Assembly: GCA_951813575.1 (NCBI GenBank)
Contig: OX638375.1
Location: 3,498,752-3,562,751, forward strand
Direction of reading: 5' to 3'
Length of the DNA: 64,000 bases
Origin: Candidatus Binatia bacterium
GTDB taxonomy: Bacteria > Desulfobacterota > Binatia > UBA9968 > JAJDTQ01
In this document: positions 1 to 64,000 of the stretch, in pieces
Position numbering within the stretch: position 1 is the stretch's first letter
Layout: each line of letters opens with the position of its first letter
The notes under the pieces: model-generated
Told to the model about the DNA's origin: nothing
What the model saw: the letters and a program-made list of their open reading frames with translations, nothing else
Database searches by the model: none
Made by a program: the position numbers and the translations under genes

Positions 1-732
1 ATCGGCGCCATGCTGTGGTCTTCGCTGGTGCCCTACCTCCAGGCGCCTTCCATGGAGGCCCTCGGAAACCTCACCCTGGAAAACTACGTCACCGCCTTCA
101 GCGACGACACCATTCTCCGCTCCGTGCTCAACAGCCTCACCATCAGCCTCACCTCGGCCACCGGGGCCATGTTCCTGGCCTTCGTGACGGTGTGGCTGGT
201 GGCCCGCACCAACATCCGCTGGCGTTGGGGCCTGGATCAGTTGGCCATGCTCCCGCTGGTATTCCCCGGCATCGTCATGGGCGTGGCCATTCTCAAGATG
301 TACTTGACCGTGCCGCTGCCCGTGTACGGCACCATCTGGATCATGGTCCTGGCGTTCGTCCCCCGGTATCTGCCCTACGCCATCCGCTTCAGCCACGCCG
401 GGCTCCTGGGCATCCACCGCGAGTTGGAGGAGAGCGCCACCACCAGCGGCGCCACCTGGGGCCAGGTGGCGTGGAAGATCGTGGTGCCGCTGATGCTGCC
501 CGCGCTCTTCGCCGGCTGGATCTACATCTTTCTCATCACCATCCGGGAGCTGTCCGTGGCCCTGCTCCTCTACAGCCCCGGCTCGCAGGTCATCGCCGTG
601 ATCATCTGGGAGCTCTGGGAGAACGGCAACGTCAGCACCCTGGCCGCCTTCAGCCTCGGCGTCACCGCCGGCACCGTGGTCCTGGCCGTCCTGTTCCACC
701 GCCTGACACGGCGATACAGCCTGCAGGTGTGA
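1..732 (+). CDS. ABC transporter permease, C-terminal part (binding-protein-dependent inner-membrane component); 5' end lies outside the window
   Basis: The ORF 10..732 translation is hydrophobic and multi-TM and looks like PotC/ModB-type permeases. The open frame starts at the window edge. Confidence 0.65.
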   Translation: MGAMLWSSLVPYLQAPSMEALGNLTLENYVTAFSDDTILRSVLNSLTISLTSATGAMFLAFVTVWLVARTNIRWRWGLDQLAMLPLVFPGIVMGVAILKMYLTVPLPVYGTIWIMVLAFVPRYLPYAIRFSHAGLLGIHRELEESATTSGATWGQVAWKIVVPLMLPALFAGWIYIFLITIRELSVALLLYSPGSQVIAVIIWELWENGNVSTLAAFSLGVTAGTVVLAVLFHRLTRRYSLQV

Positions 733-853
733 CAGAATTTCCAACCCGTCATCGCGGGCTTTACCCGGGATGACGGGCTGTCGGCCGGGGTCTCCTCTTC
801 ATCACCCCGGGCTCGACCCGGGGTCCAGAGGGGCGCGCGGAGGAGGACGCGGG

Positions 854-3292
854 CTACTCCAGCGCTCCGTCCTCGCGGAGCTGCCGGATACGTGCGTCAT
901 CGTATCCCAGCACGTCCCGCAGTGTCCGGTCGGTGTCCCGGCCGAGGTCGGGGAAGACCCAGTCCTGGGCCATGTCGCTCCGGGTGAAGCGGATGGAAAG
1001 GCAGGGTAGGGTGAGGCGCCCGAAGCGGGGGTTGTCATGGGTCCCGAGAAAGTCGCGGGCCTGCAGGTGCGGATCGTTCTTCACCAGGTCGGCGCCGTTC
1101 TGCACCGCCCCGCAAGGAATCCCTTCCGCCTGCAGCAGCCGCATGACCTCGTGGCAGTCGCGTGTGCGGGTCCAGTCCTCGATGACGGCGTCCAGCTCGG
1201 CGCGGTTGCGGATCCGGTCCTGGACGCTCCGGAAACGCGGGTCGCCGGGCAGCTCCGGCCGTCCGATGGCCGCGGCCAGCCTGCCCCACTGCGCATCGTC
1301 CTCGGTGGCGACGACGCACCAGCGGTCGTCGCCCTCGCAGGGGTAGATCCCGTAGGGGGCATGGTAAGGGGACCGGTTACCGACCGCAACCGGCTCGGTG
1401 TCGGTGTTGGCGGCCTGGATCATGGCGGTGCCGATGAGGAATGCGGCCGCCTCCGCCTGGGCCAGATCCATGGCCATCCCCCGGCCGGTGCGCCGGCGGT
1501 AGAGCGTCACCGCCACGGACAGGATCGCCGCCACGACCCCCGACACGTAGTCCGGCAGCACGGTGCCGGACCCCACGGGAGGATTCACCTCCGCGGATTC
1601 GTTCCACAGCCAGGTGAACCCGGTGAATCCCGTGATGATGGTCCCCAGGGTCAGAGAGTCCTTCTTGGGCCCGGTGGCGCCGAGCCCCGGCATCCGCAAG
1701 GTGACGATGTCGGGCTTGAGCTCCACCAGGTGATCGTAGTCGAGCTCCAGACCCGGCATGACCCGCGCCGCGAAGTTGTCCAGTACGAGGTCGCAGTGTT
1801 GGGCCAACTCCCGGATCAGGCCGGGTCCTTCGGGATGCTTGAGGTTCACGGTGATCGAGCGCTTGTTGCGGTTGAACTCCAGGAAACGCGCCGACGCGTT
1901 GGGATCGTCTCCGGTGCCGAAGAAACGGAAGGGATCGAGCCCGCCCTTGGCGGATTCCACCTTGAGCACCTCCGCGCCCAGGTCCGCCAGCAGCATCATG
2001 CCGAAGGGGCCCGCCAGCACGTGGTCGAAGCTCAGCACGCGCATGTCCTGTAGCGGCAGGCCCTGGCCTTCCGCGCCCGCCTCTCCGGGAGCGGCGGCCG
2101 AGGAAGGCTCCCCGTCGCTCGCTGCCTGATCACGACTTCTCGCCGACGACCAGACCTCCGAGCCATCTTGTCCAACCGGTCGCGGAGACAAGACCTCGGG
2201 CCGCGACCCGCTGAACAGGCAGGGAAGGGCCGGCTGGGTCAGCGAGGTGCCGTCCGGGTAGGCCACCTCCTGAACGAAGTGCCGTCCTTCCACGTGCGGG
2301 TCCCGCAGGAAGCCCAGCGGCGGGTTCACGGGCAGGCACGGGATGCGGTTGGACTGGAGACGGTGGGTCAACTCGTCCACCGACTGCTGCCGGGTGAACT
2401 CGCTCACCGCCGGATTGATGACGTCGGCGTGGGATCGCCGGAAGAGGTTGTTGAGGTATTCGGGCGCGTCGAGCTCCTCGGGATGGCCGGGCCAGATGTC
2501 GAGGAATCTCTGCCAGTGCTGCCGGCTGACATACATGTAGACGTAGCCGTCCCGGCACGGAAAGATCCTGGCCGGCGCCACGTGCTGGTGCTGGCTCCCG
2601 GCGCGGGTGTGGATTTCCTGCTCGTTGGCGTAGAGCCGGACCATGTGCTCCTGGGTGGCCAACGCCTCCTGCATGGACACGTCGATCCAGTCGCCGGCGC
2701 CGGTGCGTTCGCGTCGATGGAGCGCCGCCACGATGCCCAGAGCTGCCACGAGGCTGCCGAAGTAGTAGGCCTGGGTCTCGGGCGGCACGCACGGGGGCTT
2801 TTCCGGATCGCCGGAGATGGACATCAGACCGCACATGGCGAACACCACGAGGTCGTTGTAGGCGAAGCCGCTGTGGGGGCCCCACTGGCCGAAGCCGGTG
2901 ATGGACGCCATGATCAGCGCGGGATTGATCTCCCTGAGCCGGTCGTAGTCAAGCTCGAGTTCCGCCAGCCATCCCGGGGCGCCGCTTTCGATGAGGATGT
3001 CGGCCTCGGCCGTCAACCCCCGCACCCGGTCGCGCCCCTCGGCGGTTTGCAGATCCAGCTCCAGGGTGCGCTTGTTGGCGTTGAGGTGCGCGAACGGAAG
3101 GCTGGTCTCGCCCACGAAAGGGGGCAGCCGCCGCACCGGGTCGCCGCCGGGCGCCTCGATCTTGAGCACCTCCACCCCGAGGTCGGCGAGGAAGCGCCCG
3201 CACAACTGACCCTTTCGGTCCGTGAGGTCCAGCGCCCGGTAGCCCTCCAGCAGCCGAGGGGCGCCGCCCTTTCCTGGCTTGTCCTTGGCCAT
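854..3292 (-). CDS. Fused tandem family III CoA-transferase (two CaiB/BaiF-like domains in one 812-aa polypeptide)
   Basis: 812-aa ORF. Both halves show CaiB/BaiF-family hallmarks (G-x-R-x-LADLGAEV-KVE, NxNKRS, DxxxxNF). The second domain begins near aa 400 (MRVLSFDHVLAGPFG..LLADLGAEVLKVE). Confidence 0.8.
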   Translation of the reverse strand: MAKDKPGKGGAPRLLEGYRALDLTDRKGQLCGRFLADLGVEVLKIEAPGGDPVRRLPPFVGETSLPFAHLNANKRTLELDLQTAEGRDRVRGLTAEADILIESGAPGWLAELELDYDRLREINPALIMASITGFGQWGPHSGFAYNDLVVFAMCGLMSISGDPEKPPCVPPETQAYYFGSLVAALGIVAALHRRERTGAGDWIDVSMQEALATQEHMVRLYANEQEIHTRAGSQHQHVAPARIFPCRDGYVYMYVSRQHWQRFLDIWPGHPEELDAPEYLNNLFRRSHADVINPAVSEFTRQQSVDELTHRLQSNRIPCLPVNPPLGFLRDPHVEGRHFVQEVAYPDGTSLTQPALPCLFSGSRPEVLSPRPVGQDGSEVWSSARSRDQAASDGEPSSAAAPGEAGAEGQGLPLQDMRVLSFDHVLAGPFGMMLLADLGAEVLKVESAKGGLDPFRFFGTGDDPNASARFLEFNRNKRSITVNLKHPEGPGLIRELAQHCDLVLDNFAARVMPGLELDYDHLVELKPDIVTLRMPGLGATGPKKDSLTLGTIITGFTGFTWLWNESAEVNPPVGSGTVLPDYVSGVVAAILSVAVTLYRRRTGRGMAMDLAQAEAAAFLIGTAMIQAANTDTEPVAVGNRSPYHAPYGIYPCEGDDRWCVVATEDDAQWGRLAAAIGRPELPGDPRFRSVQDRIRNRAELDAVIEDWTRTRDCHEVMRLLQAEGIPCGAVQNGADLVKNDPHLQARDFLGTHDNPRFGRLTLPCLSIRFTRSDMAQDWVFPDLGRDTDRTLRDVLGYDDARIRQLREDGALE

Positions 3293-3307
3293 GTCCTGTT
3301 CCCGCCG

Positions 3308-4126
3308 CTACGACTTCTTCGCGTCCGGTTTCTCGTAGGCCACGCTGCCGCCGCCCTTCTGGGACTGCAGGTAACCCTCCACGTCGTTCAGCGGGTTCGT
3401 GTACACCCGCATGCGGTGGGAGATGATCTCGTCCACCAGGAGCCCGCGGCTGTTGTCCAGGTCCATGGCCGTGTAGGCGGCGATCTTGGCGTGTTCCAGG
3501 GTCGCCGGGTGGCGCGTGGCGACGGTGGCGGCGAACTCCCGCACGAACGGGATCAACTCCTGCTCCGGCACCGTCTTGGACACCAGTCCCAGGCGCTCGG
3601 CCTCGGCGCCGTCCAGGTTCTCGCCGGTGAGCTGGATGTAGAAGGCCTTCTTGAAAGGGATGCCGCTGCGGAAGAGCGTCGGGGTAGCGGTGGCGCCGTA
3701 GCTCCCGCGGATGATCTCCGGCATGCCGAACTGCGCCGTGTCCGCGGAGATGGCCAGGTCATGACCGTTCACCAGCACCAGCCCGCCGCCCAGCGCCCAG
3801 CCGTTGACCGCGGCCACGGTGACCTGCGGCGCCTGGCGCAGCAGCGTGACGATCTCCCGCGCCGAGCCGTCTTCATAGAGCCGGCGCTTGCCCTGCCACG
3901 ACGCGCGCAGGTCGTACAGGTCCAGCCCCGAGCTATACGCGTTGCCCGCTCCCGTAGTGACGATGCAGCGGATGTTGTCGTTGACCGACAGGGTCTTGAG
4001 GCTGTCCGCCAGCTCCGCCAGCAGCTTGCGGCTCAAGGCGTTCTTCCTCTCGGGCCGGTTGAGGGTGATCCAGGCGACGCCTGTTTCCTCGTCTATTTCC
4101 TCGATGATGCATTCCCTTTCAGCCAC
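3308..4126 (-). CDS. Enoyl-CoA hydratase/isomerase (crotonase family)
   Basis: 272 aa. ITLNRPERKNAL, GxGxxFxxGxDL and the oxyanion-hole-like regions match the crotonase fold. It is co-oriented with the CoA-transferase just downstream. Confidence 0.8.
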   Translation of the reverse strand: MAERECIIEEIDEETGVAWITLNRPERKNALSRKLLAELADSLKTLSVNDNIRCIVTTGAGNAYSSGLDLYDLRASWQGKRRLYEDGSAREIVTLLRQAPQVTVAAVNGWALGGGLVLVNGHDLAISADTAQFGMPEIIRGSYGATATPTLFRSGIPFKKAFYIQLTGENLDGAEAERLGLVSKTVPEQELIPFVREFAATVATRHPATLEHAKIAAYTAMDLDNSRGLLVDEIISHRMRVYTNPLNDVEGYLQSQKGGGSVAYEKPDAKKS

Positions 4127-4144
4127 GGGTTTCCTCCAATCTGT

Positions 4145-5170
4145 TCAACGGGCGCCGAACCGTTCGCGCCAGGAATCCACACACGCCGGGTTCACCACGG
4201 TCTCGGGCACTTGGCCGGCCAGCACCGTGAGTAAGCTCTGGGCGGCCATGCGCTCACCTGATACCTGCGACTGCGGGTTCGTGCCGATGATGTGCGGGGT
4301 CATGATCAGCCGCTCGGGGTCCACCTGCCGGATGGGATCCGACATGGGCAGCGGTTCCTCTTCGAACACGTCCACGGCGGCGCCGGCGATGACTCCATCG
4401 TTCAACGCCCGCGCCAGGTCATCCTGCTTGACGACGCCCCCGCGGCAGGTGTTCACCAGGTAGGCGGTGGGCTTCATCTTCTTGATTTCGGCCAGGGTGA
4501 TGAGCCGGCGCGTCTCCTCGGTGAGCGGCGTGTGCAGGGTGACGAGGTCGGATTCCCGGAGCACGGTGTCCAGCGACACCAGCTCCACACCCAGGTGCTG
4601 CACCGACTCCTGGGTGATGTAGGGATCGCAGGCGATGAGCCGCATCTCCCACGGACCCAGGCGCTTGGCGACCTCCTTGCCTACCCGTCCGAGGCCGACG
4701 ATGCCGACGGTGCGGCCGACCATCAGGTTGCCCCGGTGCTCGTTGCGCTTCCAGCCGCCCTCGCGCAGGAGCTGCTGGTTGTGCACCAATCGCTTGAACA
4801 GCATGGACATGAGCCCGACGGTGGCCTCGGCCACGCCGGTGAAGTTCTCCCGCGCCGGGCTGTTGCACACCAGGATGCCCAGCTCGGTAGCCGCCTCCAC
4901 GTCGATGGTCTCGTAGCCGATGGCGGCCTTGATCACCCCTCGCAGCTTCGGGCAGCGGGCCAGCACCCCGCCGCTGATGAAGTCCCGTTGGGCCGCCCAG
5001 ACGGCGTCGCTGTCGCCTATCAGAGCCACCAACTCGTCTTCCGTATAGCGGTGCTTGGGATGCTCGTCCTGGTCCTTCCCCAGCACGAGCTCGCAGCCCG
5101 CCTCCTCCAGCACGTCCCGCCCCACCGAAAGCTTGTGCGGGGCCGGGATACAGACCTTGTTGCCTTGCAT
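4145..5170 (-). CDS. D-isomer-specific 2-hydroxyacid dehydrogenase (NAD-binding)
   Basis: 341 aa with the GxGxxGxxxA Rossmann motif (GIVGLGRVGKEVAKRL) and the catalytic R/E/H arrangement typical of the D-2-HADH family. Confidence 0.85.
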   Translation of the reverse strand: MQGNKVCIPAPHKLSVGRDVLEEAGCELVLGKDQDEHPKHRYTEDELVALIGDSDAVWAAQRDFISGGVLARCPKLRGVIKAAIGYETIDVEAATELGILVCNSPARENFTGVAEATVGLMSMLFKRLVHNQQLLREGGWKRNEHRGNLMVGRTVGIVGLGRVGKEVAKRLGPWEMRLIACDPYITQESVQHLGVELVSLDTVLRESDLVTLHTPLTEETRRLITLAEIKKMKPTAYLVNTCRGGVVKQDDLARALNDGVIAGAAVDVFEEEPLPMSDPIRQVDPERLIMTPHIIGTNPQSQVSGERMAAQSLLTVLAGQVPETVVNPACVDSWRERFGAR

Positions 5171-5212
5171 GGTGACTCCGAGGGTTGAGGCCGGCTCCGC
5201 ACCCCGACCGGT

Positions 5213-5352
5213 CTAATGGCGATAGAGGCGCCGCGCGTTCTCGCTCATGATCCGGCCCATGGCGCGGAAGGGCTCTCCCAGGTAGTCTTCCCAGCGAATA
5301 TACTTCACTTGCGCGTGTCCGTCGGCATCGATTACGGTTGGTGTGCTCAATG
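5213..5352 (-). pseudogene. Amidohydrolase-2 family remnant: about 46 codons, N-terminal motif fused to C-terminal tail (internal deletion scar)
   Basis: The minus-strand frame reads (TTG)STPTVIDADGHAQVKYIRWEDYLGEPFRAMGRIMSENARRLYRH*. VIDADGH is the N-terminal metal-binding start of amidohydrolase-2 proteins (compare MVIDADGH of the gene at 29547). ENARRLY is their typical C-terminus. A GGAG sits upstream. Confidence 0.4.
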
Positions 5353-5423
5353 AGGGCTCCGGACCTCGTGTGATGTTTCTGAAGTACGTTTATGAGACCC
5401 GACGCCAGGGTGTCAAGCTGGCC

Positions 5424-5571
5424 AGCGCCCTTCGACTTCGCTTCGCTACGCCTGTCCTGAGCTCGTCGAAGGGCTCAGGGCGAACGGTTGAACTCTCGGA
5501 GTCCGGGTTCCGGGCGCCAGATCGAAACCCCGTTCGCCCTGAGCGTAGCGAAGCGAAGTCGAAGGGCGCCC
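5424..5571. repeat. Nested palindromic intergenic element: 28-bp perfect terminal inverted repeats with inner inverted repeats (MITE-like or structured RNA)
   Basis: The outer arms ggcgcccttcgacttcgcttcgctacgc / gcgtagcgaagcgaagtcgaagggcgcc are perfect reverse complements. The inner pair is gctcagggcgaacgg / ccgttcgccctgagc. There is also a small hairpin cctgagc-N9-gctcagg. Confidence 0.6.
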
Positions 5572-5652
5572 TCTTGCTCGGCGGCAACGGAACGGAATTT
5601 CCCCGGCCTGGGAGGCACCGCCAACCGCCGTTGTGGAAGGACGTGGATTCAA

Positions 5653-6810
5653 ATGAGGATCACCGACATCAAGACTCTGCGCCTGCGCGCTCCGATGGGC
5701 GCTCAGGGCCAGGTGGAAAGCCGGACCGGTGTACGCACCCACCGCTACGCGTTTCTGGTGGAGGTCCACACCGATGAGGGCGTCACGGGTGTGGGTTCGT
5801 GCTCGGGCAACGGACTGGTGCTGGAAGCCATCGTCGCCCACGTGCTCAAGCCGCTGCTTGTCGGCATGGACCCCCTTGCCATCGAGGAGGTCTGGGACAC
5901 GGCGTATTTCCGTGCCGGCGTCCGTGCGTTCGGCTCCCGGGGGGTCGGTGTGGTGGCGCTCAGCGGTGTGGATATCGCCCTGTGGGACATCGCCGGCAAG
6001 ACGAAGGGCGTACCGGTGTACGAGTTGCTGGGCGGCAAACGCCGCGATCCGGTGGAGGTCTACGCCACCGCGCTCTATCCGGAGGCAACCGCGGCCGCGG
6101 TGGCGAAGGCCGAGAAGCTCGCGGAACGGGGCTTCCACGGCATCAAGATCAAGGTGGGCTTCGACCTGGCCCAGGATATCGAGATCGTGGGCGCGGTGCG
6201 CTCGGCGCTGGGACCCGACTTTCCGCTCATGACCGATGCAAATATGGGATACAGCCTGGATGCGGCCCTGGCCGCCGCGACGGCGTTCGAGAAGCTCGGG
6301 ATCGGCTGGCTGGAGGAGCCCTTGTTCATGGAGGACGTGGCCGGCCACGCCCAATTGAAGGCCCGCACCGGCGTGCCCGTGGCCCTGGGCGAGAACCTTC
6401 ACACCCGTTTTGCCTTCGAATCGTTCATGGCGCGCGACGCCGTCGACGTGCTGCAGCCCGACGTGGCCCGGGCCGGCGGCATCAGCGAGGTGCGCACCAT
6501 CGCCGGGTTGGCCGCCGAACGCGGTCTGCCGATATCGCTCCACACCTACGGCGACGGCATCGCCCTGGCCGCCAGCCTGCACTTGGCAGCGGCCCTCGAC
6601 AACAGCTCGGTGATGGAATTCGACTACAACGAGAACCCGCTCCGCAGCGACCTGCTCCAGGAGCCTCTGGAACCGAAGAACGGCTTCATGCGCCCCTCCG
6701 ACGGCCCCGGCCTCGGCGTCACCCTCGACCCCGAAGCTCTCCGCCGCTTCCACTTCGACGGCGGCGGCGACCTCGCACTATGGCGTCCGACAATACAGGA
6801 CGCCGGCTGA
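5653..6810 (+). CDS. Mandelate racemase / muconate lactonizing enzyme family protein (enolase superfamily)
   Basis: MRITDIKT..., a KxK motif (GIKIKVG) and metal ligands D..E..D (MTDANMGY, WLEEP, ENL). The start was chosen at the internal ATG 5653 of ORF 5488..6810. Confidence 0.85.
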   Translation: MRITDIKTLRLRAPMGAQGQVESRTGVRTHRYAFLVEVHTDEGVTGVGSCSGNGLVLEAIVAHVLKPLLVGMDPLAIEEVWDTAYFRAGVRAFGSRGVGVVALSGVDIALWDIAGKTKGVPVYELLGGKRRDPVEVYATALYPEATAAAVAKAEKLAERGFHGIKIKVGFDLAQDIEIVGAVRSALGPDFPLMTDANMGYSLDAALAAATAFEKLGIGWLEEPLFMEDVAGHAQLKARTGVPVALGENLHTRFAFESFMARDAVDVLQPDVARAGGISEVRTIAGLAAERGLPISLHTYGDGIALAASLHLAAALDNSSVMEFDYNENPLRSDLLQEPLEPKNGFMRPSDGPGLGVTLDPEALRRFHFDGGGDLALWRPTIQDAG

Positions 6811-6884
6811 TGCGGGGGCCTCTCGTCATGAAACTGGCAACGCACCACGAGTCCGGCGCCCTGACATGGAAACAATCCGCGGAT

Positions 6885-6930
6885 GCCCGAATTCGTCATT
6901 CCGGCGGAAGCCGGAATCCAGGCGGGCGGG
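6885..6930. repeat. REP-like hairpin repeat (gtcattccggcggaagccggaatccaggcggg)
   Basis: Stem ccggc-gga-gccgg flanked by tcattcc / ggaatcc. It is homologous to the units at 50263-50408, which have cccgc-gaaa-gcggg at the same place (compensatory change). Its translation gives the spurious IPAEAGIQ peptide at the N-terminus of ORF 6883. Confidence 0.5.
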
Positions 6931-6966
6931 GAGACGCCTCCAGGAGGACCCTTCGTGCATGACGCC

Positions 6967-7458
6967 ATGTACTGGATAGAGCGCCTCGGATTACAACCGC
7001 ATCCCGAAGGCGGTCACTTCAAGGAAGTCTATCGATCCCGCGCCACCGTGCCGGGCGAGGTGTTGCCCGGCTACGGCGGCTCCCGCAACCTCGGCACGTC
7101 CATCTACTTTCTCCTGCAGCACAACGAGGTTTCCGCGCTGCACCGCATCAAGCAGGACGAGCTGTGGCACTTCCACGCGGGTTCGGCCCTCACCGTGCAC
7201 GTCATCGACGCCGCCGGCCGTTACACGCCCATCAGCATGGGCCCCGATCCGGACAAGGGCCAGTGCCTCCAGGCAGTGGTCCCCGGCGGCTCACTCTTCG
7301 GCGCCTCGGTAGACGGTGGCGCCGGCTACGCCCTCGTGGCTTGCACCTGCATCCCTGGCTTCGACTTCGCCGATTTCGAGCTGCCCACACGGGAAGAACT
7401 GATCATGCGCTACCCTCAACACAGAAAACTCATCGAGGAGCTGACACCCTCGCGGTAG
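6967..7458 (+). CDS. DUF985 cupin-family protein
   Basis: MYWIERLGLQPHPEGGHFKEVYRS... matches DUF985/cupin_5 proteins. The start was moved to the internal ATG because the upstream part of the ORF is a translated REP element. Confidence 0.7.
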   Translation: MYWIERLGLQPHPEGGHFKEVYRSRATVPGEVLPGYGGSRNLGTSIYFLLQHNEVSALHRIKQDELWHFHAGSALTVHVIDAAGRYTPISMGPDPDKGQCLQAVVPGGSLFGASVDGGAGYALVACTCIPGFDFADFELPTREELIMRYPQHRKLIEELTPSR

Positions 7459-7600
7459 GTCGGATTGGCCGAAGGCGTAACCCGACACCGGCCCGTGCCG
7501 CACGACGCGCCGCCAAACCGACCGGCGCGGAGCTTCGTAATTTCTTGCCAAAGCGTTAAACTTGGGGGAGTTACGAGATGGAAGACAGGGAGATGGAACC

Positions 7601-8464
7601 ATGACGACAACGCGCCAAGTACGCATCGGTTGTGTCCAGACGCCGGCGCTGCCGACCTTCGGCGAGGCCATCGAGGCTGCCTGTCGCTTGGCCGGCGACG
7701 CGGTGGTGGCGGGCGCCGAGTTGGTGTGCCTGCCCGAGTATTGCGGTGGCCTCAAGAGCGAGAACGGTGTGCTCAATCCCCCGGGCGCGCCGGAGGCGAG
7801 CCACCCCGTGATCGAGGCCCTGTGCGGCTTCGCCCGCGATGCCGGAGTATGGGTGTTGATCGGTTCCGTGGCGGTAGACGGGCACGAAGGCCGGCTCATC
7901 AACCGCGGTTTCCTGGTGGACGACAAGGGCGAGATCCGCGCCCGCTACGACAAGATCCACCTGTTCGACGTGGACCTCTCCGAAACCGAGCGCTACCGCG
8001 AGTCCGCGGTGATCTACCCTGGCGCCCAAGCCGTGGTGGCGGACACCCCCTGGGGCCGCCTGGGCATGACTACCTGCTACGACCTGCGCTTTCCCCACCT
8101 CTACCGTTCGCTGGCTCACGCCGGCGCCGAGATCCTGGCCGTGCCGGCAGCCTTCATGAAGGTCACCGGCCAGGCCCACTGGCACGTGCTGAACCGCGCC
8201 CGGGCCATCGAGAACGGCGCCGTGGTGGTGGCCCCCTGCGCCGTGGGCCCGGTACCCGGCGGCGGCGCCGTCTACGGCCACTCCCTCATCGTCTCGCCCT
8301 GGGGCGAGATTTTGGCCGAGGGCGGCGACGGCGTCAGCACCATCGTCGCCACCGTGGACATGGAGAGCGTTGCCAGCGTCCGCAAGCGCGTGCCGAGCCT
8401 GCGGCACGACCGGCCGTTCAGCCAGCCGGCCGAAACAGAGGCGGGCCGCCGGTCGGTGGCCTGA
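7601..8464 (+). CDS. Carbon-nitrogen hydrolase (nitrilase superfamily)
   Basis: Catalytic E-K-C triad context (LVCLPEY, RYDKIHLFD, TTCYDLRFP). GGAGA lies upstream of ATG 7601. Confidence 0.8.
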   Translation: MTTTRQVRIGCVQTPALPTFGEAIEAACRLAGDAVVAGAELVCLPEYCGGLKSENGVLNPPGAPEASHPVIEALCGFARDAGVWVLIGSVAVDGHEGRLINRGFLVDDKGEIRARYDKIHLFDVDLSETERYRESAVIYPGAQAVVADTPWGRLGMTTCYDLRFPHLYRSLAHAGAEILAVPAAFMKVTGQAHWHVLNRARAIENGAVVVAPCAVGPVPGGGAVYGHSLIVSPWGEILAEGGDGVSTIVATVDMESVASVRKRVPSLRHDRPFSQPAETEAGRRSVA

Positions 8465-8545
8465 ATCGCTCGGCGAACCGACGCTGATGTTGGGAGTGAG
8501 GGTGGAGATGGTTGAGGCGCCCACACCAGGTGCGAGGCTCTTCTT

Positions 8546-9034
8546 GTGAAAGAATTGATCATCGTACGGCACGCCAAGTCGAGCTGGAAGGACTCCGGCC
8601 TCGATGATCGTGAAAGGCCTCTCAACAAGAGGGGTGAACGGGATGCGCCCGAGATGGGCGCCCGGCTGGCTCGGCGCAAGGACAGGCCGGATCTGATCAT
8701 GTCGAGTCCGGCCGTACGGGCTCTGACGACGGCGCGGATCATCGCCGAGAGGCTCGGCTACCCGTGCAACGACATCGTGGTCAGAGACCGGCTATACGGT
8801 GCCGGTGTCGTCGAACTGCTCGATGTAATCCGCAATGCGGACGAGTCCGTGGGGACGCTGATGTTGTTCGGCCACAACCCGGGGCTGACCGAGCTCGCCA
8901 ATCACCTGGGGCCGCGGCCGATTCCGAACCTACCCACCTGCGGTGTGCTGCATCTCAAGTTCGAGGCCGACGTTTGGCCCGTGGTGGGATATGCTTGCGG
9001 CGACGAGGTGCTGTTCGACTTCCCCAAGAGTTAG
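8546..9034 (+). CDS. Histidine phosphatase family protein (SixA-like phosphohistidine phosphatase)
   Basis: RHAKS..., the RPL..KG motif and LFGHNPG (RHG and H motifs of the histidine phosphatase superfamily). 162 aa. Confidence 0.7.
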   Translation: MKELIIVRHAKSSWKDSGLDDRERPLNKRGERDAPEMGARLARRKDRPDLIMSSPAVRALTTARIIAERLGYPCNDIVVRDRLYGAGVVELLDVIRNADESVGTLMLFGHNPGLTELANHLGPRPIPNLPTCGVLHLKFEADVWPVVGYACGDEVLFDFPKS

Positions 9035-9041
9035 TGCCGCG

Positions 9042-9323
9042 TCACTCCACGCTTCTCAACTTCCCCGTCACGAATTTGTGGAGCGTGCTGGAGATCAGGG
9101 TTTGATAGGGCATCCCTTCCTTGGTTGCCTTCTTTTTTAGGGCTTCCAGATCGTGGGACGAGATCCGGATGTTGATGCGCTTGTCCTTCTGAAGGAAATC
9201 GTGTGCGGCTACTTCCAGTTTGCGTTTGGCTTCCTTGAAGTGGGTGATGCTTGTAAGTTCCCCACGTTCAAAGTCCTGGAGGAGTTGCAATTCCTCTTCG
9301 TCCAGTTTGAGAGGTTTTTTCAT
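9042..9323 (-). CDS. brnA: BrnA-family antitoxin (CopG-like)
   Basis: 93 aa with an acidic N-terminal part, then INIRISSHDLEALKKKATKEGMPYQTLISSTLHKF, typical of BrnA. It overlaps upstream brnT by 4 nt and sits in a local low-GC patch (about 50%). Confidence 0.7.
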   Translation of the reverse strand: MKKPLKLDEEELQLLQDFERGELTSITHFKEAKRKLEVAAHDFLQKDKRINIRISSHDLEALKKKATKEGMPYQTLISSTLHKFVTGKLRSVE

Positions 9324-9607
9324 CCGAGGTACTCCCTTGTCGCCCTTCTGCTGGGGATGATGGTTTTGAGAAACCGTGTTCCTCTCCGTTCCACGTACGG
9401 GACCAGGTACACGTACTCTTCCATGTTCAGAACGATGATCCGCTGGTTCGGATATCGGGATGCATTGGGATGCCTGATGATATCCAGGATGTCGCCATTC
9501 TCGATGTGAAAGACCACGTCTTCAAAACCCACGCCCCGTGTCTTCTCGAGTAGCGCATTCTTTTCATCATCCCAGTCGAATGCAGGCACGTCCGAGAACC
9601 CTCCCAT
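9320..9607 (-). CDS. brnT: BrnT-family toxin (DUF497 ribonuclease)
   Basis: FDWDDEKN...RGVGFEDV......QRIIVL.....YLVPYVERRGTRFLKTIIPSRRATREY matches DUF497/BrnT conserved positions. Confidence 0.75.
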   Translation of the reverse strand: MGGFSDVPAFDWDDEKNALLEKTRGVGFEDVVFHIENGDILDIIRHPNASRYPNQRIIVLNMEEYVYLVPYVERRGTRFLKTIIPSRRATREYLG

Positions 9608-9690
9608 GCTGTGTGCCTTTTGTCAACAGCTTGGTGTTCGTCCGGCGTCCCTACCGAAAATCCCGACTCTTCCTCCGCACCGACTCCAGC
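9606..9690. repeat. Diverged duplicate (copy A) of the dnaE2 3' end and 3' UTR, 1.75 kb downstream of the real dnaE2 terminus
   Basis: About 78 bp with about 90% identity to 11363-11447 (copy B), which spans the dnaE2 stop codon. The minus-strand frame reads ..ALESVRRKSRDFR*, against the genuine dnaE2 end ..VVESV..EPVRRKSRDFQ*. Confidence 0.55.
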
Positions 9691-10157
9691 GCCGTCGACC
9701 TCCGGGGAATCGCGGTAACCGACGCCGAGGTCGATCTCGGGGCGCCTCCGACGTGGTCCTCACCATGAGCGGCGGGGTCCTGTCCGGTTCCGTGGCGGGG
9801 GCGGGGAGCCTTCGGTACTAGGGCACGGTCTCCGAGGAGCGGGTTCAGGTCGCGGGCGTCACCCGTATCGTCCACCACCGGGAGTGAACGGGGCTCCGCC
9901 GGCGCCGCTCGGAATGTCGTGCGCCGGCCGTTCAGGCGATGCGGAGCCGCTTCGATCGAGCCGGAAGCGACCGCGGTGTCACACTTCCTCCGGGGTCGGC
10001 GTGGATGTCCGCGGAATATCCCAGTGTCAAGAAACTCGGAGGTCCACTTCTGTCGATGGGCACCCAAGCTGATCGACCGTGCCATACCGGCGTCAACGCG
10101 GGGGAGAGATTCCAAGACACCGGACTGAAAAATCTTCCATCCGCGGGGGAATCCAAG

Positions 10158-10552
10158 ATGAGTGACTCCAAACGACATGTAACCATTGCTGCGAGGGCCG
10201 TTCCGCCGCGAACGAAGCCATCCAACTACCCGGAGCCGTACTTCAGCCGTATGACCAAACGAGAGCAGAAGCCGCTCGGCGACTTCTTCGGCCTGAAGAA
10301 TTTCGGTGTGAACCTCACCAAGCTGGTGCCCGGTGGTGAGTCCGCACTGCTGCACTCTCACAGCAAGCAAGACGAGATGATCTATGTCCTTGAGGGCGAA
10401 CCAACGCTGGTAGTCGAGTCCGGCGAAACTATGCTCGCACCCGGCATGTGCACGGGTTTCCCGGCGCAGGCGAGGCGCATCACTTGGTCAACCGCACCGG
10501 CGAGGACGTTGTGATTCTGGAGATTGGTGACCGCACTAAGGGCGGCATATGA
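10158..10552 (+). pseudogene. Cupin-domain protein with a frameshift (or sequencing error) near 10470
   Basis: MSDSKRHV...LLHSHSKQDEMIYVLEGEPTLVVESGETMLAPGMCTGFPA then a frame jump. The shifted frame continues AGEAHHLVNRTGEDVVILEIGDRTKGGI* (cupin motif 2). GGGGGAA sits before the ATG. Confidence 0.45.
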
Positions 10553-10914
10553 GTTTCAGAGGGGCGGGAATCGAATGCTCCGGCTGCGGCGGAAGTAGAC
10601 AGCCTGACAGCGCCGAATGGGCGCACCCGCCTCACAGGACTGCGTGACCCGTGGCTCAATCCGACCGACCGAGTCCAGTGTGGACGAACCGGTCGCCGAC
10701 CACTCCACAAGGACAGACTAAGGCACAGGCCATGGCCATACCTTCAGCTTGGTATTTCGAGAGGTTGGGCGTATGATGACAGCGGAGATACCACTTGTGT
10801 CGGCCGACCTTCACCATGGCAGTCGTTCGGGCTGTCCTGAGTGCCAATAGTACGGATGGTTCGCCATCCGGGAAATATCGGTTCAATCAAATAGTGGAAT
10901 AGGGAGAAATTACA

Positions 10915-11274
10915 ATGAAGATGCCAACATCGGTAAAACCCGCCATTTGGGGTGCGATCGGCGGCGCGATCGCTACAATGATCGTCGGTTTCGCCTGGGG
11001 TGGCTGGGTGACGGGCGGGACGGCCGGACAGATGGCCTCGGCAGGCGCCGAGTCGGCTATTGTCTTAGCGTTTGCGCCACTCTGCGTTGCCAAGGCGGAG
11101 CTGCAGCCAGAACAGATCGCGGGCCTGAAGGGAGAGAGTTACTGGAAACGCAGCGAATTTGTCGTCAAGGCCGGCTGGGTTGCCAACGTGAGCGAACAAT
11201 ACCGCTCCGCGGTCGCGGAGGCGTGCGCAGTGACCGTCGTTGAAGCCTTGGAAGCGGCGCCGCCGCCAAAATGA
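10915..11274 (+). CDS. Hypothetical small membrane protein (glycine-zipper TM segment)
   Basis: 119-aa ORF with the strong RBS AGGGAGAAATTACAATG and the TM helix WGAIGGAIATMIVGFAWGGWV. No family recognised. Confidence 0.4.
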   Translation: MKMPTSVKPAIWGAIGGAIATMIVGFAWGGWVTGGTAGQMASAGAESAIVLAFAPLCVAKAELQPEQIAGLKGESYWKRSEFVVKAGWVANVSEQYRSAVAEACAVTVVEALEAAPPPK

Positions 11275-11398
11275 CGCCTTCGTGGTCGCCGCCCAAATCG
11301 ACCTTAGCAGGGCGGAAACGGTGATTCCGGCGCGCGCGGACGAGCACACCGACTACAAGTGTGCCTTTTGTGAACAGCCAGGTGTTCCTCCGGTGTCC

Positions 11399-14559
<3,161 letters not shown>

Positions 14560-14560
<1 letters not shown>

Positions 14561-16092
14561 CACTCCACTTTTCCATGCACGAACCAGCCGTGGCGTTTGG
14601 AATCGTAGTAGACCCACAGCCATGGGCCCTCGCCGGCGCGGACGAAGTGGTACTCGCGGTGCACCCCGGTACCCGAGCCCCACCATCCTCCGGAGATGAT
14701 GTAGGGGCCGGCACTCTCCCGGCCAAGAAAGCCGCCGCGGGTTCGGGCGCCGTCAACTGGGGCGTCGCCGGCCCGGGCATCCCTGACCACGGGCTCGGCC
14801 ATTGCAGCGGGCGGCGCGGGGTCCCTGAGCCGGACGGGCTTGGGGAAGAAACGCCGCACCAGCGGGCGCAGCCGGACCGGTCGCGGCCTCGGCGCCGGCA
14901 CGTCTTCCATGGGCTCCCAGGTGAAGCGCGCCTCCGGAAGATGCCCGGCACGGGGCCGCGCCCGCAGCAGCGCGCCGTCGCCGAACCGGGCGCGCAGCCG
15001 CGCCAGCGCGCGGTTGGCCGCGTCGGGGTCGCGCGCGGAGGCGCCGTGGAAAAGCTCTCCCTGCCGGATATCCGGCGAAGCTCCCCGGAGCTCCATGAGG
15101 ATTTCCGTCACCCCGGCCGGCAGCTCCGTGGCTTCCAGGCGCAGCCGCAAGAGGTCCAGGATCTGTGCCCGGTCCAGGATGGGCCGGGCCGGCCGCAGGG
15201 TCTCGGCCTTCTCCGACTTGTCGTCCAGGCGGAGCTGGAGGAGGAGGGCGGTCATCACCTCGTGGCGCTGCTCCAGCGCTTCAAGCAAAGGCTCCAGCAA
15301 CTCCTCCATGAGCACCGCCAGCCGCTGGCGGTCGCTCTCCGGGTAGTCCAGGAAGACCCCCGCGGCGGTGGGCTCGGACGGCGTCTCCGGATGGAGCGGG
15401 CTCCACAGGTCGCCCGCGGCCAGCCGGTGGAGACGGTGGGCTTCCCGTCCCAGCCGCGAGCGCACCTGGGACGCGGGCAGGTCCAGGAAGCCGCCCAGGG
15501 TGTGGATGCCGAGCCGGGCCAGGAGGTCACGGACCTTGGGGGCGAGGTCGAGACGTTCGATCCGGACGTCGCGGACATGTTTGTGCTCTTCCTCGGGCGT
15601 GCGGAAGACCACGACCCGCTCGCAGGCCCTGGCCGCGGCATAGCTGCCGAAACGCGAGAACCCCACGGCCACGGTGTTGCGAAGGCCGGCGCCGTCGAGG
15701 TCGCCGTGGATGAGCCCGGCCCATTCCTCTAGGCGGGGATGGAGCAGGGAAAGCCCCGAGGCCCCGAGCCAGAACACACCGGGCTCGTCCCGGGAGGGCT
15801 CCACCTCGGCGGCGAAGCGCCGCAGGCGTGGAACCAGGCCGTCCACGGCCTTGTGGATGGCCGAGCGGGAAATGACGTCCGCCCGGAGATGGCGCGAGAG
15901 CGCAAGCCCCGCGCCATAGCTCATGCCCGGGAGGATGCACATGGCCCGCGCCCGATGGTTTACCCAGAGGATGGTCCCCTGGGCCTTGTCCCGGTCCACC
16001 ACCGCGGCGGGATGGTCTTTCCAGTCCGGATGGTCCCGGAGCAGCAGTTGCAGGGGAAAGGCCGCAACGTCAACACAGGCCATCCGTTCCAC
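14560..16092 (-). CDS. imuB: ImuB (catalytically dead Y-family polymerase homolog) of the mutagenesis cassette
   Basis: N-terminal UmuC/DinB-like fold (ACVDVAAFPLQ...). It sits between imuA and dnaE2 and overlaps the imuA stop. Confidence 0.85.
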
Positions 16093-16717
16093 GGCACGAC
16101 TCCATGTGGCTCCATCCCGGAGCCCCCCGCTTGTCCTTGACCATGCGGATTTCCCAGTCGAAGCGGCTGAAGGCAGTCCTCGTGATACTGCCCTCGCCGT
16201 GAAGCGACACCAGGGGCCCCAGCGAGGGCGCGCCCCGCTTCTTGCGGGTGAGGCAGAGGAGCGCCGCGTGGTGCTTCCGGGCCAGCGCCGCCAGGCGGCT
16301 CTGGACCGCCATGTGCATCCGCGCCTCGGCCTTCAGGTCCAGCACCACCAGGCCGAACGCGCCGGAGCGCAGTAGCTGGTCGGCCGCGCGGGACGCGGCG
16401 AGGGCGTCGGGGACCCGGACCACCGGCAGGGCCTCGAGATCGATGCCCCACTCGGCGAAATCCGGCGGGAAGAAGATCGAGTTGCCGAAGCCGATCCACG
16501 CCGCGGGCTCTCCCCGCTGCTGGGCCTGGAGGATCAGCGCGGCCGCGGCGGTGAGGGAAGGGGCCGCGCCCGAGTCCGACATTTCGGTGAGCCGTCCGGC
16601 CAGGGAGGACAGGTTCCAGGCCCTCGGGGTCTCGCGGACAGGCCGGCGCCGTGGCGCCGCGGGGGCGGGGCCCGAAGCCGGTATGGCGTCGTGAGTCTTT
16701 TCGGCGAAAACGTCCAT
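16070..16717 (-). CDS. imuA: ImuA (SulA/RecA-like) of the mutagenesis cassette
   Basis: 215 aa with a RecA-like core (AWIGFGNSIFFPPDFAEWGIDLEALPVVR..GAFGLVVLDL). It sits between lexA and imuB. Confidence 0.75.
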   Translation of the reverse strand: MDVFAEKTHDAIPASGPAPAAPRRRPVRETPRAWNLSSLAGRLTEMSDSGAAPSLTAAAALILQAQQRGEPAAWIGFGNSIFFPPDFAEWGIDLEALPVVRVPDALAASRAADQLLRSGAFGLVVLDLKAEARMHMAVQSRLAALARKHHAALLCLTRKKRGAPSLGPLVSLHGEGSITRTAFSRFDWEIRMVKDKRGAPGWSHMESCRGTDGLC

Positions 16718-16804
16718 GAAAGCTCTCCGTGTCCCGCAAAAGGCAAAGGATCGGGCGCCGGGAACACGCTGTCCCGGATGCCGCGCCCATGCGACCCTTC
16801 GGGT

Positions 16805-17419
16805 TTACCCTTCCAGATAGCGTCTCACCTCCACCACCTTGCCCAGGACGGTGCACTCATCGGCCCTGGGGACGATGGTTGCGAAAGCCGGGTTCTCCGG
16901 GTGCAGCTCGATCCGGCTCCGGCGCAGCCGGAGCCTCTTGATGGTGGCCTCGTCGCCCACCAGGGCCACGACGATGTCGCCCGAGGCGGCTTCCGCCTGC
17001 TGCCTCACCACGACGATGTCGCCCGGAAGGATACCCGCTCCGGTCATGCTTTCCCCCTGGACCCGGAGCCCGAACACTTCCTCCGAGCCCCGTGACTGGA
17101 CCGGGATGTAGCCTTCGCATTCCTCGATGGCCGCCCGCAGCCCGCCGGCCTGCACCCGCCCCAGCAGCGGCACGAACAGCGTCCCAGGCTCCCGGGGCAG
17201 GCGATAGCCTCTGGATTTGCCGTGCGCCTTGACCAGCCGCCCCTCGGCTACCAGGCGTTCCAGATGCTGGCGGGCCGTCTGCACCGCCCTGAACCGGAAC
17301 GCCTCCTGGACCTCCCGCACCGTGGGAGGAAGCTCCTCCAGGATCCGCCTGCGCACGAACCGGTAAACCTTGTCCCGGGTCTCCCCCGGTGGAGTGAAGG
17401 GTGTCATGAGGATGCGCAT
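16805..17419 (-). CDS. lexA: LexA repressor (S24 peptidase, autocleaving)
   Basis: N-terminal winged HTH, then the A-G cleavage site region and the S24 Ser/Lys motifs (GESMTGAGI..GD, IKRL). The start is either ATG 17419 (MRIL) or ATG 17407 (MTPF). Confidence 0.85.
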   Translation of the reverse strand: MRILMTPFTPPGETRDKVYRFVRRRILEELPPTVREVQEAFRFRAVQTARQHLERLVAEGRLVKAHGKSRGYRLPREPGTLFVPLLGRVQAGGLRAAIEECEGYIPVQSRGSEEVFGLRVQGESMTGAGILPGDIVVVRQQAEAASGDIVVALVGDEATIKRLRLRRSRIELHPENPAFATIVPRADECTVLGKVVEVRRYLEG

Positions 17420-17443
17420 ACCAGACTTTTGTCTGGTATGCAA
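17415..17443 (-). promoter_or_regulatory. Candidate lexA operon promoter with a perfect 22-bp palindrome in the spacer (putative LexA operator TACCAGAC-N4-GTCTGGTA)
   Basis: The minus strand reads TTGCAT-accagacaaaagtctgg-TATGCG-cat. The palindrome ATACCAGACAAAAGTCTGGTAT (17418-17439) lies between the -35-like and -10-like hexamers, immediately before the lexA start codon. Confidence 0.45.
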
Positions 17444-17470
17444 GGCAAATCGGATCCGCGACAAAGCGAA

Positions 17471-18154
17471 TCAAGACTCGAAGGCTCTCTTTTCATAAAC
17501 GGCTGCTATCTGCTGGCCATCCCAAACGTAACAGAGGTGCCGCTCCTGGCGGGCGTTGGAAAGCAGCAGCGGGCGGAAGGTCGCGACGCACTCGCCGCCG
17601 TCGTGGCGTATGCTGTCGTAGGCGATGCCGTTGGAGCCTGCCTCGCGGAGCGTTAGTGCGAGGCGCCGGGCGACTGTGTAGTCGTCACGGCGGTAGACTT
17701 CGGGAAAGGCTGCCTGCCGGCCGCGAAGGTCGTGAAGGTCGCCCTCCAGATCGATCGCATAGACCCGCATATCGAGCTCCATGCGGGACTGTGCCGTGGC
17801 GCGCATGAAGCGCGCGCGATGATGCTTGGTTTCTGCAATGGCCGTGTCGAGATCCTTGGCGGCATAGAACACGCCGTAGCTGCCGTCGGAGAATCGGCTA
17901 CCTTCCGGGTTGAGATGGGTGAAGGCCGCCATGATCACGCTGGCGCCAGGGCCGCCGATGCGATCCTCGGGCGGCACCAGCCGGATATCGCCGGCCTCGT
18001 CCCGAAGCCGCGGGTTGGTCAGCGACTCCAGTTCGAAGATCGCTTCCAGATCCCCAGGATCGGCCACCCGCTCGAACAGTTGAATCGGCGGGAAGCGGCT
18101 TGGGACGATCCGCCAGCAGGGCTTCCACTCGAGGCGGACGACCGGCGGCGTCAC
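17471..18154 (-). CDS. RES-domain toxin (type II toxin-antitoxin system, NAD-targeting family)
   Basis: R..E..S signature (GSRFSDGSYGVFYAAKDLDTAIAE ... YDSIRH). A GTG start overlaps the antitoxin stop (GTGA). Confidence 0.8.
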   Translation of the reverse strand: MTPPVVRLEWKPCWRIVPSRFPPIQLFERVADPGDLEAIFELESLTNPRLRDEAGDIRLVPPEDRIGGPGASVIMAAFTHLNPEGSRFSDGSYGVFYAAKDLDTAIAETKHHRARFMRATAQSRMELDMRVYAIDLEGDLHDLRGRQAAFPEVYRRDDYTVARRLALTLREAGSNGIAYDSIRHDGGECVATFRPLLLSNARQERHLCYVWDGQQIAAVYEKRAFES

Positions 18155-18567
18155 GCCCAGCCGCCGCGCTGCGTATCGAGGTACTGGCGTACGACGAAGA
18201 GGTCGGCAACCTGACCCGACAACATGCGCTCCAGAGCCGAGCGCCCGCCGAACAGCGGGGCGCTGTTCGGCCGCTTCACCCATTCATCGGCGGCGGTTTC
18301 GTCAGGCAGCAGGATCTGGAGCGCCTTGTAGATGCCGAGGATGTATGAGATACGCTCCAGCGTGTCCTTCGGCAGGGTTGTGTTCGGGTTCTTCTTCCAC
18401 TTAAAGAAGGTCGACCGCGCTGTCACGCCGAGAAGTGTCATCTGTTCGGCGACCGATAGGTTCCAGAGGCCGGCAATGCGAAAGAAGGTGCGCAACGCCG
18501 GTCCGGAATGCCCCTTTCGGTCGATCATCGTCGTCGAACGGGCGGGCACTTGCATAACTAACTCCAT
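18151..18567 (-). CDS. Xre-family antitoxin with DUF2384 toxin-binding domain (partner of the RES toxin)
   Basis: C-terminal DUF2384 region (TLERISYILGIYKALQILL..EWVKRPNSAPLFGGRSALERMLSG). It lies immediately upstream of the RES gene. The likely start is ATG at 18555 (MQVPARS...) after GGAG. Confidence 0.75.
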   Translation of the reverse strand: MELVMQVPARSTTMIDRKGHSGPALRTFFRIAGLWNLSVAEQMTLLGVTARSTFFKWKKNPNTTLPKDTLERISYILGIYKALQILLPDETAADEWVKRPNSAPLFGGRSALERMLSGQVADLFVVRQYLDTQRGGWA

Positions 18568-18767
18568 TTATATCCTAGTTAGCAAAATAGTCTATATTCA
18601 TACTGAACGCAAGGCAACCTGGGAGGGCATTTACCTCACTGGTATGCCTTGGATCCCATACCACTCGATCCATTTCATGGTGTAAGGGGCTCCACCGTGC
18701 TGGCCGGGCAAAAAATAACAAAGTCCCCGACCGGTGCCGAACCCCCGCCGACGTTACTTCGCAGCGT

Positions 18768-19355
18768 CTACCGCCCCTCGGCGGCGTCGCACTCGAACTT
18801 CCTCCGCGCGGTCCGATGCGCGAGCCTCCCGGCTTCTCCTGAGAGGCTCGGGATGTTCCTGGGCCGGGACGGAGCACGAGACGGTGAATACGGACCGGGG
18901 GCCGAGGTAAGTGTTCCGTCAGCCCGTGAGGTGGGCGAATTAGCGCCTTTCGAGGCCGGGCCACCGCCACGCAGCACGTAGCGGAACCGGTCCCCGAACC
19001 TCTCGTAGCGCGCCACCGCCCGGTGTGTGCCCTTTCCCTTGCGGTTGGCGTAGCTGTCGTGGATGAAGCCGTGCTCGAAGACGGGCTCGCAAACCATGCA
19101 GAAGGCGTGATGGACCACCCGGTCACGGAACGGGGCAGCGGAAACCAGGCGGTGCTTGGGATCGAAGATCTCCATGGTCCGGTAACGGCCCGGCCGGTAG
19201 CGGCCGCGCCGAAACTCGTGCTCCAGTCGCAGTATCTCCTTTTCCTGGTTGGCGAGGAATGCCGCGGCGCCCGGCTTGGCGCGCCTTGCCCAACGCCGCA
19301 CGCCGCGCTGCCGCCGAAAGGGCCGGGAAGGAAGCAATGGCATCGAAGAGGTCAT
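18768..19355 (-). pseudogene. DGR-type reverse transcriptase, N-terminal fragment only (truncated after the YVLRG region; the rest of the ORF is non-RT sequence)
   Basis: Residues 40-128, ...YRPGRYRTMEIFDPKHRLVSAAPFRDRVVHHAFCMVCEPVFEHGFIHDSYANRKGKGTHRAVARYERF..RYVLRG, match RT domains 1-2 of DGR RTs. After that no frame shows RT motifs 3-7 (no YxDD). The gene overlaps avd by 4 nt. Confidence 0.65.
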
Positions 19356-19726
19356 CCGCCTTCATGGCTTTGGTGCGCCTTTCTCCAGGCGCCAATGCGA
19401 TGTCCGGTCTCGTCCAGAGAGCGTGCAGCGTATTCGTAGCGGCGGGAATCGAGACAGCGGAGGCCATAGGCCAAGCGGAACAGAAATCGCAGCTTCTCGA
19501 TGCCGAGGTTGGCGTGGGCGGGCGGCGCGTCCCGGCGCCGGGTGTAGGTGGCTTCTATCAGGGCCTCGAGGACATCCATGGCGGTACTCTGGATACGGTC
19601 GCCGAGAAGGAATTTGTGCGCGCGGGGGAAGCGGTTGACCGCCGGCACGAGCCACAGGATGAAGCGGTAGGGACAGTCGAGGGCCAGCCCGGTCTCCCGC
19701 GCCCTGTCGCTGGCGATCTCGGTCAA
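19352..19726 (-). CDS. avd: Avd (accessory variability determinant) of a diversity-generating retroelement
   Basis: 124-aa basic helical-bundle protein (…FPRAHKFLLGDRIQSTAMDVLEALIEA…KLRFLFRLAYGLRCL..YEYAARSLDETGHRIGAWRKA) resembling bAvd. TTG start. It lies between the FGE-fold target and the RT. Confidence 0.7.
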   Translation of the reverse strand: MTEIASDRARETGLALDCPYRFILWLVPAVNRFPRAHKFLLGDRIQSTAMDVLEALIEATYTRRRDAPPAHANLGIEKLRFLFRLAYGLRCLDSRRYEYAARSLDETGHRIGAWRKAHQSHEGG

Positions 19727-19825
19727 TTAACCCTCGCGGTTACAGGTCTGAAGCAGGATTTCTCATGAGAATCGTCCAGTGGGCTCCGCCCCCTGGACCC
19801 CCCAAGATGTAAAGAGGTAAAGGAT

Positions 19826-21646
19826 TCATGGGATGAGCGTTCGGGCAATGCGGAACCCGCTGCTGTTGCCCCGGAGCCCGGCGGAGAGCCTGACGCGGAA
19901 GGCCGACCGGAGGATCCACGGCTTGTTGAGCCAGGAACCGCCGCGCAACACGCGGGAGTCACAGTCCCGGCTGGACGTCCAAGCGCTTCCGTCCGTCGGA
20001 GCTCCCAAGTAATTCTCATGCCAGCAGTCCTCCACCCACTCCCATACATTGCCGTGTACATCATGCAAACCAAAATCGTTCGCCGCGAAAGAACCCACCG
20101 GAACTGTCTTACTCCGACGCATGCCCTTGCGACCCGATCCATACGTATAGTGTCCGTTGTAGTTCGCCTGAGCCGTTGAGATCGTGGACCCAAAGTGGAA
20201 CGGCCCCGTCGTCCCCGCTCGCGCCACGTACTCCCATTCCGACTCACTCAACAGCCGGTACCTCTTCCCCGTCTCCCGCGACAGCCACTCCACGTACGAC
20301 TTCGCGTCCCTCCAACTCACATTGATCACCGGACGACGACCACGACCCCATCCTCCGTCATCCGGCCGGTATCCGCCACACCCTCCCCCCGCCACGCACG
20401 CATCCCATTCCCCAAACGTTACCTCGTACTTCCCTACCGCAAGCGGCCCCGGTATCCTCACCCGGTGACGCGGTTCTTCGTCGATACTGCGCTCCGCTTC
20501 GTCCAGTGGCGAACCCATCATGTAACTCCCGCCAAGTATCGCCACCATCTCCGGACACTCAGCGCAATCGCGGAATACGAACGCTCTCAAAACAGCCGAG
20601 TCCCGGCGCACCAGCGCCACCCCCACCGCCGTCTTGCCCTTCGGCCCTCTGATCGCAATGTCTGCCCCCGCCTTCACCAACAACTCGATGATCTCCGAAT
20701 GTCCGTGCACCGAAGCCATGAACAGCGCCGTCGCCCCGTCCGCCACCTGGACATCCGGGTCCGCCTTCGCCTTCAACAGCGGCCCCACCATCAGCTTGTA
20801 TCCCTTGTTCGCCGCATGCATCAGCGCTGTCCAGCCCCGCCCGTCCCGAGCGTTCACGTCCGCACCGGCCTTCAGTGCCGCGTTCAATCCGTCGATGTCT
20901 CCCGCACTGACCGCCCGGTGAAGCACATCCGGGCGCGGAGCCGGCGCGACAGGCCGGCGCGGCCGGGCGGGTTGCGTCGACTTCTTTTCCGTTCCACCCC
21001 GCTGACGCTTCGCTACCGCCCTCAGAACCCGGATCCCGTCCGGTGTCAATTCATCGGATGGCGCCAGCCTGGCGTCGCGCAGAAACGCCCCATAGGCCTT
21101 CGCCGTACGGCCGCCCCATTGGCCATCCGCGGGCCCCGGCTTATAACCGAGTACTGCCAGCAATTCCTGGGCCTCCCTAATCACCTGGACGGGCGGCGGT
21201 CCCGCAACCTGACGGGCGGGAGCGGTAGAGGGTCGCTTCGCAGTCGCCGGAGCCGGCTTGTCGCCTCCCGCCGCCGACTGCCACGCCCTGGCGCGATCTT
21301 GCGCTGTGGCTACCTGCTGCGGCGTCATCTTCGCGGCCAGCGTGTCGCGCTCCTTCAACGCCTCCATCTCGCCCCGGCTGGCCGCAAGATTGAACCACAT
21401 GTGCGCCAGCACGTAGTCCTGCGGCGCGCCCAACCCCTTGAGATACAGCCGCCCCAGAGCCAGCATCGCCCGGCGGTCCCCCGCGCCCGCGCCCGCCCGC
21501 CACTGTTCCAGCGCCTCAGCCGGGCGACCCGCCTTCCAGGCCTGCTCCCCCGCTTCATAGTCCGCTACGGCCGGAGGCGTACAGAAGATCAGCAATGATA
21601 TAGTCAACGCCGCGGAACGGATTGCATGCCGAATGTCTATTCTCAT
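19826..21646 (-). CDS. DGR target protein: secreted multidomain protein (signal peptide, Sel1 repeats, PG-binding domain, ankyrin repeats) with a C-terminal FGE-sulfatase/C-type-lectin-fold domain carrying the variable region
   Basis: Start MRIDIRHAIRSAALTISLLIFCTPPAVA (signal peptide, GGAG upstream). Sel1-like LALGRLYLKGLG, PG_binding_1-like ELLAVLGYKPGPADGQWG, ANK repeats (GWTALMHAANKG..GATALFMASVHGH) and FGE hallmarks (YRLLSESEWEYVARAG, GNVWEWVED, RVLRGGSW). Confidence 0.8.
   Translation of the reverse strand: MRIDIRHAIRSAALTISLLIFCTPPAVADYEAGEQAWKAGRPAEALEQWRAGAGAGDRRAMLALGRLYLKGLGAPQDYVLAHMWFNLAASRGEMEALKERDTLAAKMTPQQVATAQDRARAWQSAAGGDKPAPATAKRPSTAPARQVAGPPPVQVIREAQELLAVLGYKPGPADGQWGGRTAKAYGAFLRDARLAPSDELTPDGIRVLRAVAKRQRGGTEKKSTQPARPRRPVAPAPRPDVLHRAVSAGDIDGLNAALKAGADVNARDGRGWTALMHAANKGYKLMVGPLLKAKADPDVQVADGATALFMASVHGHSEIIELLVKAGADIAIRGPKGKTAVGVALVRRDSAVLRAFVFRDCAECPEMVAILGGSYMMGSPLDEAERSIDEEPRHRVRIPGPLAVGKYEVTFGEWDACVAGGGCGGYRPDDGGWGRGRRPVINVSWRDAKSYVEWLSRETGKRYRLLSESEWEYVARAGTTGPFHFGSTISTAQANYNGHYTYGSGRKGMRRSKTVPVGSFAANDFGLHDVHGNVWEWVEDCWHENYLGAPTDGSAWTSSRDCDSRVLRGGSWLNKPWILRSAFRVRLSAGLRGNSSGFRIARTLIP
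19829..19960 (-). other. Putative DGR variable region (VR) at the 3' end of the target gene
   Basis: The C-terminal codons are ctc aac aag ccg tgg atc ctc cgg tcg gcc ttc cgc gtc agg ctc tcc gcc ggg ctc cgg ggc aac agc agc ggg ttc. A run of NNC codons (ctc, aac, atc, ttc, gtc, ggc, agc) sits at the positions that are AAC in template repeats of FGE-fold DGR targets. Confidence 0.5.
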
Positions 21647-22099
21647 CCTGATTGAACTCCGTGGCGAAAGGCTTCCTGAAACCTTCGAAGGGCACTCCGC
21701 CGTCCGCACCCGCCCATACCAACAGCCACCGCATTGGCGCAGAGTGGACTGGTAGGTAGTTTCCAACTCCTCCCTCCGCCCTCCGATACATCGCCTTGCA
21801 GTGCGGCCGTGGCTTAACCTGGAGGTCACACGTTGGTTTCCAGCACAACCCGTCTTCCGACTGGATAAACCCTCGAACAAAAGTCTTCAACGGCGGCGGT
21901 CCAAAGCACCGCCGTCAGGCAGGAGACGAGCCCCCATTTCGCGCTAACGCTCATGCCATCATTCTCCGCGTTACAACGGCGGGAGTGGATCGACCCGCAC
22001 GCTTTTCGCCCCTCGGTCCCTTGAGAACGTCCGAACTATGGCTAGAGACAGAAGCGCTGGCGGACTCGATGCTACCTCTATGCACGGGAACCGGCCAAC

Positions 22100-22537
22100 G
22101 ATTATTGAATGCTGCCACAACTCCGTTTTCTACAATCTCTAGAATAGGTACCACGACTACCTCCAGTTCCCGCTGGTCGTCGTGTCCTTTGTTGCTCCAG
22201 ATAGCGTTGGCGTTCCGCCTGGCGCTGCCGGTTGAACTGAATAATGTTCTGAAGCGTATTCTGGAATGCCTTCTGTGCGCCCCCGCTGCCTCCGAAGGTG
22301 GTGGTGCTGGGTGCGCTTGAGCCCAACTGCTTCTTCCAGGCTGCCGCGGCTTCGCGCTCCTTGAGCAAAAGTCTTCAACGGCCGGAAGACGGCCGTGGAG
22401 GCGCATTTGACGGTGTCTCGGGCGTTCTCCAAAGCATCGCGAAGACCTGCCTCCGCGGAAGGAGCAGCCAACGCCACCCCAGCGGCTAGGGCCGCGGGCA
22501 GAACGGTGGAGCGAAAACATTTCGGCAAACGAGTCAT
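22100..22537 (-). pseudogene. Possible frameshifted small secreted protein (signal peptide, then Q/R-rich region in a second frame)
   Basis: ORF 22157..22537 starts MTRLPKCFRSTVLPAALAAGVALAAPSAEA (signal peptide). The plausible continuation AWKKQLGSSAP..QNTLQNIIQFNRQRQAERQRYLEQQR is in the +1 frame (ORF 22102..22368). Confidence 0.25.
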
Positions 22538-22547
22538 CTCGTGCCCC

Positions 22548-23030
22548 CTATTCGGTCAGCGACGTCAGGAACAGCCGTTGCAACCCGCAACTCCCTCCGC
22601 TCAGCCGGCAAAGAGCGAAGACATAGAGACGGCCGTCCTCCGGAAGTGACGCCACCATCAGGCGATGGTTCCCGCCCGCATCGAGCGTCATGTCGAGTCG
22701 CAGTCCCGCGACGAATCCCGCGGGGAGACGCGCCAGCGCGCTGGCGGTTGCGGCGTCCGTGTCGGGAGCGCCGGCCCGGATCGCGGCCGCATCCCTGGCC
22801 GCGAGCGCGTCATCGATCCTCTCCAGCGTCGGACCGAGCCACACCGGGCGGCCCGCGGCCCATTGCACGCGCATCGCCATATTCCACGCCAGCCGTGGAA
22901 AAACCGCGCGCATGTCGTTCGCCGCGGCCGCGAATGTCACGCCATCCCGGAAGCCCTCCAGAGCCGTAGCCGGATGGGCCTTGCGAAACGATCCGAGCCG
23001 CCGGGCCGGGATGTCGCGGAGAGCCGCCAT
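22548..23030 (-). CDS. Hypothetical protein (no family recognised)
   Basis: 172-aa ORF 22548..23066, with MAALRDIPARRL as the likely start. Composition is protein-like but there is no identifiable motif. Confidence 0.3.
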   Translation of the reverse strand: MAALRDIPARRLGSFRKAHPATALEGFRDGVTFAAAANDMRAVFPRLAWNMAMRVQWAAGRPVWLGPTLERIDDALAARDAAAIRAGAPDTDAATASALARLPAGFVAGLRLDMTLDAGGNHRLMVASLPEDGRLYVFALCRLSGGSCGLQRLFLTSLTE

Positions 23031-23300
23031 CGGTCCAGCCTTGTCCTTGGTCCATGGGGGTTGCAACGCGACGGGCGCCGCAGCATCGGCAAATCCGCCC
23101 TGCCGATGTCGGCGACACGGCGCTTGCCGAGCCGCGGGAGGATACGCCCGTCGATGATCTTTCGATGGAGCGCGGCGGTGGCGGGCTTCAGATGGCCGGG
23201 CGCGTACTCGTCCATGAAGCGCCGGGCGAGGTCGGCCATGGTGGCGCCGCCCGCCTTGCGGGGAGTCTTCCCTTCGAGGTCGCGCCCGGTCCTGGCGAGG
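22950..23300 (-). pseudogene. Tyrosine integrase N-terminal (core-binding/SAM-like) fragment, degenerate
   Basis: The minus-strand frame reads ..GRDLEGKTPRKAGGATMADLARRFMDEYAPGHLKPATAALHRKIIDGRILPRLGKRRVADIGRADL. This resembles P4-type integrase core-binding domains (TFxEvAxxWlexHxxxlkpsTxxxyxxxLexxilPxlGxxxixeI). No catalytic domain follows. Confidence 0.4.
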
Positions 23301-23970
23301 GTGACGATCTCTGCGGCGCGCGGCCGCCGGGGTGATGGGACCGCGGATTTTCCGACCGTCCCCCGGTCGAACTCTCCGGCATCAGCTGGACACGAAACCG
23401 GCGATTGACCCCGGCCCGGCGGGGCGCTACGGTGACTTTCTCCGAGGCACCAAACTGACTTGAGGACATACGCGCGCTTGCAGCGACTTAGTATTGGTTG
23501 AATGGGGTTACATATCGATTACGGCTCAAATGAGAATATTCCTAACATATTGATAAATAGGCCAAAAAACGATTTCAATGCAGAAAGGACCCGCAGATTC
23601 ATAACGCTATTTGTGAGACAGGACACTAGATAGTTAGCTGTTCCTGGTAAGATCGACCTCCATTTGAGTCGAGGACGATCATTCGGCGGCGGACCAGTCG
23701 GAGGGATCGACCGCCGGCCGGAATGGATCGTGGACACGAAGGCATCTTGCCTTGAACTCTGCCTCGCCCATGGTTGCCATTGGATTCACCTCTTACGCAG
23801 GGAGCACCTGAAAATATACAACAGTACACTCATAGTATACATGTTCAAGCTGTGCTGTCCGATCGCGATACCTGTCGAGCCCCGATTCGCACCCCGCTAC
23901 ACTATCTGTTAAAAATTTTCCCATCTCGCTCCGAAACCCACGAACGACACCGGGGCCGGGAGGATGCAGC

Positions 23971-24903
23971 TTGATCGAGGTCGAGGGTCTCACCCGAAAG
24001 TATGGTGATCTGGTGGCGGTGGACGATGTCTCCTTTTCCATCGGGAAGGGGGAGGTCGTCGGCCTGCTGGGGCATAACGGCGCCGGCAAGACCACCATCA
24101 TGCGCATGCTCACCGGCTACATCGAGCCCACCGCGGGGTCGGTGGTCATCGACGGCATGCCGCTCTACGAAGCGCGACTGAGCATCCAGCGGAAGATAGG
24201 CTATCTGTCCGAGAACGCTCCGCTTTACCCGGACATGTCGGTGGTGCGCTACCTGGAGTACGTGGCCGATCTGCGCGGCGTCCCGCGCGCCGGCCGTCCG
24301 GCCGTGCTCAGGCGGGCGCTGGAGCGGACATGGCTGACGGACCGGTCCCTGGATCCGGTGGGCACGCTTTCGAAGGGCTACAAGCAGCGGCTGGGGGTGG
24401 CCCAGGCCATCGTGCACGAGCCGGAGATCCTGATCCTCGACGAGCCCACCAACGGTCTGGACCCCACGCAGATCTTCCAGATGCGGTCGCTGGTCCGGGA
24501 CTTGAGCGAGAACGCCACCATCATCGTCTCCACGCACGTCCTTCAGGAGGTGGAGGCGATTTGCGAACGAGTGATCATCATGGTGCAGGGACGCATCGCG
24601 GTGGATGCCCGGCTGAGCGAGCTGCAGCAGTCCCACCGGTTGGTGGTGGGGCTCGGCAAACCGTCCGACGACGCGGCGGAACGGCTCGGGGAGATTCCGG
24701 GAGTGGGGATGGTGTCGCCGGCGGAGGGGCTCCGCGGGGAGAGCTACGCCCTCGAGCTTGAGATCCCCGTCGACGAGGTGGCCCCCGGCGTGGCCAGGGA
24801 GGCGGTCGAACGCGGCTGGGAGCTCTTTCGCATGAGCGAGGAGGCCCGTACCCTGGAGACCGTGTTCCGCGAGGTGGGGGAGAGAGGCGGCCATGTCCGG
24901 TAG
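23971..24903 (+). CDS. ABC transporter ATP-binding protein (ABC-2 / GldA-like)
   Basis: Walker A GHNGAGKTT, signature LSKGYKQRL, Walker B ILILDEP and H-loop STHVL. TTG start. Confidence 0.85.
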   Translation: MIEVEGLTRKYGDLVAVDDVSFSIGKGEVVGLLGHNGAGKTTIMRMLTGYIEPTAGSVVIDGMPLYEARLSIQRKIGYLSENAPLYPDMSVVRYLEYVADLRGVPRAGRPAVLRRALERTWLTDRSLDPVGTLSKGYKQRLGVAQAIVHEPEILILDEPTNGLDPTQIFQMRSLVRDLSENATIIVSTHVLQEVEAICERVIIMVQGRIAVDARLSELQQSHRLVVGLGKPSDDAAERLGEIPGVGMVSPAEGLRGESYALELEIPVDEVAPGVAREAVERGWELFRMSEEARTLETVFREVGERGGHVR

Positions 24904-27793
24904 CATCTGGAGCATCGCCAAGAAGGAGTTCTCCACCTATTTTTCCTCGCCGGTGGCGTTCATCTTCCTGGGGACGTTCTCGGCCGTGTGCCTGTTCATC
25001 TTCTTCTGGGTCGAGCAGTTCTTCGCGCGCAACATCGTCGATGCAAGGCCGTTGTTCGAGTGGATGCCGATCCTGCTCATCTTTCTCAGCGCGGCCCTGA
25101 CCATGAAGATGTGGAGCGAAGAACGGCGCATGGAGACCCTGGAGTTCCTCTTCACCATGCCGGTGAAGACGCTCCATCTGGTGCTGGGCAAGTTCCTGGC
25201 CTGTCTGGGGCTGGTGGCCATCGCCCTGGCGCTGACCTTGGGCGTCCCGGTCACCGTCTCGTTCATGGGACCCCTGGACTGGGGCCCGGTGCTGGGCGCC
25301 TACACGGCGTCGCTGCTGCTGGCGGCGGCCTACTGCTCCATCGGCCTCTACATCAGCGCGCGGAACGAGAGCCAGATCGCCAGCCTCATCCTCACCACCG
25401 TCATCGGCTTCGTGTTCTACCTGCTGGGGTCCCTGACGTTCGGTTTCCTGGCCGGCGTCCAGTGGGCCGAATACCTTGGTCTGGCGGCCACGGGCGTCCG
25501 CTTCGAGTCCATCACCCGGGGCGTCCTGGACCTCCGGGACATCTACTACTACGTCAGCATCGTCGGCGTTTTTCTCGCCCTGAACGTCTTCTCACTGGAG
25601 CGGCTGCGGTGGTCCCGGGAGGGCCAGAAGACACGCCACCGCGCTTGGCGGGCCGTGACCGCGCTGGTGGTGCTCAATTTCGTCCTGGCCAACTTCTGGC
25701 TCCACCGCGGACTGACCGCGCGCGCGGACCTCACGGCGGGAAAGGACTACTCCATTTCCCAGGCGACCCGGGACCTCGTCGCCCAGTTGCAGGAGCCGCT
25801 GCTCATCCGGGGTTACTTCAGCGCCCGCACCCATCCGGTGCTGGCTCCGCTGATGCCTCGGATCCGCGATACCATTCGCGAGATCGAGTCCCTCAGCGGC
25901 GGCCGCGTGCGCGCGGAGTTCGTGGACCCACGGGAGGAGCCCGATCTCGAGGAGGAGGCCAATCAGCGCTACGGCATCCGGCCGATCCCCTTCCGGACAG
26001 AGGACCGCTACCAGACCTCGCTGGTCAACTCGTACTTCGACCTGCTGCTCCAGTACGGCGACAAGCACGAAGTGCTGCGGTTCCAGGATCTGATCGAGAT
26101 CAAGGGCGGGCGGACGGGAACCAACATTCGCCTGCGGAACCTCGAGTACGATCTGGCCCGGGCCATCAAGAAGGTGCTTTACGGCTTTCAGGACATCGGC
26201 GCGCTGTTCGCCGGCATCGATCAGCCGGTGGAACTCCGGGGATACATCTCGTCGGTGGAGAAGCTGCCGAAGTCCATCGCGCCCTTCAAGCGGCAGTTGC
26301 TGACGTCGCTGAGGGAGCTCCGCAAGGAGTCGGAGGGAAAGTTCAAGTACGAGATCATCGATCCCGAGACCGAGGGCGTGGCCGAGCAACTGGCCCAACA
26401 GTACGGCTTCCGCCCCATGGCGGCGGGACTCTTCGATCCGAAACGCTTCTACTTCTACATGGTCATGAAGAACAACGGCAGCACGGTGCAGGTGCCCCTG
26501 CCCGGTAAGCTGAACCAGGAGTCCGCCAAGCGGAGCGTGGAGTCGGCGCTCCGCAGGTTTGCCCCCGGGTTCATCAAGACCGTCGGCTTCCACACCCCGC
26601 CGCCGGAGCCCCGGCAGCCGGGAGCGCGCTTCCAGCCGCCGCCCCGGCAGTTCCGGCTCGTGCTGCAGAAGCTCAGGCAGAACTACCGCCTCGCCGAGGT
26701 GGACCTCAAGTCCGGGCTGGTGCCGGAGAACGTGGACCTGCTGCTGCTCGCGGCGCCCAAGGAGCTGACGCCGAAGCAGCGGTTCGCCGTGGACCAGTTT
26801 CTCATGAAGGGCGGCTCGGTGGCGGCGTTGACCTCGCCCTATACCGTGGCCCGCACCCCGGCCGGTCTGGCCGCCAGCCGTTACACCTCCGGCCTCGAAC
26901 CGCTGCTGGAGCACTACGGCGTGACGGTGCAGAAGACCCTGGTGCTCGATCCGCGGAACGAGCCATTTCCGGTGTTCGTGAACCGCCAGGTGGGCGCCTT
27001 CACCGCCCGTGAGCTGCAGCTCGTGCCGTACCCCTACTTCGTCGACGTCCGGGACGAGAGCCTGAACCAGGACAATCCCATCACCTCCCGGCTGCCCCAG
27101 TTGACTCTGAGCTGGGCCTCGCCGCTCACGCTTCCCGACGAACAGGACGGCGGCATCACCGCGACGCCGCTGCTTTCCAGTTCCGGGGCGTCCTGGGTGT
27201 CGAGTTCCCTGAAGGTCCATCCGGATTACAAGGTCCACCCGAAGCTGGGGTTCGAGAAGGAGGGCCAACCCAAGGGGCGGGTGCTGGCCGCGGTGGTGGA
27301 AGGCAGTTTCCGTTCCTACTACGCGGGCAAGGACTCGCCGTTGCTGGCCGGGGAAGACGGCGGTGAAGCGAAACCCTCGCCGCCCGGGGGCGGCGAGGCC
27401 GCGGAAAAGAAGGACGGCGAGGAGGAGCCGGTGGTGACCGGCATGATCGAAAAGTCGCCGGAGTCGGCCCGCATCATCCTGGTCGGTTCCAATGAGGCAT
27501 TCACCGACCAGATGCTTCAATTGTCACGCGCGGCAAACAACGACCGGTTCGTGAACTCGCTGCAGTTCCTGGAGAACGTGGTGGACTGGGCCTTGGAGGA
27601 CCGCGCCCTCCTGTCCATCCGGAGCCGCGCCCACTTCGCCCGGACCCTCGTCCCCATGACCCGCGAGCGGAAGGCGTTCTGGGAGTACCTGAACTACGGC
27701 ATCGTGCTGATGGGCCTGGCGTTGATCTACGGCGGCTACCGGTATCACCTGCGCCGGCTGCGCGACCAATACGAGAGAACGCTGGCGGCGTAG
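24893..27793 (+). CDS. ABC-2 family permease fused to a GldG-like periplasmic domain (GldF-GldG-type fusion)
   Basis: The N-terminal 240 aa has six-TM ABC-2 permease character. A long soluble middle follows, then a C-terminal TM helix (GIVLMGLALIYGGYRY). The gene overlaps the ATPase gene stop. Confidence 0.7.
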   Translation: MSGSIWSIAKKEFSTYFSSPVAFIFLGTFSAVCLFIFFWVEQFFARNIVDARPLFEWMPILLIFLSAALTMKMWSEERRMETLEFLFTMPVKTLHLVLGKFLACLGLVAIALALTLGVPVTVSFMGPLDWGPVLGAYTASLLLAAAYCSIGLYISARNESQIASLILTTVIGFVFYLLGSLTFGFLAGVQWAEYLGLAATGVRFESITRGVLDLRDIYYYVSIVGVFLALNVFSLERLRWSREGQKTRHRAWRAVTALVVLNFVLANFWLHRGLTARADLTAGKDYSISQATRDLVAQLQEPLLIRGYFSARTHPVLAPLMPRIRDTIREIESLSGGRVRAEFVDPREEPDLEEEANQRYGIRPIPFRTEDRYQTSLVNSYFDLLLQYGDKHEVLRFQDLIEIKGGRTGTNIRLRNLEYDLARAIKKVLYGFQDIGALFAGIDQPVELRGYISSVEKLPKSIAPFKRQLLTSLRELRKESEGKFKYEIIDPETEGVAEQLAQQYGFRPMAAGLFDPKRFYFYMVMKNNGSTVQVPLPGKLNQESAKRSVESALRRFAPGFIKTVGFHTPPPEPRQPGARFQPPPRQFRLVLQKLRQNYRLAEVDLKSGLVPENVDLLLLAAPKELTPKQRFAVDQFLMKGGSVAALTSPYTVARTPAGLAASRYTSGLEPLLEHYGVTVQKTLVLDPRNEPFPVFVNRQVGAFTARELQLVPYPYFVDVRDESLNQDNPITSRLPQLTLSWASPLTLPDEQDGGITATPLLSSSGASWVSSSLKVHPDYKVHPKLGFEKEGQPKGRVLAAVVEGSFRSYYAGKDSPLLAGEDGGEAKPSPPGGGEAAEKKDGEEEPVVTGMIEKSPESARIILVGSNEAFTDQMLQLSRAANNDRFVNSLQFLENVVDWALEDRALLSIRSRAHFARTLVPMTRERKAFWEYLNYGIVLMGLALIYGGYRYHLRRLRDQYERTLAA

Positions 27794-27815
27794 CCGGGTT
27801 GGAAGGGTTTTCCGC

Positions 27816-28742
27816 GTGAGCCGATCGATCAAGCTCTTGCTGTCGTTGCTGGTCCTCCAGGCCGGTCTGGTGGTGTGGGTCAACCTCCCGAGCGACGACA
27901 CCGGCGCCCTGGAGGCGGACAAGCCGCTCCTGACCGTGGACCGCGGCAGCATGGACGCGGTGACCATCGAGCGGCAGGACAAGTCGACGCTGCGCCTCGC
28001 CCGCAAGGACGGCGGCTGGGTGCTGGCCGACAAGAGCGACTTCCCGGTGTTGCCGGCCAGGTTCGAGAAGTTCGCGGACAAGCTCCTCAACGCCAAACGC
28101 TCCTGGCCCGTGGGCAAGACCCTGGTGGCGGCCAGGCAGTTCAAGGTGACGCCGGTCCGTTTCGAACGGCGGGTGCGGTTCCTCCAGGGGACGGAGGTGC
28201 TGGGCGACGTTTTCCTCGGCTCATCGCCCGGGTTCCGCAGGGTCCACGCCCGTCTCGACGGCGACGACCACACCTACGCCATCGACTTCAACGCTTTCGA
28301 CGCTCCGGCGGAGGCGGGACAGTGGTACGATACCGAGTTGCTCAAGACGGCGGTGGAGGATATCGTCCGCATCGACCTGGGGGCCTACACGTTGAAGGCC
28401 GGCGACGGCGGGTTCGAGGTGGAGGGGCTGCGAGAGGACGAACGGACCGATGAGGAAGGGGTCCGGAAGGTCGTGGAGCGCGTGTCGGAGGTGGGTTTCA
28501 TCGACGTGCTGTTCAAGGACGGCAAGACGCTCTTCGATGCGGGCAAGCGGGTGCTGGAGTACACCATCGAGATGAAGGAGGGATCGCCGGTCGCCCATAC
28601 GGTGGTAGCCCCGGAGGAGGGTGACGACTACATCCTCAAGAGCTCCGCCCATCCGCACTACTTCAAGGTGGTCCGGAATCGGTTCGACGAGCTTCGCGAC
28701 ACGAGCCGGGCACAGTTGGTCAAGGGCGCTGAATCAGGTTGA
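27816..28742 (+). CDS. DUF4340-domain protein (commonly partnered with GldG-like ABC systems)
   Basis: N-terminal TM anchor MSRSIKLLLSLLVLQAGLVVWV, then a soluble domain. Position downstream of the GldFG-like fusion. Confidence 0.55.
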   Translation: MSRSIKLLLSLLVLQAGLVVWVNLPSDDTGALEADKPLLTVDRGSMDAVTIERQDKSTLRLARKDGGWVLADKSDFPVLPARFEKFADKLLNAKRSWPVGKTLVAARQFKVTPVRFERRVRFLQGTEVLGDVFLGSSPGFRRVHARLDGDDHTYAIDFNAFDAPAEAGQWYDTELLKTAVEDIVRIDLGAYTLKAGDGGFEVEGLREDERTDEEGVRKVVERVSEVGFIDVLFKDGKTLFDAGKRVLEYTIEMKEGSPVAHTVVAPEEGDDYILKSSAHPHYFKVVRNRFDELRDTSRAQLVKGAESG

Positions 28743-28819
28743 CAGGGCGTCCGGTGGTCGGATACCTTCCCTGGATCGGCCCACTCGACCCACACGCCAC
28801 AGAACCAGGAGGAGACACC

Positions 28820-29455
28820 ATGAGCGCACGTCCCATGCCCATCCAGGAAAACGAGCCGTCGGCCGCCAAGCGATTCATCGCGGCTATCCGGCAATTGCAC
28901 GCGGACGAGCCGGACGTGGACAAACGCTGGCAGGAGATGGGATCGCTGCTGAGCGAGCTGCTGTCGGCTCCCAGCGTAAAGGCACAGTCCGAGCAGTGGC
29001 CCGACTGCGATCAGGGCGGGCTGTCCGCGGCCGAGGGCGGCCAGCGGGCGCAGAACCTCCTCCTCTACGAGGATCCGGACCACGGATTCGTCATCAACGG
29101 GCTGGTGAAGGCGCCGGGGACCCGCACCAGCATTCACGACCACGCCCACAACTGGACGCTTTACGGGGTGCTGGACGGCCGCGAGACCATCGAGCGCTAC
29201 GAACGGCTGGACGACGGCTCCAAGCCGGACTACGCCGAGGTCCGCAAGACCGAGAACGCTCAGGTGGAGCCCGGCAAGATCGACCTGGTGCGCCCGTGGC
29301 AGATTCACGCGGAGCAGAGCGGGGAGGAACGCACCGTCGCCATCATCGTGCGGGCCGAAAAACCCGGCGGCTTCCTCCAGGGCCGCTACGACCCCGAGAC
29401 CTGCAAGTACTGGCAGGGATACGGGCCGACGCAGATACCCTACGAGTTCGAATAG
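28820..29455 (+). CDS. Cupin-type dioxygenase (cysteine dioxygenase type I-like)
   Basis: HDHAHNWTLYGVLDGRE..., then the second His region (WQIHAEQ). AGGAGG lies before ATG 28820. Confidence 0.5.
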   Translation: MSARPMPIQENEPSAAKRFIAAIRQLHADEPDVDKRWQEMGSLLSELLSAPSVKAQSEQWPDCDQGGLSAAEGGQRAQNLLLYEDPDHGFVINGLVKAPGTRTSIHDHAHNWTLYGVLDGRETIERYERLDDGSKPDYAEVRKTENAQVEPGKIDLVRPWQIHAEQSGEERTVAIIVRAEKPGGFLQGRYDPETCKYWQGYGPTQIPYEFE

Positions 29456-29546
29456 ACCGGACAGGTCAGGCAGGGCGGGGGTTCCCTTGGCGAAATCCCC
29501 GCCCTGCGGCCCTCCACCGCCCACCCCTTGAATCCGGAAACCGACC

Positions 29547-30641
29547 ATGGTGATTGACGCCGACGGTCACCTGTTCGAAACCGAGGCCGTGTTCGAGAAG
29601 TACATGGCGCCGGCCTTTCGCAGGTATCGTCCGAGACTCATCACCAACGAGGAAGGCCACAGCTTCTGGGTCGCCGACGGCTCGACCCGCTACCGCCGTC
29701 CGGGACAACCGGGAGCGCGCAATCCCGGGACCGCGGCGCCCCCGGGCGGCAAGGTCGGAAAGAGCCGGCGGGCCTCGGTGGGGAGCCAGGTGCTCTCCAG
29801 CGTGGCCGAGCGACTCGAGGACCTGGACAAGGAGAACATCGACGTCCAGTACCTCTACCCGAGCTATCTCCTGCACATTAATTCATGGGCCGACGGCGTG
29901 TTGGGGAACGAGGTGTGCCGCGCGTACAACACCTGGCTGGCCGAGGTTTGCCGCGAGGCGCCGGACCGGTTGAAGGGCGTGGGCCTCGTGTGTCTCGCCG
30001 ACCCGGAGGGGGCGGCCCGCGAAGTCGCCCGCGTCAAGGAAGCGGGACTCTCCGCCGTCATGGTCAACGGCACCGTGGGCGCGCGTGCGCTGGCCCACCC
30101 CGAGCACGAGGTCTTCTTCGCCGCGGCCGATGCCACGGCATTTCCCGTTGCCGTGCACTTCAGCTACGAGTTCCCGGGGGTGAGCGACCTGTTCACCGAG
30201 TTCTTTCCTACCCGGGTGCTGGCGGGGCTGTTCCCGATCATGGCCGGTCTGACGAGCGTGCTGTGCACCGGGCTGATGGACCGCTACCCGCGCATCCGCT
30301 TCGCCTTTCTGGAAGGGGGTTGCAACTGGGTGGCCTCGTACGTGGAACGCATGGACGAACACTACGAGAGCCCGACCTACCGCGCCGCGGAGGTGATCTC
30401 GCGGACGCCGGGAGAGCTGCTCGACTCGGGCCGGATCTTCTTCGGCTGTGAAGGAAACGAGCCCGGGCTGGGCAAGGTCATCGAGGAAATCGGCGCGGAC
30501 AAGCTGCTTTACTCGTCCGACTATCCCCACGGGGACCGCACCGAGGGAACCGTTGCGTTGCTCCGGCAGCGGGGCGACGTGCCGGAGTCCGCGAAGGCCG
30601 GACTTCTCGAGGAAAATGCCCGGAGATTTTACGGTGAGTGA
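29547..30641 (+). CDS. Amidohydrolase-2 family metal-dependent hydrolase/decarboxylase (ACMSD-like)
   Basis: MVIDADGHLFE start, then ..HF..E... and SDYPHGD metal-ligand motifs. Confidence 0.8.
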   Translation: MVIDADGHLFETEAVFEKYMAPAFRRYRPRLITNEEGHSFWVADGSTRYRRPGQPGARNPGTAAPPGGKVGKSRRASVGSQVLSSVAERLEDLDKENIDVQYLYPSYLLHINSWADGVLGNEVCRAYNTWLAEVCREAPDRLKGVGLVCLADPEGAAREVARVKEAGLSAVMVNGTVGARALAHPEHEVFFAAADATAFPVAVHFSYEFPGVSDLFTEFFPTRVLAGLFPIMAGLTSVLCTGLMDRYPRIRFAFLEGGCNWVASYVERMDEHYESPTYRAAEVISRTPGELLDSGRIFFGCEGNEPGLGKVIEEIGADKLLYSSDYPHGDRTEGTVALLRQRGDVPESAKAGLLEENARRFYGE

Positions 30642-30736
30642 ACCTCCCCGGGCGTCTTTCAGGCCTTGATGCAGCCAAAGTTGACAAACAGGTTCACACA
30701 GGGTACCCTAAGCCGATGCTTTTAAAGGGATTCTGC

Positions 30737-32347
30737 ATGACACGCTGCTTCGTTGTCCTCGCGAGTCTTCTGTTTTTCCTTTTCAGCGGCTTGTCATACG
30801 CCCCGCCCGCGTCGGCTCGGGGTCCCGTTCCCACCGAAAAGGACCCGTTCGCCATACCTTCAGGCCTCGAGCCCGCCGTCGAGTTCTGGAAGGCTATCTT
30901 CCTCGACTACGACTCGAACGAGCTGGTGTTCTTCGACCCCAGGAACATGTCGAAGATTCACCAGGTGGTGAAGGTCCGGAAGGGCGCCAGCACGCGGCGG
31001 GTGGTGCGTTCGGTGCGCGCTCGGCTCAACCGGCGCGGCATCCCGTGGCACCGGATCAAGGTGCAGCGGGGGATCAGCGAGCGTTTCGCCGCGGGCGTGC
31101 GGCGGTCCGGCCGCTACATGGAACACATGCGCAAGGTCTTCGTCGCCCGCGGACTCCCGGTGGAGTTGGCCTATCTGCCGTTGGTGGAGTCCTCGTTCCG
31201 GAACGACGCGCGCTCGTTCCGGGGTGCCGTGGGCATGTGGCAGTTCATGCCCGGCACCGGACGTATTTACATGCGCGTGACGCGGTCGCTGGATGAACGC
31301 AGGGACCCGATGGAAGCGACCCGTGCGGCGGCCCGTCTGCTGCAGGACAACTACCGGGAGCTCCGGACCTGGCCGCTGGCCGTGACCGCCTACAACCACG
31401 GCCGCGCCGGCATGCGGCGGGCGGTGCGCCAGGTGGGCACCCGGGACATCGTCACCATCATCCGCCGCTATCGGAGCCGCACCTTCAAGTTCGCGTCCAA
31501 GAATTTCTACGCGGAGTTCCTCGCCGCCGTGCACGTCATGCGCGAAATCGAGCGTCATCTGCCGCATGTCGAGTTCGATCAACTGGTGCATTTCGACGAG
31601 ATCAGCCTCCACAGGCGGGTGGCGGTGTCCTCGCTGCTGCGCCACAGCGGGGTCTCCCGGGCGGAACTGCTCAAGTGGAATCCGGCTCTCAGCCGCCACG
31701 CTTCGTGGCTGCCCAAGGGCTATCGGCTCAAGGCGCCGAAACGGGAGGGGCACAGGTTCCGTAGCGCGTTGTCGGGCATCGGCCCCATGGCGTCGTTCCC
31801 GTACCACGTGGTGAGCCGAGGCGACACCCTCTCCGAGCTGGCCAAGGTCTACGGCACCTCGACGCATGCCATCCAGTCCGTCAACGGCTTGAGGAGCGCC
31901 CACCGTCTGCGCGTGGGACAGCGGCTGGAGATTCCGGGCAAGCGGTCGGCCGGCCCGCCGGTGGGTCGACGGCCCGCCAAGGTGGTGAAAGCTGCCGGGG
32001 ACGGCGCGTACCACGTGGTGGGGCGCGGCGACACGCTTTGGAAAATTGCCCGGATTTACAACACATCGACGCGCGCGATCCAGTCCGCGAACCGCTTGGT
32101 GAGCGTCCGGCGCTTGCGCGTGGGACAGCGGCTCGAGATCCCCGACAGGTCGTACACGAGCCGGGCGTCGGCGAAAGTGGTGGACCAACCGCGCGTCTAC
32201 CACCGGGTACGCCGTGGCGAGACCCTTTCCATCATCGCCGACCGTTACAGGGTGTCGCTGGCGGCTCTCCAACGCGCCAACTCCATCCGCAACCTGCACC
32301 GGATCCGGGCCGGACAGCGCCTCAGAATCCCCGCGACCCGGTCCTGA
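30737..32347 (+). CDS. Lytic transglycosylase (MltD-like SLT domain) with three C-terminal LysM repeats
   Basis: Signal peptide MTRCFVVLASLLFFLFSGLSYA. SLT catalytic region (ELAYLPLVESSFRNDARSFRGAVGMWQFMPGTG). Three copies of YHVV.RGDTL..IA..Y.....I...N.L......RVGQRL.IP. Confidence 0.8.
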   Translation: MTRCFVVLASLLFFLFSGLSYAPPASARGPVPTEKDPFAIPSGLEPAVEFWKAIFLDYDSNELVFFDPRNMSKIHQVVKVRKGASTRRVVRSVRARLNRRGIPWHRIKVQRGISERFAAGVRRSGRYMEHMRKVFVARGLPVELAYLPLVESSFRNDARSFRGAVGMWQFMPGTGRIYMRVTRSLDERRDPMEATRAAARLLQDNYRELRTWPLAVTAYNHGRAGMRRAVRQVGTRDIVTIIRRYRSRTFKFASKNFYAEFLAAVHVMREIERHLPHVEFDQLVHFDEISLHRRVAVSSLLRHSGVSRAELLKWNPALSRHASWLPKGYRLKAPKREGHRFRSALSGIGPMASFPYHVVSRGDTLSELAKVYGTSTHAIQSVNGLRSAHRLRVGQRLEIPGKRSAGPPVGRRPAKVVKAAGDGAYHVVGRGDTLWKIARIYNTSTRAIQSANRLVSVRRLRVGQRLEIPDRSYTSRASAKVVDQPRVYHRVRRGETLSIIADRYRVSLAALQRANSIRNLHRIRAGQRLRIPATRS

Positions 32348-32416
32348 CCGGACCGGGCGGGTGTGAAACCCGCCACTAGGGCTTGTACCCCCGATGCGAT
32401 ATAATGGCCGGAGGTT

Positions 32417-33238
32417 ATGTACCAGAGCCTTCTCCAGGCCACGGCCGGATTCTATCTACTGGCCGCAGGCGCGTTCATCCTTTACCTGTTCTCTCCGCGG
32501 GAGACCCTTTCCCGGGTGGGCCAGGGCCTGTTGCTGGCAGGCTTCGTCGGCCATGCGATAAAGTTCGCGTTCCTCTTCCACGAGGCCGGCTTCCCCGCGC
32601 TGGCCCAGACCGCCGCCACCCAGTCCTTCTACGGCTGGCTGATGGTGGGCGTGTACCTCACGGTGCAGTTCAAGTACCGGCTGCCCATCCTGGGCTGTTT
32701 CGTTGCCCCGCTGGCTTTCCTCATGTCGCTGCGGTCGATTGCGCTGGGAGACGCCGGTCTGGAGACGCCGCCGGCGCTGCTGACCTACTGGTTGCCCCTG
32801 CACGTGACCCTGGCGCTGCTGGGGAACGCGGTGTTCGCGCTGGCGTTCGCCGTGAGCGTGGTCTATCTGCTGCTCCGGCGGCAGCTCAAGAACAAGCGGA
32901 TGACCGGCTTGAGCCAGGCGCTGCCGGCCCTCGAGACGCTGGACCGTCTCAACAAGATATTCCTGGTCTGGGGTTTCCCGTTCATGACGCTGGGTATCCT
33001 AACGGGCAGCGTGTGGGCGCACGCCCAGTGGGGCACCTACTGGTCCTGGGACCCGCGGCAGATCACGTCCGGCCTGACCTGGCTGCTCTACGGCATCCTT
33101 CTCCACGGCCGCCTGACCGCGGGTTGGCGCGGCAGGAAGGCGGCCCTGTGGACCATCGCGGGCTTCATGATCGTCCTGGGCTACTTCCTCTGGGGGGACG
33201 TCTTTTTCCTCAGCCGTCACGGAGGCCGTTTTGAGTGA
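32417..33238 (+). CDS. Cytochrome c assembly protein family membrane protein (HemX/CcsA-like) leading the hem operon
   Basis: Eight-TM protein with a WGxxWxWD tryptophan-rich motif (WGTYWSWDPRQ). It lies immediately upstream of hemA, overlapping its start, as with B. subtilis hemX. Confidence 0.7.
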   Translation: MYQSLLQATAGFYLLAAGAFILYLFSPRETLSRVGQGLLLAGFVGHAIKFAFLFHEAGFPALAQTAATQSFYGWLMVGVYLTVQFKYRLPILGCFVAPLAFLMSLRSIALGDAGLETPPALLTYWLPLHVTLALLGNAVFALAFAVSVVYLLLRRQLKNKRMTGLSQALPALETLDRLNKIFLVWGFPFMTLGILTGSVWAHAQWGTYWSWDPRQITSGLTWLLYGILLHGRLTAGWRGRKAALWTIAGFMIVLGYFLWGDVFFLSRHGGRFE

Positions 33239-34535
33239 GGCCGGACGACAGATCCTCGTGGTCGGCCTGAACCACACGACGGCGCCGGTGGAGGTCCGGG
33301 AGCAGCTCGCGTTCTCCTCCAACCACCTCAACGGCTCGCTCCACGATCTCGTGGCCCTGCCCTCGGTGGACGAGGGCGTGATCCTGTCCACCTGCAACCG
33401 GGTGGAGGTGGTGGCCGTGGCCCGGGACGGCGGCGCCGGCCTCGCCGAGATCGGGGACTTTCTCAGGAACCAGCCGGGCGTCCGCATCGGTCCCGCCGAG
33501 GACCACCTCTACCAACACGCCCGCAAGAGCGCGGTGCGGCACGTTTTCCGGGTGGCCTCGAGCCTGGATTCCATGGTGGTGGGGGAGCCTCAGATTCTCG
33601 GGCAGCTCAAGGAGTACTACTCCATCGCGCAGGAGGCCGGCACCGTCGGCAGCATCCTGCACCGTCTCTTTCACCGCTCCTTCTCCGTGGCGAAACGGGT
33701 GCGGCAGGGAACCGGCATCGCCAGCCGGCCTGTTTCCGTGGGCTCCGTGGCCGTGGACCTGGCCAAGCGGATCTTCGACCGGCTCGAGGAAAAGACCGTC
33801 ATGGTCATCGGTTCCGGGGTCATGGGCGAGTCGCTGGTGCGGCATCTGGTTGAGAACGGCGTCCGCGGCCTGATGATCACCAACCGCACCTTCGAGAAGG
33901 CCGTGGAGCTGGCGGACCGCTTCGAGGCGAGCCCCATCCGTTTCGAGGACTATGCCCGCTACCTCAAGCTGGCCGACGTGGTGATCGGCTCGGTGGAGTC
34001 GGAGGTGGCGCTGATCACACGTGAGACCGCGGCCGAGGTGCTGCGGGAGAGGAAACAGGACAACATGTTCCTCATCGATCTCGGCGTGCCCAGGAACTTC
34101 GACCCCCTCATCAACGGCCTGGACAACGTGTACCTCTATCACATCGACGATCTTACCGACGTGGCCCGGGAGAACCTCAAGGGGAGGGAGAGCGAGGCGG
34201 ACAAGGGAGAGCTGATCGTGGACCAGGAGGTGGAGACGTTCTATCGGTGGTTTGCCTCCCTGGATCAGGTCCCCACCATCGTCGCGCTGAAGCAAAAGCT
34301 CGAGCAGATCCGGCAGGGGGAGCTCAGGAAATCGCTGGAGTCGAACCTCAAGGATGTTTCGGAGCGGGAGCGCAAGGCCATCGAAGATCTGACCGCGGCC
34401 ATGATCAACAAGATCCTCCACGTCCCCCTCACACGGCTCAAGGAGCGTCCCGACGAGGATGCCGCCTACCACGAAACCGTAAGGGTGCTGTTCGATCTGG
34501 ACAAGGAGCCGGGGCCGGAGCGGGACGACTCGTGA
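33231..34535 (+). CDS. hemA: Glutamyl-tRNA reductase
   Basis: ILVVGLNHTTAPVEVRE, active-site LSTCNRVE, NADPH-binding GSGVMG. Confidence 0.9.
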   Translation: MSEAGRQILVVGLNHTTAPVEVREQLAFSSNHLNGSLHDLVALPSVDEGVILSTCNRVEVVAVARDGGAGLAEIGDFLRNQPGVRIGPAEDHLYQHARKSAVRHVFRVASSLDSMVVGEPQILGQLKEYYSIAQEAGTVGSILHRLFHRSFSVAKRVRQGTGIASRPVSVGSVAVDLAKRIFDRLEEKTVMVIGSGVMGESLVRHLVENGVRGLMITNRTFEKAVELADRFEASPIRFEDYARYLKLADVVIGSVESEVALITRETAAEVLRERKQDNMFLIDLGVPRNFDPLINGLDNVYLYHIDDLTDVARENLKGRESEADKGELIVDQEVETFYRWFASLDQVPTIVALKQKLEQIRQGELRKSLESNLKDVSERERKAIEDLTAAMINKILHVPLTRLKERPDEDAAYHETVRVLFDLDKEPGPERDDS

Positions 34536-34537
34536 GC

Positions 34538-35449
34538 ATGGACAGGATCCGCATCGGCACCCGGCGCAGCCGGCTGGCCCTCGCCCAGGCCGAGTGGGTC
34601 CGGGCCCGCATCCGGGAACGTCACCCGGAGGCCGTGGTGGAGGTGGTGTCCATCACCACCAGCGGCGACCGCTTCCGGAACGTCCCCATCGAGCAGATCG
34701 GGGACAAGGGCGTGTTCATCAAGGAGATCGAGGAGGCGCTCCTGGACGGCCGCATCGACGTGGCGGTGCACTCCATGAAGGATTTGCCCACCGAGATCCC
34801 GGAGGGATTGGCCATCGCCGCGGTGCCGGAACGCGAGGATCCCAGGGACGCCATGATCAGTCGCGTCGCCCGGAGCCTCGCCGAGCTTCCGGCCGGAGGC
34901 AGGGTCGGCACCGGCAGCCTCAGGCGGCAGGCCCAGGTGCTGCACCACCGCCCGGACCTCGAGGTGGTGCCCATACGGGGAAACGTGGACACGCGGATGG
35001 CCAAGCTCGAGCGCGGCGAGGTCGAGGCCCTGGTGCTGGCGTTGGCGGGGTTGAAACGGCTGGGCCGGGAGGGCGAGGCCACCGAGTTGCTGCCTCCCGA
35101 CACAATGTTGAGCGCCGTTGCCCAGGGAGCCCTGGGGCTGGAGACCCGGCGCCCCGAGGTGGAGCGGCTGCGTTTCCTGAACCACGAGCCTTCGGCGTCG
35201 GAGGTGGAGGCCGAGCGGGCCTTCCTGCGGCGCCTCGAAGGAGGCTGTCAGGTGCCGGCGGGAGCCCGGGCCGTGGCGGACCGGGACGGGCTCTCGCTTG
35301 CCGGGATGGTGGCGGAGGCGTCCGGCCGGCGGATCTTCCGCGGCGAGATCTCGGGGGCGTGCGCGGACGCGGCGGCGCTGGGTACCCGACTCGCCGAGCG
35401 GCTGCTGGACGAGGGAGCCGGCGCCGTGCTGAGGGAGGCCCGGGCATGA
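34538..35449 (+). CDS. hemC: Hydroxymethylbilane synthase (porphobilinogen deaminase)
   Basis: IRIGTRRSRLALAQAEWV, HSMKDLPT, and cofactor-binding Cys context EGGCQVP. Confidence 0.9.
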   Translation: MDRIRIGTRRSRLALAQAEWVRARIRERHPEAVVEVVSITTSGDRFRNVPIEQIGDKGVFIKEIEEALLDGRIDVAVHSMKDLPTEIPEGLAIAAVPEREDPRDAMISRVARSLAELPAGGRVGTGSLRRQAQVLHHRPDLEVVPIRGNVDTRMAKLERGEVEALVLALAGLKRLGREGEATELLPPDTMLSAVAQGALGLETRRPEVERLRFLNHEPSASEVEAERAFLRRLEGGCQVPAGARAVADRDGLSLAGMVAEASGRRIFRGEISGACADAAALGTRLAERLLDEGAGAVLREARA

Positions 35450-36264
35450 GCGATACGGCGGTGGCGCACTCCGGCGGCGTTCCGCTCTCCGGACAGCGGA
35501 TCCTGATCACCCGTCCGCGCGAGCAGGCCGGCGCCTTCGTCCGCGGCGTCGAAGCCCTCGGCGCCCGGGCGGTGGTCTTTCCTACGGTGGAGATCCTGCC
35601 GCTTCGGGACGCCGGCGTCCTTGACGAGGCGGTCCGCGGGCTCCCGGAACAGGATTGGCTGGTATTCACCAGCGCCAACGGCGTCCGGCACTTCCTGGAA
35701 CGTTGCGAGGCGCTGGGATGCGTCGACAGCCTGAAGGCGCTTCAGGTGGCGGCCATCGGTCCGCAGACCGCCCGCCTGCTGGAAGACAACGGCCTTTCGG
35801 TGACCCTGGTGCCCGAAGAATTCCGCGCGGAAGGGATCCTCGCCGCCCTCGGCCCGGAGCGCGTCCGGGGCCGCCGCTTCCTGCTGGCGCGGGTAGCAGG
35901 AGCCCGGGACGTGCTTCCCGAGACGCTGCGGCGATGGGGCGCGGCGGTGACGGTGGTGGAAGCCTACCGGAACGAACCGGTGCGGCACGGCGGCCGGCGC
36001 TTGGCGCGGCTCCTCGGGCAGGTGGACTGGGTCACGTTCACCAGTCCAAGCACGGTGAGCGCCTTCATGGATCTTCTCGAGCAGGCCGGGGCGGGATTCC
36101 CGCCGCCGGCCCGGGTGGCCTGCATCGGCCCCATCACTGCGAATGCCGCCCGCGAGCGTGGCCTGGCGGTGGACGTCGAAGCCCGGGAATACACCGTGGC
36201 GGGCCTGATCCAGGCTCTGGTAGAATGCACGGCCGGCGTGGATGAACACGGAGAGAATGTGTAG
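35446..36264 (+). CDS. hemD: Uroporphyrinogen-III synthase
   Basis: ILITRP..., FTSANGV and FTSPSTV repeats of the HemD fold. The ATG overlaps the hemC stop (ATGA). Confidence 0.8.
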   Translation: MSDTAVAHSGGVPLSGQRILITRPREQAGAFVRGVEALGARAVVFPTVEILPLRDAGVLDEAVRGLPEQDWLVFTSANGVRHFLERCEALGCVDSLKALQVAAIGPQTARLLEDNGLSVTLVPEEFRAEGILAALGPERVRGRRFLLARVAGARDVLPETLRRWGAAVTVVEAYRNEPVRHGGRRLARLLGQVDWVTFTSPSTVSAFMDLLEQAGAGFPPPARVACIGPITANAARERGLAVDVEAREYTVAGLIQALVECTAGVDEHGENV

Positions 36265-36324
36265 GGGCGGGTTTCAAACCCGTCCGTACCGCGGCTGACC
36301 GCACCTGACACCGGGAGGCAATCC

Positions 36325-37293
36325 ATGGCATTTCCCGTCACCCGACCGCGAAGACTTCGGCGGACCGGCCTGTTGCGCGACCTGGTGCGCGAGACCGCGC
36401 TGAGTCCGCGGGACTTCATCTATCCCCTGTTCGTGTGTACGGGGCGCGATCGGGAGCAACCGATCACCTCCATGCCCGGCGTCGCCCAGCTTTCGGTGGA
36501 CCGGGCCGCCGGCGAGGCCGAGACCGTCTGGCACCTGGGCATTCCCGGCGTGATCCTCTTCGGCATCCCCGAGACCAAGGACGCCGTGGGCTCGGAAGCC
36601 TACGCCGAGAACGGCGTGGTGCAGGAAGCGGTCCGCGCCATCAAGGACAGGGTCCCGGACCTGTTGGTGATCACCGACGTCTGCCTGTGCGAGTACACCG
36701 ACCACGGCCACTGCGGCCTCATCGAGGACGGAGAGGTGGCCAACGATGCCTCTCTGGAGCTGCTGGCGAGGGAGGCCCTGTCCCACGCTCGCGCCGGGGC
36801 CGATGTCGTCGCACCTTCCGACATGATGGACGGCCGGGTGGGGGCGATTCGCGCCGCGCTGGACGGAGAAGGTCTGGAGAACGTGGTCATCATGGCCTAC
36901 GCCGCCAAGTACGCGTCGGGTTTCTACGGCCCGTTCCGCGAGGCCGCGGAATCGACCCCGCAGTTCGGCGACCGGCGTTCCTATCAGATGGACCCGGGCA
37001 ACAGCGACGAGGCGCTGCGGGAGGTGGAGGCGGATATCGCCGAGGGCGCCGACATCGTCATGGTGAAGCCGGCGCTGTCGTATCTGGACGTCATCTCGCG
37101 CGTGAAACAGCGCTTCAATTATCCCACCGCCGCCTACAACGTGAGCGGCGAATACGCCATGATCAAGGCCGCGGCCCAGAACGGCTGGATTGACGAGACC
37201 ACGGTCGTGCCGGAAGTGCTGCTGTCCATCAAGCGGGCCGGCGCCGACCTGATCCTCACCTATTTCGCGAAAGAGATGGCGGCGGGTCTGTAG
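36325..37293 (+). CDS. hemB: Porphobilinogen synthase (delta-aminolevulinic acid dehydratase)
   Basis: RPRRLR, active-site lysines ([20 protein letters not shown] Zn site) and YNVSGEYAM. Confidence 0.9.
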
Positions 37294-37424
37294 GACAACC
37301 CGGCACGCCCAACACGCTGGAGACTTGGCCATCGTATCTGGCGCCAATCGTCGAATCCTGTCGGTTCTCCTCAGCCTGCCGAGTTGGAGTTGTGGTATGT
37401 TGGGGGAGAAATGGAGGTTGTACA

Positions 37425-37691
37425 ATGGCAAGATCAATGACCATCGACTACGGCGATGACGTCCTGCTCGCATTGGGGCTGAGCGCCGAAGAGTTCCGCG
37501 AGGAGGCCAAGCTTTTGATCGCCGTCAAACTCTGCGAGTTGGGGCGGCTGTCGACCGGAGCGGCGGCCGAACTGGCGGACCTGCCTAAGCCTCTGTTCCT
37601 TACGAAGCTCGCGGACTACGGCGTGGATACTTTCGATCCATCGGCGGAAGAGCTTCGACGCGATCTGGCTGGTGCGCGACGTCATCTGTAA
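37425..37691 (+). CDS. UPF0175-family antitoxin
   Basis: MARSMTIDYGDDVLLALGLSAEEFREEAKLLIAVKLCELGRLSTGAAAELADLPKPLFLTKLADYGV matches the UPF0175 fold. It overlaps the downstream DUF3368 gene. Confidence 0.6.
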   Translation: MARSMTIDYGDDVLLALGLSAEEFREEAKLLIAVKLCELGRLSTGAAAELADLPKPLFLTKLADYGVDTFDPSAEELRRDLAGARRHL

Positions 37692-38160
37692 CACGTCGCC
37701 GTTGCAGTATCTGCATCAGGCGGAACTGCTCCACCTGCTGCCGGAGTTGTTTGGGTCAGTGCAGGTGCCGTCGGCCGTAACCGATGAACTTGAGGAGGGT
37801 AGGAGGCGAGGAGTCAGCCTCCCAGCTCTGGCGACGCTTCCATGGGTGACGATGCGGTCGGTGCGTGATCGGACGCTATTGCCCCTGGTTACCAGCCTGG
37901 GCAGCGGAGAGAAGGAAGTGCTTGGTTTGGGTTTGGAGACGCCGGGTCACTTGCTCGTGTTGGACGACCGGGCTGCGCGCCGATACGCGCTCGCCGCGGG
38001 ACTGGAGGTCACGGGAACGCTGGGAGTATTATTGTTGGCGAAGGAACGTGACCTCTTGGATTCGGTTCGGCCCACCTTGGACCGTCTTCAGAGGCTACGG
38101 TTTCGTCTATCGGCGGCGACTCTTCAGCGGGTTCTCGACTTGGCAGGCGAGGAGCAATGA
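37672..38160 (+). CDS. DUF3368 PIN-like nuclease toxin (partner of UPF0175)
   Basis: VICNTSPLQYLHQAELLHLL..., D/E acidic residues of the PIN fold and LVLDDRAAR. A GTG start overlaps the antitoxin gene by 20 nt. Confidence 0.65.
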   Translation: MRDVICNTSPLQYLHQAELLHLLPELFGSVQVPSAVTDELEEGRRRGVSLPALATLPWVTMRSVRDRTLLPLVTSLGSGEKEVLGLGLETPGHLLVLDDRAARRYALAAGLEVTGTLGVLLLAKERDLLDSVRPTLDRLQRLRFRLSAATLQRVLDLAGEEQ

Positions 38161-38213
38161 TTTCTCGACGACATCCCGGTGGGCGGTAGATTGTCAGTGA
38201 GCGAATAAAGACT

Positions 38214-38486
38214 TCAATCGTCCCGTCCCAGCAAGCGGCGTACTTCCTTCACTCTGTTCCGGAGGGTCTTCTCGCACTCGGGTTCGCGTTCCGGGGTGTG
38301 CACCTGCGCTTCCGAGAGTCGGAAGAGCAGCACCCGGGCGCCCCGGGTCAGGCGGATGACGTAGGTGTTGGAGTCCGCGTCGTGATAGGACTCCACCGCT
38401 TTCACGGTGTCGTCCTCCGAGCGGATGATGGCGTTGGCCCATGCCTCGAGGTCCGGGAGGGCCGCTTCCCCGACGTGTTGCGTAAT
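38214..38486 (-). CDS. Hypothetical small protein (about 90 aa)
   Basis: The C-terminal 90 codons of ORF 38214..38939 (MITQHVGEAALPDLEAWANAIIRSEDDTVKAVESYHDADSNTYVIRL...) are protein-like. The upstream part of that ORF is the alternative frame of the cytochrome c' gene. Confidence 0.35.
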   Translation of the reverse strand: MTQHVGEAALPDLEAWANAIIRSEDDTVKAVESYHDADSNTYVIRLTRGARVLLFRLSEAQVHTPEREPECEKTLRNRVKEVRRLLGRDD

Positions 38487-38506
38487 CATGCGGGCGGCGG
38501 GTGGGC

Positions 38507-38953
38507 TTAGCTCCGCTTCTTGGGTTTCCGGAACGGCCGGTGACAGCTTCCGCAGGCGTTCTTGCCGAAGGCCTTGACGAGCTCGGCGGTGTTCTCGCCT
38601 GCCCGGGCTTGGGTCGCGATGGCCTGGGCCAGGGTCACGGCGTTCTTGGCCGCCTTCGTGAAATCGTCCCACTGCTCCCAGATCTCCGGCTTGGAACGCG
38701 AGCCGTCGGCGCTTCCCTTGGGAAAGGTGTCGGCGTTGATCTTGGCAAAGGCCGCCGCCAGCTTGTCGGCGCTGGCAGCCACCGCCGCCGCGTCGGCGGC
38801 GGAACGCAGGGCCTTGCTCGCCCCGCCGATGCCCTTCATCAGTTCCTGCCGTTCCGCGATGACCTTGTCGAACTGCTGTGCCCAGGCCGCGCCCGCACCC
38901 GTCATCAGGAATATCCCCGCCAACAAAACCAACAGCCAAGATGATTTCCGCAT
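38507..38953 (-). CDS. Class II c-type cytochrome (cytochrome c'/c-556-like), periplasmic
   Basis: Signal peptide MRKSSWLLVLLAGIFLMTGAGAAWA, a four-helix-bundle-length sequence, and a single C-terminal CxxCH (NACGSCHRPF). Confidence 0.7.
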   Translation of the reverse strand: MRKSSWLLVLLAGIFLMTGAGAAWAQQFDKVIAERQELMKGIGGASKALRSAADAAAVAASADKLAAAFAKINADTFPKGSADGSRSKPEIWEQWDDFTKAAKNAVTLAQAIATQARAGENTAELVKAFGKNACGSCHRPFRKPKKRS

Positions 38954-38967
38954 GGGTCTATCCTCCG

Positions 38968-39753
38968 CTATTGCTCGAACTCGTGCTTCTGAAGCTCCCG
39001 GACCAGAGCCGAGAGGTTCGGGTCGCTGTTGACCACGTCGTTCACCTTGTTCTGGAACTCGCCCGCGGCCCGCTCCAGCGGGCCCGTGTCGATACGGATA
39101 CCGAGCCACTGGGTCAGCCGGAGCACCAGGGCCAGGGTCCCCCGGGGGTTGGGAGACGGCGCCAGGTAGTGCGGCAGCGCCGCCCACAGGCTCACGTGCG
39201 GCACGCTTTCCTTGCGGAAAGTGTCCGCGAGGATCCCGACGATGCCCGTGGGCCCCTGGTACCGGGACGGCGTGAAGTCCAGCTCCTTCATCAACTCGGG
39301 GTCCGACGAGAATCCGTTCAGGGGCACCGGCTTGGTGTAGAGGACCTCGTCCAGAAGGGCTCCCAGGGTGATGATGCGGGCGACCTTCCACTCCCGGGCG
39401 AGGTCCAGCACCGTCCGGGTGAACGCCTTCCAGTGCAGGTGCGGCTCCGCGCCGGAGGCGAAGATGAAGTCCCGGTCCAGCTCGTTGCCGGTCTTGTAGT
39501 AATGGAAGTCGTACGACGGCCATTCGATCTCGCGCTGTCCGTCCACCAGGCGGACCTGGGGCCTGTGAACCGAGAAGTCGTAGTAGTCTTCGGGGTCGAT
39601 CTTCGCCAGCTCGGAGGCCAGGAGCTGTTCGATCAGGTACCGGACCGCGGAGGTAGCCGACGACCCGGCGTCGCTCCAGCCCGAGAACGACAGGATCAGG
39701 AAAGGTCTCCGCAGACGGGGCCGGCGAATGTAGGAGACGGCGTCGGAAGCCAT
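38968..39753 (-). CDS. PAC2-family protein
   Basis: 261 aa with RRPFLILSFSGWSDAGSSATSAV.., typical of the bacterial PAC2 (PF09754) family. Confidence 0.6.
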   Translation of the reverse strand: MASDAVSYIRRPRLRRPFLILSFSGWSDAGSSATSAVRYLIEQLLASELAKIDPEDYYDFSVHRPQVRLVDGQREIEWPSYDFHYYKTGNELDRDFIFASGAEPHLHWKAFTRTVLDLAREWKVARIITLGALLDEVLYTKPVPLNGFSSDPELMKELDFTPSRYQGPTGIVGILADTFRKESVPHVSLWAALPHYLAPSPNPRGTLALVLRLTQWLGIRIDTGPLERAAGEFQNKVNDVVNSDPNLSALVRELQKHEFEQ

Positions 39754-39927
39754 GGTTGTTCTCTAGCACATCTGTTCATGGCAGCACCAGCCGGACGGCT
39801 TTCAAGCCCGGCGTCTCCGTGCCCGGAATTCGGCAGCGGGCCCGGCCCGGTTTCCCGCGACCGGGCGGATCTGGTAGAAAGTCGACGGGGTCCGGGATTC
39901 GTCGCTTGATCCCTCGCCGGTAGACCC

Positions 39928-42147
39928 GTGATGTGCGATTCGACCCCCCCATACGATACCCTGCTGTACGGCCGCGACGCGACGCAGGGGGTGGTGGGCG
40001 TGGAGCTCGACGGCAATCGCCACGTCCGGATATTCTCCAGGACCTCGTCCGGCGTGGCTTCCACGGCCGTCCCGTTCGAGCCGTTCCTCTGGCTGACGTC
40101 CGAGGACAAGATCGCGGGATGGAAGGGCGCGTGCCGGGTCGAGCCGCTGTCGGGAACCGGCGCGTTCCGCCGGTTGGCCCGTTTCCCCGACGTCGAGAGC
40201 CTGGAGTCGGCGAGGTCCTGGCTGCAGCGCAAGAGCGGCAGAAGCCTCGGCGCTCCCGGTTCACCCTGTCTGTACCTCCGCGACCTCGTGCAGCAGTACC
40301 TCCTTTGGTCCGGGACGACCCATTTTCTCGGCATGGGCTTCGACCGCCTCGTCCGCATGCAGATCGATCTGGAAGTGTATCGCACGGACGGGTTCGAGTT
40401 CCCCAATCCGCTTCGGGAAGGCGACCGCATCACCGCCGTGGCCATGTCGGACAGCAGCGGCTGGGAACGTCTCATATCCGGCCGGGAACACGACGAGGCC
40501 GGGATGCTGGCGGAAATGGTCCGGGAGATCCGTGACCGCGACCCGGACGTGATCGAGGGCCACAACATCTTCCGCTTCGACCTGCCTTACATCGAAGAGC
40601 GCGCGCGCCGGTACGGCGTGGAGCTGACGGTGGGCAGGGACGGCAGCGGGCTCCGGCACGGCCGGGCGCGGTTCGAGGCCGGCGACCGGGTGATTCCGTA
40701 TCGCGACTACGCCATCCACGGGCGCCACGTCATCGACACGTGGTTTCTCGCCCAGCGCTACAGCCAAACGAATCCCGAGCTCCAGCGGAACGGCCTCAAG
40801 GACGTGGCGCGCCATTTCGGGGTGGCGGCTCCGGGCCGGACCTATATTCCGGGCGAACAGGCGAGTTGGTACTTCGATCACGATCCGGACACCCTTTTCC
40901 GATACGCCCTCGACGACGTGCGCGAGACCCGGGCCATATCGGCGCTGCTGTCGCCGGGCTGCTACCTCCAGGCACGCGTCTTCCCGTGCCGTTACCAGGA
41001 GACGGCGCTGGTGAACGGCCCGGCCAGGATCGAGGGCCTGCTGCTAAGGGAGTATCTCGCCCGGCGGCACTCCATTCCCGTCCCGATGGCCCCGGAGCCC
41101 GTGGAGGCGAAGTACGCGGACCTGAGGGTCCCGGGGGTCTCGCGGCCGGTCACCCGTTGCGACGTCACGGCCCTGTACCCGGCCGTGATGGCGGCCGGCG
41201 ATTGCTGTCCGAGAACCGACGAGCTCGGTGTCTTTCCCGAGGCGCTGCGCGGGTTCCGGGAGCTGGGGGACCGGGCCGGGCCGGTGGCCGATGCCGCGCC
41301 CCCGGGGGACCCTTCCCGTTTCGTCGCCACGGCGCGGTCCGCTCTCAAGGGGGTGCTGGAGTCGTTCCACGACTACCTGGCGTGGCCCGCGGGCCACTTC
41401 AACGACTTTGCCGCCGCAAACAATGTGACCCGAGCCGGTGGCGAGCTCGTCCGCGCCCTGGCCGCGTCGCTGGAGGAGCGCCGTGCCCGGGTGGTCACGG
41501 TGGACGCCGGCGGCATCTACTTCGTCCCCCCGGCCGGGTCGGCCGGGGCCGGGTCGGCGGAAGCCCTGGTGACGGAGGCCTCAGCGTCGTTGCCCTGGAA
41601 GGTGGATCTGCCCCTGGCGCGCTATCGGGCGGTCTTCTGCCACGGGCCGGAGAATCACGCCCTGCTGGACGAGCACGACGAACTTTTCCTCGCCGGCTCC
41701 GATTTGAGCTTCCGGGGGCTTGAGCGTTACCGGCGCCGGTGGTTGGAAGAGATGCTCCGGCTCCTGCTGGAGGGGCGCAAGGGCGAGGTGCCCGCCCTCT
41801 ACGAGCGGTATCGCGAGGACATTGCGAGTCATCGCCTCGACCTGTCCCTGCTGAAGCGGACCGAGACCCTGCGGGAATCCCTCGACGAGTACCAGGTGAA
41901 GGTCAAGGGCGGGAAGCAGCATCCCCGCGGCGCCTACGAGGTGGCGCTACGGTCGCACCGGAAGCACTTGCCCGGAGACCAGGTCTCCTGCTACGTCGCC
42001 GGGGAGGGGGCCAACGTCAGGGTGAACGAGAACTGCCGGCACGTCTCCGAGTGGGACCCGGCCAGCCCCGATGAGAACGTGGACTACTACAAGGCCAGGC
42101 TCCGCGAGCTCTACGAGCGGTACGGCCCGTTTGCGGTGGAGGAGTGA
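39928..42147 (+). CDS. Family B DNA polymerase-like protein with 3'-5' exonuclease domain; polymerase motif C degenerate
   Basis: Exo I (QIDLEVY), Exo II (IEGHNIFRFDLPYI) and Exo III (YAIHGRHVIDTW). Pol motif A is DVTALYPAVM. In place of YGDTDS it has TVDAGGIYF. Confidence 0.7.
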   Translation: MMCDSTPPYDTLLYGRDATQGVVGVELDGNRHVRIFSRTSSGVASTAVPFEPFLWLTSEDKIAGWKGACRVEPLSGTGAFRRLARFPDVESLESARSWLQRKSGRSLGAPGSPCLYLRDLVQQYLLWSGTTHFLGMGFDRLVRMQIDLEVYRTDGFEFPNPLREGDRITAVAMSDSSGWERLISGREHDEAGMLAEMVREIRDRDPDVIEGHNIFRFDLPYIEERARRYGVELTVGRDGSGLRHGRARFEAGDRVIPYRDYAIHGRHVIDTWFLAQRYSQTNPELQRNGLKDVARHFGVAAPGRTYIPGEQASWYFDHDPDTLFRYALDDVRETRAISALLSPGCYLQARVFPCRYQETALVNGPARIEGLLLREYLARRHSIPVPMAPEPVEAKYADLRVPGVSRPVTRCDVTALYPAVMAAGDCCPRTDELGVFPEALRGFRELGDRAGPVADAAPPGDPSRFVATARSALKGVLESFHDYLAWPAGHFNDFAAANNVTRAGGELVRALAASLEERRARVVTVDAGGIYFVPPAGSAGAGSAEALVTEASASLPWKVDLPLARYRAVFCHGPENHALLDEHDELFLAGSDLSFRGLERYRRRWLEEMLRLLLEGRKGEVPALYERYREDIASHRLDLSLLKRTETLRESLDEYQVKVKGGKQHPRGAYEVALRSHRKHLPGDQVSCYVAGEGANVRVNENCRHVSEWDPASPDENVDYYKARLRELYERYGPFAVEE

Positions 42148-42170
42148 ATGGACGGCTCCGGCCCTTTTCA

Positions 42171-42200
42171 TTGACCACGCGGGCCGTTACGGAATATAAT
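42171..42200 (+). promoter_or_regulatory. Sigma70-like promoter (TTGACC-N18-TATAAT) upstream of the PuuD-like membrane protein gene
   Basis: ttgaccacgcgggccgttacggaatataat, followed by AGGAGG and ATG 42242. Confidence 0.4.
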
Positions 42201-42241
42201 GCGGAAGTTTCACGTTACGACAGGCAGCAAACAGGAGGTGC

Positions 42242-42934
42242 TTGATGGAGCTCGTTGAATTCTTACTGCGTTGGGTCCACTTGTTGGCCGGTGTCACCTG
42301 GATCGGCTTGCTCTACTATTTCAACTTCGTTCAGACGCCGTTCTTCGCCGAGACCGAGGCGGGGACCCGCACCGGCGCCATACAGAAGCTCGTGCCCCGG
42401 GCCCTGTGGTGGTTCCGCTGGGGCGCCATGCTCACTTTCCTGGCCGGCATTATCATGTGGCTCATCAAGCTTGGGCAATTCGGCGGGGACTTCTTCAACA
42501 TCGGCTACGGCATGGCCATCACCATCGGCGGCACCATGGGGACCATCATGTTCCTCAACGTGTGGCTGGTGATCTGGCCCAATCAGCAGGTGGTCATCGC
42601 CTCCGCCAACAAGGTGGCCGAGGGCGGAGAGCCGCTTCCGGACGCGGCGGGCAAGGGTCAGTGGGCGGGCTTCGCCTCCCGTACCAACGTGCTCTTCTCG
42701 ATCCCGATGCTGTTCCTCATGGGCGCGGCGAGCCACTATCCCCACGGCGAGTCCGGCGGCGGCTTGGCGGTTTTCTGGATCGTCAGCCTCGCGGTCGTCG
42801 CCATCGTCGAGTTGAACGCATTGGTGGGTGATGCCGGAGGCGGCACCAAGAAGCTCCTGACGTCCATTCCGGGCGTGATCTGGAGCGGCTTGGTCCTCAC
42901 CGCGATCTTCTGGATTCTCCTGGAGTTGGCGTAG
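42242..42934 (+). CDS. Membrane protein of the urate hydroxylase PuuD N-terminal domain family (no fused cytochrome c domain)
   Basis: LLRWVHLLAGVTWIGLLYYFNFV... and GTIMFLNVWLVIWPNQQVVIASA parallel the PuuD membrane domain (LLRWAHMIAGIGWIG...GTIMSANVFLVIIPNQK). Confidence 0.5.
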   Translation: MMELVEFLLRWVHLLAGVTWIGLLYYFNFVQTPFFAETEAGTRTGAIQKLVPRALWWFRWGAMLTFLAGIIMWLIKLGQFGGDFFNIGYGMAITIGGTMGTIMFLNVWLVIWPNQQVVIASANKVAEGGEPLPDAAGKGQWAGFASRTNVLFSIPMLFLMGAASHYPHGESGGGLAVFWIVSLAVVAIVELNALVGDAGGGTKKLLTSIPGVIWSGLVLTAIFWILLELA

Positions 42935-42939
42935 GCCGC

Positions 42940-43272
42940 CTACGGCTGCGCCAGATAGGCGGCGATATCGGGAATTCTCTTTCTCAACTGGGGGTAGGTG
43001 GGCATGGCGTTGGTCGTCCGTTGGGGCTTGTAGTCCGGCGGATAAGTCTTGCGCAGGACCTTGGCCTCCAGCAACTCCAGTGATGATCCCTTGATGGGCG
43101 GTCCCTGGGAGCCCGGCTTGCTCGGATTCGTGTTGTGGCAAACGATACAGGTCGCGAGGTAAAGCCGTCTCCCTCGGGCCGGGTCCGGTCCCTTCACCTC
43201 TTCAACCTCCCCACAGGCGCTCAGCAGCGCCAGCGCGAGGCAAACCGCCAGAATCAAACCAAGTCTGCGCAT
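42940..43272 (-). CDS. Small mono-heme c-type cytochrome lipoprotein
   Basis: Lipobox LLSAC, single CIVCH heme site, 110 aa. Confidence 0.7.
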   Translation of the reverse strand: MRRLGLILAVCLALALLSACGEVEEVKGPDPARGRRLYLATCIVCHNTNPSKPGSQGPPIKGSSLELLEAKVLRKTYPPDYKPQRTTNAMPTYPQLRKRIPDIAAYLAQP

Positions 43273-43295
43273 CCGTGTAGGGGCGGGTTTCTAGC

Positions 43296-44666
43296 TCAGC
43301 TCCCGGCGGTCGCCGGCTCGCGCATGGTCACGAACTCTTCCGCGGCGGTGGGATGTATCCCGATGGTCCGGTCGAAGTCCGCCTTGGTGGCGTTGCAACT
43401 GAGAGCCACGGCCAGTCCCTGGATGATCTCGCCGGCATCGGCGCCTACCATGTGGCAGCCCACCACCCGGTCGCCGGCGCGCTCGACGATGAGCTTCATC
43501 ATGGTCTTCTCGTCCCGTCCGGACAGGGTGTGCTTGAGCGGCCTGAACACCGCCCGGTAGACGTCCACTTCCCCGCAGCGTTCCCGGGCCGCTTCCTCGG
43601 TGTATCCCACCGTACCCACCGGCGGCTGGCTGAAGACCGCGGAAGGAATGTTCAGGTAGTCCATCGGCCCGACGTCGCCCTTGAAGAGGTTCCGGGCCAG
43701 GAGCATGGCCTCGGCGATGGCCACCGGGGTGAGCTTGACCCGGTCGGTGACGTCGCCCAGGGCCCAGATGGACGGAATGTTGGTCCGGTAGCGCTCGTCC
43801 ACCACCACCGCGCCGTTGCGCGCCAGCTCGACGCCGAGCTCCTCGATGCCCAGGCCGCGGGTGTTGGGCAGCCGGCCGGTGGCGAACATCACCGCGTCGG
43901 CCTCCAGCGTCTGACCGTCCTTCAGGGTGGCGGTCAGGGTCTCGCCGTTCCGTTCGATGCCGGCGATGTCCGCGTCGAACCGGAGGTCGATGCCCTTCTT
44001 GCGCATCTCTTCGGCAAGGATGTTCCGGACGTCGATGTCGAAGCCGCGCATGAACAGCGGGCCGCGATAGAGCTGGGTGACCTCGGCCCCGAGGCCGTTG
44101 AAGATGCCGGCGAACTCCACCGCGATGTAGCCGCCGCCGACGATGACGACGCGCCTGGGCATCTCCGCCAGGTGGAACGCCTCGTTGGAGGTGATGGCGT
44201 GCTCCTTGCCCGGTACGTTGGGCACCGTGGGCCAGCCGCCGGTGGCCACCAGGATGTTGGCGGCGGTGACCTTCCTGCCCCCGACCTCCACGGTATGCGG
44301 ATCCAGCACCCGCGCCCGGGACTCGAACAACTCGACGCCGTGGCTCTGAAGGAGCTCGCGGTAGATCGAGTTGAGCCGCGCGATCTCCTGGTCCTTGTTC
44401 CGGATCAGCGACGGCCAGTCGAAGGCGCGCTCGCCCACGGTCCAGCCGAAGCCGGCGGCGTCCTCGAAGTCGTCGCCGAAGTGGGAGCCGTAGACCAGCA
44501 GCTTCTTGGGGATGCAGCCGACGTTGACGCAGGTGCCGCCCAGATAGCGTTCTTCCGCGACGGCCACCCGGGCGCCGTAGGCCGCCGACATGCGGCTGGC
44601 GCGCACGCCCCCGGAGCCCGCGCCGATGGTGAACAGATCGAAGTCGTAGCTCTTGTCCGTGCTCAC
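43296..44666 (-). CDS. gor: Glutathione-disulfide reductase (pyridine nucleotide-disulfide oxidoreductase class I)
   Basis: FAD-binding GAGSGG, redox-active [18 protein letters not shown]-binding GGGYIAVE, C-terminal HPTAAEE dimerisation/His region. Confidence 0.85.
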
Positions 44667-45571
44667 AGGATGCCTCCCTCCGGCGACTGGTGGAACAGAA
44701 AGGACGCCCCCAGGGCCTCCGCGCCCGGCACGCGCAGAGCGTCACTGTCCGGGATTTGGTAATGGATGCCGGCCTCGTCGAGGTGGCGCCGGGCGGCCGC
44801 GAGATCGTCTACGCGCATGGAGACCTCGGCGATATAGGGAGTGCAGGGCAGTTCCCGGTCGGGGTGCAGCTCGCGGAAGCGCCCGGCCTGGATGAAGACG
44901 ACCCGTCCTTCATGGAGCCCCATCTCCCAGGTGTCGTCCTTCTCCACCGGCTCCACGCCGACGAAGCGGCAGAAGCGCCCGGCCGCCTCCCGCGCATCGT
45001 CCACGCACACCAGCACGCCGGTGAGCGCGGCGACGCCGTTGGGCTGATGCTGGTACCGGGGCTGCCACACCAGTTCCGGCGTGTGGTGGGTGACGATCTG
45101 GATGCGGCCCTCGGGCATCACCTCCGGCGGCACCCGGATGACCGAGAAGCGGCAGGTCTCCTCTCCGGCGTCCGTGGGCACAGGCCGGGCCAGGCGCACC
45201 AGCGGCAGCGGCTTGAAGCCGTCCCGGCCGATGCGCTCGTGGTTTTCCTCGGGCTGGTTGGCTGCGAACGCGATGAGGTGCCATCCCGGGTAGCGGTCGA
45301 GTTGCGCCCGGAGCTGCCGCGACAAGGGCGTGTCCACCGTGGGTCCGAGCATCTCGAGGTAGCCCTGGCGGAAGATGGCGCACTGGTTGCCGGTGCCGCT
45401 GGGGGCGGGCGCGACGCCCGGCTCGGTGCTGGCCATGTGCGCCACGAAGGGCGTCAGCGAGAAACCCAGCTCCTGGAGCCTTCGGGGGGAGGCGTCGAAG
45501 TCCGGGACGAAGAGCCCCACGTGGTCCAGGTAGACCTCCCGTCCTTCCGGCACGAGACGGCTTGATGGCAT
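44663..45571 (-). CDS. VOC/glyoxalase-like domain protein
   Basis: Internal start [25 protein letters not shown]... of ORF 44663..45898. Two beta-alpha-beta-beta-beta modules. Confidence 0.5.
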
Positions 45572-46454
45572 CACAGCTCCTTGACGACGACCTCGGTCAG
45601 CCGGTCGATCTGATCGGCTCCAAAGGTCGCGGGCTTGAGGACCAGCTCGTCGGTTCCCAGCTCCCGGTGGAACGCGATGGCCTCGCGGATGGCTTCCGGA
45701 GTGGTCAGGTTGGCCCGGGCGACCCGGGCTTCGAGGCGCGCGGGATCGCCGCCGTAGTAGTCCGCGAACGCTCCGCGCACGGCTTCCTCCGCTCCGGGAC
45801 CCAGCGCCGCCAGCATGGACGCCACGATGCGCGGACGCCCGGCGCGGCCGTGGGCACGCCACGATTCGTCGATGCTGCGGAGAATCCCCGTGGCCCACTC
45901 CCGGTCCAGCGCACGTCCTCCCATGACGTAGCCGTCGGCGTATTTCCCGACCCGGTCCAGGGCGCGCGGCGCCGTGCCTCCGATCAGGAGTTCCGGGCCG
46001 CCGGGCTGCACCGGCTCGGGCCCGACGGGCCGCTGGGCGTCGTTGACGGTTTCCCCGCGCCAGATCCGGCGCATGAGATCGAGCTGCCGGTCGAACCGGC
46101 GGCCGCGGTCGTGGAAGCCGGAAGGGGCCACCAGGGCGTCGTCCTCGCGGCTCCCCACCGCGATCCCCAGACTGAGCCGGCCGCCGGAAACGGCGTCGAT
46201 GGTGGCCGCCTGCTTGGCCAGCACGCCCGCTCCCCTGAGCGGGCCCACCAGCACGGCGGTCATGAGGCGGATGTGTCTGGTGACGGACGCCAGCGCGGCC
46301 AGCATGACCAGCGGCTCGTAGTTGTCGTAGGCGAGCCGGTCGATGACCGCGAAGCTGGAGTAGGGGCCTTCGTCGGCTTTCCGCGCCAGCGCCTCGATGG
46401 CAGGCCAGCTCTCCCTGGAGGTCCTGAACGGCAGTCCGATGCCGATCTTCACGA
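45571..46454 (-). CDS. LLM-class (luciferase-like) flavin-dependent oxidoreductase
   Basis: KIGIGLPF..., a TIM-barrel LLM signature. GTG start preceded by AAGGGAG. Confidence 0.7.
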
Positions 46455-46685
46455 TGTTTGCGGGTCTCCCTTCAAGGCATTCGACGCGGCGCGAAAATGC
46501 GCTCCCTATGTATAAAACGTAGCCAATAGGCGGGGTCCCCGCAACTCGCACCGGGTCGTTTCCGGGTTTCACATTGTCCAGACCGGGACACCACCCGGAG
46601 CCGCGGACGGTCCGCAGACGAACGGTTGACGCGACTGGTGCAAAACGTGATATTCAGACTTCCAGTGGAACGGAGGAATATCGCG

Positions 46686-47200
46686 TGGCGGGCCATCCTG
46701 GACCGGAAATGATCGTGGAAGGGCTGAAAGAGGCCGGCGTCGATCTCGTGGCGACCCTGCCGGACATCAATCTCCACGCCTTGCTGGAGCAGGTGGCGGC
46801 GGCTCCGGAAATCACCCACGTGCCCCTCTGCCGGGAAGAGGAAGGCATCGGCATCTGCACCGGCGGCTATCTCGTGGGGAAGAAGTGCGCGTTGATCATG
46901 CAGAACGGCGGGCTGTTCAACAGCGTCAACGGCATCGTTTCCACGCTGCTGCAGTACAACTTCCCGTTGCTGCTGCTGATCTACTTCGCGGGAGACGTGG
47001 GCGACCGTTCCTTCAGCACCAACGGCGCCATGACACAGCCGGTGCTGGACGCGCTCGGCATCCGCCACTTCGTTCTGCGGGACCCCGACGAGGCCAGGAC
47101 GCTGATCAAGCGGACGCTGGTGCTCACTCAGGACTACAAACGGCCGGTAGCGGTGTTGCTGACCAAGGACGTGCTGGGGCGGCGGCGTCCGGGAGAGTAG
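46686..47200 (+). CDS. TPP-dependent decarboxylase, alpha (N-terminal PYR-domain) subunit, ComD/sulfopyruvate decarboxylase-like
   Basis: MIVEGLKEAGVDLVATLPD...EEEGIGICTGGYLVGKKCALIMQNGG. GGAGG before the GTG. Confidence 0.65.
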
Positions 47201-47211
47201 CGGACGAACGC

Positions 47212-47823
47212 ATGAAACGCATCGAATGTTTCAAGGTCATGGCCGAGTTGGCGGGGGACGCCCTGGCGGTCACCGGCGCCGGCGGCAACACCGTGGAATG
47301 GTACGCCTGCCGGCCCGGGGACGGAAACTTCCGGGTGCGGACCATGGGTCTGGTTTCGTCCATCGCCCTGGGCATGGCCCTGGGGTTGCCCCACCGGCAG
47401 GTCATCGCCATCGACGGGGACGGCTCGCTCTTGATGAACCTCTGCAGCCTGCCCACCATCGCGCGCAAGAACCCGCCCAACCTGACCCACGTGGTGCTGG
47501 ACAACGAGGTCTACGAGGCCTCCGGCGAGATCGATACCGCCACCGGCGCCGGCACGGATCTGGTGGCCATGGCCCGGGCGGCCGGGATCCGCAGGGCGTC
47601 GTGGGCGGCAAGCCCCGACGAGCTGCGCACGGTTTTCTCCGAGGCACTGGAAGGCGGGGACGCCGCCTTCATCGGGCTCAAGGTGGAGACGTCCCGCAGC
47701 GAGGTGCCGCCGTATCCCATGGACGAGGTGGAGAACAAGTACCGGTTCATCCGCCACGTGGAGAAAACCGAGGGCGTGAACATTCTCAGCATGCCCATGC
47801 CGGTCAGCTTCCTGAAGGATTGA
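47212..47823 (+). CDS. TPP-dependent decarboxylase, beta (TPP-binding) subunit, ComE-like
   Basis: GDGS..MN TPP-binding motif (IAIDGDGSLLMNLCSL). Confidence 0.7.
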   Translation: MKRIECFKVMAELAGDALAVTGAGGNTVEWYACRPGDGNFRVRTMGLVSSIALGMALGLPHRQVIAIDGDGSLLMNLCSLPTIARKNPPNLTHVVLDNEVYEASGEIDTATGAGTDLVAMARAAGIRRASWAASPDELRTVFSEALEGGDAAFIGLKVETSRSEVPPYPMDEVENKYRFIRHVEKTEGVNILSMPMPVSFLKD

Positions 47824-47849
47824 ACCCGGCTAACCCTGTCAGGCACACC

Positions 47850-48848
47850 ATGAAAATCGACTGTCACGCGCATTACGTACCGCCGGCCGTGCTGGAGCGG
47901 CTCCGCAAGGACGGCCCGTCCTTCGGGGTGGAGGTGGGGGAGGAGACGCCCGCGGGGCCGCGCCTGCGGCTGGGGGGAAGGCCCTTGGCCCGGCCCATCC
48001 TGGCACCGGCCACGGACCTGCCCAAGCGGGTCCATACCGTGCACGAGACCCGTCTGGACCGGCAGATCCTGTCCGCGTGGATGGACATCGTGGGTTACAT
48101 GCTTCCGGTGGAGCAGGCGGTGGGCTGGAGCCGCATGCTGAACGATGCCATGCGCGAGGCTCTGGCGGACGGCGATAGAGACGGGCTGTTCCGGGGGACG
48201 GCCACCGTTCCGCTTCAGGACGGCGCGCGGGCCGCGGAAGAGTTGGAGTATGCGGTCAAGGAGTGCGGGCTCATGGGCGCCATGATCGGCTCCAACATCG
48301 ACGGCGCGAACCTCGACGATCCGGGGCTCGATCCTTTCTGGAAGACCGCCGAGCGCCTCGAGGTGCCGCTCATCATCCACCCGTTGAACCCCTTGGGAAT
48401 CGAGCGGCTGGGCAAGTATTTCCTGACCCACATCGTGGGCCTGCTGGCGGATACCACGGTAGGAGTGGCGTGCCTCTACTTCGGCGGCGTGCTGGACCGC
48501 TTTCCGGACCTGAAGATCATCCTCTGCCACGGCGGGGGATTCCTCCCCTACCAGTTCGGCCGCATGACCCGCGGCCGGGAGATCCAGCCGGAGATCCAGA
48601 AGAACACTGCGCTGATGGGCCGGGACGTGCTGCGCTGGTTCTACTACGATACCATCGTGTTCGAGACGGACGTGCTGGAGTTCCTGATAGCGGAGGTGGG
48701 CGCCGGCCACGTGCTGCTGGGCAGCGACTGCCCGTTCGGCATCGGCGACCCCGCGCCGCTGGACATCATCGACCGGATTCGTCTGGACCAGGCCGACAAG
48801 GACAAGATCCTGGGCGGCAACGCGGAGCGGCTGTTCGGCGCGGACTGA
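47850..48848 (+). CDS. Amidohydrolase-2 family decarboxylase/hydrolase (second copy)
   Basis: MKIDCHAHYVP..., HPLNP and SDCPFG metal-ligand motifs. Confidence 0.8.
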   Translation: MKIDCHAHYVPPAVLERLRKDGPSFGVEVGEETPAGPRLRLGGRPLARPILAPATDLPKRVHTVHETRLDRQILSAWMDIVGYMLPVEQAVGWSRMLNDAMREALADGDRDGLFRGTATVPLQDGARAAEELEYAVKECGLMGAMIGSNIDGANLDDPGLDPFWKTAERLEVPLIIHPLNPLGIERLGKYFLTHIVGLLADTTVGVACLYFGGVLDRFPDLKIILCHGGGFLPYQFGRMTRGREIQPEIQKNTALMGRDVLRWFYYDTIVFETDVLEFLIAEVGAGHVLLGSDCPFGIGDPAPLDIIDRIRLDQADKDKILGGNAERLFGAD

Positions 48849-48877
48849 CACGACACTAGCAACAACGGAGACACCGT

Positions 48878-50233
48878 ATGAAGGACCTGCGGTCGTTCAT
48901 GGACCGTCTGGAGGGTGAAGGCCCCGAGGAACTGCTGCACATCCGCAAGCCGGTGCGGCCCGATTACGACGTCACCAGCCTGCTGATGGAGCTGGAGTCC
49001 TCCGGCCGCTACCCCACTCTATACGTGCACGAGGTGCAGGGCTTCTCGATACCCGTGATCACCAACCTCCACGCCACCCGCAGCCGTTTGGCCATGGCGC
49101 TGGACGTGGACGCCAACGACCTGGTGGAGGAGTACCGCAGGCGGGAAAGCAGCCCCATGGCGCCGGAGCTCATCGACGACGGTCCGGTCAAGGAGGTGGT
49201 GCGCACCGGCGCGGACGTGGATCTGGGTGAGCTCCCGCTGTTGACCCACTTCGATATCAGCACCGCCCCCTACGTGACGGCGGGCATCGTCGTCGCCCGG
49301 GATCCCGTGAGCGGGGTGCGGAACCTCAGCTTCAACCGGGCCATGATGGTGGAGCGGAACCGGCTGCGCATGCATCTCGCGCCGGGGATGCACCTCATGC
49401 GTTGCGCCCGCAACGCCGAGGAGAGGGGCGAACCGCTGGACATCGCCTTCATCGTGGGGGTCCATCCGGCCTTTGCCATCGGCGCCCTGTCGCTGGCGCC
49501 CTTCGACGTGGACGAGTACGACGTCATCGGCGGCATGATGGAGCAGCCGGTGCCGCTGGTGCGGTGCGAAACCGTTCCCATCGAGGTCCCGGCCCACGCC
49601 GAGATGGTGTTCGAGGGGCGCATCCTGCCCAACGTGCGCGAGGAGGAGGGACCCTTCGGCGAGTTCACCGGCCACGCGGTGGGGGTGCGCAGGAATCACG
49701 TCGCCGAGATCAGCGGCGTCACGTTGCGGGCAAAGCCCCTTTACCAGGACATCTTCACCGGCCACTCGGAGCAGCGGCTCATGGGTTCCATCCCCCGGGA
49801 GGCGGCGATCTTCAGGGCGGTGAAGGCGGTGGCCGGCGGCACCCGGGCCGTGCACATGCCGCCCTCGGGCAACTGCCGGTTCCACTGCTACATCTCGCTG
49901 GACAAGCGCTCCGACGGCGAGGTGCGGAACGCGGTCATGGCGGCCATGGCCACCGACCTCTATCTCAAGCTGGTGATCGTGGTGGACGGGGACGTGAACG
50001 TCTACAACGAGCGCGACGTGATGTGGGCCGTGGCCAACCGGGTGCAGGCGGATGCCGACACGCTCGTCATTCCCCGTTGCCAGGGCTCCGAGACCGATCC
50101 GTCCAGCGGCCAGGGGGGCTTGACGGCCAAGATGGTCATCGACGCCACCAAGAAACGGAAGGACTTTCCCAAGCGGCTCGCCGTGCCCGACGCGGTGCGC
50201 GAGCGGGTGCGGTTGGAGGACTATATCGACTGA
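48878..50233 (+). CDS. UbiD-family (prFMN-dependent) decarboxylase
   Basis: 451 aa. The prFMN/metal-binding region (NLSFNRAMMV, EGPFGEFTGH) and overall length fit UbiD/Fdc. Confidence 0.85.
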   Translation: MKDLRSFMDRLEGEGPEELLHIRKPVRPDYDVTSLLMELESSGRYPTLYVHEVQGFSIPVITNLHATRSRLAMALDVDANDLVEEYRRRESSPMAPELIDDGPVKEVVRTGADVDLGELPLLTHFDISTAPYVTAGIVVARDPVSGVRNLSFNRAMMVERNRLRMHLAPGMHLMRCARNAEERGEPLDIAFIVGVHPAFAIGALSLAPFDVDEYDVIGGMMEQPVPLVRCETVPIEVPAHAEMVFEGRILPNVREEEGPFGEFTGHAVGVRRNHVAEISGVTLRAKPLYQDIFTGHSEQRLMGSIPREAAIFRAVKAVAGGTRAVHMPPSGNCRFHCYISLDKRSDGEVRNAVMAAMATDLYLKLVIVVDGDVNVYNERDVMWAVANRVQADADTLVIPRCQGSETDPSSGQGGLTAKMVIDATKKRKDFPKRLAVPDAVRERVRLEDYID

Positions 50234-50262
50234 ACCGGAAAGGGACGCCATGCGAGGGATGC

Positions 50263-50408
50263 CCGGAATCCGTCATTACGTACGAACTGGTGCTCAGTCC
50301 TCGTAGCCGTCATTCCCGCGAAAGCGGGAATCCAGGCGGGGTGGCGCGGGGCAACTCAGCGGGGGATGGCCCCACCGCCCCTGGATTCGCGGGAATGACG
50401 GCTACGGG
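50263..50408. repeat. Cluster of REP-like hairpin units in palindromic arrangement (gtcattcccgcgaaagcgggaatccaggcgggg ... cccctggattcgcgggaatgac)
   Basis: A left unit at 50307-50352 and an inverted right unit at 50372-50408 that lacks the inner 8-nt hairpin. A partial unit lies at 50263-50285. Same family as 6885-6930. Confidence 0.55.
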
Positions 50409-50462
50409 ATGGGCTACGGCGTAGAACTGAAGGAATCACTAGGCTAGTCAAGGAGGTACACG

Positions 50463-51551
50463 ATGGCAGAGACCAGCAGGGCGGCAACGTTGCTTGCTCC
50501 GAACAAGCTCGAAATCCGGGAATATCCCATACCCGACATTCCCGACGACGGCGGATTGCTCAAGGTCGAGATGGGCGGCGTCTGCGGCTCCGACGTGAAG
50601 TACTATCACGGCCGCATCAACCTGCCGCTGCCCATCATCCTGGGCCACGAGATCCTGGGCCGTGTGGAGAAGCTCGGCTCCAAGGCCGAGAAGATCCACG
50701 GCGTCAAGGAAGGCGATCGCGTGATCATGAAGGGCGCCATCGGCTGCGGCCGCTGCTCCGACTGCCGCCGCAACGCGCAGCGCTTCTGCAGGAACCGCAC
50801 CAACTACGGCGGCCGTACCACTTCCGCCAACCCGCCGCACCTGTTCGGCGGGTTCGCGGACTACCTCTACCTGGCGCCGGACGTGCTGATGACCAAGATC
50901 AGTGAAGACCTGTCGGCGGAGGCGGCGGCCCTCATCGGCTCGGTCATGGCCAACGGGTTCCAGTGGGCGCTGCGCCGCGGCGGGGTCAAGATGGGCGACT
51001 TCGTGTTGATCCAGGGGCCTGGACAGCAGGGGCTGGCGTGCACCTGGGCCTCGAAGCACGCGGGCGCGGCGAAGATCTTCGTGTCCGGCATCGGCCGGGA
51101 CGCGCCGCGTATGGAGCTGGCCAGGAAGTGGGGTGCCGACCGGATCATCAACGTCGAGGAGGAGAACGTCGTGGACGTGGTCCGGGAGGAGACCGACGGC
51201 GCCATGGCGGACGTGGTGGTGGACGTGTCGGGCAACCCCAAGGCGATCCTGGCCTCCATCGACTGTTTGCGCCGGCAAGGCACCATGGTGCTGGCCGGGC
51301 TCACCGGCGACAAGACCGTCACCGAGGTCCACATGGACAAGCTGGTGTGGGGCGAAATCAAGCTCCAGGGCTGCTTCACCGGCGACAACGACGCCGTGGA
51401 CGCGACGCTGCGCCTGATGGAGGCCACCAAGTTCCCGGTGGAGGAGATGGTGAGCCACGTGTTCTCGCTGGACGAGACGGAGAAGTGCATTCAGGCGGTG
51501 GGGGGCGAGATTCCGGAGTTGTTCCCGACCAAGGCGCTGATCAAGCCTTAG
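50463..51551 (+). CDS. Zn-dependent medium-chain alcohol dehydrogenase
   Basis: GHE catalytic Zn site (GHEILGRVEK), structural Zn CGRCSDC, NAD site GPGQQG. Confidence 0.85.
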   Translation: MAETSRAATLLAPNKLEIREYPIPDIPDDGGLLKVEMGGVCGSDVKYYHGRINLPLPIILGHEILGRVEKLGSKAEKIHGVKEGDRVIMKGAIGCGRCSDCRRNAQRFCRNRTNYGGRTTSANPPHLFGGFADYLYLAPDVLMTKISEDLSAEAAALIGSVMANGFQWALRRGGVKMGDFVLIQGPGQQGLACTWASKHAGAAKIFVSGIGRDAPRMELARKWGADRIINVEEENVVDVVREETDGAMADVVVDVSGNPKAILASIDCLRRQGTMVLAGLTGDKTVTEVHMDKLVWGEIKLQGCFTGDNDAVDATLRLMEATKFPVEEMVSHVFSLDETEKCIQAVGGEIPELFPTKALIKP

Positions 51552-51579
51552 GAGCCCGCGCCGCTTTCATACGGCCGGC

Positions 51580-51735
51580 ACCGGGCAGCGAGGGGGGCGT
51601 CCCGGAAATCAGGAGGCGGTCCTGCTTGGGCCGTGCGGTTCTGCGTCGCGCGGAGCGGGTGGTGGATCGGGACCACGGGTTACGTCCGCCCGCCGCCAAC
51701 AGATTTCCGGGACGCCCCCGTCGCTGCCCGGTGCG
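51580..51735. repeat. 32-bp inverted repeat (1 mismatch) flanking a 92-bp spacer between the two ADH paralogs
   Basis: caccgggcagcgaggggggcgtcccggaaatc ... gatttccgggacgcccccgtcgctgcccggtg. Confidence 0.55.
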
Positions 51736-51813
51736 AGTCAGCGACGCTGCTGCGCGGCCATGCTGAGGGAGAGGGGATTCCGGGTCGGTCACAACGGGCG
51801 GAGAGAGATCATG

Positions 51814-52902
51814 AGCGAAACATGTAGGGCGGCGACGCTGGTGGCGCCGGGCAAGATTGAGGTCCGGGAGTACCCGGTCCCGGACATACCGCCGGACGGC
51901 GGGCTGCTGAAGGTGGAGTTGGGCGGGGTGTGCGGGACGGACTACAAGTACTTCACCGGGAAGCTGAACCTGCCGATACCCATCATACTCGGCCACGAGA
52001 TCCTGGGCCGGGTGGAGAAGCTCGGCGCCAGGGCGGCGGAGCTCCACGGCGTCAAGGAAGGCGACCGCGTGATCATCAAGGGGTCCCTCGGGTGCGGCCG
52101 TTGCGCCGACTGCCGCCGGGGCGGCGACCGGTTCTGCAAGCAGCGCTCGGCCTACGGCTCCCGGATGTCCTCGGCCGACCCGCCGCACCTCTTCGGCGGC
52201 TTTGCCCAGTATCTGTACATTACGCCTGCCGCGTTGCTGACCCGGATCAGCGACGACCTTCCGCCGGAGGCCGCGGCGCTGGTGGGGGCGGTGATGGCCA
52301 ACGGCTTCCAGTGGGCCTTGCGGCACGGCGGCGTCAAGATGGGGGACTACGTGCTGATCCAGGGGCCGGGCCAGCAGGGACTGGCCTGCACCTTCGCCTC
52401 CAGCCACGCCGGCGCCGCGCGCATCTTCGTGGCCGGCATCGGCCGCGACAAGAGCCGGCTGGAGGTAGCCGAGCGATTCGGCGCGCATCGCACCATCAAC
52501 GTCGAGGAAGAGAGCGTCGTGGACGTGATCCGGGAGGAGACCGGCGGCGCCATGGCGGACGTCGTGGTGGACGTCTCCGGAAACCCGGCCGCCATCGTCA
52601 CGTCGGTGGATTGCCTGAGGCGGCAGGGGAAGCTGGTGCTCGGCGGACTGACGGGCGACAAGACCGTCACCCCCTTGCTCATGGACAGGCTCGTGTGGGG
52701 CGAGATCTGCGTCCAGGGAGCCTACACCGGCGACAACGATGCCATCGACGCCACCCTTCGGCTGATGGAGGCCACCGGCTTCCCGGTGGAGCAGATGGTG
52801 AGCCACGTCTTCTCGCTGGACGAGACCGAACAGTGCGTCCGCGCGGTGGGAGGCGAGGTGCCCGAGATGTTTCCCACCAAGGCGCTGATCAAGCCGTGGT
52901 GA
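51814..52902 (+). CDS. Zn-dependent medium-chain alcohol dehydrogenase (tandem paralog, about 80% identical to the upstream copy)
   Basis: Same motifs as 50463..51551. Start at MSETCRAATL inside ORF 51760..52902. Confidence 0.85.
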   Translation, partial: SETCRAATLVAPGKIEVREYPVPDIPPDGGLLKVELGGVCGTDYKYFTGKLNLPIPIILGHEILGRVEKLGARAAELHGVKEGDRVIIKGSLGCGRCADCRRGGDRFCKQRSAYGSRMSSADPPHLFGGFAQYLYITPAALLTRISDDLPPEAAALVGAVMANGFQWALRHGGVKMGDYVLIQGPGQQGLACTFASSHAGAARIFVAGIGRDKSRLEVAERFGAHRTINVEEESVVDVIREETGGAMADVVVDVSGNPAAIVTSVDCLRRQGKLVLGGLTGDKTVTPLLMDRLVWGEICVQGAYTGDNDAIDATLRLMEATGFPVEQMVSHVFSLDETEQCVRAVGGEVPEMFPTKALIKPW

Positions 52903-52933
52903 CCCCCACCCACCGTGGCCGGGCATTTCCCCC

Positions 52934-53782
52934 ATGAGACTGTTCGCGCCCGCCAAGGTGAACCTCTACCTCCGCATCACCGGGCGGCGTCACGACGGCT
53001 ACCATTTGCTGGACTCGCTGATGGTGCCCATCAGCCTGGGCGACGAGGTCGAGCTCTCACGGGCGGACGGGGCGCCCGGTTCGCTGGCGCTGGCGGCTGA
53101 CGACCCCGACGTGCCGCTCGGGGAAGACAACACGGTCCGGCAGGCGGTCCGCGCTTTCCGTGAACGGACCGGCCGCCTGGAACCGGTGGCCGTCAACATC
53201 CGCAAACGGATTCCCATCGGCGCCGGGCTGGGAGGCGGCAGCACCGACGCGGCCGCCGCCCTGCGCGGGATGAACGATCTTCTCGGCGCGGGCCTTTCCG
53301 TCGAGGATCTTCTGGCGCTGGGCCTGTCGGTGGGGGCGGACGTGCCCTTTTTCATCCGCGGCGAGTCCGCCCGGGCCCGGGGAATCGGGGAGGAGTTGAG
53401 CGCCGTTGGGCCGCTGCCCCGGCTGTGGATGGTGGTGCTGTTCCCCAACCTCGCGGTGTCCACGGCCTGGGTCTACCGGAACTTCCGGTCCAAGTTGACA
53501 AAACCGTCCAATAATAATAACTTGGTTCGAAAATTGGACACGCCTCACGAAGTGGTTGAGGTGTTGGTCAATGACCTCGAAACGGTCACCATGGGCCGCT
53601 ATCCGCGCATTGCCCGGCTCAAGGATCGCCTGAACGAGAGCGGGGCGATCGGCAGTCTGATGTCCGGTAGCGGCTCCGCCGTTTTCGGGGTATTCGCTGA
53701 CGAGGCAGGTGCCAGACAGGCATTCACGGGCTTCGAGGGCGAAAAAGGCTTTCGGGCTTATCTGGCTTTTTCGCTGACATGA
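52934..53782 (+). CDS. ispE: 4-diphosphocytidyl-2-C-methyl-D-erythritol kinase
   Basis: APAKVNLYL start, GHMP-kinase motif PIGAGLGGGS. Confidence 0.85.
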   Translation: MRLFAPAKVNLYLRITGRRHDGYHLLDSLMVPISLGDEVELSRADGAPGSLALAADDPDVPLGEDNTVRQAVRAFRERTGRLEPVAVNIRKRIPIGAGLGGGSTDAAAALRGMNDLLGAGLSVEDLLALGLSVGADVPFFIRGESARARGIGEELSAVGPLPRLWMVVLFPNLAVSTAWVYRNFRSKLTKPSNNNNLVRKLDTPHEVVEVLVNDLETVTMGRYPRIARLKDRLNESGAIGSLMSGSGSAVFGVFADEAGARQAFTGFEGEKGFRAYLAFSLT

Positions 53783-53820
53783 GGGCGAGCCATCCGCCGC
53801 ACGGCGGAAAGGAGGTCCCT

Positions 53821-54105
53821 GTGGAGGTCACGGAAGTCAAGGTCTTTCCCGTTGAGGAGGACAAGCTCAAGGCGTATGTGACCATCACCCTGGACGACTG
53901 CTTCGTGGTCCGGGATCTCAAAGTCATTCGCGGCACCTCGGGTCTGTTCGTTTCCATGCCCAGCAAGAAACGCCGGGATGGGACCTACAAGGATGTGGCG
54001 CATCCGCTCAACAGCGAGACCCGCAGGATGATCGAGGAAAGGATCATAGCGGCATACAGGGAAGTTACGACGGGCGATGCGGACCAGGGTCGAGATGACC
54101 TCTAG
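53821..54105 (+). CDS. spoVG: SpoVG family protein
   Basis: EVTEVKVFPV..KLKAYVTITLDDCFVVRDLKVIRGTSGLFVSMPS matches SpoVG almost position by position. GTG start. Confidence 0.8.
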   Translation: MEVTEVKVFPVEEDKLKAYVTITLDDCFVVRDLKVIRGTSGLFVSMPSKKRRDGTYKDVAHPLNSETRRMIEERIIAAYREVTTGDADQGRDDL

Positions 54106-54145
54106 TCATCCCAGCGCGGGACGCTCGAACGCCGACGGGAAGGAA

Positions 54146-54220
54146 TGGGCGGTCGCCAAGTGGTAAGGCCCCGGATTTTGGTTCCGGTATACGAAGGTTC
54201 GAATCCTTCCCGCCCAGCCA
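54146..54220 (+). tRNA. tRNA-Gln (anticodon TTG)
   Basis: Cloverleaf folded by hand. Acceptor tgggcgg/ccgccca, anticodon stem ccgga/tccgg with loop ttTTGgt, T-arm gaagg-ttcgaat-ccttc, discriminator G, encoded CCA. Close to E. coli tRNA-Gln. Confidence 0.8.
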
Positions 54221-54283
54221 GGCTCTCTCCTTCGACGGGCCGGTGAGTCGTCACACCGGCGATTGCTCCACAACAGGTAGGAC

Positions 54284-55234
54284 ATGGGAACGTTGCACGA
54301 TGAAATGAGGATCTTTGCGGGCAATTCCAACCCCCCGCTTGCGCGCGACATCTGCCACGGCCTCGAGATCCCGTTGGGCGAGGCGTTGGTGGAGACGTTC
54401 AGCGACGGCGAGATACGGGTGGAAATCAAGGAGAACGTGCGCGGCTGCGACGTCTTCGTGATCCAGTCCACGTGCGCCCCGGGCAACGACAACCTGATGG
54501 AGCTGCTGATCATGCTGGACGCGTTCAGGCGCGCCTCGGCCAAGCGGGTCACCGCGGTGATCCCGTACTACGGTTACGCGCGGCAGGACCGCAAGGTGGC
54601 TCCCCGGGTTCCCATCAGCGCCAAGCTGGTGGCGGACCTCATCACCACCGCCGGCGCCGCGCGCATGCTCACCATGGACCTCCATTCGGGCCAGATCCAG
54701 GGCTTCTTCAACATCCCGGTGGACAACCTCTACGCGTTGCCGGTGCTGCTCCAGTACCTCGAACGCCGTTTCAGCGGGGAGAAGTCGATCGTGGTGTCGC
54801 CGGACGCGGGCGGGGCCCAACGGGCGCGCGCGTTCGCGACCCGGCTGAACGTGGCGATGGCGGTCATCGACAAGCGCAGGGCCGACGCCAACGTGGTGGA
54901 GGAGATGAACATCATCGGCGAGGTGGAGGGCAGGAGCGCCATCCTCCTCGACGACATGGTGGACACCGCCGGGACCATCGCCATGGCGGCGGAAGCGCTG
55001 ATGCGGGCCGGCGCGAAGAAGGTCATCGGCTGCTGCACCCACGCCATCCTCTCCGGGAAGGCGCTGGACAGGATCAACGAGTCGCCCATGGAGGAGATGG
55101 TGGTCACCGACACCGTCCCCCTCAGCGCCAAGATGGCCAAGTGCCCGAAGATAAAGCCCTTGTCGGTGGCGCCTCTCATCGGGGAGGCCATCCGCAGGAC
55201 TCACCTGGAGCGGTCCATCAGCTCCCTTTTCTGA
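54284..55234 (+). CDS. prs: Ribose-phosphate pyrophosphokinase
   Basis: PRPP-binding DLHSGQIQGFF and DDMVDTAGT motifs. Confidence 0.9.
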   Translation: MGTLHDEMRIFAGNSNPPLARDICHGLEIPLGEALVETFSDGEIRVEIKENVRGCDVFVIQSTCAPGNDNLMELLIMLDAFRRASAKRVTAVIPYYGYARQDRKVAPRVPISAKLVADLITTAGAARMLTMDLHSGQIQGFFNIPVDNLYALPVLLQYLERRFSGEKSIVVSPDAGGAQRARAFATRLNVAMAVIDKRRADANVVEEMNIIGEVEGRSAILLDDMVDTAGTIAMAAEALMRAGAKKVIGCCTHAILSGKALDRINESPMEEMVVTDTVPLSAKMAKCPKIKPLSVAPLIGEAIRRTHLERSISSLF

Positions 55235-55271
55235 TCGAAAAACCCGCAGCACGTTGTCAGGAGGTTCAGGT

Positions 55272-55923
55272 TTTGGAAACAGTAGAAGTATCGGCAGAGG
55301 CGAGGCAGGTCGGCAACAAGCGTGACGCCGGCCGCCTGCGCCGCAACGGCAAGCTCCCGGGAGTCGTCTACGGCCGGGGGACGGAAGGCCTGGCCATGCA
55401 GGTGGACGACCGGGAGATCCGGACCCGCGTCGGCAGCCTGGAAGGCTCTCATCTGGTCCGGTTCAAGTCCTCGGCGGACAGTCTCGACGGCAGGCTCGTC
55501 CTCATCAAGAACGTGCAGTATCACCCGGTGACCCACGCCATCGCTCACATCGACTTCTACGAGGTGGACGTGACACGAAAGATCACCGTCATGGTGGGCC
55601 TTCACTACGTGGGCCGGCCCGAGGGCGTGGTTCACGGCGGGGTGTTGCAGCCCATCGCGCGGGAACTCGAGGTCGAGTGCCTGCCCATGGACATCCCGGC
55701 AGAGATCGAGGTGGACGTTTCGGCACTGGAGATCGGTCACGGGCTCAAGGCCGGCGATATCACGCTGCCGCCCAACGTGACCAACGCCACTCCGGAGCTG
55801 AGCCTGGTATCGGTGCTGGCGCCCACGGTTTCCACCCTGGAAGAAGAGGAGGAGGCGGAGGGCGAAGCGGCCGAGGAGACGGGGGATGCGGCAGAGGCTG
55901 CGGCGGAACAGACCGGCGAGTGA
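55272..55923 (+). CDS. rplY: 50S ribosomal protein L25 / general stress protein Ctc
   Basis: L25 N-domain (RRNGKLPGVVYG) plus Ctc C-domain and acidic tail. TTG start after AGGAGG. Confidence 0.8.
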
Positions 55924-55981
55924 GCTCCACGCGCGCTGCGGATAACCGGGGGCCTACGGGCTCCCCGTTCGGGACACCGCT

Positions 55982-56572
55982 GTGAAACTGGTCGTGGGCC
56001 TGGGCAACCCGGGCCGGCGCTACGCGCGCACACGGCACAATCTCGGGTTCCTCCTGCTGGACCGCATCGGCGAGGCCCGGGGCATCCGTATCGGCGACGA
56101 ACGTTGCGAGTCCCTGGTGGGCCGGGGCGAGCGCACCTGGGATCCGGTTGCTTCGGAGTGGTGGCCGCCGCTGGTGCTGGCCAAGCCGCAGACCTACATG
56201 AACCACAGCGGCGTGGCGGCCGCGGCCTTGGTGAAGCGCTTTCAGGCGCGGGGCGCGGATCTCGTGGTGGCGTACGACGACCTGGACCTGCCGTTCGGCC
56301 GGCTCCGGATCCGTTGCGGCGGCTCGGCGGGGGGACACCGGGGCCTGGCGTCGGTCCTGCAGCACGTCGCGGACCGTGACTTCGTCCGGCTCCGCATCGG
56401 CATCGGCCGCCCGCCCGCGGGCGTGGATCCGGTGGAATACGTGCTCAGCCGGTTCTCGCCGGAGGAAGAGGACGCGCTGGACGACGTTTTGACGAGGGCG
56501 GGCGAGGCGCTGCAAGCCATCGTGTTGAAAGGCCCGGTCCCGGCCATGGAAGATTTCAATCGGGTGCAATAG
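55982..56572 (+). CDS. pth: Peptidyl-tRNA hydrolase
   Basis: [17 protein letters not shown] and GHRGL motifs. GTG start. Confidence 0.9.
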
Positions 56573-56583
56573 AGGAGGACGTT

Positions 56584-58638
<2,055 letters not shown>

Positions 58639-58688
58639 GCCGCAAGGTTGTAAAGGCACGACCCCCATGTTAAGTAAACTCAACGATC

Positions 58689-59129
58689 ATGGCTGAAGAA
58701 ACGACCCATTACGAGACGCTTTTCATCGTCCACCCGGTTCACAGCGGCAGGAACCCGGATCTCTGCGAGAGATTCCGGGGGGTTCTGGAAGGGCAGGGCG
58801 CAACCGTCACCCACTTCGAGGAGTGGGGCATGCGCGACCTCGCGTACCCCATCGAGAAGCAGGGCAGGGGTTTCTACAACCTGATCCAGTACCAGGCCTC
58901 CGCGGGCGCGAGCGACGAGCTCGAGCGGGTGATGCGTTTGAGCGACGAGGTCATGCGCTGCATGACCGTGGTTCTGGATGACGACGTACGGTCGCTGGCT
59001 CCGACGGCCGAGACCGCCGCGTCGGAGGAACCTGCACCTGCTTCCGAACCCGCGGCCCCTGAATCCGGCGCGGCTGAAGCCGCGGCGCCGGAACCCGCCG
59101 AAGAAGCTCAGGAAGGCCAGGAGGCGTAA
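58689..59129 (+). CDS. rpsF: 30S ribosomal protein S6 with acidic C-terminal tail
   Basis: HYETLFIVHP start, S6 fold. Confidence 0.85.
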   Translation: MAEETTHYETLFIVHPVHSGRNPDLCERFRGVLEGQGATVTHFEEWGMRDLAYPIEKQGRGFYNLIQYQASAGASDELERVMRLSDEVMRCMTVVLDDDVRSLAPTAETAASEEPAPASEPAAPESGAAEAAAPEPAEEAQEGQEA

Positions 59130-59193
59130 CGGCGCTGGCCGGAACGCAGCCTGCAGAACCTTACAGTTGGAAGAACGGAACGGCTAGGAGAAG

Positions 59194-59475
59194 ATGGCAG
59201 AATATCGCGGGAGAAGAGGCTCGGACGATCACGATTCACCACCTCGCCGGCGTGGCGGTATGTCGCGCCGGAAGGTATGTCGCTTCTGCGCCAACAAAGA
59301 CCTTCGCTTCGACTACAAGGATACCAAGCTCCTCAGCGGGTTCATGACGGAGCGGGGCAAGATCACGCCGAGCCGCATCACCGGCACCTGCTGCTGGTGC
59401 CAACGACGCTTGTCCAAGGCGATCAAGCGGGCCCGTCTGGTAGCGTTGCTTCCCTACACCACCGTCAAGCTCTGA
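59194..59475 (+). CDS. rpsR: 30S ribosomal protein S18
   Basis: [29 protein letters not shown]...TG. 93 aa. Confidence 0.85.
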
Positions 59476-59505
59476 TCCGGCGCCTCGCCGCCTACGGATC
59501 GGCTT

Positions 59506-60450
59506 ATGAAAGGGCTTGAAACTCTCACGGTCGCCGGCCTTGGGTTGGCCGCCACTCTGTTGTTTTTCCTTGCAGGCCTGAGGGTGCCGGTCGCCGGCCT
59601 GGTCGTGCTGCCGCTGGTGATCTTTCCGGCCCTGTACGTGGGCGTCCGGGTGGGAAAGCAGGCGGGACAGTTGCTGCCTCTGGCGGCCGCCGTGTGCCTG
59701 TTGGCGCTGGCGGGCCTGGAAGCCGCGGTGGCGTACCTGGTGTTCGCGCTGGTTACCTACCTGCTGTTCTTTTCCTTCGGGCGGGGATGGTCCATCGCCA
59801 CCGTCGTGAGCGGCAGCGCCGTTTGCGCTCTGGCGGCCATGCTGATGACCGCATGGGGGTTCGCGGGTTCCCTCTCCACTCTGTGGAACACGCTGTACAC
59901 CGGCGTGCACGGCCAGATCCTGGCGACCCTGGAAGTGTACGAGCGCATGGGCCTGTCGGGCGAGACCACGGAGTTCCTGAGGGAGCAGGCGGGACAGATG
60001 GCGACGCTGTTCGTCCAGATGCTGCCCGGGATGATTTTCCTGGCGCTGGGCGTCATGGTGCTGGTCAATCTGGCGCTGCTGTCGTGGCAGTTCCCGCACT
60101 ACCGCTCGTTTTTTTTCGAGGCTGGAGACCTGAAGGAATGGAAGTCACCGGATCACATGGTGTGGTTCCTGGTGGTGCCGAGCCTGGCGCTGTTTCTGCC
60201 GCTCGGATGGTCGTTGCGCGTGGTGGCCGTGAACGTGGTGTTGGCATGCACGGCGTTCTACTTCTTTCACGGCCTCGCCATCGTGGCGTACTATTTTCAT
60301 CACAAGAAGGTGCCGATGTTTTTTCGCGTCCTGGGATACCTGCTCATCGTTTTCGAGCAGGTTCTCACGGTGCTGGTCATCGGCCTGGGGTTCTTCGATC
60401 TCTGGGGCGACTTCCGTCGCCTCAAGCGGCGCCCCGCGGGCCAGACCTGA
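59506..60450 (+). CDS. DUF2232 (YybS-like) membrane protein
   Basis: Polytopic membrane protein in the conserved rpsR-yybS-rplI position. Confidence 0.6.
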   Translation: MKGLETLTVAGLGLAATLLFFLAGLRVPVAGLVVLPLVIFPALYVGVRVGKQAGQLLPLAAAVCLLALAGLEAAVAYLVFALVTYLLFFSFGRGWSIATVVSGSAVCALAAMLMTAWGFAGSLSTLWNTLYTGVHGQILATLEVYERMGLSGETTEFLREQAGQMATLFVQMLPGMIFLALGVMVLVNLALLSWQFPHYRSFFFEAGDLKEWKSPDHMVWFLVVPSLALFLPLGWSLRVVAVNVVLACTAFYFFHGLAIVAYYFHHKKVPMFFRVLGYLLIVFEQVLTVLVIGLGFFDLWGDFRRLKRRPAGQT

Positions 60451-60460
60451 AGGAGAGTCG

Positions 60461-61042
60461 ATGGAAGTCGTTCTGAAGGAAGATATCGAAAACCTGGGCC
60501 ACATGGGCGACGTGGTCAAGGTCAAGGACGGTTACGCCCGGAACTACCTGCTGCCCCGCGGCCTGGTGGTGCTGGCCAACAAGAAGAACCTGAAGGCCCT
60601 GGAGCACGAGCAGCGCATGATCGGCCAACGGCGCGAGCGCCTCACCAAGGAGGCCCAGGGCATCAGCGCACAGCTTGCCGGAGTCTCCCTCGAGTTCGCC
60701 GTCAAGGTCGGCGAGGAAGGCAGGCTCTTCGGCTCCGTTACCAACATGGACATCGAGAAGGCCTTGAAGGAAAAGGGCTACGACGTCGAGCGCCGCAGGA
60801 TCGTCCTGCACGATCCCATCAAACAGGTGGGAGACTACGAGGTCCCCATCCGCCTGCGTCCGGAAGTGATGCCGAGCATCAAGGTGAAGGTGGTTTCGGA
60901 GGACGGGCCTGAGGCGGTAGAAACGGAAACCGTTGCGGCCGAGCCTCAACCCGCCGAAGCCGAGGCGCCGGTAGTAGAAGGGGAAGAGGTTGCCCCCGCC
61001 GGCGAAGAACCCTCCACCGAACCCCCGGCCACATCAGGCTAA
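60461..61042 (+). CDS. rplI: 50S ribosomal protein L9 with E/P/A-rich C-terminal extension
   Basis: MEVVLKEDIENLGHMGDVVKVKDGYARNYLLP is a canonical L9 N-terminus. Confidence 0.85.
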   Translation: MEVVLKEDIENLGHMGDVVKVKDGYARNYLLPRGLVVLANKKNLKALEHEQRMIGQRRERLTKEAQGISAQLAGVSLEFAVKVGEEGRLFGSVTNMDIEKALKEKGYDVERRRIVLHDPIKQVGDYEVPIRLRPEVMPSIKVKVVSEDGPEAVETETVAAEPQPAEAEAPVVEGEEVAPAGEEPSTEPPATSG

Positions 61043-61962
61043 TCCATCAAACCCACCGCCGCGGCACTGATGTGCTCGGCGGACAGTCCGTACTTCCCGT
61101 AGAGTCCCTCGGTGTCGCCGGATTCGGCGAACTCGGTGACGCCCACGCGCTTGACGCGGCCGCGGCCCAGCTCGGCTACGGCTTCGGCCACGGCGCTGCC
61201 GAGGCCGCCGGAGATGCCGTGGTCCTCCACGGTGACGATCCTGCCGTGGCTTGAGGCCACGGATTCGATGAACCCGGTGTCGATGGGCTTGATGGTGTGG
61301 ATGTTGGCCACCTGGGCGGAGATGCCCTGGGCGGCCAGCAGGTCGGCGGCCTTGAGCACGTTCTCCATCACCGCGCCGGTTCCCACCAGCGACACGTCCG
61401 CGCCCTCCCGCAGCACCACGGCTTTGCCGAACCGGAACTCGTAGCCCTCGCCGTTGACGTCGGCCACCTTCTGGCGGGTGAGGCGCAGGAACACCGGGCC
61501 GTCGTGCTGCGCGATGTATTCCACCGCGCCCCGCGTCTCGATGCCGTCGGCGGGCTGCACCACGGCCATGTTGGGTAGCGTGCGCATAAGCCCCATGTCT
61601 TCGGTGGCCATCTGGCTGTAGCCGTCCTCGCCGATGCCGATGCCGGCGTGGGTGCCGACGATCTTGACGTTGGCGCGGTTGTAGGCCACCGCCATGCGGA
61701 TCTGCTCGAAGCGGCCCACCACGAAGCAGGCGAAGCTGCAGATGAAGGGGATCTTGCCGGCCAGCGCCATGCCGGCGCCGACCCCCACCATGTTGCCCTC
61801 GGCGATGCCCACGTCGAAGAATCGCTCGGGATGCTTCCGCGAGAACTCGTCGGTCATGGTGGACTTGCGGAGGTCGGCGTCGAGGACGACGATGTCCGGA
61901 TTGGTGTCGGCCAGCCGGGTCACGGTCTCGCCGAACGTCACGCGTGTTGCGATTGCGCTCAT
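61039..61962 (-). CDS. Transketolase, C-terminal section (split transketolase B subunit)
   Basis: Pyrimidine-binding and C-terminal transketolase domains (GIAEGNMVGVGAGMA, HAGIGIGEDG). Confidence 0.85.
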   Translation of the reverse strand: MSAIATRVTFGETVTRLADTNPDIVVLDADLRKSTMTDEFSRKHPERFFDVGIAEGNMVGVGAGMALAGKIPFICSFACFVVGRFEQIRMAVAYNRANVKIVGTHAGIGIGEDGYSQMATEDMGLMRTLPNMAVVQPADGIETRGAVEYIAQHDGPVFLRLTRQKVADVNGEGYEFRFGKAVVLREGADVSLVGTGAVMENVLKAADLLAAQGISAQVANIHTIKPIDTGFIESVASSHGRIVTVEDHGISGGLGSAVAEAVAELGRGRVKRVGVTEFAESGDTEGLYGKYGLSAEHISAAAVGLMD

Positions 61963-61981
61963 GTGCTCTCTTCCCTGCCAC

Positions 61982-62812
61982 TCAGGAGGCCGGCGGCGCT
62001 CCGTTGACGATCTCGGCGATGGCTTGCTCGCCTTCCTCGCGGCTCGGGGCCTTGCCGTGCCACTCCCAGCGGTTCTCCATGAAGCTGACGCCCTTGCCCT
62101 TGACGGTCTGGCAGACGATCATGGTGGGGCCGTCGCGATGCTGCTCCGCGGCCTTCAGCGCGTCGAGGATGGCGGGGAAGTCGTGGCCGTCGATCTCCAG
62201 GGTGTTCCAGTTGAAGGCGCGCCACTTGTCCAGCAGCGGCTCCAGGCTCATGATGTCGTCCGTCACCCCGCTCAACTGGATGTGGTTGTAGTCCATGAGC
62301 ACGCAGAGGTTGTCGAGCTTGAACCGGGGCGCGGACATGGCCGCCTCCCAGATCTGTCCGGCCTGGCACTCGCCGTCGCTGATGACGCAGTAGGTGCGGT
62401 AGTCCTTGCCGCCGGCCTTTGCCGCCAGCGCCATCCCCACGGCCACCGACAGGCCCTGTCCGAGGGAGCCGGTGGAAGCTTCGACGTAGGGGAAGCGATG
62501 CCGGTCCGGGTGTCCCTGCATCCGGCTGTTGAGCTTGCGCAGGCTCAGCGTCTCCTCCCGCTCGAAGTAGCCGGCACGGGCCAGGGCGGCGTACACCGCC
62601 GGCACGCAGTGGCCCTTGGAGAGCACGAAACGGTCCCGGTCCGCCCAGTCCGGCTGGTCCGGACGGTGGCGCATCTGGTGGAAGTAGAGCGCCGTCACCA
62701 TGTCGGTGCACGACAGCGAGCCGCCCGGGTGGCCGGAGCCCGCCTCCACCAGCATGCGGATCACGTCGACTCTGATTTCCTTGGCTATGGCCTCGAGTTC
62801 CGGGATCGTCAT
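61982..62812 (-). CDS. Transketolase, N-terminal TPP-binding section (split transketolase A subunit)
   Basis: GHPGGSLS and GDGECQAG (TPP GDG motif). Confidence 0.85.
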   Translation of the reverse strand: MTIPELEAIAKEIRVDVIRMLVEAGSGHPGGSLSCTDMVTALYFHQMRHRPDQPDWADRDRFVLSKGHCVPAVYAALARAGYFEREETLSLRKLNSRMQGHPDRHRFPYVEASTGSLGQGLSVAVGMALAAKAGGKDYRTYCVISDGECQAGQIWEAAMSAPRFKLDNLCVLMDYNHIQLSGVTDDIMSLEPLLDKWRAFNWNTLEIDGHDFPAILDALKAAEQHRDGPTMIVCQTVKGKGVSFMENRWEWHGKAPSREEGEQAIAEIVNGAPPAS

Positions 62813-62815
62813 AGG

Positions 62816-63592
62816 TTACACCATGGTCTGCCCGCCGCAGATGTTGAGGGCCTGTCCGGTGATGCCGGACGCCTTGTCCGATGCCAGGTACACCGCGAAC
62901 CGGGCGATCTCCTCCGGGTCCAGGAACCGCCGGATCGGCACCGCGGCCAGCGCCTGCTGCTTGAAGGACTCCGGGTCCGTTCCCAGCCGCTCGGCGATCT
63001 GCTCGATGCCGTCGCGGGACATCTCCGTGTCCACCCAGCCGGGGCACAGGGCGTTGACGGTGATGCCGCGGGACGCCAGCTCCAGCGCCAGCGCCCGTGT
63101 GAAACCGATGAGCCCGTGCTTGCTGGCGCAGTAGGCGGCATAGCCGGGAACGCCGAACTTGCCCAGCACCGAGGACATGTTGATGATCCGGCCGTCGCCG
63201 TCATCGCTCATGATTCCCAGCACTTCCTTGGTCAGCAGGTAGACGCCGGTCAGGTTCGTGTCTACGATGGCATGCCACAGACCGTCGTCCGCGTCATCCA
63301 TTGGCGTCATCCCCGAGGCGCCCGCGTTGTTCACCAGGATGTGGACCCGCCCCCAGCGTTCCCGCACTCTGTTCACGCAGTCGCGGATGCCGGCCTTGTC
63401 AGTGACGTCTACCGCGGCCGGCAACACGGAATGGCCCTCCGTCCGCAACTCCTCGGCAACGGCCTCCAGCCTCGCCCCGTCGCGCGCGGCGATGACGACG
63501 CGGGCGCCTTCCTCCGCCATGGCCCGCGCCACGGCCTTGCCGATGCCGGTGCCGCCGCCCGTGACCAGCGCTACGCGTTCCGACAGTTCCAT
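62816..63592 (-). CDS. SDR-family oxidoreductase (3-oxoacyl-ACP reductase-like)
   Basis: TGGGTGIG Rossmann motif, NNAG, catalytic YxxxK (YCASKHG). Start at MELSERVALVTGG inside ORF 62816..63622. Confidence 0.8.
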   Translation of the reverse strand: MELSERVALVTGGGTGIGKAVARAMAEEGARVVIAARDGARLEAVAEELRTEGHSVLPAAVDVTDKAGIRDCVNRVRERWGRVHILVNNAGASGMTPMDDADDGLWHAIVDTNLTGVYLLTKEVLGIMSDDGDGRIINMSSVLGKFGVPGYAAYCASKHGLIGFTRALALELASRGITVNALCPGWVDTEMSRDGIEQIAERLGTDPESFKQQALAAVPIRRFLDPEEIARFAVYLASDKASGITGQALNICGGQTMV

Positions 63593-63635
63593 GCGGTGGG
63601 ACGGGCCGGCTGCTCGGTCCAACGAAACGGCAGCG

Positions 63636-64000
63636 TCAGGACCGCTTGCCGCCCAGCGCCCCCAGCAGCCGCGCGATGGGGTCGTAGAACCGCGTCACCA
63701 CGCGTTCTTTCAGGGGAATGATGGAATTGTCGGTGATCTTGATGTTCTCCGGACAGACTTCGGTGCAGCACTTGGTGATGTTGCAGAAGCCCAGCCCGGC
63801 CTCCTTGCGCAGGAACTCGAGCCGGTCGTCGGTGTCCAGCGGGTGCATCTCCAGGCTCGCCACCCGCACGAAGAAGCGCGGTCCGGCGAAGCTCGGCTTG
63901 TTGTCGTCGTGGTCCCGGATGACGTGGCAGACGTTCTGGCACAGGAAGCACTCGATGCACTTGTGGAATTCCTGTACCCGGTCGATGTCCTCCTGGTACA
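63636..64000 (-). CDS. Succinate dehydrogenase/fumarate reductase iron-sulfur subunit, C-terminal part; 5' end lies outside the window
   Basis: The reading frame is open to the window end. Cys clusters of the [4Fe-4S]/[3Fe-4S] region (CIECFLCQNVC ... GFCNITKCCTEVCP). Confidence 0.7.
   Translation of the reverse strand, partial: YQEDIDRVQEFHKCIECFLCQNVCHVIRDHDDNKPSFAGPRFFVRVASLEMHPLDTDDRLEFLRKEAGLGFCNITKCCTEVCPENIKITDNSIIPLKERVVTRFYDPIARLLGALGGKRS

Follow-up and report, generated by a model that had tools for sequence, protein, structure and literature searches.

Truncated reverse transcriptases (RTs) of diversity-generating retroelements (DGRs), arising from transposon insertion, nonsense mutation or frameshift, have been catalogued (Schillinger et al., 2012; PMC3521204). 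The prototype DGR, that of Bordetella phage BPP-1, has the order mtd-avd-TR-brt. ParST, NatRT and GndRX belong, together with MbcTA, to the RES-Xre type II toxin-antitoxin (TA) systems. Modules of this family are well characterised, e.g., MbcTA of M. tuberculosis (PMC6436930), and one of them, GndRX, was linked to genotoxic stress (PMC12457610).

Here, a locus is described in which the remains of a DGR lie upstream of an Xre/RES pair. "The window" refers throughout to the whole 64-kb stretch of DNA that was analysed. The initial annotation of this DNA suggested that the TA module, or a deletion associated with it, had replaced the C-terminus of the RT and possibly the template repeat (TR). The reading favored here, at a probability of about 0.8, is that the stretch 18568-18964 is a non-functional deletion scar in a decayed DGR, and that the leader next to it belongs to an unrelated Xre/RES module, which is intact.

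Overall Organization of the Locus

All the genes discussed are encoded on the minus strand, window coordinates are used throughout, and the features are listed from high to low positions (Table 1). Deletion junction 1 denotes 18965/18964 and deletion junction 2 denotes 18951/18950.

Table 1. Features of the locus, ordered in the direction of transcription.
Feature	Position	Strand	Evidence or remark
Phd-PIN remnant	23668..23780	-	Alignment with L084 and L085
28-bp inverted-repeat arm	23602..23629	none	Near the left end of the foreign insert
Tyrosine integrase fragment, N-terminal SAM-like domain only	22937..23239	-	Pfam PF14659, E = 3e-5
DGR target gene, intact ORF, 684 aa	19826..21880	-	Pfam
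Variable region (VR) of the DGR target	~19838-19957	-	Comparison with L001 and L002
Predicted GC-rich hairpin	19773..19798	-	Folding with DNA parameters, z = -2.4
Avd, intact DGR accessory protein	19352..19726	-	Pfam bAvd, NCBIfam DivGenRetAVD
DGR RT pseudogene, N-terminal ~133 codons	18965..19365	-	Alignments with relatives
14 bp of non-RT sequence, equal to L002 2213-2226	18951..18964	-	Between deletion junctions 1 and 2
EamA (DMT), last 4 codons, stop and 3' flank	18909..18950	-	95% identical to L089 10262-10304
Non-coding DNA, elsewhere found only in L002	18774..18908	-	Comparison with relatives
PIN 3' end, last 5 codons, stop and 14 nt	18740..18773	-	Match to L084
AT-rich leader upstream of Xre	18568..18739	-	GC 0.49
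Xre-family antitoxin	18151..18567	-	Pfam PF20432 and PF09722
RES-domain toxin, 227 aa	17471..18154	-	Pfam RES, E = 2e-33
lexA promoter region, where backbone homology resumes	17419..17444	-	Conserved in L083, L084 and L085
lexA, imuA, imuB, dnaE2	17419-11399	-	

Relatives of the chromosomal backbone were found via LexA homologues at 90-94% identity: three long contigs, L083-L085, share it with the window, 85-91% of the nucleotides being identical. This backbone consists of an ABC-transporter operon, a short variable slot, and lexA-imuA-imuB-dnaE2, which we take to be a LexA-regulated SOS mutagenesis cassette. The slot contains a Phd-PIN pair in L084 and L085, and additionally HigBA in L084. 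Neither gene of the pair is an intact ORF in the window: Phd, with its ATG at 23780, has an internal deletion of ~137 bp at 23734/23733, and of PIN only 5 codons at each end are left. The 5' remnant of PIN opens with the ATG at 23682 and breaks off behind codon 5, at 23668, where foreign DNA begins. The 3' remnant matches L084 (8722-8755) at 31 of 34 bases, whereas 30 shuffles gave no more than 23 of 34; this remnant is just 34 nt long, perhaps ~65 with gaps, and the 3' third of the adjacent 18774-18908 may be further degraded PIN sequence. The presence of both remnants shows that PIN codons 6 to ~131 gave way to a 4.9-kb mosaic (23667-18774). The mosaic carries the repeat arm, the integrase fragment, further ORFs, the DGR remnant (target with VR, avd, and RT), and the tail of EamA. 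A segment at ~22229-23358 holds the integrase fragment as well as a 172-aa ORF (23066-22548) without a family match; this 1.13-kb segment is absent from L001, a contig that is described below.

On the other side, backbone homology resumes 26 nt past the RES stop codon. A palindrome, TACCAGACAAAAGTCTGGTA (17438-17419), runs into the lexA ATG and is retained ahead of lexA in L083-L085 apart from one or two changes; it may be a LexA operator, though of an unusual sequence type. The lexA-imuA-imuB-dnaE2 cassette is flanked by two variable slots rich in TA modules (17471-23780 upstream and 9042-9607 downstream in the window), and the downstream slot contains a BrnT/BrnA(CopG) pair in the window and in L084, and RHH/PIN in L083.

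Remains of the DGR and Loss of the RT C-terminus

The target gene encodes Sel1, PG-binding and ankyrin domains and a C-terminal FGE-sulfatase domain with a C-type lectin fold (Pfam). The latter (PF03781, E = 1.7e-52) spans residues 441-680 of 684, so the VR lies within the C-terminal fold. The identity of Avd was supported by NCBIfam DivGenRetAVD (96 bits, cut-off 80) and by Pfam bAvd (E = 2e-12). Between the window and L001, 31 of the 120 VR bases differ (26%), against 1.3% in avd; such divergence, concentrated in the VR while avd changes little, is what past DGR activity leaves behind. Taken as a whole, the part of the target with the FGE domain is 13.7% diverged from L001, also much more than avd. 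Across the target gene (20000-21600), the GC skew of the plus strand is strongly negative, falling to -0.49 at 20200-20399 and far exceeding that of the neighbouring genes.

In contrast to target and avd, which are intact, the RT is a stub. When aligned at the DNA level with L001 and L002, the window loses RT homology at junction 1, after YVLRG, and tblastn with the full-length relatives P0010, P0005, P0006, P0023 and P0051 recovered only RT residues ~1-134, with the match ending at 18969. No further RT match was found by tblastn in any frame of 18568-18964 or in the remainder of the 64 kb. Both the end of RT similarity, put at about 18975 by the initial annotation, and the absence of RT motifs beyond it in any frame were thus borne out. 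The stub is 77-87% identical (tblastn) to the N-termini of longer relatives that reach the YVDD motif. In an alignment of 20 sequences, the window follows the RT family through RYVLRG and then diverges; the less truncated relatives continue with DIYRYFPAIDH, and the diverged sequence of the window is common only to P0002. The 195-aa ORF that contains the RT fragment has hundreds of homologues, all of which match its first ~130 residues only. Altogether, ~133 of ~330 RT codons are kept and about 200 C-terminal residues are missing, and within the 64 kb there is no complete DGR-clade RT with YxDD and the SQ dipeptide of motif 4. The stub itself is damaged by an extra G (+1; one of 19285/19284) relative to both close relatives, L001 and L002, owing to which the native ATG at 19365 opens only 27 in-frame RT codons.

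What preceded the break can be seen in L001, which is 94.6% identical to the window over 22232-18965. It is a metagenome contig from long reads at 2x coverage and retains a full-length RT of about 305+ residues, which is spread over three frames; the start of a TR follows 60 bp on, and there is no TA pair. The initial annotation had proposed alignment with a relative carrying an intact DGR as a check, and L001 provides this in part: it shares the insert sequence without a visible chromosomal flank, so the comparison concerns the same element and not necessarily the same site. The DGR copy of L001 is, by its sequence, also inactivated, by an independent event, since its TR is interrupted after ~34 nt by an IS3-like element (L001 4191-4300, with an HTH_Tnp_1 ORF at 4292). 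An intact RT followed directly by the same Xre/RES pair, the arrangement named in the initial annotation as refuting its proposal, was not seen among the relatives.

It could be argued that the organism has an intact RT and that the break arose in assembly, from a chimeric join or a collapse. Frameshifts are apparent in many close RT homologues on Mb-scale contigs, which suggests that indel-prone assemblies are common among the data used, and the +1 G as well as the 681-bp deletion described below are confined to the assembly of the window, and either could be an assembly error. However, junction 1 is base-for-base the same in L002, a metagenome contig that is 99% identical to the window and comes from a different sample and a different assembly. 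Because L002 was assembled independently, the RT junction is not a sequencing artefact, and an intact RT in the organism is extremely improbable. Among the RT homologues on Mb-scale contigs, P0013, P0021, P0029, P0031, P0044, P0050, P0052 and others are either short or shifted in frame, at points that differ between them; widespread decay of this DGR clade or long-read indel errors in GC-rich genomes could account for it.

Loss of the TR and State of the VR

Repeat finding and a sensitive blastn search with the VR revealed no TR-like copy of the VR in the 64 kb, with chance matches of at most 33 nt only. With no second copy of the VR in the window, there is no TR/VR pair with differences at TR adenines, and the TR is gone from this stretch. 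Its former position is indicated by P0041 and P0048, in which the RT reads through into an Asn-rich, TR-encoded peptide, RVLRGGSWNNNPRNLRSANRNRN; this read-through gives the order target-avd-RT-TR for the family. By our own reading, the VR peptide of the window, RVLRGGSWLNKPWILRSAFRVRL, differs from the TR peptide of P0041 and P0048 almost only at Asn positions. At the level of sequence these differences support a former VR; they supply no TR.

About 30 nt past the target stop, a 10-bp interrupted GC-rich hairpin is predicted. From this folding it is a candidate for the target-recognition hairpin of the DGR, with no TR to define an initiation of mutagenic homing (IMH) sequence.

We infer that the DGR is no longer able to diversify its target and that the VR is frozen. 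The VR shows 0 of 120 differences from L002, which is weak evidence for freezing since only ~2 would be expected anyway. An RT and a TR elsewhere in the 4.2-Mb genome might still rewrite the VR in trans, and target, Avd and hairpin would be kept accordingly. The intact ORFs of target and Avd and the predicted hairpin downstream of the VR fit such an arrangement, and DGRs with several, sometimes remote, VRs are known (PMC3521204). Against it, the 64 kb contain neither RT nor TR, two samples have an identical VR, and among the top 120 RT homologues no other one is encoded on a contig of 4,210,610 bp like that of the window. Service in trans is therefore considered highly improbable, and an inactive DGR is the preferred reading.

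Origin of the DNA Between the RT Stub and the Antitoxin Gene

The filler between the RT break and Xre, 397 bp long (18568-18964), was described in the initial annotation as lacking a coding signal and as locally AT-rich near 18570-18720. Both descriptions hold. The codon-position spread of G+C is 0.3-0.46 in the genes of the window, drops to 0.04-0.18 across the filler, and recovers inside Xre. The GC content is 0.494 in 18568-18739 (172 bp), compared with 0.684 in 18740-18964 and 0.65-0.70 in the flanks. The possibility that the filler encodes a small protein, either the 195-aa RT-stub fusion ORF or a 110-aa ORF on the plus strand, or a regulatory RNA, draws on the long ORFs that cross it on both strands. 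Such ORFs are expected by chance at 65-70% GC, though, and the codon-position GC periodicity is missing. Pfam returned nothing for the two long ORFs, Rfam no family in the filler, and RNA folding was ordinary, no better than in shuffles (z = -0.32); moreover, the sequence was found in only one relative, which is 99% identical. A coding or regulatory-RNA role has hardly any probability beside that of a non-functional scar. A strict scan of the filler detected no sigma-70 consensus site and a single terminator-like site, which is the chance level. Outside the filler, a weak Rfam match to Xoo8 at 17365-17502 was rejected as chance (23.7 bits against a gathering score of 90).

L002 indicates how the filler was assembled. 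It carries 681 bp (L002 2227-2907) between the RT stub and Xre that are absent from the window. After the RT break, L002 continues with 187 bp (2213-2399), a 28-bp repeat, an EamA gene that has lost an internal part, window-like sequence, and Xre, so that 1.09 kb of non-DGR, non-TA DNA separates the RT break from Xre. The EamA remnant of L002 (2497-2922) consists of the N-terminal 96 codons fused to the C-terminal 45 codons. The 681-bp segment is flanked in L002 by imperfect direct repeats of ~17 nt, GCGGTGGCCCGGCCTCG and GCGATTGGCCGTCCCTG, and these bracketing repeats fit a slippage-type deletion in the lineage of the window. It is because of this second deletion, with its endpoint at junction 2, that the RT stub lies nearer to Xre in the window than in L002.

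The EamA tail beyond junction 2 is foreign to the slot. In close relatives, EamA lies between a gene of the dihydrodipicolinate synthase (DHDPS) family and an oligopeptide (Opp) ABC-transporter operon, with neither a TA pair nor lexA; given this native context elsewhere in the genome, EamA is not ancestral to the slot upstream of lexA. An assignment of 18950-18907 as a terminal repeat of the IS66 family was rejected, since the matching L089 sequence is the C-terminal end of EamA with its 3' flank. The motif TCACGGGCTGACGGAA follows the EamA stop in the window (18914-18929), L002 and L089, and an inverted, slightly different copy is located upstream of EamA in L086 (9883-9907), L087 (2738-2762) and L089 (1237-1261). 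This motif may be a regulatory or repeat element flanking the transporter gene.

The 28-bp repeat, TAACGCTATTTGTGAGACAGGACAYTAG, is found in the window at 23629-23602, left of the DGR, and its inverted partner in L002 at 2400-2427, right of the RT stub; the right arm survives in L002 only, as the stretch containing it was deleted from the window. In two unrelated JGI metagenome contigs (L090 1157-1322 and L091 1010-1175), both arms occur only 110 bp apart in a unit of ~166 bp that resembles a miniature inverted-repeat element (MITE) and adjoins an oligopeptide permease gene. No match to the repeat was found in viral contigs. That the DGR was the cargo of a transposon-like element bounded by these repeats is doubtful; alternatively, the 28-bp arms may belong to a small element into which the DGR inserted. 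If the full element did move as a unit, it would represent a new type of small mobile vehicle for a DGR, with 18568-18964 as a scar of its internal decay.

The Xre/RES Module and Its Role at the Junction

The Xre ORF runs from the ATG at 18567, as the initial annotation had it; the ATG at 18555 has a better-spaced GGAG and is the called start in L002. Its assignment as an Xre (DUF2384) antitoxin was confirmed by PF20432 (Xre-like-HTH, 46.6 bits) and PF09722 (Xre_MbcA_ParS_C, 42.7 bits), both above cut-offs. The overlap of the RES start with the antitoxin stop is likewise read directly from the sequence, the GTG at 18154-18152 and the TGA at 18153-18151 forming GTGA, and the antitoxin-first arrangement recurs in 80 loci. 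Both ORFs are intact, and the toxin was identified by PF08808 with its Arg, Glu and Ser motifs present. In a weak alignment, GSRF, AIAE and YDSIRH of RES correspond to GSRF, AMAE and YRSARC of 8qnq_C; among solved structures, neither RES nor Xre had a significant sequence match. Judged by sequence, Xre/RES is probably a functional, independent TA module. By analogy with the characterised RES-Xre systems, the toxin would deplete NAD+, as MbcT does, and the Xre-like antitoxin would neutralise it. A palindrome, CTAACT-N13-AGTTAG, spans the ribosome-binding site in the leader of Xre, and the AT-rich 172 bp presumably serve as an autoregulated promoter/operator of Xre/RES.

Xre is 72-91% identical at 80 loci of species-representative genomes from several phyla. 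All of these loci have unrelated contexts, none with a DGR or with the lexA neighbourhood of the window, and at the nucleotide level the TA pair resembles them no further than 47 bp ahead of Xre on one side and the RES stop on the other. Since homology is confined to the module while the flanks differ, Xre/RES is a compact TA module that was acquired horizontally and separately. With its leader it measures ~1.29 kb, bordered by the PIN 3' end on one side and by the lexA promoter on the other.

This mobility, together with the only 397 bp that separate the pair from the RT break in the window, speaks for the proposal that the insertion of Xre/RES, or a deletion produced by it, removed the RT C-terminus and the TR, the filler being the edge of TA-bearing DNA. 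However, L002 has the same RT break and 1.09 kb of unrelated DNA before Xre, backbone PIN 3' sequence lies between the RT stub and Xre in the window and in L002 alike, and TA homology to other genomes stops within 47 bp of the antitoxin. The PIN 3' sequence, in particular, places the TA pair outside the DGR-bearing insert. A part for the TA module in the loss is therefore very unlikely. From the initial proposal, the loss of RT C-terminus and TR by deletion stands, as supported by L001 and the search for the TR, while the role given to the TA module was not supported.

Xre/RES occupies a hotspot that is shared with the Phd-PIN and HigBA modules of the relatives. In four loci from alphaproteobacterial MAGs (L072, L077, L078 and L082, at ~10000-18000), an Xre/RES homologue lies ~1.5-2.5 kb upstream of imuB-dnaE2; in L072, the only one inspected, an ImuA-like ORF is present, and a cupin gene and a second ORF lie between Xre/RES and the cassette. 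This may be a coincidence or a recurrent association.

Proposed History of the Locus

The following sequence of events would account for the locus under the preferred reading, i.e., a deletion scar followed by an unrelated TA module. The ancestral slot between the ABC-transporter operon and lexA-imuA-imuB-dnaE2 would have held Phd-PIN, the body of PIN then being replaced by the 4.9-kb mosaic with the integrase fragment and the DGR. A deletion inside this foreign insert would have removed the RT C-terminus and the TR, joining codon ~133 of the RT to other DNA of the insert. A second, later deletion of 681 bp, specific to the window, would have taken the 28-bp repeat and most of the EamA remnant, bringing the RT stub to 397 bp from Xre, and the +1 G would have put the stub out of frame.

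For annotation, the RT should be recorded as a pseudogene, the ~400 bp as non-coding, and the DGR as inactive, with VR, Avd and target present and the TR lost; Xre/RES should be recorded as an independent and probably functional TA module. The significance of the locus beyond annotation is small: it has undergone ordinary genome decay, of which, in the case of a DGR, it offers a clear worked example. For surveys of DGRs, it illustrates that intact target and Avd genes can outlast the RT and the TR. The slot upstream of lexA-imuA-imuB-dnaE2 repeatedly collects TA modules and foreign DNA.

Comparison With Known Systems

The locus resembles known DGRs, with that of BPP-1 as the prototype, in having a C-terminal VR in a C-type-lectin/FGE-sulfatase fold, an Avd protein, and a localised divergence of the VR between lineages. 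The TR follows the RT in the family of the window, whereas it is located between avd and brt in BPP-1. Compared with a working DGR, the window holds a remnant: of the ~330 RT codons only ~133 are left, and the 64 kb contain no TR. With the catalogued inactivated DGRs it shares the truncated RT.

The neighbouring TA pair shares with MbcTA-type RES-Xre modules the antitoxin-first order, an HTH domain joined to an MbcA/ParS C-terminal domain, the Arg, Glu and Ser residues of RES, the 4-nt start/stop overlap, and a mobile, patchy distribution. It is distinguished by its position directly upstream of the lexA-imuA-imuB-dnaE2 cassette, a position to which the genotoxic-stress link of GndRX is only loosely relevant. 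The cassette itself belongs, by its gene order, to the conserved backbone; it only defines the edge of the slot and is not part of the DGR scar. As for VapBC-type (Phd/VapB-PIN) modules, an intact pair is present in L084 and L085 at the exact position upstream of lexA, whereas that of the window was reduced to remnants, destroyed when the DGR-bearing DNA arrived. Every component of the locus is of a known kind, from the DGR remnant and the deletion scar to the ordinary TA module, and the slot that holds them is plastic and rich in TA modules.

Follow-up and report, generated by a model that had tools for sequence, protein, structure and literature searches.

The prototype of the diversity-generating retroelements (DGRs) is found in Bordetella phage BPP-1, where the genes and the template repeat (TR) are ordered mtd-avd-TR-brt and the diversified target is a phage tail-fibre protein. 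Other DGR variable proteins are of the FGE-sulfatase type, for example Treponema denticola TvpA and Thermus TaqVP. Going by the prototype, a working element of the kind described here would employ its reverse transcriptase (RT) and Avd to copy TR RNA into cDNA while adenines are misread; the variable region (VR) at the target gene's 3' end would then be overwritten by this cDNA, with the VR 3' end and a downstream hairpin as guides. Hairpins downstream of the VR have a role in target recognition during homing (PMC3240598). Truncated DGR RTs were recorded in the DiGReF survey (PMC3521204); Anabaena sp. 90 has a degraded cassette and Nostoc PCC 7120 an orphan target, all3226 (PMC7517822). In such dead elements the RT is broken by deletion, frameshift or transposon and the target keeps VR features without working machinery (PMC3521204, PMC7517822); decay of this sort is an ordinary, already documented fate of DGRs.

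The window analyzed here (a stretch of 64 kb) contains three adjacent minus-strand open reading frames (ORFs) that encode a target protein, Avd and part of an RT. The locus is best read as an inactivated DGR of the target-avd-RT-TR type, in which the catalytic part of the RT and the TR were probably deleted and the target was left frozen (probability about 0.88). Shared with BPP-1 are an Avd protein, an RT from one and the same clade, a target of the C-type-lectin fold whose gene has the VR at its 3' end and, past the VR, a GC-rich hairpin (PMC3240598). In contrast to BPP-1, the family to which the window belongs has its TR after the RT, its target is a cellular protein of the FGE-sulfatase type with Sel1 and ankyrin repeats, and the hairpin loop reads GGA instead of GRNA. 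In the window itself, the RT is reduced to a stump of 133 codons and the TR is absent.

The target gene (19826..21646, minus strand) is an intact ORF of 606 aa whose exact product is present in the protein collection. A signal-peptide-like N-terminus is followed by a Sel1 repeat, a weak PG_binding_1 match, ankyrin repeats and a C-terminal domain of the formylglycine-generating-enzyme (FGE)-sulfatase/C-type-lectin fold; the Ank and Sel1 matches exceed the Pfam cut-offs and PG_binding_1 falls below its own. The sequence-only reading had proposed a secreted target with such a C-terminal fold. The fold was borne out by the FGE-sulfatase profile, which matched from end to end (residues 363-602 of 606, E=1.3e-52, profile positions 1-255 of 255); the N-terminus, MRIDIRHAIRSAALTISLLIFCTPPAVA followed by DY, by eye looks like a Sec signal peptide. 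The VR (19835..19957, minus strand) makes up the last ~41 codons of the target and ends 9 nt before the stop codon. TvpA and TaqVP likewise carry the VR in the last ~40 codons of an FGE/C-type-lectin fold and have AAC-derived variable codons, and the variable codons of the window VR derive from AAC codons in the TR. Compared from sequence alone, the window target differs from these proteins in its N-terminal Sel1/PG-binding-like/ankyrin architecture.

The gene avd (19352..19726, minus strand) is an intact ORF of 124 aa with a TTG start. A resemblance of this product to Avd had been suspected, and both curated profiles now identify it as the DGR accessory protein: it scored 47.9 bits against a cut-off of 40 for Pfam bAvd (PF22296) and 96 bits against a cut-off of 80 for NCBIfam NF033474 (DivGenRetAVD). 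A PDB sequence search with Avd as the query returned no match. The protein is 98% identical to the Avd of L001, a sister lineage described below.

The third ORF (19355-18768, minus strand) had been described as an RT that resembles DGR RTs over its first 128 aa and then loses all similarity. The homologues are indeed DGR RTs and similarity stops after ...RFRYVLRG, but the remnant, as delimited with homologues and tblastn, consists of codons 1-133 (18966..19365, minus strand; N-terminal extension and motifs 1-2) and the first ~25 residues of the listed ORF are an out-of-frame reading. The ancestral RT start is the ATG at 19365 (MKADDLFDAIASF...). An extra G at 19285, specific to the window and found in neither L001 nor the close strain L002, shifts the frame by +1 near RT codon 27; it could be a sequencing error. 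Because the ancestral start lies at 19365, the 4-nt overlap of avd and RT seen in the listed ORFs is secondary, the ancestral overlap having been 14 nt. When the full-length RT homologue P0010 was compared with the window by tblastn, only its residues 1-132 were matched. Alignment with full-length relatives showed motif 3 (CDIYRYFP), motif 4 (LPIGNLTSQ) and motif 5 (YVDD) in the relatives and none of them in the window, in keeping with the earlier remark that motifs 3-7 and YxDD are missing. As RT homology ends at 18966/18965, before motif 3, all catalytic aspartates, the SQ motif and the TR are lost. Past this point the ORF reads through into unrelated DNA for its last 63 residues, and this non-RT tail (18768..18965, minus strand) continues beyond the deletion junction into former intergenic DNA.

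The order target-avd-RT-TR is preserved in five independent genomes with intact DGRs, all soil MAGs: L003, L004 (ENA), L006 (Thermodesulfobacteriota), L009 (Ca. Binatia) and L011 (Alphaproteobacteria). Their RTs are 73-86% identical to the retained part of the window RT and their Avd proteins 50-87% identical to the window Avd, and they have the same VR/TR core, CTTTACC motif and hairpin. Three features that the window lacks are present in them: a complete RT (about 310-330 aa), a TR rich in A (30-34 adenines) and a conserved segment of ~150 nt downstream of the TR.

Two closer relatives allowed the lesion to be mapped. The sister lineage L001 is 94.5% identical to the window and has a full-length RT and a TR that is cut by an IS-like element. 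Homology between the window and L001 ends at 18965, where the L001 RT continues to full length and into the TR. L002, which comes from another sample and another assembler and is 98.9% identical to the window, has a junction that is identical base for base, and this agreement between independent assemblies shows that the deletion is real. The RT and TR sequence lost from the window amounts to at least 0.9 kb. A second, window-specific deletion of ~668 bp is located at ~18967-18951; at this position L002 keeps a fragment of an EamA-family gene, and its 668 extra bp are flanked by the microhomology GGCCCGGCCTC / GGCCGTCCCT. Comparison with the relatives shows that the first deletion extends from RT codon ~133 outward: RT motifs 3-7, the TR and the conserved RNA segment that follows the TR have been lost, and the RT stump is fused to unrelated DNA. 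Later lesions are the second deletion of ~668 bp, one mismatched pair in the hairpin stem and, possibly, the +1 frameshift near RT codon 27. The proposal of a former DGR that was inactivated by loss of the RT C-terminus and the TR thus agrees with the junction as seen against L001 and repeated in L002. In contrast to the dead DGRs reported previously (PMC3521204, PMC7517822), the breakpoint is mapped to the base and common to two strains, and the sister lineage L001 was inactivated independently by the IS-like element inside its TR.

Independent losses observed in the family include deletion of the RT 3' end and the TR (window and L002), insertion of an IS-like element into the TR (L001) and internal RT deletions in several relatives. 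A deletion hotspot near ...RFRYVLR... was considered and set aside, given that the breakpoints of homologues are scattered over residues ~128-250.

The sequence-only reading had found no second VR-like sequence at the locus, and wider searches gave the same result. An ungapped scan of the 64-kb window for a TR, tolerating A-to-N mismatches, matched no more than 46 of 60 positions, a noise-level result. An nhmmer profile of five family TRs had the VR (19956-19834, E=2.8e-23) as its single match below E=0.5 in the 64-kb window, and the TR-downstream element was found nowhere in the same stretch. Within 64 kb, the VR therefore has no partner TR from which it differs at TR adenines only. In the family the TR sits 90-240 nt downstream of the RT, within the deleted stretch, which explains why it is missing. 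A remote TR is disfavoured, both by this layout and by the VRs of the window and L002, which are identical despite flank divergence of 1.1%.

Past activity was examined with TRs taken from relatives in other genomes, none of them the cognate TR: the window VR differs from the L004 TR at 22 of 119 nt, with 18 of the mismatches at TR adenines (Fisher P=4e-10), and from the L003 TR at 25 positions, 20 of which are adenines (P about 3e-10). This concentration on the adenines of the relatives' TRs points to past adenine mutagenesis and supports the proposal that the target was once diversified. The 3' end of the window VR reads CCCGAACGCTC, as do the VRs of the relatives, whereas their TRs read CCCGCACGCTC (VR-type end CCCGAACG versus TR-type end CCCGCACG). 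The VR differences between the window and L001 are more difficult to interpret. The FGE domain of the target is only ~80% identical to that of L001 and the remaining gene is 97-100% identical, so these differences may reflect recombination with a paralogue instead of diversification in situ and cannot date the last DGR activity. The comparison with L002 revealed no ongoing VR variation between close strains: 24 differences were counted over 2.2 kb, none of them in the variable part of the VR, and identical VRs between flanks that differ by 1.1% suggest that the VR has been frozen since the deletion.

The homing signals, comprising a VR-specific end and a GC-rich hairpin downstream of it, are largely retained. 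The conserved motif CTTTACCTCTTTACATC (19806..19822, minus strand) directly follows the target stop codon; comparison of the flanks of L001-L013 showed it downstream of nearly all family VRs and absent downstream of TRs. Next to it, the GC-rich inverted repeat GTCCAGGGGGC-GGA-GCCCACTGGAC (19774..19798, minus strand) is predicted by DNA folding to form a VR-proximal hairpin or cruciform. By analogy with BPP-1, it would be the homing target-recognition element. The stem is retained in an alignment of 10 sequences, with a compensatory U-A to A-U double change in L001. In the window, a C-to-A change at 19780 introduces one G.A mismatch, which is common to L002. The VR-side motif and hairpin, together with the TR-downstream segment, may aid models of target recognition for DGRs with the TR downstream of the RT.

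Several other explanations of the locus were weighed. An origin of the RT fragment in a group II intron or retron, not in a DGR, is extremely unlikely. Its sole NCBIfam match is the group II intron RT model TIGR04416 (44 bits against a cut-off of 300), and Pfam, RVT_1 included, gave nothing at E<=0.01 on the RT ORF; NCBIfam holds no DGR RT model, so its group II match cannot tell RT clades apart. Among solved structures, the fragment matched the 328-aa chain 8ub7_A with E=1.5e-20 and a group II intron RT with 3e-4, a margin of 53 bits, and P0010 behaved in the same manner (6e-38 versus 1e-19). The PDB record of 8ub7_A reads 'Reverse transcriptase' only; from the aligned sequence we take it to be the Bordetella phage DGR RT. 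The retron RT model matched only the full-length relative, with a weak score of 38 bits (cut-off 235). No Rfam family, intron or other RNA, reached the gathering score in 14000-26000, and in place of an adjacent msr/msd RNA the fragment has Avd and a VR for context. In the full-length homologues closest to it, motif 4 contains the SQ typical of DGRs, and these homologues lie in cassettes with Avd and adenine-biased TR/VR pairs. It is also very improbable that the element is intact in the organism and only looks truncated through an error of assembly or sequencing. Close relatives do come from low-coverage or long-read assemblies with evident frameshifts (L001 is labelled 2x), and the single-base insertion at 19285 is typical of such errors. 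Against this stand the exact recurrence of the junction in L002, the nature of the damage, in which RT and TR sequence is missing and not frame-shifted, and the absence of an RT C-terminus or TR in any frame within 64 kb.

A broken local cassette could still have its VR diversified in trans by an intact sister DGR elsewhere in the chromosome, and remote targets are common in the family: L004 has one TR and two targets; L007, L008 and L010 carry FGE-type genes with the family VR, and their 8-kb loci yielded matches to neither RT nor Avd; and in L012 a target is followed by an avd fragment and has a VR with 23 mismatches (19 at TR adenines) to the TR of L011, located on the same contig. The nearly intact VR end, conserved motif and hairpin of the window would suit such a supply as well. 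It is nonetheless improbable, since the VRs of the window and L002 have stayed identical and the hairpin mismatch affects a base pair preserved in all nine other sequences of the alignment. Among the best 120 matches of the RT N-terminus, only P0001, the window's own RT fragment, is assigned to the 4,210,610-bp contig of the window, a weak test for a paralogue because the assignments describe cluster representatives only. Retention of avd and the RT stump for a new function independent of reverse transcription might be suggested by the open avd frame, which matches the full Avd profile, and by the many database homologues that are likewise short. Yet the truncation points of these homologues vary (residues ~128, 133, 135, 141, 150, 165 and 190, plus internal deletions) and define no conserved short form, the L002 avd has lost its start codon with changes concentrated at its 5' end, and the window RT stump is frameshifted. 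A new function is therefore highly unlikely; we infer that avd is still open merely because the time has been too short for decay.

On the preferred reading of an inactivated DGR, the secreted Sel1/ankyrin/C-type-lectin-fold binding protein would now be encoded in a single, fixed variant. The appropriate annotation of the locus is that of a DGR remnant in which the RT is a pseudogene, the TR is absent and the target is fixed as a single variant; automatic DGR finders will rightly miss it, and it has little importance beyond annotation. It does represent a cleanly mapped case of DGR death and, together with L001 and L002, offers a short natural series in which to ask if the loss of diversification is neutral or selected. 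That the repeated switch-off of DGRs was selected to freeze a favourable variant of a secreted binding protein, instead of being neutral decay, is a tentative idea that we consider rather unlikely.

The neighbourhood of the locus was also inspected. The 64-kb window contains no second RT, Avd or FGE gene, and no tRNA adjoining the integrase fragment was found. Outside the DGR lies a RES-Xre toxin-antitoxin pair (17471..18567, minus strand), composed of an Xre-family antitoxin (18567-18151), which has a helix-turn-helix and a C-terminal domain for toxin binding, and then a RES-domain toxin (about 18154-17471). The Pfam matches to PF20432 (Xre-like-HTH), PF09722 (Xre_MbcA_ParS_C) and PF08808 (RES) all exceed the cut-offs. 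The pair is now ~200 bp past the stop of the RT-remnant ORF (18768) and ~400 bp past the junction at 18966/18965, and the order of the two genes is the same in L002. A degenerate VR/TR pattern, scanned against genome contigs, retrieved nine loci, from other MAGs. For the lineage of the window, the long sequence pattern CGCGGCGGTTCCTGGNNCNNCNNNCCGNGGNNCCTCCGGTCGGCCNNCCGC could serve for scanning metagenomes.

On the minus strand, the ORF listing contains three ORFs in succession between positions 21646 and 18768. The first (21646-19826, 606 aa) encodes the target protein, which was matched end to end by Pfam FGE-sulfatase (E=1.3e-52). Sel1 and ankyrin repeats were also detected in Pfam, a PG_binding_1 match stayed below threshold, and the N-terminus, judged by eye, looks like a signal peptide. 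The product of the second ORF (19726-19352, 124 aa) had been proposed to be Avd-like, and the profile search confirmed this with Pfam bAvd (47.9 bits, cut-off 40) and NCBIfam NF033474 DivGenRetAVD (96 bits, cut-off 80). The third ORF as listed (19355-18768, 195 aa) had no match in Pfam. A database search returned 729 homologues, whose full-length members measure 310-340 aa and carry RVT_1, and the similarity to these ends about 55% along the query. The FGE-sulfatase match, the two Avd models and a reverse transcriptase (RT) match of residues 1-132 support the sequence-only reading of a decayed diversity-generating retroelement (DGR) with an FGE-fold target, avd and a truncated RT. The + strand GC skew is strongly negative at 20001-22000 (-0.31 and -0.16), far stronger than elsewhere in the window, and the target coding strand is thus markedly G-rich.

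The nearest RT homologues start with MKADDLFDAIASFPALSAAARRAALGKRAKPGAAAFLANQ. This type of N-terminus is encoded from an ATG at 19365, in a frame other than that of the listed ORF, and an extra G at 19285 connects the two frames. Neither close relative, the sister-lineage locus L001 nor the near-identical strain locus L002, has this window-specific base, which may be a sequencing error. Homologues thus upheld the DGR-type start of the RT and not the reading frame first assigned to it; with the ATG at 19365 and the extra G, the ancestral avd/RT overlap becomes 14 nt, replacing the 4 nt noted previously. The full-length relative P0010 matched the window by tblastn at residues 1-132 only, and in the protein alignment the window RT departs from the family immediately past RFRYVLRG. 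Motif 3 (CDIYRYFP), motif 4 (LPIGNLTSQ, including the SQ that DGR RTs typically carry) and motif 5 (YVDD) are absent in the alignment to the family and no catalytic aspartates remain, in line with the earlier observation that motifs 3-7 are missing. The NCBIfam library contains no model for DGR RTs, and the sole match of the RT, to group II and far below threshold, gives no verdict on its clade. Among sequences of solved structures, the window RT fragment reached E=1.5e-20 with chain 8ub7_A and 3e-4 with a group II intron RT; P0010 reached 6e-38 and 1e-19, respectively. From its aligned sequence we take 8ub7_A to be the Bordetella phage DGR RT, the PDB record title being merely 'Reverse transcriptase'. 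RTs P0023, P0031, P0041, P0048 and P0052 from other genomes have internal deletions of their own: motif 4 or the motif-3 aspartate is gone, or the RT N-terminus is joined to the TR reading frame. Part of the many short RT homologues may instead be frameshift errors of long-read assemblies.

L001 aligns with the window from 22228 to 18965 at 94.5% identity, and homology stops there. Past the equivalent of 18965, L001 retains the remainder of a full-length RT, frameshifted in this 2x-coverage assembly, followed by the first 27 nt of a template repeat (TR). There the TR is interrupted by an IS-like transposase fragment (HTH_Tnp_1, L001 4085-4510), which is an independent inactivation of the same DGR. 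Downstream of this element lie genes for a large AAA_16 protein and type I restriction HsdR. L002 (98.9% identical; other sample, other assembler) has exactly the junction of the window, at which ...CGTGGC meets GGTGGCCCGGCCTC..., followed by 668 bp that the window is without, including an EamA-family gene fragment; beyond these, the window sequence resumes through Xre, RES, LexA and ImuA. As the junction is common to both and the extra 668 bp are found in L002 only, the deletions can be ordered. The first removed the RT from about codon 133 on, the TR and the TR-downstream segment, at least about 0.9 kb of DGR sequence, and predates the split of the window and L002 lineages. The second, which took about 668 bp and lies at a short microhomology, is window-specific. 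L002 has lesions of its own: 2 nt are inserted in its target, and its avd start codon is lost.

For the family comparison, loci encoding close homologues were fetched. Five intact sister DGRs (L003, L004, L006, L009 and L011; drawn from two ENA assemblies plus MAGs that carry the labels Ca. Binatia, Thermodesulfobacteriota and Alphaproteobacteria) all have the order target-avd-RT-TR, with the TR 90-240 nt past the RT. Family TRs contain 30-34 adenines per ~120 nt (...TGG AAC AAC AAA CCG AGG AAC...), and the variable regions (VRs) differ from their own TRs almost solely at TR adenines; L004 has one TR and two targets. Two elements, the motif CTTTACCTCTTTAC and an inverted repeat rich in GC (GGGGGTCCAGGGGGC-GGA-GCCCCCTGGAC), lie 3' of nearly all VRs and of none of the TRs. 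The stem is conserved in an alignment of 10 sequences, L001 showing a compensatory change, and corresponds to the hairpin/cruciform on which the prototype DGR depends for recognising its target (PMC3240598). Immediately 3' of every TR, a conserved segment of ~150 nt with apparent stems was observed (...GGAGCCG..GTCCTCACGGGG..GAGCGTYCAGGGGCGGYCATGRTGA..GGACCCGCGCCCCTCTTGCC...; L003 9205-9350, L004 9207-9350, L006 ~2305-2160 (-), L009 ~5767-5620 (-), L011 ~7726-7870), which may represent a structured 3' portion of the DGR RNA where the TR follows the RT.

The reported lack of a TR at the locus extends to the entire 64 kb: an ungapped scan forgiving mismatches at candidate-TR adenines gave nothing over noise (best 46/60), and an nhmmer profile of the five family TRs plus 150 nt downstream matched the VR alone (19956-19834, E=2.8e-23). 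The TR-downstream segment is absent from the window, where its own profile found nothing (best E=0.56), and the 64 kb hold no further RT, Avd or FGE-type gene. Of 119 positions compared with the L004 TR, 22 are mismatched in the window VR (19835-19957), and 18 of these mismatches fall on the 30 TR adenines (Fisher P=4e-10); with the L003 TR, 20 of 25 do so (P=3e-10). The few remaining mismatches are mostly third-codon lineage differences. This concentration on the adenines of relatives' TRs argues that the window VR is derived from adenine-mutagenised cDNA. The 24 differences between the window and L002 in 2.2 kb, all of which spare the variable portion of the VR, fit a lack of diversification since their common deletion. 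Compared with L001, the FGE domain (window ~20400-19826; L001 ~2090-2660) is ~80% identical, a divergence reaching beyond the VR alone, versus 97-100% in the N-terminal 1.2 kb. This looks like a domain exchange with a paralogous target; the many differences of the VR from L001 are therefore useless for timing the last activity.

A remote TR elsewhere in the chromosome could serve the window VR, and the family offers a precedent in target locus L012, whose contig also carries the intact DGR L011: the L012 VR agrees with the L011 TR at non-adenine positions, and adenines account for 19 of the 23 mismatches. However, the window VR is frozen relative to L002 and its hairpin is damaged by a C-to-A mismatch at 19780, present in L002 alike, and service by a remote TR is considered very improbable. 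L012 itself (561-680, 796-957; TR at L011 7618-7740; alphaproteobacterial MAG contig) has a second FGE-type target followed by a 54-residue avd fragment only, and looks like a decayed duplicate cassette with a target diversified from the L011 TR.

Among the features expected of a functional DGR, the locus retains Avd, the target fold and the homing signals, and lacks the RT catalytic motifs, a TR and current variation. DGR RTs cut short by a transposon, a nonsense mutation or a frameshift are on record, as are degraded cassettes whose targets are orphaned (PMC3521204, PMC7517822), and the locus is best filed as a DGR remnant of this known kind.

At 22937-23239 (minus strand), within a ~1.1-kb stretch (22229-23358) missing from L001, lies the N-terminal part of a phage-type integrase gene (SAM-like domain only, E=3e-5); no tRNA gene was found near it. 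This fragment suggests that the DGR is located within a degraded integrative element. The intact relative L003 adjoins conjugative transfer genes (TraL/E/K/B/V/C). On the other side, a toxin-antitoxin pair (17471-18567, minus strand) made up of a RES-domain toxin and an Xre-family antitoxin has its promoter-side flank now joined to the RT stump via the deletions. Immediately beyond, in the same order in L002, lies an SOS mutagenesis cassette (11399-17464, minus strand) of LexA, ImuA-like, ImuB-like (Y-family) and second Pol III alpha (DnaE2-type) genes, whose position next to the DGR remnant is probably a coincidence.

Follow-up and report, generated by a model that had tools for sequence, protein, structure and literature searches.

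The last ~40 codons of a gene encoding a Sel1-ankyrin-FGE protein in the window (the whole 64-kb stretch of DNA analysed, 64,000 nucleotides) are a genuine variable region (VR) of a diversity-generating retroelement (DGR). With a probability of roughly 60%, this VR was frozen recently and its own locus no longer diversifies it. The gene and its VR are placed as follows:

19826..21646, minus strand: target (variable-protein) gene, 606 aa, delimited by Pfam, homologue starts and PDB matches
19835..19954, minus strand: VR of the target gene, 120 nt, codons 643-682, homologous to the template repeats (TRs) of relatives

The target gene probably starts with the ATG at 21646, and it ends with a stop codon at 19826-19828; homologues of the protein begin near MRIDIRH, and the mechanical ORF extends to a TTG at 21880. 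The protein combines a signal-peptide-like N-terminus, Sel1, a peptidoglycan-binding domain, ankyrin repeats, and a C-terminal FGE-sulfatase domain of the C-type-lectin subtype (Pfam: FGE-sulfatase E = 1.7e-52, Ank_2 2e-15, Sel1 8e-8). PF03781 (FGE-sulfatase) spans residues 441-680, so that the VR falls within its C-terminal ~40 codons. The best PDB match of the domain is PvdO (5hha, 3.4e-56 over the whole 244-aa domain), with TvpA (2y3c) at E = 5e-15. As in TvpA-like, FGE-type (CLec1) DGR variable proteins (category b of Wu et al., 2018), the variable positions are AAC in the TR and the scaffold GGSW...RSA...GFR is invariant. No record was found in exact-sequence look-ups of the window's Avd, target protein, and P0003. 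Searches of viral collections with the FGE domain and the reverse transcriptase (RT) found relatives of neither, and a prophage origin is therefore unsupported.

The last 42 codons of the gene (19829-19954, minus strand) read RVLRGGSWLNKPWILRSAFRVRLSAGLRGNSSGFRIARTLIP. The sequence-only reading had singled out twelve codons here as Asn (AAC) positions of the template, all ending in C, and every one of them occurs on the minus strand exactly as it was given: 651 CTC, 652 AAC, 656 ATC, 657 CTC, 661 TTC, 663 GTC, 665 CTC, 669 CTC, 671 GGC, 672 AAC, 673 AGC, and 674 AGC. Eleven of the twelve are indeed AAC in the TRs of the closest relatives. The exception is codon 657 (CTC, Leu), which is CTC in every relative's TR, is nearly invariant in homologues, and belongs to the fixed scaffold. 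Three further adenine-bearing TR codons that had been passed over are also changed (653 AAA>AAG, 655 AGG>TGG, 666 ACC>TCC). The region had been drawn as 19829-19960, in which D641 and S642 are superfluous, lying upstream of the TR-homologous stretch (19835-19954). The relatives' TR encodes RVLRGGSWNNKPRNLRSANRNRNTAGNRNNNNGFRIARTL, and the cognate TR expected for the window VR is CGCGTGTTGCGCGGCGGTTCCTGGAACAACAAACCGAGGAACCTCCGGTCSGCCAACCGCAACAGGAACACCGCCGGGAACCGGAACAACAACAACGGKTTCCGYATTGCCCGCACGCTC.

C-ending codons make up only 23% of the target gene outside the VR block, and G3 accounts for 51%. Against the gene's own C3, 11 of 11 NNC codons at the AAC positions have P ~9e-8, so the NNC pattern in the VR is not due to chance; with a C3 of 38-53%, a range found in other window genes, P remains ~1e-4. 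Six of these codons are four-fold-degenerate, and the retention of 11/11 NNC is the same as in active VRs. The scaffold codons (GGSW, RSA, GFR) had been described as free of NNC bias, which needs qualification: five of ten end in C (GGC, TCC, GCC, TTC, CGC), a share above the gene background but far below 100%.

All TR comparisons were made with the TRs of other organisms, the cognate TR of this genome never having been seen. Relative to these TRs, the window VR is changed at 18 of 30 adenine positions and at only 4 of 90 others; at the columns invariant among five TRs, the counts are 16/27 for adenines versus 0/66 for other positions (Fisher p = 3e-11). The codon footprint had been ascribed to adenine-specific mutagenic retrohoming of AAC codons, and this restriction to adenines, together with the avd and RT remnant directly downstream, upholds that interpretation. 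A comparison of orthologues had been proposed, with substitutions expected to concentrate at the affected codons. Across 99 homologues, variability does sit on exactly the adenine-bearing codons of the VR, with an entropy of 3.0-3.8 bits at adenine-bearing TR codons and <=0.8 bits at scaffold codons. Identical orthologues and a lack of AAC-rich TRs in all relatives had been named as signs of mere chance; the orthologues differ at these codons, and AAC-rich TRs are present in the relatives L002, L163, L164, L165, L003, L029, and L038. Judged by its sequence, the VR scaffold appears to be copied from a TR: 86 of the 90 non-A sites are identical to the TR of genomes whose targets match only 76-83% just upstream, and third positions match at 35/39 in the VR versus 139/200 just upstream (p = 0.005). 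A search of metagenomes for VR or TR of the same lineage gave 0 matches to an exact-flank pattern, and only relatives of <=65% identity in a protein-guided scan; no same-species contigs were found in public collections.

Three candidate cis signals lie at and beyond the 3' end of the VR:

19835..19858, minus strand: VR 3' end with IMH-like boundary, GGGTTCCGCATTGCCCGAACGCTC, placed by alignments
19806..19821, minus strand: conserved spacer motif TTTACCTCTTTACATC, just after the target stop codon
19774..19798, minus strand: GC-rich hairpin GTCCAGGGGGC-GGA-GCCCACTGGAC, 36 nt past the VR end

The boundary reads CGA in all VRs and CGC in all TRs, and TR/VR homology ends after ACGCTC; the CGC>CGA change is constant and is the sole non-A difference in cognate TR/VR pairs. 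The spacer motif is kept in the window and in L002, L029, L038, L059, and L001, and a relaxed pattern, TTAYCTCYTTAC, matches 17 of 86 VR copies. In the 11-bp stem of the hairpin there is a single G/A mismatch; of 27 related hairpins, 26 have G-C and one has G-T at this pair. The predicted DNA fold of the window hairpin is -11.1 kcal/mol, versus -15.5 for the perfect version in relatives. Covariation was seen across relatives in this hairpin, in a set that was pre-selected. Beyond the boundary change, the window VR departs from the conserved TR type at three more non-A sites, all three changes being synonymous; the cognate VRs in L163-L165 have none in three of four cases and one in the fourth (L164). 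These differences date no freeze because the same three sites also vary between TR lineages, and dating by them was dropped as uninformative.

Downstream of the target, a remnant of the cassette is found:

19352..19726, minus strand: avd (accessory variability determinant), 124 aa, intact, TTG start (Pfam bAvd E = 2e-12)
18970..19365, minus strand: RT pseudogene, residues 1-132 of ~354, from nucleotide alignment with three intact RTs
18575..18969, no strand assigned: unrelated filler between the RT breakpoint and an Xre/RES toxin-antitoxin pair, with no TR-like sequence

The avd is 87-89% identical to those of L163, L164, and L165, and its ORF overlaps the RT start. In the RT pseudogene, one nucleotide is inserted near 19284 and homology stops abruptly after RYVLR at 18970, so that the catalytic YVDD region is missing. 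A sequencing error could account for the +1 frameshift but not for the truncation, for which a chimeric assembly at 18970 is a formal possibility. A tblastn search with the L003 RT covers residues 26-132 of the stub at 81% identity and detected no second RT in the 64-kb window. Likewise, a repeat search over 17-23 kb and blastn at word size 7, with the VR or the relatives' TR as query, found only the VR itself and no TR in the window. In relatives, the position of 18575-18969 is taken by the remainder of the RT and the TR, and the filler has similarity to none of the relative loci fetched. Of the parts of a complete active DGR, the window thus holds the adenine-specific pattern and avd, and lacks the RT catalytic domain and the TR. 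The cassette context of avd and RT stub was left unmentioned in the sequence-only reading.

Genes that accompany the cassette upstream in relatives are also damaged in the window:

21734..22537, minus strand: remnant of conserved upstream gene B, from tblastn with L001/L002 gene B and from blastn
22548..23093, minus strand: remnant of conserved upstream gene A, 5'-truncated, residues 130-310 of 310, from tblastn and blastn
23094..23470 (approximate), minus strand: N-terminal piece of a tyrosine integrase of phage type, directly adjoining the breakpoint of gene A

Genes A and B are both truncated. The gene A remnant is 77% identical to L001 gene A (tblastn), and of the 518 residues of gene B, 1-56 and 473-513 alone can still be recognised, in frames that differ. 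The integrase fragment was assigned by a match to Pfam Phage_int_SAM_3 (E = 3.3e-5; 24.5 bits, cutoff 22.6) after translations in two frames had been joined by hand. No tRNA or attachment site was found near it, the only tRNA of the window being at 54146, and Rfam returned nothing relevant. Direct or inverted repeats joining the breakpoints at ~18970 and ~23093 were limited to chance matches of 8-9 nt. The flanks consist of ordinary single-copy chromosomal genes (the Xre/RES pair, lexA, a dnaE-type polymerase, and an ABC transporter).

These remains are best explained by the decay of a once complete cassette. The ancestral gene order, read on the coding strand, would have been target(VR)-avd-RT-TR, as it is in the intact relatives L003, L029, L038, and L165, and the TR would have been transcribed. 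RT and Avd would have copied the TR into cDNA with misincorporation opposite adenines, and the cDNA would have replaced the VR, with the 3' boundary of the VR and the GC hairpin downstream as guides. In this way, eleven AAC (Asn) codons and four other adenine-bearing codons would have been randomised, to NNC type, on what would be the ligand-binding face of the FGE/C-type-lectin fold. A later rearrangement probably took out RT residues 133-354 and the TR, the RT stub being also +1 frameshifted; the upstream companion genes would have been truncated beside the integrase fragment, and the target gene and avd left intact. We infer this order of events, and likewise that the genome carries no other cassette able to rewrite the VR. 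Since the RT is truncated and frameshifted and no TR lies within 64 kb, the footprint records past mutagenic retrohoming and is no proof of continuing variation, and since the VR is without decay, with 11/11 NNC, it was written recently. The lack of decay in a gene that prefers G3 is compatible with ongoing service and with a recent freeze alike.

Ongoing service would mean that an intact DGR cassette of this lineage, lying outside the window, still diversifies the VR in trans, and that the dead local RT is a redundant copy. This is possible but on the whole rather unlikely. DGRs are known to act on remote, non-adjacent targets (PMC5758913). Two L163 targets ~8 kb apart stay in register with a single TR, each with one non-A mismatch, and genomes with Sel1-ankyrin-FGE targets contain several target paralogues and sometimes several cassettes. 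The window itself retains the CGA boundary, the spacer motif, a foldable hairpin, and an intact avd, and its NNC codons are kept as in active VRs. Against this stand the lack of a TR and of a second RT within 64 kb, the hairpin mismatch at a pair that is standard in 27 of 27 related hairpins, and the three extra non-A differences, compared with none in three of the four cognate VRs of L163-L165 and one in L164. In addition, in the sole genome that allows a test, the remote copy L011 has 12 non-A mismatches to the L003 TR and is thus out of register.

A cassette that is intact in the real genome would also account for the observations if the RT truncation, the missing TR, and the truncated upstream genes were artefacts of a chimeric or collapsed contig. 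At the family level, the region is repetitive, with paralogous targets, and related contigs resembling long-read assemblies bear single-base frameshifts (the L163 RT; the L001 and L163 VRs). Such an artefact is nevertheless very improbable, as it needs three independent lesions (the breaks in the RT at 18970 and in gene A at 23093, and the stretch lost from within gene B) to be spurious at once, in a region with single-copy chromosomal genes on its flanks, and similar decay occurs in many independent assemblies. The probability is close to nil that no retroelement was involved, with the NNC codons due to chance or codon bias in a GC-rich genome and the C-terminal variability arising from positive selection on a binding loop or simply from normal divergence. 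With a GC content of 66%, the genome does have many genes in which C takes up 40-50% of third positions, but the target gene favours G3 over C3, the differences to the relatives' TRs are restricted to adenines, avd and an RT remnant adjoin the target, and relatives possess AAC-rich TRs. Chance or codon bias as the source of the NNC pattern was ruled out by the adenine restriction, the P value for 11/11 NNC, and the homologue entropy.

Cassette decay recurs within the lineage. Decayed cassettes were found in L164, L059, L060, L001, a second copy in L003, and a second copy in L165, and about half of the Sel1-ankyrin-FGE cassettes examined are decayed. The TR is nearly invariant, at 98-100% identity across genomes with targets ~20% diverged. 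Sel1-ankyrin-FGE proteins have >1500 homologues, and many of the genomes that encode them may belong to sponge or other host-associated symbionts, as their names suggest. It is tentatively proposed that these proteins make up a large class, not described before, of secreted proteins with eukaryote-like repeats that a chromosomal DGR diversifies. Their lineage might repeatedly 'diversify, then lock in': a near-invariant TR rewrites several paralogues, RT and TR are lost time and again, and what is retained is avd, the cis signals, and the variant selected. If so, the window would be a fresh snapshot of the lock-in step. The locus points to a large Sel1-ankyrin-FGE target family, and knowledge of the DGR mechanism is unchanged. 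The codon footprint alone flagged a DGR target correctly with both template and enzyme gone, and it is useful for annotation because finders of TR/VR pairs would miss such a locus.

Among solved structures, the best match to the window domain is PvdO (PDB 5hha), a pyoverdine-maturation protein with an FGE fold, to which the domain is much closer by sequence (3e-56) than to TvpA (5e-15). The match indicates the fold of the domain, not its ligand. To our knowledge, PvdO is not a DGR target.

The mechanistic prototype is the DGR of Bordetella phage BPP-1, ordered mtd-avd-TR-brt (PMC3240598, PMC6182149). It shares with the window system adenine-specific mutagenesis, the requirement for Avd, a VR at the target 3' end, a 3' boundary at which VR and TR differ, and, downstream of the VR, a GC-rich hairpin. 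Such hairpins were described by Guo et al. with stems of 7-10 bp, 4-34 bp from the VR, whereas the hairpin of the window lineage has an 11-bp stem, a 3-nt (or C-GRA-G) loop, and a distance of 36 nt from the VR end. Unlike BPP-1, the window element is chromosomal and without viral relatives, its RT (beyond the stub) and TR are missing, and its relatives are ordered target-avd-RT-TR, with the TR placed after the RT.

Remnants are also known from cyanobacteria, where Nostoc all3226 keeps remnant TR-VR homology without RT and Anabaena sp. 90 has a degraded cassette; it was proposed that the diversification components are removed once a good variant has been selected (PMC7517822). As in the window, the variable-protein gene survives the loss of its diversification machinery, but the lineage and the target architecture are different, and the window remnant consists of VR, avd, and RT stub with no TR.

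In the Treponema denticola DGR and its protein TvpA (PMC4891356; Wu et al., 2018, PMC5758913), as in the window, a C-terminal VR lies in a C-type-lectin domain of the FGE-sulfatase subtype. As in the window lineage, TR AAC codons give Asn-derived variable positions and several target paralogues occur per genome. Targets there likewise persist after loss of the core cassette, with T. denticola isolates retaining FGE-type targets without RT or TR (PMC4891356). However, TvpA is a single-domain lipoprotein, whereas the 606 aa of the window protein comprise several domains (Sel1, PG-binding, ankyrin, and FGE), and a cassette remnant of avd and RT stub is still attached in the window, whereas the listed T. 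denticola isolates are without any RT. The locus is thus an ordinary decayed member of a known system in which FGE-type targets outliving their cassette are already documented, and it adds one more variable protein that has outlived its diversification machinery, with unusually clear breakpoints.

The target gene, at whose 3' end the variable region (VR) of this diversity-generating retroelement (DGR) lies, and the neighbouring features are as follows.

19826–21880, minus strand: mechanical ORF of the target gene, with the likely start at ATG 21646 by homologue comparison (606 aa)
19835–19954, minus strand: 120-nt VR, codons 643–682
19352–19726, minus strand: avd (accessory variability determinant), a 124-aa ORF directly downstream of the target gene; bAvd match, 2e-12
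overlap with the avd end to 18970, minus strand: stub of a DGR-type reverse transcriptase (RT), delimited by nucleotide alignment with three intact relatives
about 23094–23470, minus strand: N-terminal fragment of a phage-type tyrosine integrase (Phage_int_SAM_3, 3e-5)

The target protein is one of a family with over 1500 members and carries Sel1, weak peptidoglycan-binding, ankyrin repeat, and C-terminal FGE-sulfatase (E=1.7e-52) domains in Pfam; its nearest solved structures are PvdO (5hha, 3e-56) and then the Treponema DGR variable protein TvpA (2y3c, 5e-15). The family is apparently enriched in MAGs whose names hint at host-associated lineages. Neither this enrichment nor the Sel1-ankyrin-FGE architecture was found in the literature searched, a single library whose silence is no proof of novelty. 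The codon usage of the gene (19826–21646) is odd for the genome and its plus-strand GC skew reaches -0.34 to -0.38, strongest at 20000–20800, suggesting either that it came from elsewhere or that base composition in the DGR island is constrained by strand.

The sequence-only reading had listed 12 C-ending codons at 19829–19960 as the footprint of adenine-specific mutagenic retrohoming of AAC codons. All 12 are in place and end in C, and 11 correspond to AAC in the template repeat (TR) of relatives; at codon 657 the TR has CTC, a scaffold leucine, so this codon leaves the set. The target gene has G at 51% of third positions and C at about 23–25% (23% outside the VR block), while third-position C is 38–53% in other window genes and 36–54% in its neighbours, most of which use C at least as often as G. 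On these backgrounds, C endings at 11 of 11 AAC-derived codons are far past chance (P ~9e-8 on the gene's own third-position C, ~1e-4 on the genome's).

The loci encoding the closest target homologues (68–83% identity) and 160 further loci were fetched. Four of them carry 126-nt TRs that are mutually 98–100% identical and encode RVLRGGSWNNKPRNLRSANRNRNTAGNRNNNNGFRIARTL:

L002, 335–460
L163, 5467–5592
L164, 4652–4777
L165, 8265–8390

Against a TR of this type, the window VR is changed at 18 of 30 adenines and at 4 of 90 other bases; in columns invariant in five TRs, the changes fall at 16/27 adenine and 0/66 non-adenine positions (Fisher p=3e-11). Further adenine-bearing TR codons, 653 (AAA), 655 (AGG), and 666 (ACC), are also altered. 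Across 99 homologues, scaffold codons reach at most 0.8 bits of column entropy, against 2.6–2.7 bits for the two AGG codons (655, 664) and 3.0–3.8 bits for codons 653, 666, and the eleven AAC codons. The orthologue comparison proposed from the sequence alone thus bore out the predicted concentration of variability, and the AAC-rich TR whose absence would have counted against the idea is present in relatives, these four included. In the stretch immediately before the VR, the window gene shares 76–83% identity with these TR-bearing relatives (third positions 56–70%), whereas 86 of 90 non-adenine VR positions match the relatives' TR; at third positions the matches are 35/39 against 139/200 (p=0.005). 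This excess over the flanking gene supports copying from a conserved TR as a second, independent signature. Since the TR is nearly identical in four assemblies and the targets are only ~76–83% identical to the window's, the TR either is constrained far more than the genes it rewrites or has spread recently.

Intact RTs occur in L003, L029, L038, L088/L089, L123, and L165, and the intact cassettes of L003, L029, L038, L123, and L165 run target-avd-RT-TR. The window RT retains residues 1–132 of ~354 and has lost the catalytic region; alignment with three intact RTs revealed a frame-shifting 1-nt insertion near 19284, and homology stops abruptly at 18970, after residues RYVLR. The next 395 nt gave no match to any fetched locus. 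Beyond them, at 11399–18567, lie an Xre/RES toxin-antitoxin pair, lexA, two ORFs without a Pfam match, and a DnaE-type polymerase alpha subunit, an arrangement that by position alone resembles the lexA-imuA-imuB-dnaE2 SOS mutagenesis cassette, the two middle ORFs being candidate imuA/imuB at most. The DGR islands of L001, L163, L164, and L165 likewise have toxin-antitoxin pairs (PIN/PhD, ParDE) on their flanks. Neither a TR-like sequence nor a second RT was found within the 64-kb window. The locus has the target, VR pattern, and avd of a DGR, but neither an intact RT nor a resident TR, and is best classed as the remnant of a DGR rather than as an active one.

Two conserved genes, A (~310 aa) and B (~450–520 aa, with a charged low-complexity middle), and often a second target come after the TR in relatives. 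Genes A and B each start with a signal-peptide-like N-terminus, gave no Pfam match, and look like part of the cassette; in several relatives they separate the TR from the next target (L001 5423–7921, L002 518–2888, L003 14457–16499). Their window counterparts (21734–23093) are both truncated: gene A has lost its 5' part at a breakpoint at 23093, where the integrase fragment abuts or is fused to it (residues 130–310 left), and only residues 1–56 and 473–513 of gene B are left. No tRNA or recognisable attachment site was found near the integrase fragment, and no repeats joining the two breakpoints. Cassette decay is common in the lineage: RTs are truncated, fragmented, or lost from avd-only remnants in the window, L164, L059, L060, L001, and the second copies of L003 and L165, and the L163 RT is frameshifted. 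These second, decayed copies near an intact cassette (L003 17265–18056, minus strand; L165 12016–12744) include pieces of avd and RT and a VR remnant; growth of the islands by duplication is therefore followed by erosion. Frame-shifting VR indels give long out-of-frame C-terminal tails to two target proteins (P0002, L001 9705–9829; P0012, L163 3793–3911) and could stem from homing that was imprecise, from decay, or from errors in long-read assembly.

Near the 3' end, all VRs have CGA and all TRs CGC, and TR/VR homology ends after ACGCTC. The stop codon is followed by a conserved TTTACCTCTTTACATC motif and then, at 36 nt from the end of the VR, by a GC-rich hairpin. Across 28 distinct hairpins, pre-selected for pairing, the stem shows 34 compensatory double-change cells vs 14.5 in shuffles, with 0/500 shuffles reaching 34. 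The window hairpin alone lacks a pair at one stem position, where it has G/A against G-C in 26 of the 27 related hairpins and G-T in the other; it still folds (-11.1 vs -15.5 kcal/mol). In BPP-1, hairpins with 7–10 bp GC stems, 4–34 bp from the VR, are required for homing (Guo et al., PMC3240598). A second GC-rich hairpin just past the TR (L002 ~459–482, L029 ~4939–4962, L038 ~12400–12423; e.g., CCGGCGCCCC-CACG-GGGGCGCCGG) varies in sequence by lineage with pairing apparently preserved, and may belong to the DGR RNA beyond the TR; with its TR region deleted, the window has no such hairpin.

The window VR is most likely the product of past mutagenic retrohoming of the classical DGR kind; chance or an assembly artefact is a very improbable account. 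TR RNA would have been converted by RT with Avd into adenine-error-prone cDNA, which would have replaced the VR, guided by the VR 3' boundary and hairpin, to yield the Leu/Ile/Phe/Val/Gly/Ser-rich variant of the binding face seen today; deletion of the local RT and TR would have come afterwards.

As to age, three of four cognate VRs in L163–L165 differ from their own TR at one non-adenine site, the constant CGC>CGA, and L164 has one more. The window VR has three extra non-adenine differences, at codons 659 (TCG), 675 (GGG), and 677 (CGC), all synonymous; they may merely mirror the genome's lost TR, as the same sites differ between TR lineages. Its C-ending codons include four-fold-degenerate ones in a G3-preferring gene, five AAC-derived (three CTC, GTC, GGC) and the ACC-derived 666 (TCC), whereas a demonstrably old remnant (L165:12625–12744) keeps 6/11 C endings with 16/90 non-adenine mismatches, and retention declines with divergence (rho=-0.67, 92 copies). 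The window VR is therefore a recent product, which leaves two accounts: a recent loss of the cassette, or continued rewriting of the VR by a cassette at another site. We favour the recent freeze (probability about 0.6). Continued service in trans is the less likely account: remote DGR targets are known (PMC5758913) and one L163 TR holds two targets in register, but the remote copy is out of register in the sole genome where the test is possible.

Among DGR targets, the FGE type is the largest class (19%; Wu et al., PMC5758913). Treponema denticola isolates without RT and TR yet retaining FGE-type targets (PMC4891356) and cyanobacterial DGR remnants (PMC7517822) are on record, and the window locus is thus a further case of a known kind, which like the T. 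denticola isolates has kept its FGE-type target and additionally keeps an RT stub and avd.
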